Part shown: piece after piece, positions 1 to 64,000 of the stretch
Layout: every line of letters starts with the position of its first letter
Position numbering within the stretch: position 1 is the first letter of the stretch
Source of the DNA: Bacillota bacterium
GTDB taxonomy: Bacteria; Bacillota; DTU025
Assembly (NCBI GenBank): GCA_050951805.1
Contig: JBMNJT010000002.1
Location: 1,120,001 to 1,184,000, forward strand
Direction: 5' to 3'
Length of the DNA: 64,000 bases
Program-made: the position numbers and the translations under genes
Notes under the pieces: model-generated
Seen by the model: only the letters and a program-made list of their open reading frames with translations
Told to the model about the DNA's origin: nothing
Database searches by the model: none

Positions 1-2
1 GG

Positions 3-227
3 ACTGGATTCATCACGGATCTGGGGATGTGCGGCCCCGTCAACTCAGTTATCGGAATGGATCCGGATACGGTGATTCCCAAGTTCATAACTGCCATGCC
101 CTCCAAGTTTCAGGTGGGCAAGGGGCCGGTGATTGTGTGCGGGGTCATAGTAGAAATCGATACTTCTACTGGGAAAACGAAGTACGTGCAACGATTCTTG
201 GAGGAACTTGATGATACCATTCGATGA
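3..227 (+). CDS. ymdB: YmdB-family metallophosphoesterase, C-terminal part (5' truncated by window edge)
   Basis: Frame reads TGFITDLGMCGPVNSVIGM..., the typical YmdB C-terminal motif; lies directly upstream of spoVS as in the rny-ymdB-spoVS arrangement. Confidence 0.85.
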   Translation, partial: TGFITDLGMCGPVNSVIGMDPDTVIPKFITAMPSKFQVGKGPVIVCGVIVEIDTSTGKTKYVQRFLEELDDTIR

Positions 228-321
228 AACTTGTGCCAATGATCAGAAGGAGTTTTCCAAGAAAGGGCTAATACATCAGTTAGGAGTAGATGCTGATTTA
301 GCCAACCAGGAGGATAATGTC

Positions 322-582
322 ATGGAAGTCCTAAAGGTTTCTGCCAAGTCAAATCCTAATTCAGTGGCTGGAGCTCTAGCAGGGGTGATACGTGAGCGCG
401 GAGGCGCGGAGGTGCAAGCTATCGGAGCGGGCGCCATTAATCAGGCGGTTAAGGCAGTGGCTATTGCTCGAGGATTCGTAGCACCGAGCGGGCTGGATCT
501 GGTATGCATACCTGCCTTTGTGGACGTGACGATTGATGGTGAAGAACGCACAGCTATCAAGTTTATCGTGCAGCCGCGGTAG
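322..582 (+). CDS. spoVS: Stage V sporulation protein S
   Basis: MEVLKVSAKSNPNSVAGALAG...QAIGAGAINQAVKAVAIARGFVAPSG; AGGAGG RBS before ATG 322 (ORF track start 208 is too early). Confidence 0.95.
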   Translation: MEVLKVSAKSNPNSVAGALAGVIRERGGAEVQAIGAGAINQAVKAVAIARGFVAPSGLDLVCIPAFVDVTIDGEERTAIKFIVQPR

Positions 583-790
583 TCTAGGCTCTTCCTCCGC
601 CAGGGTCGGAACGGCGTGCTTCTTGTTTTTGACGCTATAATACATATTTGTCTATACCTATATCACATGTTGCTCGCGATGGCTATGACGGCCGACCTTG
701 GGTACAGTTTCCTGAAGGAGCATACCTGCTGCAAGGCGAATCCAAGAAGCGCGTTGGGAGGTGGAGTCGTACCGGAAGAAGGGGTCGTAG

Positions 791-1324
791 ATGCAACAAC
801 TGGAAAGGGCCGTGCTCCGACCGCTCGAGGAGCGCGATCTTGACAGGATTGCGGGGTGGGACAGTGACTCTGAGCTCGCACATATGATGGGCGGGGTCCC
901 CATAAGCATTGAGGAATCACGTGGTAGATATCTGAAGATGCTGAACGATCGGAATAGCCTGGTTATGGCCATCGTCGATCATTCAGGCCGGCTTATTGGT
1001 GACATCGAACTCACGGAGATTGCATGGCGAAGCGGCGATGCCGAGCTGAGCATAAAGATTGGGGATCCTGCCTATCGAGACCGAGGTATTGGCGAATGTG
1101 CTGTCAGGGAAATGTTGTTCATCGCCTTCGAACGCCTCGGCCTAAGAAGGGTGTATCTCAGGGTGTGCTCCGACAATCTGCGGGCTGTCAGGTGTTACAA
1201 GAAATGCGGATTTCGCCGCGAGGGAGTCGTGAAAAGGAGACTCGGTCCAGATGACCAAGTCAGGGTTGTTACTCTCATGACGATCCTGAGGTCCGACTTC
1301 ATGAACATGCAAGCCGTGTCTTAG
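791..1324 (+). CDS. GNAT (RimJ/RimL-like) N-acetyltransferase
   Basis: LRPLEERDL N-terminus, acetyl-CoA motif YRDRGIG, N..AVRCYKKCGF..EG C-terminal motif. Confidence 0.85.
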   Translation: MQQLERAVLRPLEERDLDRIAGWDSDSELAHMMGGVPISIEESRGRYLKMLNDRNSLVMAIVDHSGRLIGDIELTEIAWRSGDAELSIKIGDPAYRDRGIGECAVREMLFIAFERLGLRRVYLRVCSDNLRAVRCYKKCGFRREGVVKRRLGPDDQVRVVTLMTILRSDFMNMQAVS

Positions 1325-1350
1325 TATTGTCTTAGTGAAAGAGCGAAATT

Positions 1351-1375
1351 AGAGGGCTTAGGCCCTCTTTTTTTT
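1351..1375 (+). terminator. Rho-independent terminator
   Basis: AGAGGGC-TTAG-GCCCTCT stem-loop followed by a T run. Confidence 0.85.
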
Positions 1376-1454
1376 GTCCCCGAATAACAAAGTTGGCTTA
1401 ATATTTCTACACCCTTGAAGGAGAATGCCTTTCGGCATCGAAATCATATGCCAA

Positions 1455-1480
1455 GTGGAGCAAAGTGGAGTAAAGTGGTG
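1455..1480 (+). promoter_or_regulatory. MraZ-binding repeats (autoregulatory operator)
   Basis: GTGGAG-n4-GTGGAG-n4-GTGGTG, 10-bp period, directly upstream of mraZ; matches the known MraZ box arrangement. Confidence 0.85.
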
Positions 1481-1486
1481 GCCAAC

Positions 1487-1927
1487 ATGTTCATTGGGGA
1501 GCACAGACATTGTCTGGATGATAAGGGGAGGGTGATAATCCCCGCTAAGTTCCGCGAGAAATTGGATGGCCGGTTCATTCTAACTCGCGGATTGGATGTC
1601 TGTCTTTTCGCCTTCACAATGGATGAATGGCGGCTTCAGGAAGAGAAGCTCTCCGCTTTGCCAATGACGATGGCAGATGGGCGCGCCTTCTCGCGGTTGT
1701 TCTTTTCGGGTGCAAGCGAGTGTGAACTGGACAAACAAGGAAGGGCCTTGGTCCCGGCGCATCTGCGGGAATATGCCAGGATCGAGCGGGACATCGTGAT
1801 AATCGGAGTATCTTCTCGATTCGAAATATGGGCGGCAGAAGTCTGGGAGGAATACCTGTCTCGCGTATCCACAGCTTATGAATCAATTGCCGAGAAGCTC
1901 GTTTCATACGGGCCAAATCAGCAATAA
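1487..1927 (+). CDS. mraZ: Division/cell wall cluster transcriptional repressor MraZ
   Basis: MFIGEHRHCLDDKGRVIIP and second DKQGR repeat; first gene of dcw cluster. Confidence 0.95.
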   Translation: MFIGEHRHCLDDKGRVIIPAKFREKLDGRFILTRGLDVCLFAFTMDEWRLQEEKLSALPMTMADGRAFSRLFFSGASECELDKQGRALVPAHLREYARIERDIVIIGVSSRFEIWAAEVWEEYLSRVSTAYESIAEKLVSYGPNQQ

Positions 1928-1939
1928 CGGAGAGGGCAG

Positions 1940-2896
1940 ATGAGCTACACTCACCGACCAGTGATGTTGTCTGAGGTCTTAGAATATCTTGATCCGTCGC
2001 CGGGTGATGTGATATGCGATGCTACCTGTGGTGGTGGAGGCCATTCCCTGGAGATAGCTCGGAAGATAGGCGAATCTGGGGTTCTCATAGGCATAGATCT
2101 CGATCCTCAGGCTTTGAATGCAGCTAGGCAGAACCTGGAGGGCGTCTCCTGTCGCGTGATATTGGCGCGGGGGAATTACGGCGATATGGCCGTCATCTTG
2201 GAGGAGGCTGGCTACCCGAATCCAAATGGGATCCTGTTTGATTTCGGCGTCAGTTCGCATCAGCTCGATACGGCTGAAAGAGGCTTTACATACAGGGCCG
2301 AGGCGCCCTTAGACATGAGAATGGATCCAGACGGCCCGGTGACTGCCGCGGACATACTCAACACGGCATCAGAGGGGGAGCTGGAGAGGATCATCCGAGA
2401 ATATGGCGAGGAGCGATGGGCATCGCGAATCGCAGAATTCATTGTCGAGCGACGCAAGACTGCGCCGCTCCAAACGAGCGGGGACTTAGTCAACCTTATT
2501 TACGCTGCGGTTCCGCGCGGGGCGAGGCGAGATGGGCCACATCCGGCGCGAAGAACGTTTCAGGCTTTGAGGATCGCAGTCAATGACGAACTTGGGTCGG
2601 TAGAACGAGGCATCTTGGCAGCTATAGACAGGGTTCAACCAGGAGGCAGGATAGTGGCCATATCCTATCATTCCCTTGAAGACAGGGTTGTGAAGGAGGC
2701 CTTCAAAAGGGCGGAGCGTCCGTGCACGTGTCCACCGTCATTGCCTGTATGCGTATGCGGCAAGAAGAAGGTATTGGATGTCTTGACCAAAAAACCAATT
2801 GGCCCCACGGATGAAGAGGTCAGAAGCAATCCACGATCGAGAAGCGCCAAGCTGAGAGCAGCAAGGAAAGTTCTAGGCACATTAGGGGGTGAATAG
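1940..2896 (+). CDS. rsmH: 16S rRNA m4C1402 methyltransferase
   Basis: HRPVMLSE, DATCGGGGHS, GVSSHQLD, HPARRTFQALRIAVN, NPRSRSAKLR motifs. Confidence 0.97.
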   Translation: MSYTHRPVMLSEVLEYLDPSPGDVICDATCGGGGHSLEIARKIGESGVLIGIDLDPQALNAARQNLEGVSCRVILARGNYGDMAVILEEAGYPNPNGILFDFGVSSHQLDTAERGFTYRAEAPLDMRMDPDGPVTAADILNTASEGELERIIREYGEERWASRIAEFIVERRKTAPLQTSGDLVNLIYAAVPRGARRDGPHPARRTFQALRIAVNDELGSVERGILAAIDRVQPGGRIVAISYHSLEDRVVKEAFKRAERPCTCPPSLPVCVCGKKKVLDVLTKKPIGPTDEEVRSNPRSRSAKLRAARKVLGTLGGE

Positions 2897-2898
2897 GC

Positions 2899-3417
2899 AT
2901 GGAGTGCACCAACGCAAGACTTGGGGATGCCGGACGCGAATCGGTAAGGCGAAGGAATACGCGGTCTTTCCGGCTTATGGCCGAGTGTGTCATCGTCGCC
3001 GTTCTTGCAATTGTCCTTCTGGTTATGTCGATAGCTCAGAGAGCTGAGATAATGAGGGCATGCGATCGCCGGTCTGATGTTCAGGCCAGGCTGGATTTGC
3101 TTAAGAATGAGTGGGACAGGAAATCGTTGGAGCTGGCTCGGGTTGCCTCGCTGGAAAGAGTGGACGGTATCGCCCGCACGGAGTTGGGCATGGCGAGCCC
3201 TGACAACATGGGAATTGTGGTTGTTGATGCGCGCCCCATGCTTGCGGAGGCGGAAGTGGCGCCAGTGGCAGCTGGAACTCAAGGCCTGTCGGAACCGCCG
3301 ACTGTGCTTGCAGGCGTAGCAACGATAATGCAGCAAATGGCAGTAGCAGCGGTATCGAATCTTATTGCGGGTTGGTTCGCGGCTCCCCCGGCCCAGCTTC
3401 CATCTGTTCTTAGATGA
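2899..3417 (+). CDS. ftsL: Cell division protein FtsL-like
   Basis: Single TM helix, coiled coil, SLERVDGIARTELGM motif; position between rsmH and PBP. Confidence 0.7.
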   Translation: MECTNARLGDAGRESVRRRNTRSFRLMAECVIVAVLAIVLLVMSIAQRAEIMRACDRRSDVQARLDLLKNEWDRKSLELARVASLERVDGIARTELGMASPDNMGIVVVDARPMLAEAEVAPVAAGTQGLSEPPTVLAGVATIMQQMAVAAVSNLIAGWFAAPPAQLPSVLR

Positions 3418-3429
3418 TATAACACTTGG

Positions 3430-5580
3430 ATGGGGGCTTTGCAGGTGCGGTCTCGAACTTCCTCTCGCACTGGATATCGCGCTGACGCGACGTCCGCCAT
3501 CATAAGGAAAAGGATCTACTCGGTCCTCCTTTTGATGGCCGGACTTTTTGTTGTTGTCTTGGGCCGCCTTGTTTGGGTGCAGATAGTGAAAGCTCCATAC
3601 TTCAGAGAACTTGCCCTTGAGCAGAGGATGCGACCGGTTCCGGTGGATCCTAAGAGAGGGACGATGTACGACAGGTGCATGCGGGAGCTGGCGGTTAGCA
3701 TAAGCGCCGATTCCGTGTACGCAATTCCTGCTGAAGTAAGCGAACCAGCCAAAACAGCTAAGGCGCTCGCGCACGTATTGGGTATGGGGGAGGATGCGCT
3801 TCTTGCGAAGCTCACCGCCACCCAACAGACGGTTTGGCTAAAGCGAAAGGTAGATCACGAGGCGGCTATGGAGGTTCGTCGGCTCTCACTGCCCGGAATT
3901 GCCGTGGCAGAAAGCGGGCAGAGGTTCTATCCAAAGGACACGCTTGCCGCTCACGTAATCGGGATCGCCGGGATCGACAACCAGGGCTTGGAAGGGCTGG
4001 AGCAGTATTACGATGCTGAGCTTAGGGGCGTCCGAGGCCAGATAGTGGCCGAAAGAGATGCGACCGGTCGCGAGATTCCCGAAGGCCGCCACTCATACGT
4101 GCCCCCTACTGACGGAAATAGCCTCGTTCTGACTATCGATGAAGTAATACAGTACATATGCGAGCGAGAGCTCGAGATCGCGATAGCGGAGACTGGGTCC
4201 ACGCGTGGGCTCATCCTTGCCATGGATCCGAAAACTGGAGAAATCCTGGCCATGGCGATGAGGCCCACATTCAACCCGAACAGCTATGGAAAGTACCCGA
4301 GCGAGTTCAGGCGTAACTTCATAGTCAGTGATATGTTGGAGCCTGGATCTACGTTCAAGGTTATTACCGCCGCTGCTGCCCTCGAGGAGGGCATCGTTAC
4401 CGCCTCAACCCCATTTTACGATCCGGGATATCTCAAGGTTGAAGACCGGACCATTAGATGCCACAAGCCGGGTGGGCATGGTTCGGAGACATTCATGGAA
4501 GCCCTCGAGAATTCCTGCAACCCCGTCTTCGCCACGCTTGCGTTAAGACTCGGGGTCGAAAAATTCGTCCAGTACGCTCGCGCGTTCGGACTACTCGAGA
4601 AGACGGGAGTAGATTACCCGGGGGAAGCTACAGGGATGATGCACCAGATATCGAAGGTAGGACCGGTGGAACTTGCGACCTACGGGTTCGGCCAGGGCAT
4701 ATCCGTCACGCCATTGCAGCTTCTGAATGCGATGTGTGCCATAGCCAACGGCGGGGCGCTGATGAGACCCATGTTGGTGAGGAAGATAATCGGCGCTGAT
4801 GGGGCTCTGGTTGAGGAGCATGTTCCCACAAAAGTGCGGCAGGTGATATCTTCTTCTACCGCATCAGAGCTTTCGAGGATGCTCCAATCTGTAATCGTCA
4901 ACGGCTCCGGCCAACGCGGGGCTGTGCCAGGTTATGCTGTGGCAGGGAAGACGGGTACTGCGCAAAAGCCCGAGCGTGGACGGTACGGTGACAAGAGGAT
5001 CGCATCGTTTATGGGTTACGGCCCGGCAAGCGACCCCAAGGTCGCAGTGCTTGTCATCCTCGATGAGCCCAGCTCGGATGTGAAATACGGTGGAGTGATT
5101 GCTGCCCCGGTCTTCCGCGCGGTGATGCAGGACATCTTTAGATACATGGAGATTCCGCCTTCATACGCCGTTGGAATGCCCCAGGGCACAGCAGGGTCGG
5201 GCAATAATGTTTTCGTGCCTGACGTGACCGGAAAAAGTCGGGCTGAGGCTGAGGCCGGGCTTAAGGAAGTCGGTCTTCTGTGGAGGCACGAGGGGGTTGG
5301 CGATGTCGTAACGAACCAAGTGCCTAAGGCTGGTTCGCAAGTTGGGGCGGGAACCACGGTCATCGTTTACTTTGGCCATGAGGAACTGTATAATCGTGAA
5401 GACGTTGAGATACAGGTACCGGACGTAATTGGGAAAACTCTAAAGGAGGCGGCCCTTGTTTTGGGCGCCCGTGGCCTTGGCGTGGATCCGTCAGGAAAGG
5501 GCCTGGTAGTTCGACAGACGCCCGCTCCGGGAACGCATGTCAAAAAGGGCGCGACCGTTACGATATTCCTTGAGGAATGA
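3430..5580 (+). CDS. spoVD: Class B penicillin-binding protein (SpoVD/FtsI) with two PASTA domains
   Basis: PKRGTMYDR, EPGSTFK (SxxK), SCN, KTGTAQK; C-terminal VPDV repeats (PASTA). Confidence 0.85.
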   Translation: MGALQVRSRTSSRTGYRADATSAIIRKRIYSVLLLMAGLFVVVLGRLVWVQIVKAPYFRELALEQRMRPVPVDPKRGTMYDRCMRELAVSISADSVYAIPAEVSEPAKTAKALAHVLGMGEDALLAKLTATQQTVWLKRKVDHEAAMEVRRLSLPGIAVAESGQRFYPKDTLAAHVIGIAGIDNQGLEGLEQYYDAELRGVRGQIVAERDATGREIPEGRHSYVPPTDGNSLVLTIDEVIQYICERELEIAIAETGSTRGLILAMDPKTGEILAMAMRPTFNPNSYGKYPSEFRRNFIVSDMLEPGSTFKVITAAAALEEGIVTASTPFYDPGYLKVEDRTIRCHKPGGHGSETFMEALENSCNPVFATLALRLGVEKFVQYARAFGLLEKTGVDYPGEATGMMHQISKVGPVELATYGFGQGISVTPLQLLNAMCAIANGGALMRPMLVRKIIGADGALVEEHVPTKVRQVISSSTASELSRMLQSVIVNGSGQRGAVPGYAVAGKTGTAQKPERGRYGDKRIASFMGYGPASDPKVAVLVILDEPSSDVKYGGVIAAPVFRAVMQDIFRYMEIPPSYAVGMPQGTAGSGNNVFVPDVTGKSRAEAEAGLKEVGLLWRHEGVGDVVTNQVPKAGSQVGAGTTVIVYFGHEELYNREDVEIQVPDVIGKTLKEAALVLGARGLGVDPSGKGLVVRQTPAPGTHVKKGATVTIFLEE

Positions 5581-7175
5581 TGTGTATGCCACATAACAGC
5601 TTGGAAAGTTTGCTGCAAGGTGTTTCGCACGAGCTTTCAGGAGATCCAAGCACCGAGATAACAAGCCTCTCATACGATTCTCGAAAGGTGGACGGACAGG
5701 GGACTCTGTTCGCGGCATTCGTCGGGGCGCGATTCGACGGGCACCGCTTCATCGACGAGGCGGTCAGGAGAGGCGCTTCTGCGGTACTTGTGTCAGAACC
5801 TGTACAGGTGCCTGAGGGCGTGAGTGTTGTCAGAGTAAAGGACACGAGGGCCACTTTGGCAGAAATTGCTAGAGTGTTTTATGGCGATCCGTCGTCCGAA
5901 CTCACAGCGATAGGGGTGACTGGTACCAAGGGCAAGACTACTACCGCCTTCATGATTTCGCACATCCTGAGCGAGTCTGGACGTCCCTCAGGGCTAATAG
6001 GGACAATGGGTTACATGGCCGGCAAGGGTTTGGAGCCCGGGCCTAACACTACTCCCGAGGCTGCCGACGTGCAGGCTATCTTGTATGAAATGGTAAGGGC
6101 GGGAAGGACACATGTGGCCATGGAAGCGTCCTCCCATGGGATAGCTCTTGGAAGGGTTGCGTTGGTCGATTGGGATGTTGGGGTTTTTACCAATATAGGC
6201 CATGATCACCTCGATTTTCACATTACCATCGACAACTACGTGGACGCCAAGGCGTCATTATTTCGCTCCTTGGGGAAGTTTGGAGCACGAGAGGGCAAGC
6301 TGTGGCCGAAGGTGGCTGTGATAAACATCGATGACCCGCATCATTGCGCCATCTTCGACGCTGCACAGGAGGCTGGCGCCGAAATAATCACTTATTCTGC
6401 TTTGGGGAGGGAAGGCCTCCGCGGGTGCCGACATTTGGGCGCTGTTGACGTAGTAACCGGCAGGAAAGGTACACGCTACACGGTCCATTGGCGGGAAAGT
6501 GAAGGACCGTCTTCGAAAATGGAGTCTGTGGGAGTCTGTTCCCCGCTCATAGGGGCATTTAATGTTTCAAATGCGCTTGCCGCCATCGGCGCTGTCCTTG
6601 CAGTGGGGGTGCCCCTTGGGGAGGCTGCTCGCGCGTTGTCAGGTTTTCCGGGTGTTCCCGGAAGGTTCGAAACTGTTGACGAGGGCCAGGATTTTGCGGT
6701 CGTCGTCGATTATGCTCACACCCCCGATTCCCTCGCGAACGTGCTAGCGACCGCCCGTGATATTTCCGATGGAAGGGTCATATGCGTCTTCGGATGTGGC
6801 GGCGACAGGGATCGATCGAAACGTCCGCTGATGGGCGCCATAGCGCAGAGGATGGCTGACTATTCCATAGTAACGTCTGATAACCCCCGCGGTGAAGACC
6901 CGGCAGACATTGTCAGGGAGATTGTCCAGGGGATGTCGGAGCATGAGGCCGGCGTCGAAGGCAAGGCAGGGCTGGAGGGGCGGGGAAAATGGAAGATAAT
7001 CCTCGACCGCGGGGAAGCCATACGCGAAGCAGTGCGGTGTGCCCGCCGTGGCGATGTAGTGCTTATTGCAGGGAAGGGGCATGAGACATACCAGATCTTC
7101 CGGGACGAGACGGTTCATTTTGATGACAGAGAAGAAGCTCGTGCGGCCTTGAGGGAGCTGAGGATGGATGCTTGA
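5577..7175 (+). CDS. murE: UDP-MurNAc-Ala-Glu:diaminopimelate ligase
   Basis: GVTGTKGKTT, MEASSHG, VDYAHTPD, DNPR (mDAP-specific), GKGHE. Confidence 0.95.
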   Translation: MMCMPHNSLESLLQGVSHELSGDPSTEITSLSYDSRKVDGQGTLFAAFVGARFDGHRFIDEAVRRGASAVLVSEPVQVPEGVSVVRVKDTRATLAEIARVFYGDPSSELTAIGVTGTKGKTTTAFMISHILSESGRPSGLIGTMGYMAGKGLEPGPNTTPEAADVQAILYEMVRAGRTHVAMEASSHGIALGRVALVDWDVGVFTNIGHDHLDFHITIDNYVDAKASLFRSLGKFGAREGKLWPKVAVINIDDPHHCAIFDAAQEAGAEIITYSALGREGLRGCRHLGAVDVVTGRKGTRYTVHWRESEGPSSKMESVGVCSPLIGAFNVSNALAAIGAVLAVGVPLGEAARALSGFPGVPGRFETVDEGQDFAVVVDYAHTPDSLANVLATARDISDGRVICVFGCGGDRDRSKRPLMGAIAQRMADYSIVTSDNPRGEDPADIVREIVQGMSEHEAGVEGKAGLEGRGKWKIILDRGEAIREAVRCARRGDVVLIAGKGHETYQIFRDETVHFDDREEARAALRELRMDA

Positions 7176-8574
7176 TTACACGCTCAAAGATGTGGCCTAT
7201 GCCATGGGGGGGCGCCTGGCTCAGGGAGACCCGGATCAGAGGGTGAGCTCGGTCGTGATTGACAGCAGAGTGGCGGCACCGGATGCGCTTTTCTTTGCCT
7301 TACCAGGCGAGCGAGTCGATGGACATGATTTCCTTGTAGACGCAGCTGCTGGCGGATGCTGTGGCGCAGTGGTGTCGAGGGTGCCCGTGCCTGGGCAGGG
7401 TTTGCCAGCTCAATTTGGGCTGATAGTAGTCGACGATGTTCTTGAAGGCCTTGGAGCCTTTGCAGGGCGTCACAGGATGAGCATTGACCCAACTGTTGTG
7501 GGGGTTACGGGCAGCGCTGGGAAGACGACAACGAAGGATATGACGGCCGCAGTGTTGGCGGCGGGATTCAAGGTGATTGCCACCTCGGGCAATAGGAATA
7601 ACGAAATCGGTCTGCCGCTGACGCTGCTGGAAATGATGCCTGAACACCAGATAGCCGTGGTCGAGATGGCGATGCGCGGCCCTGGGGAGATAGCTGCGCT
7701 ATCGAGGATTGCATGCCCAGATGTGGGCATCATAACCAATATCGGTTACGCGCATGTGGGCCTTTTAGGATCGAAGGAGAACATAGCTGCCGCAAAGGCC
7801 GAGCTGATAGAGGCGCTCCCTCCCGATGGGTTTGCGGTTCTCAACGGCGATGATGCTCTTGTCAGGCGTATGGCAGGGTTGGTTTTAGGCCGCGCCTGGC
7901 TCTATGGCTTGTCTGAGGAATGCTCTGTGAGAGCGGAGAGTATCGAACCGGAGGCCGACTCGATCAGTTTCAGCCTTGTTATTGAAGGACATAGAGTGGA
8001 CGGAGTGCGTTTCTCGATTCCGCTTCCCGGCCGCCATAATGTGTATAATGCCCTGGCAGCCCTCACCGTGGGCTGGCGATTGGGACTCAGTCCCGATGTA
8101 ATGGCAACGGGCCTTGCTTCATTCAGCCCTTCCCCGATGAGAATGGAGTTTGCGTCATCTCCTGCCGGCTATACTGTGATAAACGATGCCTACAATGCCA
8201 ATCCTGCATCGGTAAAGTGCGCAATCGATGCCGCGTTGCAATATGCGAGGGGGCGTAGAGTGATTCTGGCCTTTGGTGACATGCTTGAGCTTGGCGAGAC
8301 CAGTGCGGTTGCCCATGAGGATGTGGGCAGGTATGCGGCGCAGGCAGGCGTTGCCGGAATGGTGAGTGTGGGCGAAATGGCTGCTCTTGCAGCTGGGGCT
8401 GCGGCGCGTTCTTCTGTGGAGGCAGAGGCATGTAGCAGTAACTCGGAGGCGTTGCGAGTTCTCGGAAGAATGGCCCGTCCGGGGGACGTCGTATTGGTCA
8501 AGGGGTCAAGGGGCATGCAGATGGAAGAGATTGTGGGCGGCCTTCTGAAGGCTCCAGACAGTGGTGAGGTATGA
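7168..8574 (+). CDS. murF: UDP-MurNAc-tripeptide:D-Ala-D-Ala ligase
   Basis: GVTGSAGKTTTK, NNEIGLP, NDAYNANP, GDMLELG, KGSRG. Confidence 0.95.
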   Translation: MLDYTLKDVAYAMGGRLAQGDPDQRVSSVVIDSRVAAPDALFFALPGERVDGHDFLVDAAAGGCCGAVVSRVPVPGQGLPAQFGLIVVDDVLEGLGAFAGRHRMSIDPTVVGVTGSAGKTTTKDMTAAVLAAGFKVIATSGNRNNEIGLPLTLLEMMPEHQIAVVEMAMRGPGEIAALSRIACPDVGIITNIGYAHVGLLGSKENIAAAKAELIEALPPDGFAVLNGDDALVRRMAGLVLGRAWLYGLSEECSVRAESIEPEADSISFSLVIEGHRVDGVRFSIPLPGRHNVYNALAALTVGWRLGLSPDVMATGLASFSPSPMRMEFASSPAGYTVINDAYNANPASVKCAIDAALQYARGRRVILAFGDMLELGETSAVAHEDVGRYAAQAGVAGMVSVGEMAALAAGAAARSSVEAEACSSNSEALRVLGRMARPGDVVLVKGSRGMQMEEIVGGLLKAPDSGEV

Positions 8575-9539
8575 TGTCGGAAGTTGTGGTTCGCGCATCG
8601 ATAGCGGCAGGGATTGCATTCGCTGTTGCCATGTTGATAGGTCCGATAACCATAAAGAATCTTCGGAAACTAAGAGCGGGTCAAGTTGTTCGGGATGACG
8701 GACCCCAGTCGCACCTGAAAAAGTCGGGCACGCCCAGCATGGGCGGGGTGATTATCATAGTCTCTGTACTTGTGGGTTCAGCAGTGGCTTCGCCCAGTTA
8801 TGCTATGCTGCCATGGGTGCTTTTTGTTACAACGGGCTGTGGGCTTGTGGGTATGCTTGATGATTACATTTCGATCGTCGCTCGTCGTTCTTTGGGCTTG
8901 CGTGCCAGGCAGAAGATCCTGTTTCAGCTGGTGTTCGGGTTGATTTTAGGGGCATGGGCTTATTCGAATCCAGGGATTGGATCTGGCATTATCATCCCGT
9001 TTACTCATGGACACGTGGTTGATCTTGGAATGTGGTATATACCCTTTGTCATGCTAGTTCTGGTTGCCTCGACGAATGCCGTCAACCTGTCGGACGGCCT
9101 CGATGGGCTTGCTGCAGGGACCATGGCAATCGCTTCATTCGCGTATGTCGCTGTATCATCGGCGCTCGGCCACGGAGAAGCAAGTGCCTTCGCAGGCGCT
9201 GTGGGCGGGGCGTGCCTCGGGTTCATCTGGTGGAACGCTTACCCGGCATCTGTTTTCATGGGCGATACCGGATCATTGGCATTAGGCGCTGCGCTCGCTT
9301 CCATGGCGGTGATTACTCGGACGGAGCTCCTCTTGCTCGTGATAGGCGGGATATATGTTGTTGAAGCCATGTCCGATGTCATACAGGTAACCTACTTCAA
9401 GCTCACCGGCGAGCGTGTGTTTCGGATGGCTCCTATCCACCACCATTTCGAGCTGAAGGGAGTGGCGGAACCGAAGATTGTGGTGAGATTCTGGATCGTG
9501 GCTGCGTTTCTTGCGGCTTTAGGATTTGCGGCGCTTTAG
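8571..9539 (+). CDS. mraY: Phospho-MurNAc-pentapeptide transferase
   Basis: KSGTPSMGG, NAVNLSDGLDGLA, FMGDTGS, MAPIHHHFEL. Confidence 0.97.
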   Translation: MMSEVVVRASIAAGIAFAVAMLIGPITIKNLRKLRAGQVVRDDGPQSHLKKSGTPSMGGVIIIVSVLVGSAVASPSYAMLPWVLFVTTGCGLVGMLDDYISIVARRSLGLRARQKILFQLVFGLILGAWAYSNPGIGSGIIIPFTHGHVVDLGMWYIPFVMLVLVASTNAVNLSDGLDGLAAGTMAIASFAYVAVSSALGHGEASAFAGAVGGACLGFIWWNAYPASVFMGDTGSLALGAALASMAVITRTELLLLVIGGIYVVEAMSDVIQVTYFKLTGERVFRMAPIHHHFELKGVAEPKIVVRFWIVAAFLAALGFAAL

Positions 9540-9559
9540 GCGTACGGGGTGATTTTGGC

Positions 9560-10666
9560 ATGTTAAACGACCGCGGAGGGCTTCCTGATCTTGTCATCTT
9601 CGTCGCAACGCTGGCTTTGCTCAGCATTGGGATTGTGATGGTCTTCAGCGCGAGCTCGGTAACGGCCTATCACGAGCTTGGAGACCCCTATTATTATCTG
9701 AAGCGCCAATCCCTCTGGGCGATAATCGGAATTGCAGCAATGATTATGTGTATGAACATAGATTACCATGTATGGGAGAGGCTTGCAGGCCTTCTTATGG
9801 TTCTTTCACTGGGAGCGCTTGTCCTCGTTCTGGTGCCCGGGGTTGGCATTGTCGTGTCAGGGTCTCGAAGATGGTTGGGAGTCGAGTCCATTCGGGTGCA
9901 GCCTTCCGAATTCGCAAAGCTGTCACTGGTCGTGTTCCTGGCGTCGTATCTTTCGGCTTCCCAGGCTAGAACGAAGAGCTTCTTTCGGGGTTTCTTGCTG
10001 CCGATGATGATTATCGGGGCTTGCTCTGTTCTTGTTCTGAAAGAACCGGACCTTGGCACAGCGATTGGAATCGCGGGAGTGGGATGGTTCATGCTCTTTG
10101 CCGGGGGATCGAACATGGCATCGCTGATCGCCACCGTAGCCGCGGCGATTCCCGCCGTATATCTTTTTGCAAGGCAGGACCCTGTAAGGCTCAGGAGACT
10201 GACTTCGTTTCTTGATCCGTGGGCCGACCCTCTTGATTCCGGATTCCACATAATCCAGTCTCTTCTCGCACTGGGCTCCGGAGGGCTTGTCGGCGTTGGA
10301 CTGGGGCTGTCGAGGCAGAAGTTTCATTACCTTCCCGAGCAACACACCGACTTCATCTTCGCCGTCATCGGAGAAGAATTGGGGTTTTTAGGGGCAGCTT
10401 CCGTTGTTCTCCTTTACATGATATTTGGCCTTCGGGGTTTTCGAACATCGCTCAATGCCCCTGACTCGTTTGGGTCGCTTCTTGCTGCTGGCATTACAAT
10501 AATGGTCACTTTGCAGGCTATGATGAATATCGCCGTGGTTTCCGGAATGATGCCTATTACCGGAATCACGTTGCCGCTGATAAGTTCGGGTGGCTCGTCG
10601 CTCGTGCCGATGTTGGCGGGCATAGGAATACTGCTCAATGTATCGAAGCATGTCAACCAGAGATAG
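9560..10666 (+). CDS. spoVE: SEDS peptidoglycan polymerase SpoVE/FtsW
   Basis: GSRRW, QPSEFAK, PEQHTDFIF..IGEELG, GITLPLISSGGSS. Confidence 0.88.
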   Translation: MLNDRGGLPDLVIFVATLALLSIGIVMVFSASSVTAYHELGDPYYYLKRQSLWAIIGIAAMIMCMNIDYHVWERLAGLLMVLSLGALVLVLVPGVGIVVSGSRRWLGVESIRVQPSEFAKLSLVVFLASYLSASQARTKSFFRGFLLPMMIIGACSVLVLKEPDLGTAIGIAGVGWFMLFAGGSNMASLIATVAAAIPAVYLFARQDPVRLRRLTSFLDPWADPLDSGFHIIQSLLALGSGGLVGVGLGLSRQKFHYLPEQHTDFIFAVIGEELGFLGAASVVLLYMIFGLRGFRTSLNAPDSFGSLLAAGITIMVTLQAMMNIAVVSGMMPITGITLPLISSGGSSLVPMLAGIGILLNVSKHVNQR

Positions 10667-10699
10667 GGTAGGGTTCTCTAGATCGGGGGAGGTAGCTCG

Positions 10700-11860
10700 T
10701 TGAAGAGTGAGAAATCGGCGCAGAAGAGATTCTTGTTGGCGGGAGGCGGCACGGGGGGCCATATATACCCCGCCATCTCCATAGCCAGGGAGTTGCTTTC
10801 GCGATATCCTGATGCCAATATTCTGTTTGTAGGGGGAAAGCGCGGCCTGGAAGGGGATCTCGTTCCCAAGGCGGGTTTCGAGTTCCAGACGATCACCGTT
10901 TCGGGATTCGAAAGAAGGCTCTCACTCGACACTTTCGCTACCGCAGGACGCGCGGTAGCAGGCCTTTTCCAATCCATAGCTATCGTGAGGAAATTCAGGC
11001 CCAGCGTTGCAGTGGGGACAGGGGGATACGTTTCCGGCCCGGTGATGCTTGCGGCGGCGATGCTAGGGGTGCCTGTTGTTATACATGAGCAGAATGTGGT
11101 TCCGGGTGCTACCAACCGCTTGCTTTCACGATGGGCGAAGACAGTGGCCGTGAGCTGGGAAGAGTCGAAACAGTATCTAGCTCGGCCCGAACGTTCAGTC
11201 CTTACCGGGAACCCGATTCGTCCGGAAATAATGTCGGCGCAACGAGAGGAGTCGGCGGCATCGTTTGGGCTGGATCCGAGGCGTCCAATTGTGTTGGCGT
11301 TTGGCGGGAGCCAAGGCGCCAGGAGGGTAAATACAGCTTTTATCCGAGCTCTTCCGTCGCTATCGGGGAAGCACGACGCACAATTCATACTGGCTACAGG
11401 GAGCGATAAATTCGAGGAATCTATGGCGCTTGCGGCTGAATCAGGCATTAGGGCAAGTATTTCCTCTGACGGAATAGGCAGGTCGGATCGTGGGGACATT
11501 ATTATTATGCCATACATTTACAATATGCCCCAGGCCCTTGCCTGCGCCGACCTGGCGATTTGCCGGGCAGGGGCGATCACCCTTGCTGAACTTGCTGCAC
11601 GGGGCGTGGCTGCAGTGCTCGTCCCTCATCCACACGTCCCCGACAATGTGCAGGAGAAAAATGCCCGCGCCATGGAAGCCAGGGGTGCTGCCAGAGTGAT
11701 ACTCGACAGCGAGCTTGAACCGGAGGTTCTGGGACGTGAAATAGACTCGCTCTTGTCGTCAAGGCCTGTACTGGCCAGCATGTCCAGGGCTTCGCGGAAT
11801 CTGGGAAGACCCGATGCTGCTGCGAGGGTGGCAGATTGTGTGGTAAAGGCGGCGCGATAG
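10700..11860 (+). CDS. murG: Lipid II GlcNAc transferase
   Basis: GGGTGGHIYP, GTGGYVS, HEQN, GGSQGA, RAGAITLAE. Confidence 0.96.
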   Translation: MKSEKSAQKRFLLAGGGTGGHIYPAISIARELLSRYPDANILFVGGKRGLEGDLVPKAGFEFQTITVSGFERRLSLDTFATAGRAVAGLFQSIAIVRKFRPSVAVGTGGYVSGPVMLAAAMLGVPVVIHEQNVVPGATNRLLSRWAKTVAVSWEESKQYLARPERSVLTGNPIRPEIMSAQREESAASFGLDPRRPIVLAFGGSQGARRVNTAFIRALPSLSGKHDAQFILATGSDKFEESMALAAESGIRASISSDGIGRSDRGDIIIMPYIYNMPQALACADLAICRAGAITLAELAARGVAAVLVPHPHVPDNVQEKNARAMEARGAARVILDSELEPEVLGREIDSLLSSRPVLASMSRASRNLGRPDAAARVADCVVKAAR

Positions 11861-12048
11861 ACGGCACATTACGATAAGATCAAACCTTGAATGTGATTTG
11901 TCCGGAGGCATCGTGGTCGACTCATTCAGCATCTGGGCGCGCCGCAGCAAGATGCATTCTATGGGCAGGACATGCTCTCCGAAGGGGCAGAAGGCATACA
12001 ATAGCATCGTCCGCGGGAGCGTGGCGTGTCGGGAAAGGTGCGGGTCAT

Positions 12049-13485
12049 ATGAGTTCAATGCGCGTTCATTTCGTAGGAATAGGCGGCAGTGGCATGAGTC
12101 CGCTTGCCAGAATACTCATTGGCCATGGGGCCGAGGTGAGTGGGTCGGATATACGCTACTCTCCTCATCTCGAGGATCTGGCGGCTCTTGGCGCTGATGT
12201 ATATCAGGGTCATGATCCATCACGGATCGACGGGGTCGACTTGGTTGTAGCGTCGGCTGCAGTGCCTCAGGATGATCCGGAACTTCAAGCTGCGCACGAG
12301 CGTGGAATAAGGGTTGTTTCGAGAGCAGAACTCTTGGGCGAAATCATGAGGCCTCGACGGGGAATAGCCGTAACAGGAACACACGGAAAGACTACGACAA
12401 GCGGGATGATAGCGCATATTCTCAACGAAGCAGGCCTCGATCCCACGGTGGCAGTAGGAGCCGGTCTGCCATGGACTCCGAGCGGAGGCCATGCAGGCGA
12501 GGGGGAGTTCATGGTAGTCGAGGCGGATGAGGCGTATGGATCCTTCCTAAAACTCGATCCGGAAATCGCTGTTGTAACCAACATCGATGATGATCATCGG
12601 GATTACTACGAAACATTTGAAGGAATAATGGAGGGTTTTACCCAATTTCTCCGAAGAATTAAGCCTGGGGGAATTGCGGTTCTGTGCGCTGACGACCACA
12701 ACGTGTTGAGGGCCGCCGAGGGACTTGACCGGCGAATCATCTACTATGGTATCTCTTCCGAGGCCGATTACACTTCGGCCGACTATTCGCAGTTCGGCTT
12801 CGGATCGCGTTTTTCTGTTATGCGCCGCGGAGCATGCCTCGGGCAGATTGAGCTTTCCGTCCCGGGAATGCATAACATGAGTAATGCCGTAGCTGCCGTT
12901 GCCGTCTGCGATCAGCTGGGAATAGATTTTTCGATCATAAGCAGGGGGCTTGCCGGTTACATGGGTGCTGAGCGCAGATGCCAGGTGCTGGCCAAAACGC
13001 CGGAGATGACATTGGTGGACGATTATGCGCACCATCCTGTGGAAATCAGGGCAACTCTGGCCGCTCTGCGGAAGGCAGCCGAGGGACGGCTTGTGGTCGT
13101 ATTTCAACCGCAACGCTACACAAGAACGAAGTATCTTCGCGACGAGTTTGCCCGGTCGTTCAGTCTTGCCGATGTCATAGCCATTACCGATATCTACTAT
13201 GAGGGCACAGGTGAGTCGCCTATACCGGGAGTTTCCGGGAGAGACCTTGCAGAGAGGATTGCGGCGTATGAGGGAAAGCCTGTGACCTATCTTGCCGACA
13301 GGGCTGCTCTGGATGACTTTCTCAGAAATTCGACTGGCCCTGGCGACACAGTTGTTACCATGGGAGCGGGCGACATCTACAGATCGTCACGGCGCTTCGC
13401 CGAGGAGCTGGCTCGTCCTGAGGCTGGCTTTAGGCTATCGCATGATGGGCGGTGGAAACTCGATGACGAGCATGGTCACCGATGA
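12049..13485 (+). CDS. murC: UDP-MurNAc:L-alanine ligase
   Basis: HFVGIGGSGMS, GTHGKTTT, EADE, DDYAHHP; start placed at ATG 12049 after GAAAGGTG RBS. Confidence 0.95.
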   Translation: MSSMRVHFVGIGGSGMSPLARILIGHGAEVSGSDIRYSPHLEDLAALGADVYQGHDPSRIDGVDLVVASAAVPQDDPELQAAHERGIRVVSRAELLGEIMRPRRGIAVTGTHGKTTTSGMIAHILNEAGLDPTVAVGAGLPWTPSGGHAGEGEFMVVEADEAYGSFLKLDPEIAVVTNIDDDHRDYYETFEGIMEGFTQFLRRIKPGGIAVLCADDHNVLRAAEGLDRRIIYYGISSEADYTSADYSQFGFGSRFSVMRRGACLGQIELSVPGMHNMSNAVAAVAVCDQLGIDFSIISRGLAGYMGAERRCQVLAKTPEMTLVDDYAHHPVEIRATLAALRKAAEGRLVVVFQPQRYTRTKYLRDEFARSFSLADVIAITDIYYEGTGESPIPGVSGRDLAERIAAYEGKPVTYLADRAALDDFLRNSTGPGDTVVTMGAGDIYRSSRRFAEELARPEAGFRLSHDGRWKLDDEHGHR

Positions 13486-14380
13486 ACAAGCAAGGCAGCT
13501 TGCCAAGTCGTTCAACGGGAGAATTGCGCTGAACGAGCCAATGAAGAAATATACGTCGTTTCAGATCGGTGGCCCAGCCGATATGCTTGTGCAGCCTCGC
13601 GATCTGCAGAGCCTGTCTGCGGTATTGCGATGGGCCTGGAACGAGGGATTGCCCCTTTTTGTTCTGGGCAATGGTACGAACCTTCTAGTTGCGGACGAAG
13701 GAATTCGGGGCGTAGTAGTGAGGATAGGTCCGGGCCTCGACAGCGTCAGTTTTGACGGCGAACGGGTTCGCGCAATGGCAGGCGTCAGCATGCCGGCTTT
13801 GGCCCGTGCCTGCGCCGAGCGGGGCCTTGCCGGGCTGGAATGGGCAGTGGGAATACCGGGTTCACTCGGCGGGGCAATGGCAATGAATGCTGGCGCGTAC
13901 AGTCACACTGTGGGAGACTTTACTCGCGAAGTGACCACCATGTTGCTTGATGGGTCAATTTCAGTGAAGTCATGCGAGGAGATGCAGTTTGCCCAGAGGT
14001 CGAGTCGGCTTTCCCACGGAGATCTCATCGCCTGCGAGGCCGTGCTCGTGTTGGAACCGGGCGATCCGGAAAGCATACGTTGCCAGATGAGCGAATACAT
14101 GGAGGATCGCAGAATAAAGCAGCCTCTGCACCTTCCGAGCGCCGGGTGTGTATTCCAGAATCCTTCGGGGAGAGGGGCCGGTCGGTACATCGATGGAGCG
14201 GGTCTCAAAGGGCTTCGCGTAGGCGGGGCAGAGATATCCCGAGTTCACGCAAACTTCATAGTGAACGTGGGCGATGCGACTGCGCGGGACGTGTTGATAC
14301 TGATGAATGTGGCGAGGCGGACCGTTTATGAGAAATTCGGAGTCGAACTTGTTCCTGAGATCAGAGTAGTCGGTGGTTAG
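13463..14380 (+). CDS. murB: UDP-N-acetylenolpyruvoylglucosamine reductase
   Basis: TSFQIGGPA, LGNGTNLL, GIPGSLGGA..MNAGA, SAGCVFQNP, HANFIVN. Confidence 0.95.
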   Translation: MTSMVTDEQARQLAKSFNGRIALNEPMKKYTSFQIGGPADMLVQPRDLQSLSAVLRWAWNEGLPLFVLGNGTNLLVADEGIRGVVVRIGPGLDSVSFDGERVRAMAGVSMPALARACAERGLAGLEWAVGIPGSLGGAMAMNAGAYSHTVGDFTREVTTMLLDGSISVKSCEEMQFAQRSSRLSHGDLIACEAVLVLEPGDPESIRCQMSEYMEDRRIKQPLHLPSAGCVFQNPSGRGAGRYIDGAGLKGLRVGGAEISRVHANFIVNVGDATARDVLILMNVARRTVYEKFGVELVPEIRVVGG

Positions 14381-14412
14381 GCCTGGTGTCGTTATAGATT
14401 AAGACGCGCGAG

Positions 14413-15705
14413 GTGGCTGAGATGGAGACTTTGAGGATAGTCGGCGGGCGTGAACTGAGAGGCAGCATAGCGACGCCGGGCGCAAAGAACTCCTGCCTGA
14501 AACTGCTTGCCATGTCCATAATGGCGTCTGAGAAATGCGTGATTTCTAACGTGCCTCGGGTTACTGATGTAGAGACAATGTGTCAGCTCCTCGAGGCTTT
14601 GGGCGCTAGAGTCTCCTTTACAGGCCGCACAGAGGTAACAGTCGATCCGACGACAATCGCGTCGGCGGCCCCCCCGGATCCGTTGGTGAGGAAGATGCGC
14701 GCATCCGTACAGGTGTTGGGTCCCCTTCTTGCCAGGTTCGGAGAGGTGAAGATGCCATACCCGGGCGGTTGTGCCATCGGCTCCCGACCAATAGATCTGC
14801 ACCTTCGCGGCCTTTCTGCCATGGGCGCCCAGGTTTCGGAGGAGCATGGGTACATAATGGTCAGAGCGTCCCGACTTGTGGGGACTGATATACATCTCGA
14901 TTTTCCCAGCGTGGGCGCGACTGAGAATCTAATGGCGGCAGCGTGTCTGGCGTCTGGAACAACGATAATCAGGAATGCGGCGCGGGAGCCGGAGATCGTA
15001 GACGAGCAGAACTTCCTGACTCGGCTAGGGGCGGATATCAGGGGAGCGGGAACTGACACTATAAAGATTGTGGGCGTATCAGAACTGGGTTCAACCAATT
15101 ATTCCGTAATGCCCGACAGGATACAGGCCGGAACATACATGATTGCCGCGGCGGCCACGCGGGGTGATGTGACTATCACAGGCGTGGTTCCCGAACACCT
15201 GGACGCGCTGGCCGCCAAATTGGCGGAAACCGGCGTAGCCGTGATATATACCGAAGACTGCGTTCGGGTTGCTATGGGCGACAGGCCAGGGCCTATTGCC
15301 GTCAAGAGCATGCCATATCCTGGATTTCCCACAGACCTTCAGGCTCCGATCGCGGCGTATCTAACTGTGTCAAGAGGCACATCTACTATAACTGAGAACA
15401 TATTCAGCAATAGATTCAGATATGTGGACGAACTTGCGAGGATGGGAGCGCATATAGGCGTAGACGGTCGAACGGCGATAATCCGAGGAGTAAACGAACT
15501 CACCGGAGCGCGGGTTGTGGCCCCAGATTTGCGGGCTGGAGCTGCGCTGATCATAGCCGGATTGATGGCCAGGGGAAAGACGACATTGGATGGCATGGAA
15601 CATGTATGTCGAGGCTATGATGATATCCAAGGGAAGCTTGCGGCTTGCGGCGCTGAAGTGGAGATAGTAACGGATTCTGCCAGTGCGGCTGTGGCCGAGC
15701 AATGA
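14413..15705 (+). CDS. murA: UDP-GlcNAc 1-carboxyvinyltransferase
   Basis: GAKNS, PGGCAIGSRPIDLH, SVGATEN, PYPGFPTDLQ, DLRAGA. Confidence 0.96.
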   Translation: MAEMETLRIVGGRELRGSIATPGAKNSCLKLLAMSIMASEKCVISNVPRVTDVETMCQLLEALGARVSFTGRTEVTVDPTTIASAAPPDPLVRKMRASVQVLGPLLARFGEVKMPYPGGCAIGSRPIDLHLRGLSAMGAQVSEEHGYIMVRASRLVGTDIHLDFPSVGATENLMAAACLASGTTIIRNAAREPEIVDEQNFLTRLGADIRGAGTDTIKIVGVSELGSTNYSVMPDRIQAGTYMIAAAATRGDVTITGVVPEHLDALAAKLAETGVAVIYTEDCVRVAMGDRPGPIAVKSMPYPGFPTDLQAPIAAYLTVSRGTSTITENIFSNRFRYVDELARMGAHIGVDGRTAIIRGVNELTGARVVAPDLRAGAALIIAGLMARGKTTLDGMEHVCRGYDDIQGKLAACGAEVEIVTDSASAAVAEQ

Positions 15706-15741
15706 ATTTTCTTTGGGTGATTCTTTGCGCTGGTGACATCG

Positions 15742-15750
15742 TGTTATAAT
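15742..15750 (+). promoter_or_regulatory. Putative extended -10 sigma-A promoter element for ftsQ
   Basis: TGTTATAAT (TGnTATAAT) in the murA-ftsQ gap. Confidence 0.5.
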
Positions 15751-15786
15751 GGGGTCAGGCTGGTTGCTGCCAGGGGGGTGGAAGCG

Positions 15787-16557
15787 TTGCCTGACTCTTC
15801 TGATATGTCTGATATGCCTGGCTTGGAGGAGGAGCCGCACGCCGAGTCCCGGCCGGCCATATCATTTCCCGCAGTTGTGCTGCTGTTTCTGGTTCTGGCA
15901 ACCGTAGCTTTTCTAAACTCCCCGTATTTTCTGGTGAGGGCAGTTAGAGTGTCGGGCTCAAACTATCTGTCGGATTACGAGATCCTTCTCATTGCAGGTG
16001 TTCCAGAGAATACCAACATGTTTTTGGTGCCGACAGGTGAGATCGAAAGAAAACTTTTGGCCACGCCTAGGATACGTACGGCAAAAGTGTACAGGATCCT
16101 TCCTGATACTATCAGCATTGCCATAGAGGAACGCAGCACTGCCGGGTATCTCCCATACGGAGGTTATTTTATAGACGTCGATGAAGAAGGGTATGCAATC
16201 GGCATATCTGAGGCGATCACCGATCCTGATGTGCCTCTCATCGTTGGAGTTACTCCGACTTGGGTTGAGGTAGGGCAGCCGGTGAACCCCAAATACGAGG
16301 TGTCTGTGGGTGCCAGAGTAGGCGCCGCCTTGCTCAAACAGGGGATTCCCAACATATCCGAGGTAGACGTCTCTTTGTGTGAAGACATAATAATCAGAAC
16401 ATCAGACGGAATCAAGGTATTCATTGGCGGCGCCCGGGACATGGAATCACAGGTGCGGGTTCTCGATTCGATCTTGGCTTCAGTTAGAGAACAGGAAATG
16501 TCGGCAGATTACATAGATTTGCGAGTTGAAGCGAAACCGGTGATCCGATCGAGATAA
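15787..16557 (+). CDS. ftsQ: Cell division protein FtsQ/DivIB
   Basis: TM helix, then SPYFLVRAVRVSGS POTRA domain, PDTISIAIEER, C-terminal YIDLR; TTG start after GGGGGGTG (start uncertain). Confidence 0.85.
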   Translation: MPDSSDMSDMPGLEEEPHAESRPAISFPAVVLLFLVLATVAFLNSPYFLVRAVRVSGSNYLSDYEILLIAGVPENTNMFLVPTGEIERKLLATPRIRTAKVYRILPDTISIAIEERSTAGYLPYGGYFIDVDEEGYAIGISEAITDPDVPLIVGVTPTWVEVGQPVNPKYEVSVGARVGAALLKQGIPNISEVDVSLCEDIIIRTSDGIKVFIGGARDMESQVRVLDSILASVREQEMSADYIDLRVEAKPVIRSR

Positions 16558-16705
16558 GCGATCGGAGTATGCGTTTGGGACTGGCGTCTTCTTTGCTAAC
16601 GTCAGGAGATCGACTGAGGGGGGTTGTGGCTCTTCCAAATCTCCCGCTATGATAGAGGGTAAGTGGGTACGATTCTAGAATCATGCACCAAAGCGAGAGG
16701 GTCAG

Positions 16706-17947
16706 GTGGAGTCGGCGGGGGGAACTGTATTGGGCAAAAACGATATCAAAGTAGGGCTTGACATTGGCTCGAACCAGATACACGTGGTCGTCTGTGAAAG
16801 AGATGAAGACTACAACTTGAACATTATCGGAGTAGGCAGTGGTCCGTCTGCAGGACTGCGCCGCGGAGTCATAGTTGACATGGATTCGGCGGCTGCCGCC
16901 ATTGCTGATGCCGTGGCACATGCTGAAGAAATGTCAGGGTGCGCGGCTGTTTCAGTGCTGGCGAGCGCATCAGGCACGCATGTCTCTTCTATTGCGAGCA
17001 GAGGAGTAGTAGCTATCGGTAGGTCTGATCGGGAGGTAACCCAGGAGGATGTCGATAGCGTGTTGGAGGCTGCCCGTGTCGTTGCGATTCCGCCAGACAG
17101 AGAAGTGGTGCACGTCCTGCCAAGGGAATTCGTGATAGACGGATGCTCGGGAATACGCAAGCCTGTGGGGATGACGGGAATAAGGTTGGAGGTCGACGCC
17201 AGCATTATCACTGGGTCGGCTACTGCGATACAGAACATTCACAGGAGCGCGAGGCGGATTGGACTGGAAGTTGAACATGTCATACTTCAACCGATAGCCG
17301 CTGCCGAGGCGGTTCTGACGCTGTCTGAGAAGGAACAGGGCGCCCTGGTGATCGATATGGGAGGGGCGACCACCGATATCGCAGTCTGCATTGAGGGTGG
17401 CGTGCATCATGTTGCATCTATTCCTGTGGGGGGTAACCACGTCACTAACGACATTGCGTTGGTTATGAGATTGCCCGTGGGCTATTCAGAGGGATTGAAG
17501 CTGAACTACGGGTCGGCCCTTCCCGATATGGTTGGCGAAAACGAATCATGCGGAGCGGACACGAACATATCCAGGAAGAAGCTTTGTCAGATTATTGAGG
17601 CGAGAATTACCGAAACTATGGAGCTTGTCGGAGATGAACTGGATCGCGCGAGATACAGGGATCTGCTGCCAGCGGGTGTAGTCGTGACAGGCGGCGCTTC
17701 TGTGATGCAGGGTGTTGTCGAGGTTGCCCAGGAGGTTCTGGGGCTTCCTGCGCGCCTCGGAGTTCCTGTAGGGGTATATGGAGCTGAGGAAGCGTTGGAC
17801 AACCCTCAATACGCTACTGCGGTGGGGTTAGTCAAATCTGTTTGGAGTGAATCTGCGGTGATTCCCTCTGCAGACGGCCGGCGGCCAAAGTCTGGAGGTT
17901 TCGCTAGCGAAGTGCGACAATGGTTTCGAGATATATTTTCCTCGTGA
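16706..17947 (+). CDS. ftsA: Cell division protein FtsA
   Basis: GLDIGS, GLRRGVIVD, IDMGGATT, GGNHVTNDIA, YATAVGL; true start may be TTG 16730. Confidence 0.95.
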   Translation: MESAGGTVLGKNDIKVGLDIGSNQIHVVVCERDEDYNLNIIGVGSGPSAGLRRGVIVDMDSAAAAIADAVAHAEEMSGCAAVSVLASASGTHVSSIASRGVVAIGRSDREVTQEDVDSVLEAARVVAIPPDREVVHVLPREFVIDGCSGIRKPVGMTGIRLEVDASIITGSATAIQNIHRSARRIGLEVEHVILQPIAAAEAVLTLSEKEQGALVIDMGGATTDIAVCIEGGVHHVASIPVGGNHVTNDIALVMRLPVGYSEGLKLNYGSALPDMVGENESCGADTNISRKKLCQIIEARITETMELVGDELDRARYRDLLPAGVVVTGGASVMQGVVEVAQEVLGLPARLGVPVGVYGAEEALDNPQYATAVGLVKSVWSESAVIPSADGRRPKSGGFASEVRQWFRDIFSS

Positions 17948-17971
17948 GGCGAGCGGCAAGGGGGATGCGAG

Positions 17972-19030
17972 GTGTTTGAACTAGAGCTTGAGGTTGACCA
18001 GTTGGCCAACATCAAAGTGGTTGGGGTTGGCGGGGGCGGGAGTAACGCCATCAACAGGATGATAAGTGCAGGATTAAAAGGTGTCGAATTCGTGGCCTTA
18101 AATACTGATGCCCAGGCCCTGCGCATGTCTAATGCGCCCCGGAAGATCCAGATAGGCGAAAAGCTTACAAAAGGGCTTGGAGCCGGCGCTAATCCCGAGA
18201 TTGGTAAGAAGGCGGCTGAAGAGAGCCGGGATTTGCTTGCAGAAACGCTGGATGGCGCAGACATGGTGTTCATCACGTGTGGAATGGGCGGGGGCACAGG
18301 TACCGGAGCTGCCCCGGTGATTGCCGAGATCGCTAAGGAACAAGGCGCTCTCACAGTGGGCGTTGTAACAAAACCGTTTTCATTTGAGGGCAGGCGACGA
18401 ATGGCGCAGGCGGACCACGGAACGGAAGAGCTGAAGGATAAGGTCGATACCCTTATTGTCATACCCAATGATAGGTTGTTGCAGGTTGCAGAGAGCCAGA
18501 CATCGATGCTCGATGCGTTCAGGATTGCGGACGACGTGCTACGCCAAGGAGTGCAGGGGATTTCAGACCTTATAACCGTTCCGGGACTGATAAACCTCGA
18601 TTTTGCGGACGTAAGGACTATCATGACTGACGCGGGTTCTGCATTGATGGGGATAGGCATTGCAAGCGGAGAAAACCGCGCTGCAGAAGCCGCTCGCTCC
18701 GCTACGGCCAGCCCGCTTTTGGAGGCTTCCATAAACGGGGCGAAGGGCGTTCTCATGAACATTACTGGGTCTTCAAATATGGGCTTATTTGAGGTGAACG
18801 AGGCAGCAGAGATAGTTTCGGAGGCTGCCGACCCGGATGCGCTTGTCATCTTTGGCGCAGTCATTGATGATTCAATGGGAGACGAGCTTAAGGTGACCGT
18901 TATCGCTACTGGATTCGATGTTCAACAGGCGGAGCAGCCTCTGAAGGCCAGGACTGATAGAGTCCAGATCAAGCCTCTCGCTGGAAGCGACGATCTGGAT
19001 ATTCCTCCGTTCCTGAGACGGGCAAGGTAG
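17972..19030 (+). CDS. ftsZ: Cell division protein FtsZ
   Basis: [24 protein letters not shown]-terminal DIPPFLRR. Confidence 0.99.
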
Positions 19031-19065
19031 AACCGGAGCAGATTGAAATGAGGAGAGTTCGTGTA

Positions 19066-19103
19066 GCGGGGCGCTGATTTGCCAGGAGGCAGGGGCGCCC
19101 CGC
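19066..19103 (+). terminator. GC-rich hairpin after ftsZ (possible terminator or 3' stabiliser)
   Basis: GCGGGGCGC...GCGCCCCGC inverted repeat; weak U tract. Confidence 0.4.
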
Positions 19104-19449
19104 GTTCAGCTGTACAGGAGCCGGGAGCGGACGGGCCTCCGAAGCCGTGCCAATTTGCGTTTGGCTATAGGGCTTGGCTTCAAGTAGAGGCCTAGCTGTA
19201 TGATCATTTCAGACGAATTGAACAAGATGTCCAACTGCCCTGCCTGCAGCTTGTTCAGTGCATGGTGGGCAAGGCAGTTTTGCGTAATACCGGAATCATT
19301 CGTTTGTCCTGTCGGCGCAACCCGACACGGTTCGACGGAGCGCAGTGTTACACTTCAACACACAGAGCCTTCCTTGACTCCTACATTCACATTGTGAGAA
19401 GAATCCGGGGATCAACTGCATACAATCATACAATGAGGGGGCGTAGAGT

Positions 19450-20337
19450 ATGATCCGCATATACCTGGATTCTTTGCTCCTTCTTGCGGGAGGAACATTT
19501 GTTCTGGATTTCCTGACTTTATGGGCAGTAGGGCAGATAAGCAGGCGTTCAACACGCGCTTCAAAACTGATGCGAGCTTCCGTACTATCTGCTTCATCAT
19601 TTGTGGCCATTGTGATTCTCTCCGATCTCGGGATCATAATCCTGTCATCGCTCATGTCACTGACCGTTGCACTCTTGGCCGCTGGCGCATCATTGGTCAT
19701 TGCCTTTCCTGGAATGGACGCGCGCGAGCTCATCGTCGCCCTCTTCTACCGATACCTCCTCACCGTTATGGCAGGTGGTGCGGCTACGGCGGCTTATTCC
19801 GCTGCTGGCGGCAGCAGACCGTTGTCTTTCATTGCATCCGTTGCCACGGTGATGTTAGTGGCCGAAGCGGGATGGGGGGCAGTCCATCGCGGAATGCGGG
19901 AGGGCTTGTTTTACGTGCCTATCTCGATAAGGTTCGACCGGTATTCAGTCTCGCTAACAGCTCTTATAGACACCGGGAATCTTCTGAGAGATCCAATATC
20001 GGGTGTTCCGGCAATAATCGTGGAATACTCCGCTATTGAGCCTATCCTGCCTCATACAATCAAGGCTATGTTGGAGATTAGCGACGGCGATTGTGCGGCG
20101 GCAGCTGCCGCAATTGCGGAGTCTCCATGGTCAACACGTTTCAGGGCAGTGCCTTACTCTTCTGTGGGGCAGACCAGAGGGCTTATGGTTGGGTTTCGGC
20201 CGAGTGAAGTTAGGGTGCTAGACGGAAAGAAGGAGATTTCGACAGATAGGGCCATTATCTGCGTGCATAACGCTAGCTTGTGTTCTAACGGAAAATACCG
20301 CGCGCTGCTCAACCCCGAGATCCTCACCGCGGGTTGA
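19450..20337 (+). CDS. spoIIGA: Pro-sigma-E processing aspartic peptidase
   Basis: IYLD N-terminus, multiple TM helices, ALIDTGNLLRDP catalytic motif, VPYSSVG; precedes sigE. Confidence 0.92.
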   Translation: MIRIYLDSLLLLAGGTFVLDFLTLWAVGQISRRSTRASKLMRASVLSASSFVAIVILSDLGIIILSSLMSLTVALLAAGASLVIAFPGMDARELIVALFYRYLLTVMAGGAATAAYSAAGGSRPLSFIASVATVMLVAEAGWGAVHRGMREGLFYVPISIRFDRYSVSLTALIDTGNLLRDPISGVPAIIVEYSAIEPILPHTIKAMLEISDGDCAAAAAAIAESPWSTRFRAVPYSSVGQTRGLMVGFRPSEVRVLDGKKEISTDRAIICVHNASLCSNGKYRALLNPEILTAG

Positions 20338-20352
20338 GCGCTCCTGGGAGGC

Positions 20353-21093
20353 TTGTTCATGAGAAAGCGGTTAGAGAGCATCATGTGGGCAATTCGGCTC
20401 TTCATAATCAAGGCCATTGGTTGGTTCGTAATTGTTGAGGACTCCCAGGTCCGCTATATTGGGAGTCACGAAATGCTTCCCCCTCCTCTGAGCCTGGATG
20501 AAGAAGCATTTCTCATGGAAAAGCTGAAGACCGGAGATATCTGCGTCAGAAGTGAACTTGTGGAACGCAATCTTCGTCTGGTGGTCTACATAGCGAGGAA
20601 ATTCGAAAGCACGGGAGTTGGCGTGGAAGATCTTGTCTCCATAGGCACGATCGGACTGATCAAAGCGGTAAATACATTTGACCCTGAAAAGAAGATCAAG
20701 CTCGCAACTTACGCATCGCGATGCATAGAGAATGAGATACTGATGTATCTGCGCAAGACCAACAAGATACGGAGCGAAGTCTCGTTCGATGAACCTCTCA
20801 ACGTGGATTGGGACGGGAATGAGCTCTTGCTTTCCGATGTCTACGGCACTGAAGATGATCTAGTTTATCAGGCCCTCGAGGAGGAAGTGGACCGGAGACT
20901 CCTTGGCGAGGCGCTCTCGAGCTTGTCGGGGAGGGAGAAGCGGATAATGGAGTTGAGATTCGGGCTTTCGGACGGATCGGAAAAGACCCAAAAACAGGTT
21001 GCTGATCTCCTTGGCATTTCTCAATCATACATATCTAGGCTGGAGAAGAGGATTCTTACCAAGTTGAGAAGGCAGATGATCAGGGTAGAATGA
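20353..21093 (+). CDS. sigE: Sporulation sigma factor E
   Basis: Pro-sequence, [57 protein letters not shown]. Confidence 0.97.
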
Positions 21094-21119
21094 CCCTAGT
21101 CCATTCTTACCAGCTGCTT

Positions 21120-21153
21120 GCCCCTGCGCGGATCCGCGTGGGGGCGATTTTTT
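21120..21153 (+). terminator. Rho-independent terminator after sigE
   Basis: GCCCCTGCGCG-GATC-CGCGTGGGGGC followed by GATTTTTT. Confidence 0.75.
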
Positions 21154-21186
21154 GTGAAAATATCGCCAATTAAGTTGATGCGGGCG

Positions 21187-21216
21187 GAATAAACCTTGGC
21201 TGTCGGAGCAATACTT
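21187..21216 (+). promoter_or_regulatory. Putative forespore (sigma-F/G) promoter of sigG
   Basis: GAATA-18 bp-AATACTT resembles the sigma-F/G consensus GHATA...CATAHTA. Confidence 0.5.
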
Positions 21217-21257
21217 CTGTTAGCAACACGAATGTGAGAATGTGGAGTTGTTCCGAT

Positions 21258-22031
21258 ATGGCGCTTAACAAGGTCGAGATCTGCGGCGTGAATACCTCGA
21301 AACTCCCGGTGCTATCCAGCTCAAAAATGCGTGAACTGCTCGAAGCGGTGCGCGATGGCGACAAGGAAGCTCGCGCCAAACTGATACACGGGAACTTGCG
21401 GCTGGTGCTCTCGGTAATACAGCGATTCACCAACAGGGGCGAATATGTTGATGATCTGTTTCAGGTAGGTTGCGTGGGGCTCATTAAAGCCATCGATAAC
21501 TTTGACCTGTCTCAAAACGTGAAATTCTCCACATATGCCGTCCCGATGATAATAGGCGAAATCCGGCGCTACCTGCGTGACAACAACCCGATCAGAGTAT
21601 CCCGCTCGCTTCGCGATATTGCATACAGAGCCCTGCAGGTCCGCGACAAGTTAATGTCAGAAACTTCAAGAGAACCTACGATAAACGAGATCGCCGCAGC
21701 TTTAGGAATACCAAGTGAAGAGGTAGTCTATGCACTCGATGCAATACAGGAGCCGATATCCTTGTTTGAGCCGATATACCATGATGGCGGCGACCCCATA
21801 TACGTCATGGACCAGGTATCGGACGAGAAGAACACCGACGCGAACTGGCTTGAGGGGATTTCTATAAAAGAGGCCATGCTCAGACTGTCGCCGAGGGAAC
21901 AGACCATACTCAAGCTAAGGTTTTTTGAAGGGAAGACCCAGATGGAAGTGGCGGACGAGATAGGCATATCGCAGGCACAGGTGTCAAGGCTCGAAAAAAA
22001 CGCGCTTCGACAGATGCGAAAATCGATGTAA
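21258..22031 (+). CDS. sigG: Sporulation sigma factor G
   Basis: MALNKVEICGVNTSKLPVL, GNLRLVLSVIQRF, RDNNPIRVSRSLRDIAY. Confidence 0.97.
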   Translation: MALNKVEICGVNTSKLPVLSSSKMRELLEAVRDGDKEARAKLIHGNLRLVLSVIQRFTNRGEYVDDLFQVGCVGLIKAIDNFDLSQNVKFSTYAVPMIIGEIRRYLRDNNPIRVSRSLRDIAYRALQVRDKLMSETSREPTINEIAAALGIPSEEVVYALDAIQEPISLFEPIYHDGGDPIYVMDQVSDEKNTDANWLEGISIKEAMLRLSPREQTILKLRFFEGKTQMEVADEIGISQAQVSRLEKNALRQMRKSM

Positions 22032-22057
22032 CTCGGGTCTCATAAGCCCAAGAGGGG

Positions 22058-22798
22058 GTGCCGACTACGAAAAAGGAAATAGTCGCCAGAACAATAACAT
22101 GTGGACTAGTGTTATTCTGTTTCACGCTGTGCGCCGTGGTTCTGGCTGCCCAATCTGATGCGGCTTGGGGTGAAGCCAGGCTAGCCTATAACACGTCCAA
22201 TCTGATCAGACTTCACGTCGTGGCACCGGCAGATGACAGCGCAAGCAGCTGTTTGAAGCTGGCGGTTCGAGACGCCATTCTTGGCGAGACCTCTTCCTTG
22301 CTGGAGAGCGCGAAGGATGCCCGTGAGGCTGAAGCGCGCATCCGGGCCAACCTCGGTCGGATCCAACGAATGGCGAATGAAGTTGTTGCACGGGCGGGAT
22401 TCTCACATTCCGTCCGCGTTACCTTGGGTATGGAGCAGTTCCCTGCGATATCGTACGGCCAGATATCGTTGCCTTCAGGAAGCTATCTGGCGCTTACAGC
22501 GGCTATAGGGCCGGCTGCCGGCTCAAACTGGTGGTGCATTCTGTTTCCCCCTCTTTGCTTGGTGGACGTGACAGAGGGATGCATAATAGAGGCTAGGCAA
22601 GATGGCAACAGGCCTATCGGCCTTGAGTTCGCAACGAGGTCTCTTCTGTTTGCTCCAACGGCTGCCGAAAAGGAAGCGGCCCTCTATCATGCATCCAGGG
22701 CTACTCAGCGTGCTACGCTTGCGCAACTCAACTGGGAATTGCCGGAGTGGATATGCAGGCTCCTCGGCCTGAGCAGGTTTGATCAAGCTAAGAGATGA
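22058..22798 (+). CDS. spoIIR: Stage II sporulation protein R
   Basis: Signal peptide, LIRLHVVA, LKLAVRDAI, GSNWWCILFPPLC. Confidence 0.92.
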   Translation: MPTTKKEIVARTITCGLVLFCFTLCAVVLAAQSDAAWGEARLAYNTSNLIRLHVVAPADDSASSCLKLAVRDAILGETSSLLESAKDAREAEARIRANLGRIQRMANEVVARAGFSHSVRVTLGMEQFPAISYGQISLPSGSYLALTAAIGPAAGSNWWCILFPPLCLVDVTEGCIIEARQDGNRPIGLEFATRSLLFAPTAAEKEAALYHASRATQRATLAQLNWELPEWICRLLGLSRFDQAKR

Positions 22799-22882
22799 AG
22801 ATAGGCCACTGGAACAAGCACCTTGCAGCTGGCTCCCGCATACTATGTGGAGGGCCAGTTTTCGTTTTCAGGAGGTGCGCAC

Positions 22883-23131
22883 GTGATACAGCGGGCATCT
22901 GAACTGAGGGTCAAGGAAGTCGTGAGCGTCAATGATGGAAAGAGACTGGGCTTCATGTTCGACGTGGAGATAGACATGGACACAGGCAAAGTCATCAGCT
23001 TTGTGATACCCAGCGGCGGAAAAGTTCTGGGATTTTTGGGGCGAGGGGGGGAGCTGGTCATAGAATGGGATCGGATACGCAAGATCGGCCTAGATGTAAT
23101 CCTCGTCGATGACGCGGGACTGACGCTGTGA
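22883..23131 (+). CDS. ylmC: YlmC/YmxH PRC-barrel sporulation protein
   Basis: SELRVKEVVSVNDGKRLG...IEWDRIRKIGLDVILV; GGAGG RBS before GTG 22883. Confidence 0.9.
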   Translation: MIQRASELRVKEVVSVNDGKRLGFMFDVEIDMDTGKVISFVIPSGGKVLGFLGRGGELVIEWDRIRKIGLDVILVDDAGLTL

Positions 23132-23160
23132 TCGCTGTCCCCATTTAGCGCCATCTTCAA

Positions 23161-23440
23161 TGCATGATCCTGGGGCCCTTTGTTGGGATCGTAGCATCTA
23201 CAAGAATACTGCTCTTGATTGGATTAGTATTGGAGACCGATTCCAAATCAAAACTTGAAGGAGCTGTCGAGACCGCCCAACGGTCTATCGTCATTTCTCG
23301 CAAGGGTCAGCGAGTCAGACCCGGGAAGATGAAGGCAAAATCTTGTCCGGGTATCGCCTGGGGAATGCCGTTATGCGAAAGTACCCTGAGTATACTGGGT
23401 GAAAGCCCAGGCTGAGGTGGCGATGCCCGAGACAAGGCGA
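23161..23440 (+). ncRNA. Candidate structured non-coding RNA, family unknown
   Basis: Five consecutive hairpins; the last (23342-23436) has a ~17-bp closing stem enclosing two GAAA tetraloops; G-U pairs work only on the + strand. Confidence 0.45.
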
Positions 23441-23587
23441 TAATTGATCTGGGTATGCTCGTGTGCGCCTTACGTGAACCGGGAATGAGGGTATTACCCC
23501 GATATTATCCATAACATACATGTTGATCGGGTCCATCTAGGGGCAGGATATATACGAAGGATGTTGATAGTAAAGGGGGATTGCCCC

Positions 23588-23616
23588 TTGAAAGACGGTG
23601 CCACTGATGTTATACT
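23588..23616 (+). promoter_or_regulatory. Sigma-A promoter of the Hint-domain gene
   Basis: TTGAAA-17 bp-TATACT with TG extension, then GGAGG RBS at 23627. Confidence 0.7.
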
Positions 23617-23640
23617 TTCGCCTGCTGGAGGCGATGTTAC

Positions 23641-24147
23641 ATGCAAGGCTATGCTTCCGAGGATACAACTGTTTTCCTCAAGGACTCGGCTGGCCGAATT
23701 CTGGAAGTAGCTCTTGTGTTCTTCAATGCCATGCTCGATTCCGATGCTGGCGGCGATGATCTTGGGGAATACAAGATCTTAGGCAGATCGGGTTGGACTG
23801 ATCTTCTTTGCGTGGCCAGGCGCAATCTGTGGGAGGGTGAGCAGCTCTGCCACATCCGCACGCGTCTTGGCCGTATTTTGCTGACTGGCGAACACGAGCT
23901 ATACGTGAGGAGGGGCCCGGTCGACGTGGTCGTGGCGGCGAACGATGTCAAGGCCGGAGACGCGCTTCTCATGCTTGAACGTCCGAGACTTGGGAAGGAT
24001 GCTCCTCCTCTTGGCGAAGAGATTAGTTTCAGAACCTTGGGAGTCCTTTCCGCGACTGCGTCCACCGGTTTTTCGGGATATGTGTATCAGCTTCAGACTG
24101 GAGATGGCACGTTCGTTGCTGATGAGTTTCTCGTGCATGGGCTGTGA
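23641..24147 (+). CDS. Stand-alone Hint (intein-like) domain protein, catalytically degenerate
   Basis: Block A-like YASEDTTVFLKD, block B IRTRLGRILLTGEHELYV (TxxH), DVKAGD, block F/G GYVYQLQTGDGTFVADEFLVHG. Confidence 0.75.
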   Translation: MQGYASEDTTVFLKDSAGRILEVALVFFNAMLDSDAGGDDLGEYKILGRSGWTDLLCVARRNLWEGEQLCHIRTRLGRILLTGEHELYVRRGPVDVVVAANDVKAGDALLMLERPRLGKDAPPLGEEISFRTLGVLSATASTGFSGYVYQLQTGDGTFVADEFLVHGL

Positions 24148-24218
24148 TATAATTATGGCCGATGCATCGGCCCGCCGTCTGCGTGACGGTGGGGGCTGTG
24201 GGGAGGTCATCAGCTGGC

Positions 24219-25511
24219 ATGAGGGCTGCAGAACCGCGTCGGGCTAGGGTGGAAGAGCGGACGCCCGCTAAGCGCACGCAGAAGTCCTTCGCAATTGCCG
24301 TGATCGTTGTTGTGGTCGCGGTGCTTTCCTATTCTCTTTACGCAATGGTCAGTCCGGGCCTAGTGATCAGGTTCTCCGAATCTGCAGTGGCCCGCCACGG
24401 TTCGATCGAGCTTTCCTCTCGGGGCAAGGCCATAATAGTCAGGGATGAACGTGTCGTAATCACTCCAATCAGCGGAATAATCCATTTTCTGGTACCAGAT
24501 GGCGAGAAGGTCGCGGCCGGCACTGCTGTTGCTGAGGTGCGTGATACAGCGATTTCGTCATCTGTGGAGGCGAACGCTCTGCGCATCGAGGAAGAGTTGG
24601 ACAAATTCGTTCAGGAGGCGGCTCTGCGCGAGGGCAGGGAAAAAGACCGTCTGCTCGCTATAAGGGTCCAGATTGCGCTCAAGGAAGAGGAACTCAAGGC
24701 GTATGTGGATCGAAAGGATGCTAAGAACGCGAACAAGGTCCATTCCGAACTGGAGCAGCTCCACAAGCGGGAGGCAGCGGCTGAGGCCGAGGTGGGGCGG
24801 ATCGTCTTTGACACTCAGGCAGCCGCCGCTGCCATAGCGGAAGCAAAGCGCCAGTCTGACGCGGCGGCAGGACGCGCGCTGGCTGTCCTTCGAAGCTGCG
24901 ACGCTTCTCTGATCAGCGCCCATTTGGATGGGCTTGAAGGGATATTTAACCCGCGCAATCCTGATCTTCTTCTAATTAATCCCGCTGACTATGATGCCTT
25001 TCCTCACGTTCGGGCTGAGGGGGATCTGGTGGCGGCGGGTTCTGCAGTCTTCCGCGAAGTCCAGAACTTCAGGACTGATCTCCTTGTCTTTGCCGAGTTT
25101 CCTGGGGAATGCGTACCTGCGGTCGGCGCGCGAGTATGGGTTCGGTTCCCACGGTTGGCCCTCGAGGCTGTTCCTGCCACTGTCATGGGCGCTATGAACC
25201 GTCCTGACATGGGAGAAGGAACTTGGGCGTTCCATGTGGCTCTAGATAGATATGCGACAACCCTCACGAGTCTCCGGTCGGAGGATATCGACTTCATCAC
25301 CGGCTACGTCTCGGGGACGGTGGTTCCGATTGAGGCTTTAACAAGCAAGTACGGGGTGACTGGAGTTTATCTTTTTCGGACTGGCCGGTTCAGGTTCAAG
25401 GAAGTTGAGGTCATTGGTTCAAATGGGACCGAAGCCGTGGTCGCTGGCCTGAGCGAAGGAGATAGGGTAAAGCTCGGCGATGGCGGCCGTAGTGCGCGGA
25501 TGCCGAAATAG
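24219..25511 (+). CDS. HlyD-like periplasmic adaptor / membrane-fusion-family protein
   Basis: N-terminal TM, TPISGIIHFLVPDGEKVAAG lipoyl-like half motif, long coiled coil, C-terminal VVPIEAL...GLSEGDRV; GGGAGGT RBS before ATG 24219. Confidence 0.7.
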   Translation: MRAAEPRRARVEERTPAKRTQKSFAIAVIVVVVAVLSYSLYAMVSPGLVIRFSESAVARHGSIELSSRGKAIIVRDERVVITPISGIIHFLVPDGEKVAAGTAVAEVRDTAISSSVEANALRIEEELDKFVQEAALREGREKDRLLAIRVQIALKEEELKAYVDRKDAKNANKVHSELEQLHKREAAAEAEVGRIVFDTQAAAAAIAEAKRQSDAAAGRALAVLRSCDASLISAHLDGLEGIFNPRNPDLLLINPADYDAFPHVRAEGDLVAAGSAVFREVQNFRTDLLVFAEFPGECVPAVGARVWVRFPRLALEAVPATVMGAMNRPDMGEGTWAFHVALDRYATTLTSLRSEDIDFITGYVSGTVVPIEALTSKYGVTGVYLFRTGRFRFKEVEVIGSNGTEAVVAGLSEGDRVKLGDGGRSARMPK

Positions 25512-25590
25512 CGGCGGTACATTCCCTGTCTGGGTGGGGAAGGTATGGAGGAATAGGTTAGAATTCGGAGAATACGTAGCCTAGGATGAG

Positions 25591-26301
25591 GTGGGTTTTT
25601 TGTCGTCGATTGCCGATAATCTCGGGATACTTCAAGACAGGATTGCCGCAGCTGCGGGGCGCGCGGGTCGCGACCCCTCTGAGATTACTGTGGTGGGTGT
25701 AACCAAGAATGTCGAGGCTCAACGGATTGCTGAGGCAGTGGCCGTAGGGATTCGGGATTTCGGGGAAAACAGGGTGCAGGAGGCTGCAAAGAAGATCCCG
25801 CTTGTGGAAGCGGATGTCAGTTGGCATCTGGTGGGGCATCTTCAAAGGAACAAGGCTAAGCAGGCTGTGGAGCTTTTCTCTCTCATACATTCTCTAGATA
25901 GCGCTAGGTTGGCTGAGGAACTCAATCGCAGATGTGAAATGGCTGATTGCGTTATAGATCTCCTTCTCCAGGTCAATGTCTCCGGCGAGGATACGAAGTT
26001 CGGCATCCCGCCTGAAATGGCCCGGGATGCTTTGCTTGAAATGGCGAAATACGAGCGCCTGCGGGTTTGCGGACTGATGACTATTGCCCCATATTCTGAT
26101 GATCCGGAGGATGCTCGCCCATGCTTTGCTCGGGCTCGAAAGCTTTGGGAGGATCTAGGGAAGCTTTCGATTTCCAACGTGAGAATGGACGAGCTGTCCA
26201 TGGGGATGTCCGGTGATTACGAGGTGGCCATAGAAGAGGGCGCGACGATTATCAGGGTGGGCACGGCGATATTCGGGCCTAGGCAGCGCGAGTTATCGTG
26301 A
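25591..26301 (+). CDS. yggS: YggS/YlmE PLP-homeostasis protein
   Basis: VGVTK, FGENRVQE, WHLVGHLQRNK, LSMGMSGDY, RVGTAIFG. Confidence 0.95.
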   Translation: MGFLSSIADNLGILQDRIAAAAGRAGRDPSEITVVGVTKNVEAQRIAEAVAVGIRDFGENRVQEAAKKIPLVEADVSWHLVGHLQRNKAKQAVELFSLIHSLDSARLAEELNRRCEMADCVIDLLLQVNVSGEDTKFGIPPEMARDALLEMAKYERLRVCGLMTIAPYSDDPEDARPCFARARKLWEDLGKLSISNVRMDELSMGMSGDYEVAIEEGATIIRVGTAIFGPRQRELS

Positions 26302-26328
26302 TATCCGGCATTTCCCACTGCGAGCCGG

Positions 26329-27108
26329 TTGTATGGAGGTGCTTGCATGTACGACGATTCTGCTGTGCTCCGCGCCGCGCGCGAGGCAGCCCAGTCAGGT
26401 GTTCCTGTGCGGCTGGGATTTCTTGATCCGAATGAGCAGGACGATGCGGCCGAAGTGCTTGCGTCAATTGGGGATGTGACGCCTCGATTTTACGGGGGAT
26501 ACAGGGGTGCGGCGCGTAAGCTGCTTGTGATTATGCCTTCTGGGTATCTCGACGAGGTTTTCAATGCGGGCATATCCTACTTTGGGCTGCGTGGCGTCGG
26601 GCTCAGTCTTGATGGGGGATCCGGGTCTGATGCGGCCATTGCCGAGCTTCGGGCCTTGGGCATTCCACGTGACCACATCGGAGACGTGTTCTATGGGGGC
26701 AACGAGTGGCAGGGTGTGGTGCTCGCATCTGTCTTCGGGGATGGGAGCAATGAGCGAGAGCTAGAGGGATCAGGCGCCAGACTGGTGGAACTGGATCCCG
26801 CAGAGGTGGTGTTTCCCGGGGTTGTTCCGAAGAAGATCAGGGCCACGGTGGCTTCGATGAGGCTGGACGCGGTGGCAGGCGCTGGATTTCCGGCATCGAG
26901 GTCAAGGCTTGCCCAGGAGATCAAGGCGGGCAGGTTCAAGGTAAACGGGGAGATTGTTCAGTCTCCTTCTGTCAAGGTTAGTGAAGGGGATGTCGTAGTC
27001 TCTCGCGGGAGAGGCAGGCTTGTTGTGGAGGAAGTTTTCGGGGAAACCAAGCGAGGGCGTGTTTCCCTCATGTTGACACGTTATTCGGCAAACGCGCCAT
27101 TCTCTTGA
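26329..27108 (+). CDS. ylmH: YlmH/Sll1252 S4-domain RNA-binding protein
   Basis: FLDP, YGGY..A.R, VASMRLDAV...SRS, GDVVVSRGRGR; start may be ATG 26347. Confidence 0.85.
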   Translation: MYGGACMYDDSAVLRAAREAAQSGVPVRLGFLDPNEQDDAAEVLASIGDVTPRFYGGYRGAARKLLVIMPSGYLDEVFNAGISYFGLRGVGLSLDGGSGSDAAIAELRALGIPRDHIGDVFYGGNEWQGVVLASVFGDGSNERELEGSGARLVELDPAEVVFPGVVPKKIRATVASMRLDAVAGAGFPASRSRLAQEIKAGRFKVNGEIVQSPSVKVSEGDVVVSRGRGRLVVEEVFGETKRGRVSLMLTRYSANAPFS

Positions 27109-27121
27109 GAGGAGGGTCGGA

Positions 27122-27622
27122 ATGCTTACGCCACTTGAAGTCCATTCTAAGCAGTTCCAAACGAAATTTGGGCGTTACAATGCAGCGGAAGTCGATGATT
27201 TTCTCGATCTGGTGGGACAGTGCTACGATCAGTTGTACCGCGAAAATGCTGAACTCAAGGAGAAGCTGCGACTCCTTTCCGAGCAGGCCCAGTATGAACC
27301 GGAAGAACGCGATGAGGACATAGCTGAAACGATTAAACAGACTCTTCTGATGGCTCAAAAGGCAGCTGAAGATGCTAGGCGCAACGCGGAGGAAAAAGCT
27401 TCGCTCATTGTGGAAAATGCTGAGAGGGAAGCTGCTGCCGTGCTCGATCGGACGGAGGAGAGGGTCCGTGCTCAGCAGAAACGTTTGGAGGATCTCTACG
27501 CTCAGGAGGCCGCTGCGAGGGCCAGGTTCAAGGCAATGCTCGAGGCCTATCTCGAGATGTTAGAGGATACGCACCGGGATGCGGAGGGGTTCGTGGGGGG
27601 AGTTACAAGAAAATACGAGTAA
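27122..27622 (+). CDS. divIVA: DivIVA cell division protein
   Basis: MLTPLEVHSKQF...YNAAEVDDFLD; TLLMAQKAAE coiled coil. Confidence 0.92.
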   Translation: MLTPLEVHSKQFQTKFGRYNAAEVDDFLDLVGQCYDQLYRENAELKEKLRLLSEQAQYEPEERDEDIAETIKQTLLMAQKAAEDARRNAEEKASLIVENAEREAAAVLDRTEERVRAQQKRLEDLYAQEAAARARFKAMLEAYLEMLEDTHRDAEGFVGGVTRKYE

Positions 27623-27666
27623 AACCGTTCGGACGTGGGCACTATATCCTTCGCGAGGTGTGATCT

Positions 27667-27966
27667 GTGCGAAGGAAGCGGCGGCCGGGCGAAGTCAGGG
27701 CCCTCATGTCCCAAATCATGCAGCTCTCTCGGCGCCTCGAGGATTCTAGCGTTGCGGAGTATGTCGAGTTTATGCGCAATCCGCGGCGGGTCATTTGGTC
27801 GAACTTCCTTGCTGGAATGGCTAGGGGATTCGGCATTGCTATAGGGGCGTCCGTCCTTACCGCGCTATTCCTATATGCACTTTCCGTTGTTATCTCGCTT
27901 AATATTCCAATCATAGGCAACCTAATCGCCAAGATCGTCAAAATAGTGAAGGATAGCGGCGTATGA
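27667..27966 (+). CDS. DUF5665-like small membrane protein
   Basis: EYVEFMRNPRRVIWSNFLAGMARGFGIAIG; typical neighbour of divIVA/yteA. Confidence 0.7.
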   Translation: MRRKRRPGEVRALMSQIMQLSRRLEDSSVAEYVEFMRNPRRVIWSNFLAGMARGFGIAIGASVLTALFLYALSVVISLNIPIIGNLIAKIVKIVKDSGV

Positions 27967-27982
27967 CGCGGGAGGTGCGCAG

Positions 27983-28549
27983 ATGGAACCCGAAAAGATC
28001 GATTCGTGCAAGAGCAGGCTTATCGAACTGAAGGCGCAGGCGGAATCGAGGGTGCGGGATGTTGAGGAAACTGCGGGTTTCGACACGCCAGAATCGGAGT
28101 GGAGCGGCGAGCTTTCGAGTTACGATAATCACACGGCAGATAGCGCTTCTGCGCTGGAGATGCGATCTATTAACCTCGGCTTGATACACCACGGGCGGGA
28201 TATAGTCGCCCAAATAGAATCTGCACTGGAGCGTATCGCGGATGGGTCTTATGGCAAATGCGACCAGTGCGGTCGGGATATTCCTCCCGAGCGCCTCGAC
28301 GCGATACCGTGGACGACCAGTTGCGCTCAGTGCAAAGCCGATTCTCTGTCACCTTCCGGAAGGAGCGGTCCTAGGCCTATCGAGGAAGAAGTTGTGAGGC
28401 CTCCGTTCGGCGGCAGGGATCCTGCCCGCGCCTACGACGACCCTGGCATCCACGGAGAGGATATCTGGGATGCGCTAGCGGAGTATGGCACTGCCAACAG
28501 TCCCCAGGATGAAGAGGCCGGGAACTCTGGCGACGTGGATTCGTTTTAG
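27983..28549 (+). CDS. yteA: YteA-family TraR/DksA C4 zinc-finger protein
   Basis: GELSSYDNH, YGKCDQCG..IPPERLDAIPWTTSCAQC, RPIEEEV, YGTANSPQD. Confidence 0.85.
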   Translation: MEPEKIDSCKSRLIELKAQAESRVRDVEETAGFDTPESEWSGELSSYDNHTADSASALEMRSINLGLIHHGRDIVAQIESALERIADGSYGKCDQCGRDIPPERLDAIPWTTSCAQCKADSLSPSGRSGPRPIEEEVVRPPFGGRDPARAYDDPGIHGEDIWDALAEYGTANSPQDEEAGNSGDVDSF

Positions 28550-28625
28550 TAGTTGCGTGGCATGTTAGAGTGTTTACGGGGCACATTTCGTGTGCTAGAA
28601 TTGAGTTCAGACTTGAGAGAGATTA

Positions 28626-29090
28626 TTGGGGTGGAGGCATGTGTCGCTTTTCCTGACAAGTGCATGGGTTATCCTTCTCGACCAGATAACTAAGACGATT
28701 GTGACGAGGCAGATAGCGCCATGGGACAATATCGAGTGCCTTGGCGGGCTGCTGCAGATCACAAATGTGCACAACCCGGGGGCGGCGTTTGGAATACTCC
28801 AGAACAAGCAGATATTGTCGATTGTTGCCGCAATTGTCGCAGCGGTGCTGATATTGCTTTTCTATCCCAGAATTCCCAGGCACAGGAGGTCGATGAGGTT
28901 TGGAATGGCGCTGGCGCTGGGCGGGGCGCTCGGGAACCTTATTGACAGGGTGAAGTATGGAAGTGTCATAGATTTCATCGACGTCGGCTTCTGGCCGGTG
29001 TTTAACCTGGCAGACAGCGCCATCGTTGTGGGAGTCGCACTGATCCTTTTAGGTATGGCGCGCGACCCCAGTGTAAGGAGGAGTAACTGA
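28626..29090 (+). CDS. lspA: Lipoprotein signal peptidase II
   Basis: DQITK, NPGAAFG, GGALGNLIDR, VFNLADSAI. Confidence 0.96.
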   Translation: MGWRHVSLFLTSAWVILLDQITKTIVTRQIAPWDNIECLGGLLQITNVHNPGAAFGILQNKQILSIVAAIVAAVLILLFYPRIPRHRRSMRFGMALALGGALGNLIDRVKYGSVIDFIDVGFWPVFNLADSAIVVGVALILLGMARDPSVRRSN

Positions 29091-29884
29091 TGCATCCGAT
29101 CCTGTTTAATGTTGGGAAGTTTCCCGTATACTCTTGGGGCACGTGTTTGGCTGTTGCCTTCGTTGTCAGCGCCCTCTACGCAATTTGGCAAGGCAAGAAG
29201 AAGGAGATAGATCTCGATGATATCATCGACCTCGCGCTGTACGCCTGCATTGCGTCGATTCTGGGCGCCAGGATTTTCTATGTGCTCCTCAATATCACCA
29301 GTTATCTCGACAATCTCGTCAGCATCTTGTGGATGCGCGATGGTGGGCTTTCCTTCTTTGGCGGGCTTGCAGGCGGGGTGCTCGCAGGGGTCCTTTTGGC
29401 CAAGAAGCGCGAGATTCCTTTGGGGAAATTGGCTGACGTGGTCGCGCCCGCTATAGCAATTGGCTATGCCATAGGAAGGCTGGGCTGTCTTCTCAATGGA
29501 TGCTGCTACGGGAAGGTTGCGGTGGATCTTCCATGGGCTTTGGCATGCGGAACGGACGGAGCTCCTAGGCATCCTACGCAGATCTACGCGATAATCTACA
29601 GTGTCATTATTTTCTTCATTCTTCGGGCTTGGGAAGGCAGAAAGCGTTTTGAAGGCGAAGTAATGTGGGCGTATATAGGGCTTTATTCTGTTGCTAGGTT
29701 TATAGTTGAGTTCTGGAGAGTCGGGGTTCGCGACTACTTTGCTCCGTTGACGGCCACCCAAATGCTATGCATCGTCCTTGCGGTATTGGGATTTGGCATG
29801 GTATATGTGAAGTCGAAGTATCCCGAGTCGGTCGCCGAGGCTTCGACTGACGGCGCAGTGTCGAAATCGTCTGTGCGAGGGTAA
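29090..29884 (+). CDS. lgt: Prolipoprotein diacylglyceryl transferase
   Basis: GARIFYV, GGLSFFGG, IGRLGCLLNGCCYG, RHPTQIY, RFIVEF. Confidence 0.93.
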   Translation: MHPILFNVGKFPVYSWGTCLAVAFVVSALYAIWQGKKKEIDLDDIIDLALYACIASILGARIFYVLLNITSYLDNLVSILWMRDGGLSFFGGLAGGVLAGVLLAKKREIPLGKLADVVAPAIAIGYAIGRLGCLLNGCCYGKVAVDLPWALACGTDGAPRHPTQIYAIIYSVIIFFILRAWEGRKRFEGEVMWAYIGLYSVARFIVEFWRVGVRDYFAPLTATQMLCIVLAVLGFGMVYVKSKYPESVAEASTDGAVSKSSVRG

Positions 29885-30847
29885 ATGATGCAGGTTCTGT
29901 TCTTCAGTCCCGGGGAGGCTGATGATCGCACAAGGCTCGATCTGTATCTCGCGAAGGAGTCAGTTGCTCCTTCGCGTTCCTATATTCAGAAGCTTATTTC
30001 GGATGGACGAGTCACTGTTAATGGCTTGGTCGAAACACGCTCTTCTTATCGCGTCCGTGCTGGCGATGCTGTCGAAGTGAGAGTTCCGCCGCCTGAACCC
30101 CTGTGCCAGGGAGTTCCCGCGCCTGAGTCGATCGCCCTCGATGTGATCTATGAGGATGATGACCTGATGGTGATCAACAAACCCCGGGGGATGGTCGTTC
30201 ATCCCGGTGTGGGCAGGTCTACCGGCACTCTAGTCAATGCTCTGCTCGGTAGGGGCACTCAGTTGTCGACGGTTGGAGGGAAGCTCAGGCCTGGGATAGT
30301 CCACCGTCTTGACCTCGACACATCGGGTGCAATTATCGTGGCAAAGAACGACGCAACGCATCTTGCTCTCGCGTCGCAGCTGGCATCGGGCGACATAGAC
30401 CGCAATTACATTGCTATTGTGCGCGGGAACATCCGGGAGGACTGCGGGGTCATTGATGCGCCTTTGGGGCGCCATTCCGTAGACAGGAAGAAGCGAGCTG
30501 TGAGGCCCGACGGAAGGCCGGCGGTGACTAGGTTTACTGTTTTGGAGAGGTTTGGTGACTATACTTTGGTCGGGATTGAGCTGGAGACAGGTCGAACACA
30601 CCAGATTCGGGTCCACATGAAGTATATAGGTAGGCCTGTAGCAGGTGATCCTGTCTATGGGGGTGTTGCGGGCGAACTGGGTCTTGAGGCTCAGGCTCTC
30701 CACGCCCGCAGTGTGGAGTTTACTCATCCTGCGACTGGGGAGAGGGTCAGGATCGAGGCGAAGAAGATGCCTGATGACATGCGGGCAGCTCTCGCACTGC
30801 TTAGGTCGAGGGAGCCTTCAGGGGATGGGCGGTGCGGCGCAAGATAG
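29885..30847 (+). CDS. rluD: RluA/RluD-family pseudouridine synthase
   Basis: S4 domain, INKPRGMVVHP, GIVHRLDLDTSG, TGRTHQIRVH. Confidence 0.92.
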   Translation: MMQVLFFSPGEADDRTRLDLYLAKESVAPSRSYIQKLISDGRVTVNGLVETRSSYRVRAGDAVEVRVPPPEPLCQGVPAPESIALDVIYEDDDLMVINKPRGMVVHPGVGRSTGTLVNALLGRGTQLSTVGGKLRPGIVHRLDLDTSGAIIVAKNDATHLALASQLASGDIDRNYIAIVRGNIREDCGVIDAPLGRHSVDRKKRAVRPDGRPAVTRFTVLERFGDYTLVGIELETGRTHQIRVHMKYIGRPVAGDPVYGGVAGELGLEAQALHARSVEFTHPATGERVRIEAKKMPDDMRAALALLRSREPSGDGRCGAR

Positions 30848-30860
30848 CGGGGCGGTTTCT

Positions 30861-32117
30861 ATGATGGGAAACGGGGGTTCGAACAAAGCGGACGGAACCG
30901 GCCGGGTCGATCTGGCGGTTCGATGGGCCGCGGCGCTTGAGGTGCTTTTGGCCGTTCTGGCTTCATGCGTGATCTGTACAGGGTGCGCTCCTGATTGTAC
31001 GTGGTTGCGCTTTTCGGAGGGTCGGGCGGCCTATCCCTGCAGCGATGGATCTAGGCTCGGGGATGTCTGGCAGCGTACGGCCTGCGAGTCTCTGCAATCT
31101 CGGTTCACTCTTGCCGCCGCCGGCGATGTCATATTCGACAGGGGAGTGAGGGCTGTCTGCGAACGCCGAGGGGCGGATTGGCCGCTCAGTGCTGTTGCCC
31201 CCATATTCTCTTCGGCAGATGCGGGGTTCGTCAATCTTGAGACCAGTCTTGCCGTGGGCGGAAGACCCATCCCGGGCAAGGGCATATGGTTCAGGTCTGA
31301 TCCCAAGTTTGCGCAGGAGCTTGCGAAGGCCGGGGTGAACGTAGTCACTGTCGCCAACAATCATGTGCTAGATTACGATGAAGCCGCCTTTGCCGAGACT
31401 CTTGCTGCATTGGCGGACAGCTCGATAGCTGTGTGCGGCGGCGGGTTCGACCTAGATGAGGCGCGTTCGCCTGCGATTGTCAGCGCAGGCGGGGTGAGGA
31501 TTGCGTTTTTGGGCTACTCGGAGCTTGCGGATATATTCTGGACTTATTCTTATCCAAGGAGTTTTCGTGCGGGCCTGGATAGTCCCGGGGTTGCGCCAAT
31601 GGATGAGAAGATGATCGTCCAGGACATACGGAAGGCACGGGCCGTGGCAGACCATGTTGTCGTCTCCTACCATTGGGGCGAGGAGTATGCGCGCATGCCG
31701 AACACAAGGCAGATGCAGATCGCCCACATGTCGATCGATGCCGGAGCCAGTCTCGTGCTGGGCCATCATCCCCACGTGCTGCAGCCTGTGGAGGTGTACA
31801 ACGGCGGGATCATATTCTACTCCCTAGGGAACTTCGTGTTCGATCAGACAAAGCCCGACACTGTGGAAAGCATGATAGCTTGCGTGACGTTTTCGCCCAG
31901 CAAAATCGTCTCTGCGCAGATTCTGCCCATGAGGATAGAGAGATGCCGTCCCCGCCCTCTGGTGGGATGGGCCGCCAGGACTGTTCTGGACAGGCTTATC
32001 AGGGATTCGGCATGGCTTGGCGCGGTCGTGGCGCCGACCGGAGGGAGGGGCTTAATCCTCATTCCCGGGACAAGTGTCCCCGTTGAAACCGAGGGCGTTG
32101 GAGAGTTCCTCCCTTGA
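30861..32117 (+). CDS. CapA/PgsA-family metallophosphatase
   Basis: AGDV, VNLE, ANNHVLDY, HWGEEY, GHHPHVLQ, YSLGNFVFDQ; start uncertain. Confidence 0.88.
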   Translation: MMGNGGSNKADGTGRVDLAVRWAAALEVLLAVLASCVICTGCAPDCTWLRFSEGRAAYPCSDGSRLGDVWQRTACESLQSRFTLAAAGDVIFDRGVRAVCERRGADWPLSAVAPIFSSADAGFVNLETSLAVGGRPIPGKGIWFRSDPKFAQELAKAGVNVVTVANNHVLDYDEAAFAETLAALADSSIAVCGGGFDLDEARSPAIVSAGGVRIAFLGYSELADIFWTYSYPRSFRAGLDSPGVAPMDEKMIVQDIRKARAVADHVVVSYHWGEEYARMPNTRQMQIAHMSIDAGASLVLGHHPHVLQPVEVYNGGIIFYSLGNFVFDQTKPDTVESMIACVTFSPSKIVSAQILPMRIERCRPRPLVGWAARTVLDRLIRDSAWLGAVVAPTGGRGLILIPGTSVPVETEGVGEFLP

Positions 32118-33953
32118 TGGTGTCACCCATATGGTCTTGTGGGCCTCGTAGATTACCATCCCCGGCCGTGCGCCCCGCGGCTTGCGAACATTTCTAGCCT
32201 CTGTATAGTCGACTGCAACGTTCGACGACATCCGGGCCTGGCTGTAGTAGGCCGCCAGCAACGCGGCGGCGCGCAGCGTCTCATCTGGCACTTCTTGGTT
32301 CGGCCTTCGCCTGACTACTACGTGGGCACCATGTATGTCTTTTGCATGGAACCACAGGTCATGTGGGCGGGCGAGCTTTGTTGTGAGATGATCGTTCTCG
32401 AGGTTGTTCTTCCCCACGTATATTTCATCGCCTGATGCGGCTCTGAAGCTGGTGGGCATCGGCATCCGCTCTTTGTGTTTCTTTTTCGCTCTCCGCGCGC
32501 TCCCGCGTTCCTGTCGGGGCTGTATGAAACCGAGGGCGGCGAGTTCCTCAGTGATACCGTTCAATGTCTCTTCTGTTTCGGCTATTGTCGCCATGGCCAG
32601 CATCGATTCGAGATAAGCCACCTCTTCTTCGGTGGCGGCAATGTTGGCAGTCACTGCTTTTCGGGCCCTCTCTGCTTTGGAGTAGCGTGCAAAGAATGAC
32701 TGTGCGTTCTCGGACGCTGACAGGCTCGGGTCGACTTCGATCTCGACGGTAGGCGCTGCGGGGTCATAGTAATCCACGACGCGCACGCGATCTTCTCTCA
32801 ATGGGCCGCGCCCTAACGAGTGGATGTTGGCTGTTAGGAGTTCGCCTTTTCTGCGGAAGGCCGATGAATCTTCAGCCTCCGCCAGATCTCGCCGTTGGGC
32901 CTCGAGTTTTCGCACCGACCGTGCTAGCCTGGCCTCTACCTTGTGCGTGATGTTGCTTCTGGTTAATTCCAGCCTTTCGCGTTCTTCGGCGCGATTGTAG
33001 CATCTGTCGATCATCTCGGAGGCGGATGCGAATCTCTCTACGCGATACTCCCCAGAAAGCCCTGAAAGTCCCCAAACACAGCAGGCTGTAGGCTTGCCGG
33101 AGTGACGGTCGAAGGATGCCTCGAAAAGGAAGTCGCCCACCTTGACTGCTCGCCGAAAATCTTCAAACTGCGCCCACAGTAGGCTGATGTCATCCGCATG
33201 GAGCTCGAGGGCTGAACGGTCCGGGTCGATGCCTGCCCGCCAAGCGATCTCTCTGCTGTGATTCGGCCCAATGCCTGCAAAGCCAGATGAGATGAGATTG
33301 GCAACGCTATCCTTGCGCCTGCTTGGGCGACGCTTGGACGCGGCGTCAGCCTCGGCTCGCGCGCGGATCTGCGCGGACTGCCTTTGAATGATGGCGCGGA
33401 ACTCTTCGGCTGTCACCCGGAAGGGATCAGCTTTTTCGATGGGCGGAGGCGGAACGTATGATGCTCCCGGCGTGATTTCCCTGTATCTGTTGCGTGATGT
33501 GTCCACTCGGTGTGCTGCATCGAGAATACGCCCGTCCATACGGACGAGGATGATGTTGGACAAGCGACCTGTAAGCTCGGCTATGAGGAGCTTGTTGTCG
33601 GAAGGATCGGTGTCTGCCCACCCTTCAATCTGCATAATTATGATTCGGTCGAGCCCATCCTGGCGGACAGATACGACTCTGCCGCCGACTAAGTGCTTTC
33701 GCAGAAGCATGCAGAAGGCGGTGGGGGTCGGCAGGGAAGGGGGGACCGAATCTGTCAGGCATATCCTGCTAGATGTGGGCGAGGCGGATATCAGGAGCGA
33801 CGGTGCGCGTCCACGCCCAAGATCAAGCGTGATGCAGTCGTGCGAAGGCGACTGGATCTTATCGATTCTGGTGCCGGTCAACTCTCTTTCGATCTCCCGA
33901 GTAACGGCATAGAGTGTCATTCCATCTATCTGCATGATCTGCGCCCCTTTCAA
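32052..33953 (-). CDS. rqcH: RqcH/FbpA (NFACT) ribosome quality-control protein
   Basis: MQIDG, FCMLLRKHL.GG, ELTGRLSNIIL, VGKNNLEND, WFHAKDIHGAHV, VRKPRGARPG.V. Confidence 0.93.
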   Translation of the reverse strand: MKGAQIMQIDGMTLYAVTREIERELTGTRIDKIQSPSHDCITLDLGRGRAPSLLISASPTSSRICLTDSVPPSLPTPTAFCMLLRKHLVGGRVVSVRQDGLDRIIIMQIEGWADTDPSDNKLLIAELTGRLSNIILVRMDGRILDAAHRVDTSRNRYREITPGASYVPPPPIEKADPFRVTAEEFRAIIQRQSAQIRARAEADAASKRRPSRRKDSVANLISSGFAGIGPNHSREIAWRAGIDPDRSALELHADDISLLWAQFEDFRRAVKVGDFLFEASFDRHSGKPTACCVWGLSGLSGEYRVERFASASEMIDRCYNRAEERERLELTRSNITHKVEARLARSVRKLEAQRRDLAEAEDSSAFRRKGELLTANIHSLGRGPLREDRVRVVDYYDPAAPTVEIEVDPSLSASENAQSFFARYSKAERARKAVTANIAATEEEVAYLESMLAMATIAETEETLNGITEELAALGFIQPRQERGSARRAKKKHKERMPMPTSFRAASGDEIYVGKNNLENDHLTTKLARPHDLWFHAKDIHGAHVVVRRRPNQEVPDETLRAAALLAAYYSQARMSSNVAVDYTEARNVRKPRGARPGMVIYEAHKTIWVTPSREELSNALGFNGDTCPGNED

Positions 33954-34043
33954 TGCAGTTTTCAGTATAGCACCCGTGTATGAACCCGGTCAAAGGACAA
34001 TAGGAATAAAGGACGAGACTGCTCGTGCGGAAGATGGCACGGT

Positions 34044-36884
34044 GTGGAGGTGGTGTTGGCAATGTCCGAGTTGCGCGCTTGGCACTCCGTCAGCGCTGGG
34101 GTGGTTGAGAGGGAGCTCGAGACTTCGGCCTCGTCCGGCCTCACGTCTAAGGAGGCGCGGGCGAGGCGGGGGGCGTACGGACCAAATCAGATAAGGGCGG
34201 GAAGGCGTCAGTCGCCGCTGGTGATTCTTTTAAACCAGTTTCAGGACTTCATGGTTCTAGTGCTTCTCGGTGCCACGGCTGTATCAGCCTTTCTGGGCGA
34301 GTACAGAGACGTCGTGGCCATTCTCGCAATAGTCGTCCTCAACGCGGTTCTCGGCTTTGTCCAGGAATTCAGGGCAGAAAAAGCTCTTGAAGCTCTGCGC
34401 AAGCTTTCGGCGCCCAAGGCGACGGTGCTCAGAGACGGACGCGCCACGCAGATCGATGCGGTGGATGTGGTTCCCGGAGATGTGATCATCTTAAACCCGG
34501 GCGACAGAATTCCGGCAGATGCGAGGCTCGCAGAGAGCTACGGGGTAGAGGTGGACGAGTCTGTCCTGACTGGCGAATCAAGGCCGGTCAAGAAGGATGC
34601 TTCCTGCATTGTGCGGCAATCGGCGCCCGTTGTGGAGCACAGGAACATGCTGCACGCAGGGACTGTGGTGACGCGGGGGCGGGCGATAGGCTTAGTTGTC
34701 GCCACGGGGATGGAGACTGAGATGGGGAGGATAGCCGGGATGATAGAGGATGTATCTGACGGCGATACTCCTCTCCAACGTAGGCTCTCGCATCTCGGCA
34801 GGTGGTTGGTGGCGGGATGTCTCTTTCTATGCGCTCTCGTTGCCGGGCTCGGGGTTGCTAGAGGGGAACCTATTGAGCTCATGTTTCTTGCCGGGGTGAG
34901 CTTGGCTGTGGCGGCGATCCCCGAAGGGCTGCCTGCAATAGTCACCGTCAGCCTCGCTCTGGGGGTGCAGAGGATGAGCGCGAGGAAGGCTATTGTCAGG
35001 AAACTTTCGGCGGTGGAGACTTTAGGTTGTGCTACCGTGATCTGCGCCGACAAGACTGGCACTTTGACTCAGAACCAGATGACTGTGGTGGAGATCGATT
35101 TGATAGGACGGAATATTCAGGTGACAGGGTCGGGGTACTCCCCTGAGGGCGAATTCTTGGAAGGCGGCGAAACAATCGACCCTTTAAATGATGGGATTTT
35201 TGAGGACTTGCTTCTTTGTGCTGCTCTGTGCAACGATGCAAGCCTCGTGCGGCAGAGTGCTGAGGAGAGGACGACCGGCTCCATGGGGCGCGGACGGGGA
35301 CGGGGTTATGGCTATGGGCCTGGACGGAGCTGGGATGTTGTCGGAGATCCCACTGAAGGCGCTCTGCTTGCCATGGCATACAAGGGTGGCCGGGAGATTA
35401 TGCAAAAGGTGCGCAGCTTTACACGGGTTGCAGAGATCCCGTTCGAGCCCGAGCGGCGGATGATGGCAGTGGCTTGCAGTGGGCCTTCCGGGGTATTTAC
35501 TTTCGTGAAGGGAGCGCCCCAGGTAGTCCTCGAACTGTGCGAAGGCCGTTATGTGGGGGGACATGTGGAAGGCGGCATCGTGTTGCGTGACCGCCGGTTT
35601 GACGGTGCCGTGCTGGCACGCAATTCCTCCATGGCATCGAAGTCGATGAGGGTGCTCGCCATGGCCTCGGCGCCGGGGAACCTCATCGAGCAGATCCGGG
35701 TGGGGCAGTCTCATGCTCTTTCGGGCCTCACATTCCTGGGGATGGTCGGCATGGTCGATCCACCGCGTCCGGAGGCGGCGCGCTCAGTTGCTCTGGCTAA
35801 GAAAGCGGGGATCGCGACGTTGATGATCACCGGGGACCATGCTGCGACTGCAGAGGCAATAGCGAAGCAGGTGGGAATCATGGAGAGCGGGCGCCGGATT
35901 CTCACAGGCGAGGAACTGGACGCCATGAGCGATCGGCAACTTGAAGAGGTGATTTCCGAGGTAGCTGTCTTTGCCAGGGTGGCGCCTGCACACAAACTCC
36001 GGGTAGTTCGGGCTCTCAGAGCGCAAGGTCACGTGGTGGCTGTGACAGGGGATGGGGTTAACGATGCTCCGGCCATACGCGAGGCCGATATAGGGATCGC
36101 AATGGGGAAAAACGGGACTGACGTGGCCAGAGAGGCGTCGAGCATGGTGCTGTCAGACGACAACTACGCCACGATAATCGCGGCGATCGAGGAGGGCAGG
36201 TCGATCTATGATAATATCCGCAAGTTCATCAGATACCTCTTGGCGTGCAATGTGGGCGAGGTGCTAACCATGCTTCTGGCTGTAGCGGGCGGGCTTCCGT
36301 TGCCGCTGACGCCCATACAGATCCTGTGGATGAACTTGATGACCGACGGGCTGCCTGCTATGGCCCTGGCTGCCGACCCCACGGACCCAAATACGATGCA
36401 ACGAGCCCCTAGATGTCCCAGTGAGAGCCTGTTCGCCCACGGTTTGGGGCTGAAAGTGCTCGCGGACGGAGTCTTCATCAGCATTTGCACCATTGCCTGC
36501 TACATATCGGCCGGCGCTTTTCTCGGACACGATCTTGATACGGCACGGACAATGGCTTTTTCCACTTTGGTCATGTCGCAGCTGGTCTATGTCTTTCGAT
36601 GTCGAGTGGAGGAGAGGTCGGCTCTTGAATCGGGCAGGCGGCCTTCAAACAGATTTCTGCTTGGTGCGGTCGGGATCTCAGTCGTTCTTCAAGTGTTAGG
36701 CGTCCATCACCACGTGGGCCGTGCATTCTTGGGGACCTGCGAGTTGTCGGTGGTGGATTGGGTGTTGGTCCTTTTCCTCTCCGGCTGGTCTACTTTCCTG
36801 GCTTCTGCGGTCAGGGCGGTACAAAGGGCCATCAGACGGCGATGTACTGTTTTCAGGGTGAATAAAGCGGGCCAAGGCACATGA
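34044..36884 (+). CDS. yloB: P-type cation (Ca2+) transporting ATPase
   Basis: TGES, PEGL, DKTGTLT, KGAP, TGD, GDGVND motifs; start may be ATG 34062. Confidence 0.9.
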   Translation: MEVVLAMSELRAWHSVSAGVVERELETSASSGLTSKEARARRGAYGPNQIRAGRRQSPLVILLNQFQDFMVLVLLGATAVSAFLGEYRDVVAILAIVVLNAVLGFVQEFRAEKALEALRKLSAPKATVLRDGRATQIDAVDVVPGDVIILNPGDRIPADARLAESYGVEVDESVLTGESRPVKKDASCIVRQSAPVVEHRNMLHAGTVVTRGRAIGLVVATGMETEMGRIAGMIEDVSDGDTPLQRRLSHLGRWLVAGCLFLCALVAGLGVARGEPIELMFLAGVSLAVAAIPEGLPAIVTVSLALGVQRMSARKAIVRKLSAVETLGCATVICADKTGTLTQNQMTVVEIDLIGRNIQVTGSGYSPEGEFLEGGETIDPLNDGIFEDLLLCAALCNDASLVRQSAEERTTGSMGRGRGRGYGYGPGRSWDVVGDPTEGALLAMAYKGGREIMQKVRSFTRVAEIPFEPERRMMAVACSGPSGVFTFVKGAPQVVLELCEGRYVGGHVEGGIVLRDRRFDGAVLARNSSMASKSMRVLAMASAPGNLIEQIRVGQSHALSGLTFLGMVGMVDPPRPEAARSVALAKKAGIATLMITGDHAATAEAIAKQVGIMESGRRILTGEELDAMSDRQLEEVISEVAVFARVAPAHKLRVVRALRAQGHVVAVTGDGVNDAPAIREADIGIAMGKNGTDVAREASSMVLSDDNYATIIAAIEEGRSIYDNIRKFIRYLLACNVGEVLTMLLAVAGGLPLPLTPIQILWMNLMTDGLPAMALAADPTDPNTMQRAPRCPSESLFAHGLGLKVLADGVFISICTIACYISAGAFLGHDLDTARTMAFSTLVMSQLVYVFRCRVEERSALESGRRPSNRFLLGAVGISVVLQVLGVHHHVGRAFLGTCELSVVDWVLVLFLSGWSTFLASAVRAVQRAIRRRCTVFRVNKAGQGT

Positions 36885-36908
36885 AACCGCAGGGATATTG
36901 CATATCCT

Positions 36909-36936
36909 AGCAGGATTTTCGGTGTCTGAGTGGAAT
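36909..36936 (+). promoter_or_regulatory. Putative sigma-H promoter upstream of yicC operon
   Basis: AGCAGGATTT-11 bp-GTGGAAT, matching the sigma-H consensus (AGGAwwT...GAAT). Confidence 0.6.
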
Positions 36937-37055
36937 ACTAGGTTCCTAAAAGCATCCCGTTTGGGCTGGCATTTTGCAGTGAATACTTGATGCAGCTGGT
37001 GTTTGTGTAGTACAATGAGCTGCACGCTAGACGGAAAAGGATGGAACTTTGATAT

Positions 37056-37934
37056 ATGCTGATGAGTATGACCGGGTATGGGCGGGCTGCAAACAGCGGT
37101 CCCGAAGGCGATGTCACGGTTGAGATCAGATCTTTAAACCACAGATACTTCGATGTCTCGCTCCGGATGCCGAGGGAGTTCTCTCCGGTTGAGGAGAGGG
37201 TAAGATCCCTTGTTGCGGAGAGAATTGCGCGCGGCAGGATCGAAGTCTCGGTGTCGGTAGATTGGCACGACGGCAGTCGGCGAACTGTCGCTTTAGATAC
37301 GTGCCTTGCGCGCGCCTACGCAGAGGGTCTGGCCAGGCTCGCCCATGAGCTTGCTCTTGCCCCGATATCATCAGTGGACGTCCTCTCAGGGCTGCCCGAT
37401 GTGATAACCCTTTCTGAGGCGAAGATTGATGTAGATATCCTTTGGAATATGGTTCAGCCGGCGCTTTCCGATGCCATCGACCAGGTTGTGCAGATGAGGA
37501 AGGAAGAAGGGGCAAGGCTGGAAAGGGATATCGCAGGCAGAATAGAAATGATTGAGATGAGGGTGGACGAGGTTGGGCGTCGCGCGCCTGAGGTGGTCGA
37601 TTCTTACAGGGCGAAGCTTGCTCGAAGGGTGAGCGAGATGATAGGGGACGTCCGTGTTGACGAGGCCAGGCTTGCGACTGAGGTAGCACTGTTCGCTGAT
37701 AGGTGCGATATTACTGAGGAGACGGTTCGCTTCAAGAGCCACATAGGGCAGTTCCGTGATACAATTTCGGAGTCAGGGGACTGCGGCAAGAAGCTGGATT
37801 TTATAATACAGGAGATGAACCGCGAGGCTAATACTATCGCAGCGAAATCTCAGGATTCATTCATTTCGGCTTTGGCAGTGGAGATCAAGGCCGAACTGGA
37901 GAAAGTACGCGAACAAGTGCAGAATGTCGAGTAA
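37056..37934 (+). CDS. yicC: YicC/YloC endoribonuclease
   Basis: SMTGYG, EIRSLNHRY, DITEE..R, GKKLDFIIQEMNREANTI, EKVREQVQNVE. Confidence 0.95.
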   Translation: MLMSMTGYGRAANSGPEGDVTVEIRSLNHRYFDVSLRMPREFSPVEERVRSLVAERIARGRIEVSVSVDWHDGSRRTVALDTCLARAYAEGLARLAHELALAPISSVDVLSGLPDVITLSEAKIDVDILWNMVQPALSDAIDQVVQMRKEEGARLERDIAGRIEMIEMRVDEVGRRAPEVVDSYRAKLARRVSEMIGDVRVDEARLATEVALFADRCDITEETVRFKSHIGQFRDTISESGDCGKKLDFIIQEMNREANTIAAKSQDSFISALAVEIKAELEKVREQVQNVE

Positions 37935-37982
37935 GGCTCTTGACGCTGCCGTAAGCCAACAATTAATGGGAGGTGCGCGTAA

Positions 37983-38294
37983 ATGGCACTGCCGGAACTG
38001 ACAGATGAACAGAAACGTGAGGCGCTCAAGAAAGCTCAGGAGGTAAGGAGCAAGAGGGCTCAGATCAGGGCGGAACTGAAAAAAGGCAACATGTCCTTGG
38101 AGGAGGTTCTCGCAAACGCTGAGGACGAGGTCATTGGCAAGATGCGCGTTGCATACTTGCTGGAGTCGCTGCCTAGGATAGGCAAGGTTAGGGCCCGTCA
38201 GATCATGGAGGAAATCGGCATAGATGAGAACCGAAGGGTCCAGGGCCTTGGCGTCCGTCAGAAGGAGGCCCTCCTGAACAAGCTGGCGAAGTAG
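37983..38294 (+). CDS. mihF: Integration host factor, actinobacterial (mIHF) type
   Basis: [18 protein letters not shown]...[40 protein letters not shown] (H2TH fold pattern). Confidence 0.88.
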
Positions 38295-38304
38295 GTGGGG
38301 AACC

Positions 38305-38571
38305 GTGGATATTAAGCTTGTCAACATAGGCTTCGGAAACATGGTGGCCGCAAACAGGCTGGTGGCGATCGTGAGTCCTGAGTCTGCGCCTATCAAAAGG
38401 ATTATCCAGGAAGGGCGCAAACGCGGCATGTTGATCGATGCTACCTACGGGCGCAGGACGAGGGCGGTAATCATCACAGATAGCGGCCATGTAGTATTGT
38501 CCGCTGTCCAGCCTGAAACTGTGGCTCATCGAGTGGAGATGAAGGAAGCAGATGTCGACGGGCGTGATTAG
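38305..38571 (+). CDS. remA: RemA (DUF370) regulator
   Basis: [37 protein letters not shown]. Confidence 0.95.
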
Positions 38572-39232
38572 GGGTACGGATATGCTCAAGCGGCTTACAG
38601 AGGTTCCGAGAATTCGTGGCAACCTCATTGTGATCTCCGGGCCTTCGGGCTCGGGCAAAAACTCAGCGCTTGCCGCCGTAAGGAGTAAGGTTCCTGATCT
38701 GGTCTACTCTATTTCGGCGACTACACGTCGCCCAAGGGAGGACGAGATAGACGGCGTTCACTACTTCTTCCTGACCCGCGAGGAGTTCCTTGCCATGAAA
38801 GATGCAGGGGCCTTTTTGGAGACTGCTGAGTTCTGTGGAAACCTTTACGGTACTCCGCGAAGCTTTGTTGAGGGAAAGCTTGATGCAGGGGAAGATGTGA
38901 TTATGGACATTGAGATACGCGGGGCTGACCAAGTGAGGGCCAAGATGCCTGATGCGGTTACCATCTTTCTGATGCCGCCGTCCCTTGCAGAACTAGAGGC
39001 AAGGCTGGCAAAGCGGGGCGCTGATTCGCCTGAGGCGACAAGAAGACGCCTTAGGAAGGCTATAGAGGAGATACCTGCCGTGCTGAAATATGATTATGTG
39101 GTTCTCAACTATGATTTGGAGCAGGCCGCAGAGCAGATCCGGTCTATTATAGTCGCGGAGCGGGCCCGGGTGGGCAGATGCGACTGTGAGCATTTTATCC
39201 GCGGTTTTGAGATGGAATCGCAGATATTCTGA
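38552..39232 (+). CDS. gmk: Guanylate kinase
   Basis: [33 protein letters not shown]; start may be ATG 38582. Confidence 0.95.
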
Positions 39233-39345
39233 GGGAATATGGTGTTGAGCCTCCCTGACGCCACAGACCCGGATGGCGGATGAAGGGGGCTTTTACAAGG
39301 TACGTGCGGCGGCGCCGCCGCCGCATGCATAAGGAGGCTACTCGA

Positions 39346-39648
39346 GTGATTCGACCCTCATTGGAAGAACTGATGGATCATAGCGACAGCAGGTATACGC
39401 TGGTGGTAATGGCGGCCAGACGGGCAAGGAAGATAATGTCGGCGCAGAAGGACGTAATAGAGTATGGTCCTGAAAAGCCTGTAACCCGCGCGCTGCGGGA
39501 GATAGCCGAGGGAAAGGTGACGTATTATAGGCCTAGCCCTGGCGAAACCGGCATACCCAAGAAATATGACGGCTGGGTGGAACAGCCCAGCGGCAGGGAG
39601 CAGCTGAAGCCTACCGATGACTATTTGGAGCGTGCCCCGCTTTTTTAG
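39346..39648 (+). CDS. rpoZ: RNA polymerase omega subunit
   Basis: PSLEEL...SRYTLVVMAARRAR...KPVTRALREI; AAGGAGG RBS before GTG 39346. Confidence 0.92.
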   Translation: MIRPSLEELMDHSDSRYTLVVMAARRARKIMSAQKDVIEYGPEKPVTRALREIAEGKVTYYRPSPGETGIPKKYDGWVEQPSGREQLKPTDDYLERAPLF

Positions 39649-39662
39649 GAGTGTGATCGCCC

Positions 39663-40859
39663 GTGACTGGCACGTGTGTGTTGGGGGTGACCGGAGGGAT
39701 AGCGGCGGCCAAAGCTTCGCTTCTTGCAAGCATGCTGGTCAAGCAAGGGCTTGATGTACATGTGATCATGACGGAGGCAGCGTGCGAGTTTGTTGCGCCT
39801 CTCACCTTCAGGACGCTCACAGCCAATCCTGTAAGCGTAGACATGTTTGCCGAGCCTGGCGAGTGGAACGTGAAGCACGTATCCCTTGCGGAAGCCGCTG
39901 ATGTTTTCGTGGTGGCTCCGGCAACGGCCAACTTCATCGGGAAGGTCGCATCTGGGATAGCTGATGACTTGCTTACTACGACGATCATGGCCACGCGCGC
40001 CCCCCGGGTGATAGCGCCGGCCATGAATTCTGGCATGTACGCAAACCCCATCGTCCAGCGGAATATAGAGACCCTTTCGGCGCTGGGCTATAGATTCATC
40101 GGGCCCGAGTCGGGCAGGCTGGCCTGTGGCGATGTGGGCGCGGGCAGGCTTGCGGAGCCGGAGAGAATTCTCGATTTCGTTCTCCATGTGTGTGCAGGGA
40201 CGGGCCGGCCGTCACTTGCGGGACTGCGGGTGGTTGTGACCGCCGGACCAACTAGGGAGCCCATAGATCCCGTCCGGTTCATTACCAACAGGTCATCTGG
40301 GAAGATGGGGTATGCGATTGCAGGCGCGGCGGCTGTGCGGGGAGCGAAGGTGACTTTGGTTTCGGGTCCTGTATTCCTTCCGGCGCCCGAGGGGTGTGAG
40401 ATGGTCAGAGTCGAAACCGCCTGCCAGATGCGGGATGCGACGATCGATGCTGCGCAAGAGGCGGACGTGGTCGTTGCGGCTGCGGCCGTTGCCGACTACA
40501 TGCCGGCTTCTTTCAGCGAGAGCAAGATTAAAAAGTCATCGGGCTTCGGTTCTTTGGAGCTCTCGCGCACGCCTGATATCCTGGCCGAGCTGGGGAGTGC
40601 AAAGGGAGAGCGCGTACTTGTGGGTTTTGCTGCTGAAACAGATGACTTGCTCTCCAATGCTGAGCGAAAACTTTCCTCCAAGAATCTCGACATGATAGTC
40701 GCCAACATGGTCGGCGGTGAGGACTCTCCTTTCGGGGCCGATCATAACACTGTCACAATCCTCTGCCCGGGCGCACCGCCCGAGACATTTCCTGCAATGT
40801 CCAAGCTCGTGCTGGCGCACGAGATTCTGGATAGGGTTTCTGCCATCTGCCACCACTAA
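39663..40859 (+). CDS. coaBC: Phosphopantothenoylcysteine decarboxylase/ligase
   Basis: GVTGGIAA.K, APATAN, APAMN, TAGPTRE.IDPVRFITNRSSGKMG, VGFAAET. Confidence 0.96.
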   Translation: MTGTCVLGVTGGIAAAKASLLASMLVKQGLDVHVIMTEAACEFVAPLTFRTLTANPVSVDMFAEPGEWNVKHVSLAEAADVFVVAPATANFIGKVASGIADDLLTTTIMATRAPRVIAPAMNSGMYANPIVQRNIETLSALGYRFIGPESGRLACGDVGAGRLAEPERILDFVLHVCAGTGRPSLAGLRVVVTAGPTREPIDPVRFITNRSSGKMGYAIAGAAAVRGAKVTLVSGPVFLPAPEGCEMVRVETACQMRDATIDAAQEADVVVAAAAVADYMPASFSESKIKKSSGFGSLELSRTPDILAELGSAKGERVLVGFAAETDDLLSNAERKLSSKNLDMIVANMVGGEDSPFGADHNTVTILCPGAPPETFPAMSKLVLAHEILDRVSAICHH

Positions 40860-40987
40860 GAGGCAAATTGAGGATAATTGGTCCTGATATAAGGGAGGCT
40901 TCTGCATTTATGGAGTAATGTAGAAGGAATACGAAAATGTACGTAGAACGTTACTCGTAGTCAACTGATGGGGAGGCCTGATGCCCT

Positions 40988-42727
40988 TTGACGCGACCCG
41001 GCCACAAACGAATTGGCGATTATTTGCTCGAGGCGGGGGCGCTCACCGAAGACGAACTCGAAGAGGCGCTCGAGATTCAGCGGCGCACAGGGGAGCGCTT
41101 GGGCAGGGTCCTCGTGAAGTTGGGGCATGTGAGCGAGAGTTCGATTGCAACTGTGATCGAGCGGCAGCTAGGCATTCCCAGAGTGAGCCTTGCGGAGTAT
41201 GTGGTTGCTGATGACGTGATCAAGATTGTTCCCGAAAACATGGCAAGAAGGTACAAGGTTCTTGCTGTCGAAAGGGACGGCAACAAACTGACCCTTGCCA
41301 TGGCTGATCCTCTCAATGTTCTGGCGATTGACGACATAAAGCTGGCTACCGGGTTCGAAGTCAGTCCTGTAGTTGCACCTGAGGACGAAATAGTTCGCGC
41401 GCTAGATCAGTACTACGGTTCTTCTGAGGACCTGGATGAAGTAGTACGCTACCTGGAGAAATACTCTGAAGATGCCATCCGGTTTGCCAGCTACGAAGAG
41501 GAGATAGGCGTTGACCGTCTGCGCGAGCTCGTTGACGAAGCTCCCGTGGTTAGGCTGGTCAACATGATAATCGCCCAGGCTGTGGGAGAACGGGCGTCAG
41601 ATATTCATGTGGAGCCGCATGCCACAGGGGTCAGGGTCAGATACAGAGTAGACGGAATTCTCCGCGAGGTCATGGATCTTCCCAGGGGAAGCCATGCGGC
41701 GATCGCCTCGCGGTTCAAGATAATGAGCAATATGGATATAGCTGAAAGGCGCGTGCCTCAGGACGGCAGAGTTCAGCTGAAGGTGGAGGGCGAAGAGATA
41801 GACCTCAGGGTGTCGACGCTGCCCACCATCTATGGAGAGAAGGTCGTCTGCCGCGTGCTGTTCAGGCGCGGGGCCATGGTCAAACTGGAGCAACTTGGGT
41901 TTCTCCCCGACAACCTGGAGCTTTGGCATCGGGCGCTTTCTTGCCCCTATGGCATTATTCTGGTCACGGGCCCCACAGGAAGCGGGAAGACGCAGACGTT
42001 GTATGCATCGCTGAACCAGTTGAACTCGGTTGAGAAGAACATAATCACTATAGAGGATCCTGTGGAGTTCAGGCTTGACGGGATAAATCAGGTGCAGACG
42101 AATCCCAAGGCGGGCCTGACTTTTGCTTCAGGGCTCAGATCGATGCTGAGACAGGACCCCGACATCATAATGGTGGGAGAGATCCGGGATCGCGATACCG
42201 CCGAGATCGCAGTTAATGCGGCTCTCACGGGCCACCTGGTCCTCTCGACGCTCCACACAAATGACGCGCCGGGCGCAACTGTGCGTTTAGTGGATATGGG
42301 GGCTGAGCCGTTTTTGGTCGCGTCATCTTTGATATGCGTATTATCGCAAAGGCTTGTCCGCAAGGTTTGCACGCACTGTAGGGAAGACTATGTCCCCGAC
42401 GACGAGGAGTGGGGCAGGTGGGTCAGGATGACGCGTGGGCTTTCAGATGAATCCGGCTTGGGGCTCCCTCGCCGCCTTGTGCGCGGGAAAGGGTGTCGCC
42501 AGTGCGGCAACACGGGGTACCGGGGACGGACGGCAATACATGAGATCATGATGGTGACGGAGCCCATACGGGAGCTAGTGTCGGGCAACGCTTCCAGTGA
42601 CGTTGTGGCGGAAGTCGCCAGGGAGCAGGGGATGAGAAGGCTCATCGAGGATGGTGCGGACAAGGTCCGAATGGGGATTACTACTTTGGACGAGGTTATG
42701 AGGGTGGCGGCCGGGTCGGAAGTCTAG
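40988..42727 (+). CDS. pilB: Type IV pilus assembly ATPase PilB (GspE family)
   Basis: N-terminal RIGDYLL/RLGRVLV (MshEN-like), ASDIHVEP, GPTGSGKT, LRQDPD..MVGEIRD, tetracysteine motif. Confidence 0.92.
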   Translation: MTRPGHKRIGDYLLEAGALTEDELEEALEIQRRTGERLGRVLVKLGHVSESSIATVIERQLGIPRVSLAEYVVADDVIKIVPENMARRYKVLAVERDGNKLTLAMADPLNVLAIDDIKLATGFEVSPVVAPEDEIVRALDQYYGSSEDLDEVVRYLEKYSEDAIRFASYEEEIGVDRLRELVDEAPVVRLVNMIIAQAVGERASDIHVEPHATGVRVRYRVDGILREVMDLPRGSHAAIASRFKIMSNMDIAERRVPQDGRVQLKVEGEEIDLRVSTLPTIYGEKVVCRVLFRRGAMVKLEQLGFLPDNLELWHRALSCPYGIILVTGPTGSGKTQTLYASLNQLNSVEKNIITIEDPVEFRLDGINQVQTNPKAGLTFASGLRSMLRQDPDIIMVGEIRDRDTAEIAVNAALTGHLVLSTLHTNDAPGATVRLVDMGAEPFLVASSLICVLSQRLVRKVCTHCREDYVPDDEEWGRWVRMTRGLSDESGLGLPRRLVRGKGCRQCGNTGYRGRTAIHEIMMVTEPIRELVSGNASSDVVAEVAREQGMRRLIEDGADKVRMGITTLDEVMRVAAGSEV

Positions 42728-42781
42728 GCGATTCCATCTGTACATATGGGGCTTTTGCTTTTCGGGAGAGTGATATCATAG

Positions 42782-43873
42782 GTGACTGATAGCTTGAAGA
42801 TAGACGGATTGCTTATGGAGGCGGTAAATCTCGGGGCTTCAGACCTTCACCTCACTACAGGGCTTCCTCCAATGGTGAGGGTGAGCGGAGCTTTGAAAGC
42901 CCTGGAAGGGCATCTTCCACTCAAACCGGCTGATACTCGCGAAATGATGTACAGCATCATGAAGCCGGACATTCGGGAGAGGTATGAGGCGGCGGGAGAG
43001 GTCGACTTCTCCCACGGTATGCCGGGGGTTGCCAGGTTCAGGGTGAACGCTTATACGCAGCGTGGCTCTGTGGGGGCAGCGTTCAGGGTCATTCCAACAA
43101 GGATCAGGTCCTTGGAGGAACTTGGCCTTCCGCCTGTGGTGAAGACGTTTGCCGACAAGACCAGGGGGATGGTGCTGGTTACCGGTCCCACGGGAAGCGG
43201 AAAGTCGACGACCCTGGCCTCTCTCATTGACATAATCAATTCGGAGCGGGCGTGCCACGTGATCACCTTGGAGGACCCCATAGAGTACCTTCACAAGCAC
43301 CGAAAGAGCATGATCAACCAGAGGGAAGTGGGGACGGACACCAAGTCTTTTGCGGCGGCGCTCAGGGCTGCCCTCAGGGAGGATCCTGATGTTATCCTCG
43401 TGGGGGAGATGCGGGATCTGGAAACGACTTCTATCGCTCTCACAGCGGCTGAAACAGGGCACCTTGTATTTGCCACGCTGCACACAAACGACACGGTGCA
43501 GACTGTGGACAGGATCATTGACCAGTACCCTCCCCACCAGCAGCAGCAGGTGAGGGTTCAGCTTGCGGCGGTACTGCAGGGAGTGGTATCCCAGATTCTG
43601 CTGCCCCGGGCTGATGGCCAGGGAAGGATCGTGGCGGTGGAGGTTCTAGTGGCGAACCCCGCTGTGCGCAACCTTATTCGCGAGGGGAAGACCCATCAGA
43701 TTTATTCAGTGCTTCAGACAGGCGCAAAACAAGGGATGATAAGCCTCGACATGTACCTCGTAGATATGGCGAAACGTGGGATCATTACGTACGATGATGC
43801 GCTGAGCCATGCGACGAACCCTGATGAGATGAGGCGGCTCGGTCAATTCGCTCAGCCGACGATGAGGCTGTAG
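42782..43873 (+). CDS. pilT: Type IV pilus retraction ATPase
   Basis: ASDLHL, GPTGSGKSTT, ALREDPD, AETGHLV..TLHT, AVRNLIRE motif. Confidence 0.95.
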   Translation: MTDSLKIDGLLMEAVNLGASDLHLTTGLPPMVRVSGALKALEGHLPLKPADTREMMYSIMKPDIRERYEAAGEVDFSHGMPGVARFRVNAYTQRGSVGAAFRVIPTRIRSLEELGLPPVVKTFADKTRGMVLVTGPTGSGKSTTLASLIDIINSERACHVITLEDPIEYLHKHRKSMINQREVGTDTKSFAAALRAALREDPDVILVGEMRDLETTSIALTAAETGHLVFATLHTNDTVQTVDRIIDQYPPHQQQQVRVQLAAVLQGVVSQILLPRADGQGRIVAVEVLVANPAVRNLIREGKTHQIYSVLQTGAKQGMISLDMYLVDMAKRGIITYDDALSHATNPDEMRRLGQFAQPTMRL

Positions 43874-43891
43874 ACGGGGGGGTGAGGGGAA

Positions 43892-45127
43892 GTGGCAAGT
43901 CTCTCTTGGTCGTATCGTGGGCGCGACACGAGCGGCCGGGTGGTTGAGGGCGTTATGGAGGCGGAAAACGCCGAAGTAGTTGCCGAACGCCTTCGGTCGC
44001 AGGGCTACATTCCTGTGATGATAACTCAGGCGAGGCGATCGGTGTTTGCAGGGGATGCGACGACTGCTTCAGATAGGAAGGCCCAGGCTGCGACGAGCCT
44101 CGACACGATGCAGCTTTCGTTGATTTCGCGTCAGATGGCCACTATGGTGGCTGCCGGGATTCCTCTGGTCCAAACATTGGCCATCCTCTCACAACAGATC
44201 GAGGATCCACGCATCGCCGAGCTCATCAGCGAAGTGAGGCGGAGCGTTGAGTCGGGTGAGACTTTTGCGGCGTCTTTAGCCAAACACCCAGGATGCTTCC
44301 CACCGCTCTTTGCGCACATGGTGGAGGCGGGGGAAGCGTCGGGAACTTTGGACATAGTGATGAGCCGCGTGGCCAACTACTACGAGCAACAAGTGAAGAT
44401 CCGAAGCCAGATAAAGAATGCGTTGGTTTATCCGATAATACTTGTAGCAGTGGCTTTTGTGGTAATCATGATTCTTATGGCGTTCGTGTTGCCCACGTTC
44501 ATCGACATGTTCGAGGGGTTCGACATGGAGCTGCCGTGGGTTACCAGGGTCGTATTCGGGTATGGGCAGAGCGTGCAACGCGCGTGGTACCTCCATTTTG
44601 GAATCCCGACTGTTGTGATTTTCTGGTTTGTGAGCTATGTGAAGGGGTCGGGGAAAAGCTGGTGGGATCATACGGTGCTGAGGCTGAAGGTGTCTGGCCC
44701 GATAGTCAGAAAGAGTCAGACGGCCCAGTTTGCGCGGACTTTTGCCATGCTCACCCAGAGCGGTGTGCCTATGTTGCAATCTCTTGACATTCTTGAAAGA
44801 TTGTCAGATAATGCCGTAGTCAGGGAGACAGTGGAAGCATCGAAGGTCTCCGTCCGCGATGGTGCCGGACTTGCCAGACCTCTCAGACAATCGCAAATAT
44901 TCCCACCGATGCTTGCACACATGGTCGCAGTTGGCGAGGAGACCGGAGACCTCGATGGAATGCTCAACAAGACAGCCGACTTCTTCGAACAGGAAGTTGA
45001 GTACGAGATCCAACGAGTCACGACTGCAATAGAGCCCGTCATGACTCTGATAATCGGGTTCTTCGTGGCGCTCATCGTGGCATCGGTGATGATTCCCATG
45101 TTCAGCATGGCGAGCTTTGGGATTTAG
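43892..45127 (+). CDS. pilC: Type IV pilus platform protein PilC (GspF family)
   Basis: RQMATMVAAGIPL, AGEASGTLD, ALVYP, VGEETGDLD, IEP repeats. Confidence 0.93.
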   Translation: MASLSWSYRGRDTSGRVVEGVMEAENAEVVAERLRSQGYIPVMITQARRSVFAGDATTASDRKAQAATSLDTMQLSLISRQMATMVAAGIPLVQTLAILSQQIEDPRIAELISEVRRSVESGETFAASLAKHPGCFPPLFAHMVEAGEASGTLDIVMSRVANYYEQQVKIRSQIKNALVYPIILVAVAFVVIMILMAFVLPTFIDMFEGFDMELPWVTRVVFGYGQSVQRAWYLHFGIPTVVIFWFVSYVKGSGKSWWDHTVLRLKVSGPIVRKSQTAQFARTFAMLTQSGVPMLQSLDILERLSDNAVVRETVEASKVSVRDGAGLARPLRQSQIFPPMLAHMVAVGEETGDLDGMLNKTADFFEQEVEYEIQRVTTAIEPVMTLIIGFFVALIVASVMIPMFSMASFGI

Positions 45128-45368
45128 GGTTGGTTGTGGGATGTACCTGGTGATGTGATGGACTTTCCAGGGCGGATTTGGCTCAGTTGGGGCTGCGGGG
45201 CAGGTTGCTCCCGCGGGGCTGGATCGTTCTGAGACCATGAGGCCATAAAGATAGCAGCTTGATGTATTCACGTACATGTCTCGCTCGGATATCTGAGACG
45301 AACAGGGAGGGTTCGAGTGGCTTCAAAGATTATCAGAGGGTTACAGAATTGAAGGGAGGATCATATTA

Positions 45369-45773
45369 ATGAAGAGGGATCAACGCGGTTTTACACTGAT
45401 GGAACTGATGATCGTTATCGTGATCATCGGTGTGTTGGCGGCGATTGGAGTGCCGGCGTACAAGAACTACGTCACCAAGGCCAAAACGGCAGCTTGTGAG
45501 TCAAACCGGCGTACCATAGCTACTGCGCTTGGTATGTACTATGCGGAGGAAGGCGAGTATCCTATCAGTCTTGGCGACTCCAAGTTGGCTGAGTATGTAT
45601 CCAATATTGCGGAGATCTCGAAGTGTCCAGCCAACAAAGATATATCATATGAGCTTGAGGTTTCAGGCGATGAGGTGAGCGGGTGGAATGTAGCCATCAC
45701 TTGTGGCGAAGAAGGGCATGAACCCTTCATAGTATCAGGCACATATGGGACTGATGTTACTAGTGCTCCATAA
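45369..45773 (+). CDS. pilA: Type IV pilin 1
   Basis: Class III signal [25 protein letters not shown]; cysteines in C-terminal domain. Confidence 0.85.
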
Positions 45774-46614
45774 TGAGAGTCGTCTGACTCGGGGCACCTA
45801 TCGTCTAGTCTAGTCGGTGCATTTGTGCTCAATCACGGCCTTGCCGCTCTCAACAGAGCGCGGCAAGGCCAGTCGTGAGCGGTTCGGCGACGGATCTCAA
45901 GCCTCACAGTATGCGACTTGGGTCTGTTGCCATGGAACTTGTGCAGTTCGTGCAGTTCAATGCACTAGTAGTGCTCCTGTCCTCCATGGCAGGGGTGCTT
46001 AGCTTTGGTCTGAGCTTGGTAGCTTCTTTCATACTGATTTGTTTAGCCGTTCCGATTGCGCCGGTGCGGTCTCACGTAGCGGTTGTAGCTGCCGTTGGCC
46101 GTCGATGTGTAGGGTGCTTCCCCTTGATCTTTGTTTTTCTACCCATCATCTTTACGGAGATGCCTCAACACTGGCCTTGTACATACTTGCGTCACTTTTC
46201 GCGGCAACGCTATCGGTGTTACTTAGTCATTAATGGTTTCGACTATCTCTCAATGTCATGATACGGTTCTTTGGATCATGTAGGAGCACTGAGGATGCTG
46301 CCCATGTCGAGAATGGCGGGCTTTGCGATGTAGTCTAGGAGATAATGGAGGAGAGGTCCAACAATATTGGCGATGGTGAGAGCTCACGTCCTTAGGGAGC
46401 GGTTCAGGTCGAAATGAGGTTTGAGGGCAACATGTTATTCTCACGCGGTTCGGTGTCCCCGATGGCTGCAAAGTCTGCAGCTAGATACGGTTGCCGCACA
46501 TTGTGCTGGTAGAGCATCCGAGTTGTGCAGAGTCGATGAGTGTCGATGAGCTTGGAGTTCCAGCTGTTCAGAGTCTTGATATGAGGGTACGAAGTTGAAG
46601 GGAGGATCTTGCCA

Positions 46615-47016
46615 GTGAGAAATGATCAACGCGGTTTTACATTGATGGAACTGATGATCGTGGTCGTGATCATCGGGGTGTTATCGGCGATTGGGGTGCC
46701 GGCGTATAAGAACTACGTAATTCAGGCCAAAGAGTCCGCCTGTGATGCAAACAGGCGGACTATTGCAACTGCGCTTGGCATGTATTATGCGGAGACTGGC
46801 AAATACCCATCTGAGGAAGATGGCTTTGCCGCCTTGTCCCCGTATGTATCGAATATCGAGGCTATAGCCAAGTGTCCAGCTGATAAGTCGGACTATACCC
46901 TTTCTTCTTCAGGCAGTGAGGAAGTCGGATGGCTTGTGACCATCAACTGCAAGGAACACGGGAAGTTTACAGTAGCAGGAAAACTGTCGGAGGTTGAACT
47001 ACCCAACCAACCCTAG
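46615..47016 (+). CDS. pilA: Type IV pilin 2 (paralog of pilin 1)
   Basis: [25 protein letters not shown]; GTG 46615 aligns with the pilin 1 ATG and shares the GAAGGGAGGATC RBS. Confidence 0.85.
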   Translation: MRNDQRGFTLMELMIVVVIIGVLSAIGVPAYKNYVIQAKESACDANRRTIATALGMYYAETGKYPSEEDGFAALSPYVSNIEAIAKCPADKSDYTLSSSGSEEVGWLVTINCKEHGKFTVAGKLSEVELPNQP

Positions 47017-47191
47017 ACATTACAGGGTACCCACTCTAGTGTGGTTGCTTGAGTCGTCATGTTTGGCATGAACACTCGGCCTGTAGAACCATGCGACTAT
47101 CGGCAGCTAGAACTTCACAGGCGATTGGTGAACCATTTCATCGAGTTGCTTTAGCGTATTCTACGACTATCACCGCAGAGGGTGCTTTCGT

Positions 47192-47944
47192 TTGCCGTAT
47201 GCAATCCCGCTAGTCTCATTCATACTCGGCCTGGTGATCGGCAGCTTTCTCAATGTCTGCATCTGCCGTCTGCCGTATGGGGGCTCCATTGTGAGCCCGG
47301 GTTCGGCGTGTCCGAATTGCGGCAGGCCCCTTGCCCCGCGTGACCTGGTCCCGGTAGCAAGCTACGTGGCGCTTGGAGGCAAGTGCAGATACTGCGGGGA
47401 GCCGATCTCGATCCAGTACCCCATCGTGGAGCTTGCGACGGGGTTGCTTTATGCTGCAATCGTATGGACCTATGGCCTCACATTCGAAAGCCTCTCACTC
47501 CTCATCTTCGTCTCCCTGATCATCATCTGTGCCGGGACTGATTTCAATACCGGTCTCATACTCAATTCCGTCACGTTTCCCGGCGTTGCCATTGGAGTTG
47601 CCATGTCATTCGTGGTTCCAAGCATGACACCTTTGGAGTCCCTGCTGGGCCTGCTGGTCTCAGGAGGCGTCGTCTGGATCATGTACGCCGCCACCCGGGG
47701 CCGCGGAATGGGCGGGGGAGACGTCAAGTTCATGGCGATGGTTGGGGCCTTCTTAGGCTGGGACAGGGGCCTGTTGACACTTTTCCTCGGGGCACTGATC
47801 GGCTCGATGGTGGGGATAGCCCGGATCGTCTCCGGGAAGCAGGAGAGGCGCGATCCCATTCCATTCGGACCGTTCTTGTCCATAGGGGCTATCATTTCTG
47901 TCTTCTTCGGCGCGAAGATGCTTGGGTTTCTCCATCTATGGTAG
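47192..47944 (+). CDS. pilD: Prepilin peptidase
   Basis: GSFLNVCICRLP, CPNC/CRYC zinc site, GMGGGDVK, IPFGPFL. Confidence 0.95.
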   Translation: MPYAIPLVSFILGLVIGSFLNVCICRLPYGGSIVSPGSACPNCGRPLAPRDLVPVASYVALGGKCRYCGEPISIQYPIVELATGLLYAAIVWTYGLTFESLSLLIFVSLIIICAGTDFNTGLILNSVTFPGVAIGVAMSFVVPSMTPLESLLGLLVSGGVVWIMYAATRGRGMGGGDVKFMAMVGAFLGWDRGLLTLFLGALIGSMVGIARIVSGKQERRDPIPFGPFLSIGAIISVFFGAKMLGFLHLW

Positions 47945-48009
47945 GAGTTTTCAGGTTATAGTCGAAAGATATCTCGATACAGAGTTTCAGAAGAGGGGGG
48001 TGTGTATGA

Positions 48010-49137
48010 GTGCCGTTGCGCCTCTTTTCCAGACAGAGCAGGAGTATGATCGGAGTAGATATCGGCACCAGCCGCGTCAAGGTTGTGGAACTTGTGGGCC
48101 GCGGCGAGGGTGTTGAACTAACCCGCGCCGCCATCGAGCTTGCGCCGCCCGGGGCCATCCGGGACGGCCAGATAGTCTCGCCTGAACTGGTGGCAGAGGT
48201 TATCCAGCGGGGCTTTGCTAAGGGTCGGATTAAGCCTGGCGAAGTAGTCGCTGCAATAGCTGGTCGGGGAGTAGTCGTAAGGCATGTGAAGTTTCCTAGG
48301 ATGCCCGAAGAGGAACTGAGAGAGGCGATCAAGTGGGAAGGCCAACAGCACATCCCCATGCCCATTGAGGAGGCCGTAGTCGATTTCGAGATCATAGACG
48401 ACTACTCGGGTTCTGATGAGGCCGAGATGGAAGTGATGCTTGTTGCGGCCCCGCGGAAGCTGGTGGAATCGCATGTACAAGCTATCGAGCTGGCTGGACT
48501 TACACCCATTGCCATAGATGTTCAGCCATTTGCTGTCCTCAGGGCTTTAAGATATGAGCCTGGGGATAAGACGCTCCATCCCAATGGTCGGTCAGCAACG
48601 GCATATGTCGACATCGGCGCCGGCACTACCGATATACTCATCGCCCAAGGCGAAAGACTCAGGTTCACGAGAATCGTCCCCTTAGGCGGCAACACCTTCA
48701 CCAACGCTATCGCTGAGACGTTGGGAGTTAGCTTCGAGGAAGCAGAGGCAATAAAGATTGCAAAGGGAAGGGTTTGTGTCGACGGTTGCGGCGAACCTTG
48801 TGCAGACAGGGAGGAACAGGACATCTCGGATGCAATTGCGAATGTCGCCGCAGACGTTGCTATGGATATAAGACGTTCCCTCGACTACCACGACCTGCAA
48901 CTTGAGGGAAGAAGCCAGGATGCCGGAGTGACTAGGGTAGTTCTCACAGGTGGTGCATCAGTAATGGAAGGCCTTGACTGCTACCTCGAGAGCGAGCTGG
49001 GTCTTGCGACTGTGATGGGCGACCCACTGAAGAGCATCCTTGTAAACCAGAGGCTAGCCAACAAGGAGGAACTGTCGAGACTTGGCCCCATGTTCGCTGT
49101 GGGTATAGGCCTTGCCCTTCGGGAGGTGGTTGACTGA
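48010..49137 (+). CDS. pilM: Type IV pilus assembly protein PilM
   Basis: GVDIGTSRVKVVEL, actin-like DIGAGTT, LTGGAS, AVGIGLALR. Confidence 0.92.
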   Translation: MPLRLFSRQSRSMIGVDIGTSRVKVVELVGRGEGVELTRAAIELAPPGAIRDGQIVSPELVAEVIQRGFAKGRIKPGEVVAAIAGRGVVVRHVKFPRMPEEELREAIKWEGQQHIPMPIEEAVVDFEIIDDYSGSDEAEMEVMLVAAPRKLVESHVQAIELAGLTPIAIDVQPFAVLRALRYEPGDKTLHPNGRSATAYVDIGAGTTDILIAQGERLRFTRIVPLGGNTFTNAIAETLGVSFEEAEAIKIAKGRVCVDGCGEPCADREEQDISDAIANVAADVAMDIRRSLDYHDLQLEGRSQDAGVTRVVLTGGASVMEGLDCYLESELGLATVMGDPLKSILVNQRLANKEELSRLGPMFAVGIGLALREVVD

Positions 49138-49682
49138 TGTCAAAGATCAACCTGCTTCCGCAGCGGGAACCGGAAGAATCCGGGATAAGCCCGGCCAAGC
49201 TCGGACTGATAATCGTCCTTGAGATTGCCATAGTGGGCGCTTCAGCGCTCTATGCCTACAGGCACTTCTTCATACAGCAATTGGAGGAGGATATCGATAG
49301 GATAGAGGCCCAAATTGGAGCGATTCGGGCAGATGTCGAGGCCGTGGAAAAGGTGCAACGGCGAACTGCCGATATCAGGAAACGAATAGATGAAGCTGAA
49401 GCTATCAGCGCTGAGGGCCTCGCATCGGGCCGTGTTATGAGAGAAGTTCGGGACATCATTCCCAGGGACATCTGGCTTTCGTCTCTTTCAATCAACCCCG
49501 ATGGCGGAGTGAGCCTTGCAGGAGACACCTTCTCCATAGAATCAGTGGCCCGCTTTGCACTGGCTATCGAGGATTCGCCCATGTTCGGCGAGGCTCATGT
49601 GGGGTCTGTAAGCTTAGCAGCTGAGGGAGATTACGAGGTGTACGACTTCAACATCGACTGCATGCTTGATGCTCGGAGGTGA
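49137..49682 (+). CDS. pilN: Type IV pilus assembly protein PilN
   Basis: INLLP motif, TM, coiled coil, IPRDIWLSSL. Confidence 0.88.
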   Translation: MSKINLLPQREPEESGISPAKLGLIIVLEIAIVGASALYAYRHFFIQQLEEDIDRIEAQIGAIRADVEAVEKVQRRTADIRKRIDEAEAISAEGLASGRVMREVRDIIPRDIWLSSLSINPDGGVSLAGDTFSIESVARFALAIEDSPMFGEAHVGSVSLAAEGDYEVYDFNIDCMLDARR

Positions 49683-50308
49683 CAGGCATGTCTCTTTCGA
49701 CGGAAGTCAACCCCAAGCAGGCCAAGACATTTATCGTGCTGATTATATTGGCTGCGGCGGGCCTCCTTTATATGTACGTGTTCGCCCCCCAAGCGCGAAA
49801 ACTGGCGGACGCCAGAACGCGTCTTGACGAGGCCAACTCCGTGCTGACAGTAGACTTGGCCAAGATTCGAGGCGCCGGGAGGTCCGAAGAAGAACTTGAA
49901 CTTGCCATGGCCCAACTGGAGAACTTTGAGCGCCTTATTCCCCGAGAAGACAGAATACACTACGTCCTCCGCGATATGGAGTCAGTCGCCCTGTCCAACC
50001 ATGTTGCCATTGACAGCCTCACCATCGCCTCCGGCATGCCGCGGGGGCAGTACGTCGAGATACCAATGACCTTGAACGTTTCCGGAACATACAACAACAT
50101 AATCGGCTTTCTGGACGGAATTGCAGACATTGAGCGGGTCATGAATGTGCACAGCCTTTCTTTTGGAGGGGGGCGAGAACTCTGGCGTGAAGGCGGTGGA
50201 ACCCAGGATCGAGCGGTCCGTTCGCCAGATGCTTATATATCTTCAACAATTCAGGTAACGACATACGCCAGGCCGAGGGGTGATGATCAGGTTGGCGCTG
50301 GATCTTAG
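49679..50308 (+). CDS. pilO: Type IV pilus assembly protein PilO
   Basis: TM plus coiled coil, YVEIPMTLNVSGTYNNIIGFLDGI..IERVMNV. Confidence 0.85.
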   Translation: MTGMSLSTEVNPKQAKTFIVLIILAAAGLLYMYVFAPQARKLADARTRLDEANSVLTVDLAKIRGAGRSEEELELAMAQLENFERLIPREDRIHYVLRDMESVALSNHVAIDSLTIASGMPRGQYVEIPMTLNVSGTYNNIIGFLDGIADIERVMNVHSLSFGGGRELWREGGGTQDRAVRSPDAYISSTIQVTTYARPRGDDQVGAGS

Positions 50309-50906
50309 CAGAGAATCCCGGAACGAGTGGCCGTCTCCAGACGGCGAAACCGAAGCTAGAAAGAGGAAATACAGATGGACCGCCCTCATAGTTGCGCTGT
50401 TGCTCGTCGCGTCATTTTCCGGCTACATGTGGTTCCTGAAGAATCGAAAGCCGGATCGGTATCCTGGTGGGTCTGACGTGGTTGCCGGAGGGCGTGTTGC
50501 CGCTAGGCTCTCGGCTCTGCTCGACCAGAGCCACGAGTATGGTTGGTCCAGAGTGGAAGAGGAGCTTTCGCCGGTGGGGCATGGTCGTTGGGACCCGTTC
50601 AAGACTTTGCTTCCCGATCCGGTGCAGATAGTCCCCGTGGAACCGAGGACGCCGATTCCAGCTTTGCCGGAGCCCGAAGATTCAGCCCCTTGTGAACCGG
50701 CTTTGCCCAAGGTTCGGCTGACCGGAGTCTTAAAGTCGGGCGATAGGGCGATTGCATTGCTTTTAGTGGACGGGAGAAGCGTGATAACGCGCGTCGGAGA
50801 CGCGCCCTTCGATGGCGCAGAGGTCCGCTCTATCGACGACAAGTCCATAACGATTTCGTTTGGCGGGACTGATTTCACTTACCAACTGGGAGGTGAGCGG
50901 AGATGA
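50280..50906 (+). CDS. PilP/GspC-like pilus alignment protein (TM-anchored)
   Basis: TM helix, GRWDPF motif, Pro-rich linker, LTGVL...ALL..DG beta domain; between pilO and secretin. Confidence 0.65.
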   Translation: MMIRLALDLSRESRNEWPSPDGETEARKRKYRWTALIVALLLVASFSGYMWFLKNRKPDRYPGGSDVVAGGRVAARLSALLDQSHEYGWSRVEEELSPVGHGRWDPFKTLLPDPVQIVPVEPRTPIPALPEPEDSAPCEPALPKVRLTGVLKSGDRAIALLLVDGRSVITRVGDAPFDGAEVRSIDDKSITISFGGTDFTYQLGGERR

Positions 50907-53900
50907 GAAATAGGGGATTGGGAAGGCGAGCGGCGGCAGCATTGGCTCTCATCTTGTGCCTGGCCTTCGCTGGGCAGGCTGCATTTGGCGCCTTGGAGCG
51001 CCGCGTCGATCTTGACCTGGTAGATGCTGAACTTGCAGACGTGTTTCGCGCCCTAGCGGAACTGGGAGATATGAATATAGTGCTCGACCCCGCGGTACGC
51101 GGAACCCTCACAATTCGCCTTCATGGCCTTGCAGTCGAAGACGCGCTTAGGCTCGTCGCCTACACTACCGGCGTGAAATACAGGGTCGAAGGCTCTACAA
51201 TGATCGTCCTTCCGCCGGGCGCTGTTTCAACCAGCCTGGAGCCGCTGGGCATCGAGAAGTTCTCGCTCACCTATGCCAGAACGACTGACGTTATTGGCCC
51301 TGCAAGGCTTGTTGCAGGCGGAGCGAAACTGGAGGCGGATGAGCGGACCAACTCCATCATCGCCTGTGGGTCAGCCGAAGAGCTCAGGGCCATAGGTGAT
51401 GTACTGAGGATGCTTGACGTTCCTGTCCAGTTGCCTCCGGAGGCCATCGCTTCGCTTGCCGATGCTGGGTTGTCTTCGGGCCGCGAGTCTCTCGAGATTA
51501 TTAGGCTCCAACATGCCCCCGCCCAGGGGGTGGCCGACCTGTTGGCCTTGGTGGTTCCTGCCGACAGGATGCGGGTGGATTCACGCACGAACACCATAGT
51601 GGTCATCATTGACGAGGCCTCCCGTGAAAGAGCGATGAAGATAGTATCCGAAGTGGACGTGGCAGAGCCCCCTGATGATGGAGGTTTTTCGAGTGTTCCC
51701 GGGAAGGGTGTAAACCTGCAGACTGAGGCAGTCGAGGCCGAGACGGTGAAAGTGATCAAGCTTGCGTGGGCCCCCGTGGACAGGGTCCGTGAAGCCCTCA
51801 GTGTCATCATCGACCTTTCCAAGGTTGGAATGGATTCACGCACAAATTCGCTCATTGTAAATGCGACGCCTGAACAGATAGCCCGGATTGAAGAGGTTGT
51901 GACTCTTCTCGATGTCGCTGTGGTAGCCGGGGAAAAGCAGCCTGCACCAGCCCATGATGGTATACATATGTTCAAGCTCGAGCACGCATCAGCCAAATCA
52001 GTGCGAGACGTCCTTACCATGATCCTGCCCCCTGAAAAAATGCAGGTGGACGAGAGGACGAACACCGTGGTGATAATGGCGGATGATGATACTTGCGCTC
52101 GAGTTGTAGAACTTGTTGAGACTTTGGATGTAGAAACTGCGGCCGACCAGGCACTCATCGGGGAAGAGAAGATCGTTGAGACTATCCCCTTGGCCCATGC
52201 CTCTTTGGATGCAATTCGAGATGCCCTGGCTTTGGTGGTGCCGAAAGAAGCTGTCGTAATCGATGAGAGGACGCGGTCGGTAATCGTGAAAGGCACCCGG
52301 TCGCAGCGTGAGCGTGCCCGCGAGATCGCAGCCCTTCTTGACGTGCCGGACGGGCCTTTACATGAGACAGGAGCCGCGACAGATCCCTCTTCGGAGCCGA
52401 CAACCAACATCCGCGCATTCAGGCTTCGTGAGGCCGACCCTGAATCCGTTAAAGAGGCCCTCTCGATGGTGATGCCGAAGACTTCTATTTATGTGGACGC
52501 GCGCACCAAATCTGTATTGGTCGTCGGGCTCTTAGACGAACTGGCCCGTGCAGCGGAGATCGTTGCCCTTATCGACCAACCATCTCGTGATGACGTCAGT
52601 GTGGGTTTGGCAAAAGGCGAGTCGGAAATCCTGGAAATGAGGGTGATCCGGCTGGTTCATGCCCCGGCTGCGAAAATTCGGGATATGATTGCTCCGATAA
52701 TGCCGGAGATCAGGATTGCCGCGGACGAGCGTAGCAATTCATTGCTGATAGTTGCTTCCCCGTCTTTGCAGGAGCGCGCAGCTAGCGTGGTGACGGCTCT
52801 CGACATAGAGGTTCTCCAGCCCGAGCAGGGCACTGAGCCTGCAGCGCCGCGCGATCCCGAGGTGACCCGGGTGGTTACGCTTGCCCATGCCGAAGCCGCA
52901 GAGGTTCGTGAGGCTTTGGCCCCGATAGTGCCGATTTCCAGCATCACTGTGGATCCCCGTACGAATTCCTTGGTGATCGTGGCGGCGCAGTCGAAGATGG
53001 ACAGGGCGCTGGACGTTGTGGCGAAACTGGATGTGGAGACTGCGGCGAGTTCCGAGAGCCTCCCTGAGGAGGCGGCGCACGTGTCCGAAAGCCCGAAAGC
53101 CGAGGTGGTGAGGTTGAAATATGCATCGCCATCGAAGGTTCGGGATGCCCTGGCGCCTACGATTCCCGTATCGAGGATAAGCGTGGACGAGCGAACCGGG
53201 TCGCTCGTTATCGTGGGAACAGAGGCCGAGATGACACAGGCCCTTGCGATTATAGACAAGCTCGACATAGAGGTTCTCCAGCCCGAGCAGGGCACCGAGC
53301 CTGCAGCGCCGCGTGATCCCGAGGTGACCCGGGTGGTGACGCTTGCCCATGCCGAAGCCGCAGAGGTTCGTGAGGCTTTGGCCCCGATAGTGCCGATCTC
53401 CAGCATCACTGTGGATCCCCGTACGAATTCCTTGGTGATCGTGGCGGCGCAGTCGAGGATGGACAGGGCGCTGGACGTTGTGGCAAAACTGGATGTGGAG
53501 ACTGTGGCGAGTTCCGAGAGCCTCCCTGAGGAGGCGGCGCACGTGTCCGAAAGCCCGAAAGCCGAGGTGGTGAGGTTGAAATATGCATCGCCATCGAAGG
53601 TTCGGGATGCCCTGGCGCCTACGATTCCCGTATCGAGGATAAGCGTGGACGAGCGAACCGGGTCGCTCGTTATCGTGGGAACAGAGGCCGAGATGACACA
53701 GGCCCTTGCGATTATAGACAAGCTCGACATAGAGGTTCTCCAGCCCGAGCAGGGCACCGAGCCTGCAGCGCCGCGTGATCCCGAGGTGACCCGGGTGGTG
53801 ATGCTTGCCCATGCCGAAGCCGCAGAGGTTCGTGAGGCTTTGGCCCCGATAGTGCCGATCTCCAGCATCACTGTGGATCCCCGTACGAATTCCTTGGTGA

Positions 53901-55330
53901 TCGTGGCGGCACAGTCGAGGATGGACAGGGCCCTTGAAGTCGTGGGGAAGCTCGACATAGAAGTTGGCACTGCCGAGGAGGAACATGACTTGGCGCAGGC
54001 GGAGCGGCCTGAGGTCGTGGCCTACAGGCTTGCATACGCGAGCGCAGAGTCGCTGCGCCCTGCTTTGGGTCTCGTTGCGTCCCCTTCCGACTTGGAAGTT
54101 GACGAAAGGACAAATACTTTGATCGTCAGGGCCGTGCCTTCGGTGCAGGAACGTGTAGCAGAGCTCGTGGCGTCCCTCGACATACCTGTGGAGGTGCCGA
54201 AAGCCCCCGAGCCCGGGCTCGAGATATTGCGGATTTTCAGACTGAAGCATGCCTCGCCGTCGGAGATGAAATCGCTTTTGGGCTTGATTGCGCCAAAGGC
54301 CAAGATGCAGCCGGATGACCGGACAGGTTCTCTCGTGGTTCTCGCTCCCGCTGAAACCATCCCTGAATTGGAGGCGCTCATCGAGAGCCTGGACCTTCCA
54401 TCAGTGGCGTCAAAGGACGAGCCTGACCCGGTGGTGACCAGGATATACAGGCTCAACTACGCATCGCCTTCCGACATCGAGCGGGCCTTGGGAAGCTTCG
54501 TAGAAGGAACCATAGGATCAGATGCCCGAACATCCTCAGTCGTGGTAAGAGCGGCCCAGTCCGAACAGGCGAAGGCGCTCGAGCTCATAGACTCCCTCGA
54601 TTCAGAACTTCCCCAAGTGCTGATCGAGGCGAGGCTGGAGGAACTAACGGGAGACGCAGCCAGGAAACTGGGTATCGACTGGACCTTTTCAGGCCTCTCA
54701 TTCGGCGAGAATGCCTTTGGCCAGTGGGTGAGTGTTAGCATGGACTTCCTTGCCAACCTTACCGCCTTGGAGGAATCGGGACATGCAACGCTAATAAGCA
54801 GGCAGCATACTTTCACCGTTGACGGCAAGACAGGGAAGATCCTCATAGGCGACAGGATCCCTATCATAACCCAGGAAGTCCAGGACGGGCAGGCCGTGAA
54901 TAGAGTGGAGTTCATAAACGCAGGCATCGAGCTTGCGATAACTCCCAAAGTGAGCAGCGACGGGACTATAACTGCCACGGTCAAGCCGGTGATCAGCTCG
55001 ATAGTGGGGTGGACTCCTCAGAACTACCCGCAGATCAGGACTAGAGAGCTGGAAACTGTAGTTTCCCTTAAGAGTGGACAGACTGCTGTCATCGGCGGAC
55101 TCCTACATCGCGACGAGGTGGAGGGGATGGCAAAGGTGCCGCTTTTGGGAGATATCCCGCTTCTGGGAGAGTTGTTCAAGAAGCGGACTACGACTACAAA
55201 CACCACAGAGCTGGTGATGTTGATCACGGCGTACCAGGTCAACCCCGGGCAGCGGTCGGCAGTGGGACCTGCGCAGGAAGGCGACTCATTCCCGATAGTA
55301 GTGGAAGATGCGCTGGGCGGAAAGAAGTGA
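50903..55330 (+). CDS. pilQ: Giant secretin (PilQ/GspD family) with N0 and ~15 Secretin_N domains
   Basis: Signal peptide, N0/STN domain, 15 repeats of L.HA...DxRTNS..V...LD, C-terminal PQVLIEA...GIELAITPKV...KVPLLGDIPLLGELFK secretin domain. Confidence 0.9.
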   Translation: MRNRGLGRRAAAALALILCLAFAGQAAFGALERRVDLDLVDAELADVFRALAELGDMNIVLDPAVRGTLTIRLHGLAVEDALRLVAYTTGVKYRVEGSTMIVLPPGAVSTSLEPLGIEKFSLTYARTTDVIGPARLVAGGAKLEADERTNSIIACGSAEELRAIGDVLRMLDVPVQLPPEAIASLADAGLSSGRESLEIIRLQHAPAQGVADLLALVVPADRMRVDSRTNTIVVIIDEASRERAMKIVSEVDVAEPPDDGGFSSVPGKGVNLQTEAVEAETVKVIKLAWAPVDRVREALSVIIDLSKVGMDSRTNSLIVNATPEQIARIEEVVTLLDVAVVAGEKQPAPAHDGIHMFKLEHASAKSVRDVLTMILPPEKMQVDERTNTVVIMADDDTCARVVELVETLDVETAADQALIGEEKIVETIPLAHASLDAIRDALALVVPKEAVVIDERTRSVIVKGTRSQRERAREIAALLDVPDGPLHETGAATDPSSEPTTNIRAFRLREADPESVKEALSMVMPKTSIYVDARTKSVLVVGLLDELARAAEIVALIDQPSRDDVSVGLAKGESEILEMRVIRLVHAPAAKIRDMIAPIMPEIRIAADERSNSLLIVASPSLQERAASVVTALDIEVLQPEQGTEPAAPRDPEVTRVVTLAHAEAAEVREALAPIVPISSITVDPRTNSLVIVAAQSKMDRALDVVAKLDVETAASSESLPEEAAHVSESPKAEVVRLKYASPSKVRDALAPTIPVSRISVDERTGSLVIVGTEAEMTQALAIIDKLDIEVLQPEQGTEPAAPRDPEVTRVVTLAHAEAAEVREALAPIVPISSITVDPRTNSLVIVAAQSRMDRALDVVAKLDVETVASSESLPEEAAHVSESPKAEVVRLKYASPSKVRDALAPTIPVSRISVDERTGSLVIVGTEAEMTQALAIIDKLDIEVLQPEQGTEPAAPRDPEVTRVVMLAHAEAAEVREALAPIVPISSITVDPRTNSLVIVAAQSRMDRALEVVGKLDIEVGTAEEEHDLAQAERPEVVAYRLAYASAESLRPALGLVASPSDLEVDERTNTLIVRAVPSVQERVAELVASLDIPVEVPKAPEPGLEILRIFRLKHASPSEMKSLLGLIAPKAKMQPDDRTGSLVVLAPAETIPELEALIESLDLPSVASKDEPDPVVTRIYRLNYASPSDIERALGSFVEGTIGSDARTSSVVVRAAQSEQAKALELIDSLDSELPQVLIEARLEELTGDAARKLGIDWTFSGLSFGENAFGQWVSVSMDFLANLTALEESGHATLISRQHTFTVDGKTGKILIGDRIPIITQEVQDGQAVNRVEFINAGIELAITPKVSSDGTITATVKPVISSIVGWTPQNYPQIRTRELETVVSLKSGQTAVIGGLLHRDEVEGMAKVPLLGDIPLLGELFKKRTTTTNTTELVMLITAYQVNPGQRSAVGPAQEGDSFPIVVEDALGGKK
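52799..53931 (+). repeat. Near-identical 462-bp in-frame tandem repeat (~2.45 copies) within the secretin gene
   Basis: Units start with CTCGACATAGAGGTTCTCCAGCCCGAG at 52799, 53261 and 53723. Confidence 0.95.
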
Positions 55331-55408
55331 ACAGATCGACTGCTGTGCGGGCCGCTCGCGTGAAGCGCCGCATCTAGCCAGGATGGCCGGTGGCGTTGCG
55401 ATGCCGTG

Positions 55409-55440
55409 GAGAGCGGTCGCTTTCTCGGGCGATCGCTCTC
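55409..55440 (+). terminator. Hairpin downstream of the pilus cluster
   Basis: GAGAGCGGTCGC-8 nt-GCGATCGCTCTC inverted repeat; no clear U tract. Confidence 0.4.
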
Positions 55441-55525
55441 GACACTTGCTGGTGAAATAGCGTGCGCTATTGCCTCCAATTATTGTTTGAGCCACAATGT
55501 TGTGGTAGAGTAATTTGCGGGAGGA

Positions 55526-56590
55526 ATGAAGATGAGACTCGGGAAGCTACGCGCCCAATTTAGAGAACGAGATATAGATGGCTTTATAATCGCATCCTAC
55601 GAGAACCGCTACTATATGAGCGGGTTTTCCGGGACTGCCGGGACCTTAGTGATCAGCGCGGACGACGCAGTATTGATCACCGACTTCAGATACGTGGAGC
55701 AGGCGAAAGCACAGGCTCCCGAGTTCCGTGTAATCATGCACAAAGGCCCGATGGTGGACACGGTGAAAGAAGTAGTGGCCGGCATGGGCTTAAAAAGAGT
55801 TGGATTCGAATCGGCGAGGATCACGTTTTCAGAGTATGCTCTGATAAGAGATGCTCTGGAAGGCGTGGAGTTGGTTCCTGAGAAGGACGTTGTTGAGTCC
55901 CTCAGGATGATCAAGAGCGATGAGGAGATCGCACTGATAGCTGAGGCATGCAGGATAACGGATGCCGCGTTTGATCATATCCTCGGGTACATTAAGCCGG
56001 GAGTGACCGAATCGGAGATAGCCAACGAGCTTGTCAGCTTTATGGTCAAGCACGATGTGAAGCCGAGCTTTGATTTTATAGTGGCCTCCGGAGAAAGAAG
56101 CGCGCTGCCGCATGGCGTGGCATCTGACAAGATCATCGAACCTGGGGATTTCGTCACACTCGATTTCGGCGGGTTTTACAGGCGGTATACTTCCGACATG
56201 ACCCGAACTGTGGTTGTGGGCACGCCCACCGAAGAGCAGAAAGCCATATACGATTTGGTGCTCAGGGCGCAGTTGGAGTCGATCGACGCAGCGAAAGCTG
56301 GGACCACCGGCAAAGAGGTGGATAGCGTTGCTAGGGGAATAATAGAAGATGCGGGGCACGGGGAGCATTTCGGCCATGGGCTGGGCCACTCTGTTGGGTT
56401 GGAGATTCATGAGAACCCGCGTTTCTCGCCTGCTGATTCTAGCCTGATTGAGCCGGGAATGGTGCTCTCTGTCGAGCCAGGCGTCTATGTGCCTGGTTGG
56501 GGCGGAGTCCGGATAGAGGACCTTGTGGTAATCACCGACGGAGAGGCTAGGGTCCTGAGCAGTTCACCGAAAAACCTCATTCAACTGTAA
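55526..56590 (+). CDS. pepP: Xaa-Pro aminopeptidase (M24)
   Basis: TDFRY, SALPHG, DFGG...SDMTRT, HGLGHSVGLEIHE, EPGVY, GVRIED. Confidence 0.9.
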   Translation: MKMRLGKLRAQFRERDIDGFIIASYENRYYMSGFSGTAGTLVISADDAVLITDFRYVEQAKAQAPEFRVIMHKGPMVDTVKEVVAGMGLKRVGFESARITFSEYALIRDALEGVELVPEKDVVESLRMIKSDEEIALIAEACRITDAAFDHILGYIKPGVTESEIANELVSFMVKHDVKPSFDFIVASGERSALPHGVASDKIIEPGDFVTLDFGGFYRRYTSDMTRTVVVGTPTEEQKAIYDLVLRAQLESIDAAKAGTTGKEVDSVARGIIEDAGHGEHFGHGLGHSVGLEIHENPRFSPADSSLIEPGMVLSVEPGVYVPGWGGVRIEDLVVITDGEARVLSSSPKNLIQL

Positions 56591-56605
56591 CCAGGGGGGT
56601 TCCTC

Positions 56606-57163
56606 ATGATTTCCACGAATGATTTTAGAACCGGGCTTACCATCGAATGGGATGGCGGAGTCTGGACTGTCGTCGATTTTCAGCATGTCAAACCCGGAAA
56701 GGGCGCCGCGTTCGTTCGGGCGAAACTGAAGAACGTGATCACCGGCGCTGTGATCGAGAATACTTTCCGGGCGGGTGAGAAACTGCCGAAGGCACAGATA
56801 GAGTACAGGGAGATGCAGTTCCTGTATGAATCGGGCGGGCAGTATTTCCTGATGGATCAGAATACTTATGACCAGATATCCCTCAGCCAAGACGTATTGG
56901 CCGACGCCATCCAGTATCTCAAAGAGAACATGATCATAGGAGTTCAATTCTACGAGGGTTCGCCCATCGGTATCGAGCTACCGAACTTCGTGGAGCTGGA
57001 GATAGTGGAGACGGATCCCGGCCTTCGCGGCGATACGGCTTCAGGCGGAACCAAGCCTGCCAAGCTGGAGACAGGCGCCGTGGTGCAAGTGCCCCTGTTC
57101 GTGCAGACAGGCGACAAGATTAGGGTAGATACCCGCACCAACCAGTATCTGGAGCGCGTGTAA
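56606..57163 (+). CDS. efp: Elongation factor P
   Basis: [28 protein letters not shown]. Confidence 0.98.
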
Positions 57164-57660
57164 GCGCGCCGGGTGGGACGTGCAGGGCGCGTTTGGGGTG
57201 GATTGGTGTGGTGCAAAACAATCAGGTGTAGAATGTGGCGACCGCAAAGCGCGGTCGCTTCCTTATATGTCATCGAAGATTCGCCCCAAAAGACGGCACG
57301 TGCAGTTATCGCTCATATCCCGGGGCAAAGCTGATTTGATCAGCGCGAAAAACAAGAGCGTGCTTCAGCCCCTACTTCAATCTTAGACTTGTAAAACTTG
57401 GGTGTTTGAGGCGGCCGCGGCCTTGAAAGGTTGGCTTATTAGGAGCGTTGTCTGTACTTTTTTAGTGTATGCAGTGTAAGATGGCCCATATTGGGTGATT
57501 CCACGCTGGAATAATAAAAAGGCAGGCGATGCCATGGTCGAATGTGAGCTTTCGCTTTCGTCTTCAGGCAACGCGTTCAGAGCGTCTGCCTAATTCTCTT
57601 TTCAGACTATGCACACACAAGTTCTATCGCACTCATGCGAAAATCGGCATCCTCGTCCGG

Positions 57661-57688
57661 TCATATTCCTTGCGCCAGCCCATATTAT
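57661..57688 (+). promoter_or_regulatory. Sigma-E promoter of the spoIIIA operon
   Basis: TCATATT-13 bp-CATATTAT, close to the sigma-E consensus; spoIIIA is sigma-E dependent in studied spore-formers. Confidence 0.65.
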
Positions 57689-57733
57689 TGAATAGCATGT
57701 CTCTGATTTGAAACCGGTCTTGGGGGGACATTT

Positions 57734-58825
57734 GTGAGGCGCATTGTTCGAGATCTTGTGGCGGAACAGATCTGTCCGGCTCTCCCCCCACGTGCCCGCG
57801 AGGCTGTTAAGGCTCTGCCTGATGAGGTCAGACAGAGCCTTACAGAGATAAGGCTGAGGCGTGGGCGTCCCGCCATGGGAGTGGTGCCTGAGGGCGACTT
57901 TTACCTCTCCTCAGACGGACAACCCTTGTGGCTGGACCGTGGCAGGGCGGCCTTTAGCTCGGAGATTCCCGCAAGCGCGGTCATGTGCAGTGAGGATGAG
58001 TGGGACGCTGCGATGCGGCTTGTAACAGAATGCTCCATATACGCCCTTGAGAGGGAGCTCGCCGCGGGCTACATCACTCTCCGCGGGGGGCACAGGGTGG
58101 GGCTCGTGGGCCGTGCTGTCCTAGAAGGGGGCCGAATTCGGACGCAGCGGGAGCTTTCGGCCATGAATTTCCGGATAGCAAGGCAGATCATTGGCGCAGC
58201 AGACAGTATCATGCCTTACATTGTTCGCCGCGTCGGAACGTTACAGCACCATCGGGTTTCAGTCTTTAGCACTCTCATCCTTTCCGGGCCCGGGTACGGC
58301 AAGACGACTCTGCTCCGGGATATTGCACGACAGCTTTCGTACGGTCAAAACGGAACGGGCCTCATGGTTGGCGTCGTGGACGAGCGTTCTGAGATCGCCG
58401 CATGCTCAGGCGGCATTCCTGGAAACGACTTGGGCCCAAGAGCGGACGTAATCGATAGCTGCCCGAAGGCCGAAGGAATGATGATCATGATAAGGTCGAT
58501 GTCGCCCGATGTCATCGTTACTGACGAGATAGGCCATGCCGCTGACAGCGAGGCTATCGAAGAGGCGCGCAGGTGCGGCGTGGCTGTGATTGCCAGCGCC
58601 CACGCTTCCGACTGGGATGATGCGCAAAGGAGGCCCGCCCTACGCGACATTTTGGCTCGGGGCGCGTTTGAAAGAGGAATACTCCTCAGCAACAGGCTTG
58701 GAATTTGCACGTGTGAACGCATTGTCCACATGGCGACAGGGACAGATCTCTTGGATTCCCCGTTTCTTCTTTCGGCCCGGGCGGACGAAAGGGACGGAGG
58801 TGCATGCAGATGCGGGTTGCGCTGA
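57734..58825 (+). CDS. spoIIIAA: Stage III sporulation ATPase AA
   Basis: EIRLR, GYITLRGGHRVG, GKTTLLRDIAR, VDERSEIA, RSMSPDVIVTDEIG. Confidence 0.95.
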   Translation: MRRIVRDLVAEQICPALPPRAREAVKALPDEVRQSLTEIRLRRGRPAMGVVPEGDFYLSSDGQPLWLDRGRAAFSSEIPASAVMCSEDEWDAAMRLVTECSIYALERELAAGYITLRGGHRVGLVGRAVLEGGRIRTQRELSAMNFRIARQIIGAADSIMPYIVRRVGTLQHHRVSVFSTLILSGPGYGKTTLLRDIARQLSYGQNGTGLMVGVVDERSEIAACSGGIPGNDLGPRADVIDSCPKAEGMMIMIRSMSPDVIVTDEIGHAADSEAIEEARRCGVAVIASAHASDWDDAQRRPALRDILARGAFERGILLSNRLGICTCERIVHMATGTDLLDSPFLLSARADERDGGACRCGLR

Positions 58826-59352
58826 AGATAGCCGGAGCGGCGCTTACCATAATCTCCAGCGGCCTTGCTGGACTGACTGTGGCCTGCTCGTACCGGACGC
58901 ACGCGAGGGAGCTTGCCGGCTGGGTTACTGCCCTTGCTGTGCTGGAGACGGAGATATCATATGGCTTGACCAAACTGGGCCAAGCCATGCGCCACGCGGG
59001 ACAGTCTGCTGGCGGAAGCCCCAAACGGGTCCTCGCCCGCGCGGCTGACCTTCTTGAGGATGGGGGTTACGGGTCGGCAGGTGATTGCATATCGAAGGCT
59101 TTGACCGAGGAAACGGCGTCATGCAGCTTTCTTTGGAGTGACAAATGGCGCGAGGATCTGGAAGCCGTAGTAGTGCTCGGCGAGGCGTTGGGCGCCTCCG
59201 ACTCCGCTGATCAGGCCCGACATATCTCTCTTGCCTCTCGCCGACTAGAGAGGCGAAGACAGCTCGCAGAAGAAGCCGCCACAGTCAATTACCGTCTATG
59301 GTCGGCAATGGGGTTCCTTATAGGTGGCATGGTGGCCATAGCCTTGATCTGA
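58804..59352 (+). CDS. spoIIIAB: Stage III sporulation protein AB
   Basis: LKIAGA, LETEISYG, LGASD..DQ; operon position. Confidence 0.88.
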   Translation: MQMRVALKIAGAALTIISSGLAGLTVACSYRTHARELAGWVTALAVLETEISYGLTKLGQAMRHAGQSAGGSPKRVLARAADLLEDGGYGSAGDCISKALTEETASCSFLWSDKWREDLEAVVVLGEALGASDSADQARHISLASRRLERRRQLAEEAATVNYRLWSAMGFLIGGMVAIALI

Positions 59353-59387
59353 CGAACCTTGCGCACAATGAAAAGGAGGGCCTAACA

Positions 59388-59585
59388 GTGGGGCTCGACT
59401 TGGTCCTGAGGATAGCAGGCGTAGGCATTCTCGCCTCGGTGCTGTGCACGATCCTGAAGCAACAGGATAAAGAGGAATACTCGTTGCTGGTAGCCACGGC
59501 TGGGCTCGTGGTGGTCTTCGTCATGCTCTTGGATTATATAGAGGAACTGCTTTCAAGCGTGCGCACTGTATTCAGACTATGGTAA
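59388..59585 (+). CDS. spoIIIAC: Stage III sporulation protein AC
   Basis: IAGVGIL...ILKQ..KEE; AAGGAGG RBS before GTG 59388. Confidence 0.9.
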   Translation: MGLDLVLRIAGVGILASVLCTILKQQDKEEYSLLVATAGLVVVFVMLLDYIEELLSSVRTVFRLW

Positions 59586-59600
59586 GGGGCGGACTGCGAC

Positions 59601-59990
59601 GTGGAGATATTTCAGGTTGTGGGCATGGCGATCTTGGGAGCGGTCCTCCTTGCATTCCTGAGGCAGACTCGGTCCGACATGGCAATTGTCCTTTCGGCCG
59701 CTCTGGGCATCGTCGTCTTCCTCATGGTTGTAACGCGTCTAGCCTACTTCGTAGAAGTCCTGTCCGACCTCGCAGTGCGTGCAGGGGTCAACAGAATGTA
59801 CCTCGATACTGTTCTGAGAGTAATTGGTGTGGCGTATCTCGCGGCCTTTGGCGGACAGGTGTGCCGCGATGCCGGGGAGGGGGCTTTAGCTACAAAAGTG
59901 GAGCTTGCAGGAAAAGTCCTCATCCTGGCGATGTCTGTCCCATTGATGTTTGCTTTACTCGATCTGATCCTGAGGATCCTTCCGTCATGA
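59601..59990 (+). CDS. spoIIIAD: Stage III sporulation protein AD
   Basis: MEIFQVVG, IGVAYLA.FG..VCRDAGE..LA.KVELAGK. Confidence 0.93.
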   Translation: MEIFQVVGMAILGAVLLAFLRQTRSDMAIVLSAALGIVVFLMVVTRLAYFVEVLSDLAVRAGVNRMYLDTVLRVIGVAYLAAFGGQVCRDAGEGALATKVELAGKVLILAMSVPLMFALLDLILRILPS

Positions 59991-60172
59991 TGCGCCTAGG
60001 ACTGGTGAAACTCCCTTTAGTGCAGGTGGGAGGTGGCGGCCTCGCAGAAGAGGCAATCGCGGGAAGAACTCCAGGATCGGCGTGGATAGCCGGGACGGTC
60101 CGGATGGTGAAAAAGGGGAAAACAAGTGTGCGTTCTGGAGGCGCTGGCCAGGTTGGGACTGGCCCGAAAGGC

Positions 60173-61393
60173 ATGCGGGAGCGGAGCAGTTGCAGCCCTG
60201 CCAAGGTCGCCGTCATCATGATCTGCTTTATCTTGTGTTCGCATTGGGCTGTGGCTAAATGCTCGGGCCGAGGCGAATCCGGGATTGCCGATAGCCCCGA
60301 TAGTCTTCTGGCAGAAGCTGCAATGGAACAGATATCGGCGATGGATGTTGCCGAGATTGAGCGCTTCATCCGCGGCCTCGATGATGATATAGCGGAGAAT
60401 ATGCCCGAATTTAACATAATAGAGATTATGTCAAATCAAGCAGCGGGAATCTTCGACCTTGGCGGGCTCGCGCGGAAAGCCGTATCCTTTCTCCTTCGGG
60501 AAGTCAAAGTCAATCTGAAGCTCCTCGGGGAGCTGATAGTAGTGGCGATGATCGGTTCGATACTGTGCACTTTCGGATCGGGATTGGGGGAGGAGGGCCC
60601 GTGCGCCATGGCATGGGCTGTATGCTACATGACCCTGGTTACAATGGGAATAAGATCCTTTTCGGTGTCCGCGGATCTCGCGACAGGCGCTGTCGACAGC
60701 ATGATCTCCTTTATGCATGCCATAATCCCGGCGTTGGTCGGACTCCTTGCAACATCTGGAGGGGTGACGACCGCCGCAGTAGTTTCACCTCTGGTGCTCG
60801 TGGCCACCACGACTGTTGGAACTTTGGTGAAGACGACAGTCATCCCTCTGTTGCTGCTCGGTGCTGCGCTCACGCTTGTTGGGAATGTGAGCGACCGAAA
60901 ACAGGTGACGAAACTGGCCAGCCTTTTGCGCTGGTGGTCTATGACCATTCTGGGCCTCGCGTCAACCTTGTTCGTGGCGTTCGTGGGCGTGCGTGGAGGG
61001 CTCGCTTCTGTTTCAGATGCGGCGTCGGCGAAGGCCGCCAAGTTCCTCGCAGGTAGCATGATTCCGGTTATTGGCAAGGTGTTTGGGGACGCGATAGATT
61101 TGGTCGCTGCGTCTTCCCTAGTTGTTAGGGGTGCCTTGGGCGCCTTTGGCCTAGTGTCGCTCGTGGTTGTCTGCCTGTTTCCTGTTTTCAAGATGGTCGC
61201 GGTAATGCTCATGTTCAAGATTGCAGCAGCAGTAGCCGAACCGCTGGGGGATCCACGCGTGTCAGACTGTCTTGCGGAGCTTGCGGATGTCCTCTCCGCC
61301 CTGTGCATCTGTGTGACCACAGTCGGTTTGATGTTCTTCATCTGCATATCCCTCGTTGTGGGGTTGAGTGGGCTCGTGGTGGCGATCCGCTGA
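60173..61393 (+). CDS. spoIIIAE: Stage III sporulation protein AE
   Basis: Multi-TM, KAAKF..GSMIPVIGK.FGDA, AAAVAEPLGD; start uncertain (59987, 60104 or 60173). Confidence 0.88.
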   Translation: MRERSSCSPAKVAVIMICFILCSHWAVAKCSGRGESGIADSPDSLLAEAAMEQISAMDVAEIERFIRGLDDDIAENMPEFNIIEIMSNQAAGIFDLGGLARKAVSFLLREVKVNLKLLGELIVVAMIGSILCTFGSGLGEEGPCAMAWAVCYMTLVTMGIRSFSVSADLATGAVDSMISFMHAIIPALVGLLATSGGVTTAAVVSPLVLVATTTVGTLVKTTVIPLLLLGAALTLVGNVSDRKQVTKLASLLRWWSMTILGLASTLFVAFVGVRGGLASVSDAASAKAAKFLAGSMIPVIGKVFGDAIDLVAASSLVVRGALGAFGLVSLVVVCLFPVFKMVAVMLMFKIAAAVAEPLGDPRVSDCLAELADVLSALCICVTTVGLMFFICISLVVGLSGLVVAIR

Positions 61394-61543
61394 CTCTTTT
61401 TGGCGTAGGCGCGCCGCAAGGGAGTTAGGTTGTTGCCAGGGTTCAAGCTGCCCTTGAGGCTGCTTGGTGAATCAGGGCGTTATTAGGCAACGTGGCGGGC
61501 GCCGAATCAGGTGCCATGTCGATGCTTTGGAGGTGGATGGCGC

Positions 61544-62071
61544 GTGGAAGCCATATCCGCGTGGGTGAGGGGGATCGTCGTCCTGGTGTTGGCGGTTACT
61601 TTCCTTGAAATGCTCGTTCCCAGGTCGGGCCTGAAAAAGTTCGTCGACATGGTTATGGGCCTTGCGGTGATAGCGGGCATCATTGCTCCATTGGTCAACA
61701 TCGGAATGGGATACGTCGATGGCAAGCTGGCGGAGGCAGACAGGTTTGCCATGTCAGGAAACTTGGGGACGCTAGGGGAGCCACGCGGATTGGACGGCCA
61801 ACAGATCGCCGCGGAACTTACGGAGACCGTTATTGAGGCGAAGGTGCGCGAAGCGCTTGCCGCCCGGTTCTACGGAAAGAACTGTTTCTGGGAAGTCCGG
61901 GCATCCATCGATCGCAGTGGCGCGCTGCTGGGGATAGAAGTGAATGTGAGCTTTGGGGGCGCTGCTGAAGGTTGTGCCCGCCCCGGCGACTCTGAAATAG
62001 CTGCCGCTGCATCCGCAGCCTTGGGGGTTGACCCAGAGATGATCATTGTAAGGCAGGTGGGAAGAAGATGA
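61544..62071 (+). CDS. spoIIIAF: Stage III sporulation protein AF
   Basis: WVRGIV...FLEMLVP..GLKKFV.MVMGL..I..II.P. Confidence 0.88.
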   Translation: MEAISAWVRGIVVLVLAVTFLEMLVPRSGLKKFVDMVMGLAVIAGIIAPLVNIGMGYVDGKLAEADRFAMSGNLGTLGEPRGLDGQQIAAELTETVIEAKVREALAARFYGKNCFWEVRASIDRSGALLGIEVNVSFGGAAEGCARPGDSEIAAAASAALGVDPEMIIVRQVGRR

Positions 62072-62712
62072 GCGAAGAGAGACGATTTGGTACGGATTTG
62101 CTGAACATGCCGGGGCTCAAACCACTGCTTCTCCTGGCCGGCTTGGGTGTGCTATTGATCATCGTGGGGAGCCTTGTTAAGACTTCACCGCGTGATTCCG
62201 GCAATGCAATTGATGGCTATTCTGGCCTAGAACCGATTTCTTCGGAAACATCGCCTCCTTCGTCGGCCGTGGGCGACCGGCTTTCCGACTTGTCCCCTGC
62301 AGACAGATACCGGGTTGACCTTGAAACGAGATCGGCAGCTATTCTCTCAAAGGTGGAGGGAGCAGGCACAGTCAGTGTCCAGATAACTTTGGAAGGCGGC
62401 ACATACCGGGAGTACGCGGTCAATTCCGTGGAGGAATACAAAAATGTGGATGAGAAGATGTCGTCGGGCGAGGCGAGGGTGACGACTGAGAAGCGAGAAA
62501 CCCGCGACGTCGTCTTGCCTTCTCATCCCTCTTCAGGGCGCGGACAGTCTCCTATCTTGGTTTTGGAACGCTCTCCTGCTATCTCCGGAGTGCTGGTGGC
62601 GGCGTCGGGCGCATCGGATTCAAGAACCAAACGGGAGCTTGCCGAAGCTGCACAGACGCTCCTTGGTGTGCCGGCTCACAGGGTCATGGTCGTGGTTGCC
62701 AAGTCCCCGTAG
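62068..62712 (+). CDS. spoIIIAG: Stage III sporulation protein AG
   Basis: LE...ILSKVEGAG.V.V.ITL, P.ISGVLVAASGA, LGVPAHRV. Confidence 0.9.
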   Translation: MSEERRFGTDLLNMPGLKPLLLLAGLGVLLIIVGSLVKTSPRDSGNAIDGYSGLEPISSETSPPSSAVGDRLSDLSPADRYRVDLETRSAAILSKVEGAGTVSVQITLEGGTYREYAVNSVEEYKNVDEKMSSGEARVTTEKRETRDVVLPSHPSSGRGQSPILVLERSPAISGVLVAASGASDSRTKRELAEAAQTLLGVPAHRVMVVVAKSP

Positions 62713-62802
62713 GCAGCTAGCACGGATGTGATCGAAAACTTGCACTCGGTCCTTGTCGGCGGAAATCTTCGAATTGCAGACGCGCAGACCGGGAGGTGGG
62801 CA

Positions 62803-63519
62803 ATGTCCATGATAAAGAAGACAAAGCAATACTTTGGGCAGCGTGGTGATAGATTCTGGCTCAAGGCATCCTACCTGATGCTGGCGGTGGCGGTGGTGAT
62901 CCTGGGAATCACGGCGATCGTAGACCCCGACCTCTATCGTCGCCGCTCATCTGCGCCGGCAGTTGACGCCGAAGGCGACAACGGTTTGAGTGTTACGGAA
63001 GACAACGGTAGTGAGGAGGATCTGTCGGAAGGAGAGGAGTCTGCCGATTTGCGTGGAGCGACTCTGCCGACATCCGTCCTCTCAGATGGTAATGACCAGT
63101 ATGGGTCCGTCGGGGGCCCGGGCTCGGTCACGCCCTTCGGCGCCGAGCCTTTCATCATGCCATCGGGAGCAGACTTTTTCGAAGAACTCAAGATTGATCG
63201 CGACAAGACGCGTTCTCGCGAACGCGAAGTGATCCAAGATCTCATCGAAGATCCGAATACCCACCCAGATGTGCGCAAGCGCGCACAGGAGGCTCTTCTT
63301 TCCCTGGCGGAACGAGCACGGCGCGAGGCTGAAGCTGAAAGCATGATACAGGCAAAAGGATACGAGCAGGCTGTGGTCTTTCTATCGGAGGCTGGCGCAA
63401 GCGTGGTCGTAAAGTCGGGAAGACTTGAAGAAGCGGAAGTCAAGCGTATAGGCGATGCGGTGTCGGCCGCTACAGGCATGGAGTTGCGGCGGATCAGCAT
63501 AATGGAGAGAGAACCGTGA
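62803..63519 (+). CDS. spoIIIAH: Stage III sporulation protein AH
   Basis: TM, acidic linker, FFEELKIDRDKTRS, E..IQAKGY..AVV; GGGAGGTG RBS before ATG 62803. Confidence 0.9.
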   Translation: MSMIKKTKQYFGQRGDRFWLKASYLMLAVAVVILGITAIVDPDLYRRRSSAPAVDAEGDNGLSVTEDNGSEEDLSEGEESADLRGATLPTSVLSDGNDQYGSVGGPGSVTPFGAEPFIMPSGADFFEELKIDRDKTRSREREVIQDLIEDPNTHPDVRKRAQEALLSLAERARREAEAESMIQAKGYEQAVVFLSEAGASVVVKSGRLEEAEVKRIGDAVSAATGMELRRISIMEREP

Positions 63520-63641
63520 AGGATAATCTAGGCATGCGGTGAATTCATTTCTATGATTGGCTACTTGGGGACCGGCAGTTCTGTTATAATGCTAATATGA
63601 TCAGCGAGGGTTCCTCTGGACGCTTGCCAGGAGGTGTGAAT

Positions 63642-64000
63642 ATGGAGCTTATGGAAGATCCGGGAATGGGATCTGTCAAAATCGCAAATGAAGTGGTAGC
63701 AGTCATAGCCGGCCTTGCAACTATCGAAGTTGAAGGCATTGCAGGGATGAGCGGCGGAATAGCGGAAGGCTGGAGCGAGCTGTGGGGCAAGAAGAACCTG
63801 GCCCGTGGGGTCAAGGTTGAGGTCGGCGAGCAGCAGGCGGCAGTCGATCTGAACGTCGTGGTGAAATATGGCGCGGTAATACCTGAGGTCTGCGAAGAGG
63901 TTCAGCGCAACGTCAAAAGGACGATCGAGATTATGACCGGCTTGGAAGTGGTTCAAGTCAATGTCCATGTGACTAACGTGTTCATTGAGGAGAAGGAGAC
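63642..64000 (+). CDS. Asp23/Gls24 (YqhY-like) protein, 3' truncated by window edge
   Basis: GSVKIANEVVAVIAGLA..EVEG...KKNLARGVKVEVG...VNVHV; GGAGGTG RBS; TGTTATAAT at 63582. Confidence 0.9.
   Translation, partial: MELMEDPGMGSVKIANEVVAVIAGLATIEVEGIAGMSGGIAEGWSELWGKKNLARGVKVEVGEQQAAVDLNVVVKYGAVIPEVCEEVQRNVKRTIEIMTGLEVVQVNVHVTNVFIEEKE

Follow-up and report, generated by a model that had tools for sequence, protein, structure and literature searches.

A fifteen-domain PilQ-type secretin at the end of a type IV pilus operon in an uncultured, spore-forming lineage of Bacillota

Overview

An uncultured, endospore-forming lineage of Bacillota from anaerobic digesters encodes a 1475-residue secretin with 15 Secretin_N domains. 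This protein probably serves a retractile type IVa pilus machine as its PilQ, and the conduit it would form fits an unusually wide envelope in a spore-forming diderm. Its gene closes a complete pilus operon within the 64,000-nucleotide stretch that was analysed (the window, in which all coordinates below are given). The giant secretin is a lineage trait of its class. It is accompanied there by two long, SLH-anchored spacer proteins that offer a separate view of the envelope.

Domain anatomy of the giant secretin

A preliminary description of the gene had read its product as a signal peptide, an N0 domain, 15 Secretin_N repeats joined by acidic and proline-bearing linkers, and a compact secretin barrel, with no AMIN domain. 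This layout was borne out in every part. The features are as follows.

50903..55330, + strand: giant PilQ-type secretin gene (ATG start, open reading frame of 1475 aa)
50903..50992, + strand: putative Sec-type signal peptide (about residues 1-30; translation inspected by eye)
51011..51214, + strand: N0/STN domain (about residues 37-104; sub-cut-off Pfam matches and PilQ structure matches)
51242..54628, + strand: 15-domain Secretin_N array (residues 114-1242; Pfam, motif scan and repeat HMM)
52799..53945, + strand: recent tandem duplication of a 462-bp, two-domain unit in 2.5 copies (domains 8-12, 98% DNA identity)
54764..55234, + strand: secretin beta-barrel domain (residues 1288-1444; PF00263 and Foldseek)

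By inspection, the N-terminus shows a basic N-region followed by a hydrophobic core and a cleavage-like AFG/A site. Two Pfam families match the following region below their curated cut-offs: PF21305 (23.7 against 27, residues 37-73) and PF07660 (21.5 against 28.4, residues 57-104). The N0 domain is confirmed by a sequence search in which residues 30-181 aligned with N0-N1 of solved PilQ structures, with E-values from 1.6e-10 to 2.8e-5 (9x0w, 1.6e-10; 6ve2, 2.4e-10; 6w6m, 9.7e-9). Fifteen separate stretches match Secretin_N (PF03958; E 1.9e-147, 480.2 bits), and the same count came from a motif scan and from an HMM built from the protein's own repeats. The inter-domain linkers are 2-17 residues long and, by inspection of their composition, rich in Pro, Glu and Asp. 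The barrel family, PF00263, covers residues 1288-1444 (E 1e-39; 136.3 bits, cut-off 27.5). AMIN (PF11741) is absent from the 14 Pfam families that match the protein at E <= 0.1. AMIN is an accessory domain of proteobacterial PilQ rather than a defining one, and to our knowledge the PilQ of Thermus has none.

Structure prediction likewise supports the repeats as Secretin_N domains. An AlphaFold2 model of residues 1030-1475 contains three beta-alpha-beta-beta-alpha modules, domains 13-15, with a block pLDDT of mostly 80-92; the pLDDT of the barrel is just moderate in this monomer model. The best PDB matches of the model in Foldseek are all secretins (6i1x_A, E 3.8e-21), and the barrel-containing model matches GspD, InvG and PilQ at a Foldseek probability of 1.00. 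By analogy with these proteins, the giant secretin would be a gated, homo-oligomeric outer-membrane channel. Among NCBIfam models, it scores above the cut-off for PilQ (TIGR02515; 315.8 against 284.35) and above that for GspD as well.

A type IVa pilus operon

The giant secretin is the last gene of a complete pilB-T-C-pilin-D-M-N-O-P-Q operon, an ordinary retractile type IVa pilus operon whose order is kept in four related loci (L006, L009, L012 and L013). The genes upstream of the secretin are listed below.

40988..42727, + strand: assembly ATPase PilB with an MshEN domain (PF00437, PF05157; TIGR02538 at 648.8, just below the cut-off of 675.65)
42782..43873, + strand: retraction ATPase PilT (TIGR01420 at 497.7, cut-off 319.1)
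43892..45127, + strand: platform protein PilC (PF00482, twice)
45369..45773, + strand: type IV pilin (N_methyl)
46609..47016, + strand: type IV pilin (N_methyl and T2SSG)
47192..47944, + strand: prepilin peptidase PilD (PF06750, PF01478)
48010..49137, + strand: PilM (PF11104, E 3e-53; TIGR01175 at 249.9, cut-off 133)
49137..49682, + strand: PilN (PF05137, E 7.8e-11)
49679..50308, + strand: PilO (PF04350, E 1e-14)
50280..50906, + strand: distant PilP homologue (family profile match to PilP structures)

The PilP-like gene lies directly 5' of the secretin and is kept in relatives. Its product has a transmembrane helix, a GRWDPF motif, a Pro-rich linker and a C-terminal beta domain. The single sequence matches no Pfam or NCBIfam family, and a search of PDB sequences with it returned nothing relevant. 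A profile of the family matches PilP of Neisseria (2ivw_A, E 3.3e-4; 4av2_M, E 7.9e-4). As a lead only, the Atlas cluster nearest to this protein is auto-named PilP at 0.93.

The operon bears on whether the long channel serves mainly DNA uptake, protein secretion or a sporulation-linked conduit, as opposed to pilus extrusion. Thermus PilQ is bifunctional, acting in both pili and DNA uptake (PMC5745081). The giant secretin exceeds the NCBIfam cut-off for GspD (TIGR02517; 393.1 against 351.35, in eight matched stretches), a score that is probably inflated by the N-domain repeats. It also shares the arrangement of N domains and barrel with GspD of type II secretion systems, whose structures are its best fold matches (6i1x, 5wq7, 5wq8, 6hcg). 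Finally, spoIIIAA, spoIIIAB and spoIIIAE lie 2.4 kb downstream. Even so, a main role other than pilus extrusion is very unlikely. GspD, which has N0-N3, acts together with GspC, GspL, GspM and pseudopilins, whereas this operon carries pilMNOP, pilins and a PilT retraction ATPase, and not GspL, GspM or GspC. Among matches to solved structures, N0-N1 is closer to PilQ than to GspD. The genes that follow the pilus operon, for an Xaa-Pro peptidase, efp and spoIIIA, form a synteny kept across the class, and the same order presumably exists in Bacillus subtilis; this conserved synteny does not speak for a functional link. A pilus secretin would moreover be compatible with DNA uptake by way of the same pilus.

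Growth of the array and repeat copy number

Five of the 15 Secretin_N domains lie inside the stretch duplicated in 462-bp units (TRF score 2203). Identity is 84-97% among domains 8, 10 and 12 compared pairwise and 100% between domains 9 and 11. The non-duplicated domains share a median identity of only ~31%, so most of them are old and retained. Recent block duplicates with 84-100% identity occur in two families of the class. These sequences suggest that domain number shifts through recent duplication of blocks of two or five domains.

A repeat of this kind could also be mis-assembled, in which case the count of 15 would be inflated and the true gene would have 13 or 11 domains. The 462-bp unit is 98% identical across its 2.5 copies, and a genome of the same genus (G004) counts 13 domains. 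Logan short-read contigs from four runs, spanning four studies, align to the non-repeated parts of the gene with >=99% identity and break inside the 462-bp repeats. None of them spans the array, so they neither confirm nor refute the copy number, and the raised word depth on repeat-internal contigs is not usable as a copy number. Mis-assembly is nonetheless highly improbable. The copies are ~2% apart and hence distinguishable, the gene lies on a 1.56-Mb contig of an 8-contig genome, and no short-read contig from the four studies contains a joint that skips 462 or 924 bases. G004 is a 190-contig assembly, in which the repeat could be collapsed instead. Our conclusion would be unchanged even with 11-13 domains. 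A single contig joint from 53504 to 55133 was set aside as likely spurious, its shorter side being 25 letters.

Distribution in the class and phylum

Matches to the giant secretin at E <= 1e-20 occur in 19 of the 21 genomes of the class, and frames of at least 1200 aa in 13 of the 21. Fourteen loci were fetched from the class, and the 13 giant ones among them carry 11-20 Secretin_N domains. Relatives overall carry 9-20, as counted with the HMM built from the giant secretin's repeats, which undercounts distant proteins (a maximum of 37 against 65 stretches by a remote profile). A wider sample of the phylum yielded a secretin match in 30 of 151 genomes. Frames of at least 1200 aa were present in all four class members, against none of the 26 other genomes with a match; outside the class, the secretins of the phylum sample are ordinary.

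The same cell encodes a second secretin of 521 aa with one Secretin_N domain, so not every secretin of this cell is long. This second secretin, on C3 and with an identical 141.9 bits, was considered as an assembly duplicate; it is a distinct paralogue.

Comparison with known secretins

Among the closest described counterparts is PilQ of Thermus thermophilus, a protein of 757 aa with N0-N5 in six stacked rings (PMC5745081, PMC4463427). Its barrel and six rings measure 35 nm; six rings are called 'unusual', and the protein 'one of the largest ... characterized so far' (PMC5745081). DR_0774 of D. radiodurans also reaches 35 nm with an 8.5-nm barrel and five tiers. Like Thermus PilQ, the giant secretin belongs to a type IV pilus system, with its gene in a pilMNO-(W/P)-Q operon, and would place a beta-alpha-beta-beta-alpha ring stack across a wide periplasm, and the Thermus host is likewise a diderm with an SLH-anchored SlpA and no classical LPS. 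Unlike Thermus PilQ, it has 15 Secretin_N domains and N0 in place of six rings in all, about twice the residues, an array that stems partly from recent block duplication, and an endospore-forming Bacillota host.

Proteobacterial PilQ proteins (P. aeruginosa 6ve2/9x0w, V. cholerae 6w6m and N. meningitidis 4av2) provide the best N0-N1 matches. They share a homologous barrel and the PilP partner family with the giant secretin and its operon. They differ in carrying AMIN and only N0-N1 before the barrel, whereas the giant secretin lacks AMIN and has 14 extra N domains.

The preliminary description had asked whether so long an array is new. It is not new to the databases: among 1.84 billion representative proteins, a census found 625 matches at E <= 1e-30, and most of the best 150 of these 625 have 20-65 domains, so such counts are commonplace there. 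The giant secretins of Planctomycetota and Verrucomicrobiota (2000-5532 aa, 20-65 domains; 22-28% identity to the present protein where listed) also place tandem Secretin_N arrays before one barrel and have grown by block duplication. In contrast to these, the present secretin is of PilQ type, and its gene lies within a complete pilus operon of a Bacillota genome. In the literature, our search found no paper describing a secretin with more than six rings; a survey of secretins in diderm Firmicutes reported no distinctive architecture (PMC6668835). The 15-domain count is thus not unique, and described secretins reach six rings at most.

Envelope genes and SLH-anchored spacers

An outer membrane is inferred because BamA, Skp and Lpt genes are present. 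The genome encodes an Omp85/BamA protein with three POTRA domains (172.6 bits), Skp, a fused LptF/G, LptC, LptA and LptB. No LpxC, LptD, LpxK or Kdo-transferase domain turned up in this 97%-complete genome. The gene content suggests that this digester-dwelling, uncultured class belongs among the diderm Firmicutes. A match to the CsaB family is uninformative, as the control also matches in 9 of 14 genomes.

Two SLH-anchored spacers accompany the secretin. The first, P0122, has matches in 20 of the 21 class genomes. It has an SLH domain at residues 36-80 (41.4 bits) and ten exact 37-residue repeats. Its hydrophobic residues recur with a period of 3.70 (power 5.06; the highest power in shuffles was 2.44); residues 322-648 contain neither Pro nor Gly. 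In an AlphaFold2 model with a low mean pLDDT of 53.9, DSSP assigns helix from 155 to 698 with three short breaks, giving a stalk of ~544 residues. The three breaks could be hairpins. Going by this model, the stalk would measure up to ~82 nm if extended and at least ~37 nm from the longest unbroken helix. The C-terminal ~534 aa are conserved, end in Phe and form a candidate barrel.

The second spacer (L027:2089-4476) has matches in 19 of the 21 genomes. Behind a signal peptide and a single SLH domain lies a stretch of ~680 residues rich in A, E and L, with a period of 3.6 (power 3.91, against 1.89 for shuffles), and a transmembrane helix forms the C-terminus. With the published description as a yardstick, this is the Omp-alpha layout, in which an SLH domain is followed by a long coiled coil and a C-terminal transmembrane helix; the first spacer would be laid out like SlpA/OmpM, with an SLH domain, a coiled coil and a candidate barrel (PMC9388160, PMC10628300). 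Published values are 28 nm for the coiled coil of D. radiodurans SlpA and 45 nm for the Thermotoga Omp-alpha rod (PMC9388160), and a V. parvula OmpM1 stalk of fewer than 90 residues (22-107), against ~544 and ~680 helical residues in the spacers. None of the four SLH matches is a short-stalk OmpM paralogue. The two spacers, with ~540-680 helical residues, independently support a very wide envelope.

Tube length and envelope width

The preliminary description had proposed a much longer tube and, with it, a very wide periplasm. The spacers back the wide envelope; a domain count that tracks stalk length did not emerge. Within the class, the correlation between domain count and tether stalk length was not significant (Spearman 0.25, p 0.51, n=9). 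A post-hoc subset of families f1 and f3 gave 0.84 (n=6), in which kin are not independent.

The missing correlation is one point for a different reading of the pilus secretin, in which its N domains do not stack rigidly to fit the envelope. Domain number would be under loose constraint and drift by duplication and loss. The array may be flexible or partly collapsed, or it may form a sleeve where it crosses a thick wall, and a periplasm ~80 nm wide would not be required. The range of 11-20 domains in one class and the nearly identical recent duplicates in two families fit such drift. Counter-examples to a fixed ruler also exist: G012, of the same class, encodes a 1171-aa tether and yielded no secretin other than one of 486 aa, and family f56 of the same phylum combines tethers of 919-960 aa with secretins of only 488-515 aa. 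Thermus PilQ spans only ~35 nm of a ~70-nm periplasm, so tube length does not equal periplasm width. We still consider a loosely fitted array rather unlikely. The short linkers favour close stacking, every complete orthologue counted has at least 11 domains, the non-duplicated domains are mostly old and retained, and the giant form is confined to a class that also carries two giant spacers.

A model for the pilus conduit

In our preferred reading, a PilQ conduit fitted to a wide envelope, some 12-15 protomers would assemble into a gated outer-membrane barrel, as in solved secretins, and each N domain would form one ring. In the PilMNO platform, the docking partner of N0 would be the PilP-like protein, anchored in the inner membrane. 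Scaled from Thermus PilQ and D. radiodurans DR_0774 (35 nm each), the 16 tiers would build a pilus conduit of roughly 65-95 nm, a length that would suit an unusually wide envelope. Over evolutionary time, domain number would be adjusted by tandem duplication of two- or five-domain blocks. The ring stacking, the oligomeric state and all figures in nanometres are scaled inferences.

A more specific proposal is that the two SLH spacers set a spacing of ~80-100 nm and that the secretin was stretched through block duplication to 11-20 rings to keep the conduit continuous. We advance this tentatively, as a possibility that falls short of being probable. If true, the spacing between outer membrane and wall would be among the widest of any bacterium, and a toga-like envelope would exist inside the Firmicutes.

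Outlook

The N-domain rings of secretins are thought to bridge the periplasm, and every characterised example has six or fewer. Here, the same genomes encode a pilus secretin with a predicted 11-20 rings and two independent molecular rulers, which makes the relation of machine length to envelope width testable. The envelope itself would combine sporulation genes, BamA, Skp, Lpt, a Deinococcus-like SlpA and a Thermotoga-like Omp-alpha, without lipid A genes. This mix of features is relevant to the retention and loss of outer membranes among Terrabacteria.

Architecture and genomic setting of the giant secretin

The ORF at 50903..55330 (+) is confirmed as the gene of a giant secretin, 1475 aa long. 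Pfam finds Secretin_N (PF03958) in 15 separate stretches (E 1.9e-147) and a single Secretin barrel (PF00263) at residues 1288-1444 (E 1e-39); a motif scan and an HMM made from the protein's own repeats also count 15 domains. The preliminary description was accurate on the domain number and the barrel, and on the absence of AMIN, which is not among the 14 Pfam families with E <= 0.1. The N0 domain it named was likewise recovered: Pfam matches to N0/STN lie below curated cut-offs, and residues 30-181 match in sequence the N0-N1 region of solved PilQ structures (9x0w, E 1.6e-10; 6ve2, E 2.4e-10; 6w6m, E 9.7e-9; 4ar0/4av2, E ~2.7e-5), GspD being a weaker match than PilQ. In an AlphaFold2 model of residues 1030-1475 (input alignment of 23 rows, mean pLDDT 69.3), three beta-alpha-beta-beta-alpha modules can be seen, most of their blocks scoring pLDDT 80-92. 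The PDB structures that this model matches at E <= 0.001 are secretins; the top one is ExeD (6i1x_A, 3.8e-21), and PilQ (6w6m_A, 2.1e-13) is among them.

The giant secretin is the last gene of an operon with PilB, PilT, PilC, two pilins, PilD, PilM, PilN and PilO. Between pilO and the secretin lies a 208-aa ORF without a match in Pfam or NCBIfam; it has a TM helix, a Pro-rich linker, the conserved motif GRWDPF and, at the C-terminus, a small beta domain. Relatives too have this ORF immediately before the secretin, and a profile of its family reaches Neisseria PilP (2ivw_A, E 3.3e-4; 4av2_M, E 7.9e-4); the nearest Atlas cluster is auto-named PilP, a lead only. Together, the operon genes and this ORF make up a full type IVa system, pilMNOPQ included, that has its retraction ATPase. 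Separately, a 128-aa ORF between both pilin genes (45875-46261, +), without a Pfam or NCBIfam match, could encode a minor pilin that has diverged, or could be spurious. Downstream of the operon are an Xaa-Pro peptidase, efp and spoIIIAA/AB/AE. Because the entire gene order is kept in relatives from different families, the spoIIIA adjacency represents shared synteny and not evidence for a functional link.

Distribution and domain duplication

Among 21 species genomes of the GTDB class, 19 match the giant secretin at E <= 1e-20. Open frames of at least 1200 aa occur in 13, and five more (G005, G007, G011, G017 and G018) carry fragments or a split gene. In G012, the only secretin found is short; G003 and G015 (72% and 77% complete) gave no secretin match. 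The G017 orthologue (C13:349800-355200, L042) falls into two frames, of 1119 and 379 aa, which could come from a frameshift, from splitting of the gene or from faulty assembly. Across the phylum sample, 30/151 genomes have a secretin match. Frames are 1262-1477 aa in the class members (4/4) and ~380-900 aa, with one of 1038 aa, in the other 26. This contrast between class and rest of phylum is a single evolutionary event.

Domains were counted in 14 fetched loci, the short form of G012 and 13 giant ones; the latter carry 11, 11, 12, 13, 13, 13, 13, 13, 14, 14, 15, 16 and 20. The 15 domains of the window compare with 13 in a genome of the same genus (G004). The 20 domains of G019 are due to duplication of a block of five (four pairs 100% identical, one 85%), and its congener G020 has 15. 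The shorter counts belong to fragmented assemblies, in which repeats may have collapsed. In the window, a 462-bp unit of two domains is present in 2.5 copies at 98% identity (52799..53945). Pairwise identity is 84-97% among domains 8, 10 and 12 and 100% between 9 and 11, against a median of 31% for all domain pairs. In short-read data of four independent studies, contigs match the unique gene parts at >= 99% and break inside the array, giving no outside confirmation of the copy number; the 2.5 copies are those of the assembly (8 contigs, the gene on one of 1.56 Mb).

Near-identical DNA occurs in 18 runs from 11 studies of digesters, sludge, bioreactors, wastewater and landfill. Related loci in named genomes all come from MAGs (15/15), 14 labelled Bacillota, Firmicutes or Clostridia. 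The other is a 1751-bp contig (L016) labelled Verrucomicrobia bacterium ADurb.Bin122; it bears a 56%-identical fragment of a Bacillota-type giant secretin and is probably mis-binned.

How exceptional are 15 domains?

Many-domain secretins are a general phenomenon. A word-indexed search returned secretins of 2000-2550 aa from Planctomycetota and Verrucomicrobia, with 9-23 domains by the repeat HMM. When 1.84 billion representative proteins were searched with a profile built from the repeats of this secretin, 13,478 matched at E <= 0.001 and 625 at E <= 1e-30; the best 150 are mostly proteins of 2000-5532 aa with 20-65 matched stretches. By a stricter local HMM count, 137/143 newly returned proteins have at least 15 domains, and 116 of those 137 a detectable barrel. 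The novelty that the count might imply is weakened: judged by sequence, 15 is not very unusual among database secretins. In papers open without subscription, no secretin with more than six rings was found. The six rings of Thermus PilQ are called 'unusual' and 'one of the largest ... characterized so far' (PMC5745081), D. radiodurans DR_0774 is described with N0-N3 and a flange domain, and Denise et al. state that diderm Firmicutes secretins 'lacked distinctive domain architecture' (PMC6668835).

The predicted outer membrane and its putative spacers

The window's genome (2.75 Mb, 97% complete) holds BamA with three POTRA domains, Skp, a putatively fused LptF/G, LptC, LptA and LptB in one cluster. 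LpxC, LptD, LpxK and a Kdo-transferase domain (waaA) were not found in it, and an LpxB-like match is weak and non-specific. A 1103-aa protein (C2:699511-702822, L024:5512-8823) matches LptF/LptG over its first 353 residues and is possibly a fusion or an extended form of LptFG; an 809-aa ORF without family lies between lptA and lptB. Elsewhere, a second secretin (C3:16438-18003, L028:8439-10004; 521 aa, one Secretin_N domain) is preceded by an IS21-type transposase/IstB fusion (L028:5822-7309, minus strand) and immediately followed by a 2036-aa RHS-repeat protein (L028:10016-16126), with which it may form a dedicated secretin/Rhs toxin pair.

Putative SLH-anchored spacers in the window's genome
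C2:711946-715644 (L029:447-4145), outside the window: P0122, SlpA/OmpM-like, 1232 aa
C2:1204088-1206475 (L027:2089-4476), ~20 kb downstream of the window: Omp-alpha-like, 795 aa

P0122 adjoins the BamA/Skp/Lpt cluster and has orthologues in 20/21 class genomes (stalks ~420-710 aa). A single N-terminal SLH (residues 36-80) is followed by a Pro-rich linker, a helical region and, at the C-terminus, ~534 conserved residues of which the last is Phe. Within the helical region, put at ~544-609 residues, a 37-residue repeat (motif MAFYDS) is present in ten exact copies and hydrophobicity has a period of 3.70 (power 5.06 vs a maximum of 2.44 in 200 shuffles); Pro and Gly are absent from residues 322-648. 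A low-confidence AF2 model (mean pLDDT 53.9) shows residues 155-698 as helix, briefly interrupted at three places, the longest helix having 249 residues. At 0.15 nm per residue, the stalk would span at least about 37 nm, the length of that longest helix, and about 82 nm if all ~544 residues were extended.

The second spacer, found in 19/21 class genomes, has the layout of Omp-alpha: a signal peptide, one SLH, a rod of ~680 A/E/L-rich residues (period 3.6, power 3.91 vs 1.89) and a C-terminal TM helix. The sole other SLH protein of the genome carries three SLH domains and lacks a barrel, so the search of its SLH proteins gave no OmpM paralogue with a short stalk. Published lengths are 28 nm for the SlpA coiled coil, fitting a 30-nm OM-PG distance, and 45 nm for Omp-alpha (PMC9388160); the V. 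parvula OmpM1 stalk is described as residues 22-107.

Estimated conduit length and proposed envelope width

Thermus PilQ is reported to measure 35 nm for barrel and six rings, and DR_0774 35 nm for an 8.5-nm barrel and five tiers. With about 3.5-5.3 nm for each tier, a stack of 16 and the barrel would reach roughly 65-95 nm, of the same order as the extended spacers. This estimate and the two long spacers keep plausible the proposal that the protein builds a much longer tube across a very wide periplasm, but within the class domain count shows no correlation with stalk length (n=9, Spearman 0.25, p 0.51), a value of 0.84 appearing only in a post-hoc subset of families f1 and f3 (n=6). Family f56 of the phylum also counts against it: its secretins have just 488-515 aa, in genomes with two tandem SLH-stalk-barrel paralogues of 919-960 aa (G072:C7:46014-52154 and the matching loci in G113 and G152). 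So do the long tether of G012, where only a short secretin was found, the 521-aa one-N-domain secretin in the window's own genome, and the origin of the class/phylum contrast in one event. The proposal is partly supported: both the long conduit and the wide envelope are plausible and can now be tested.
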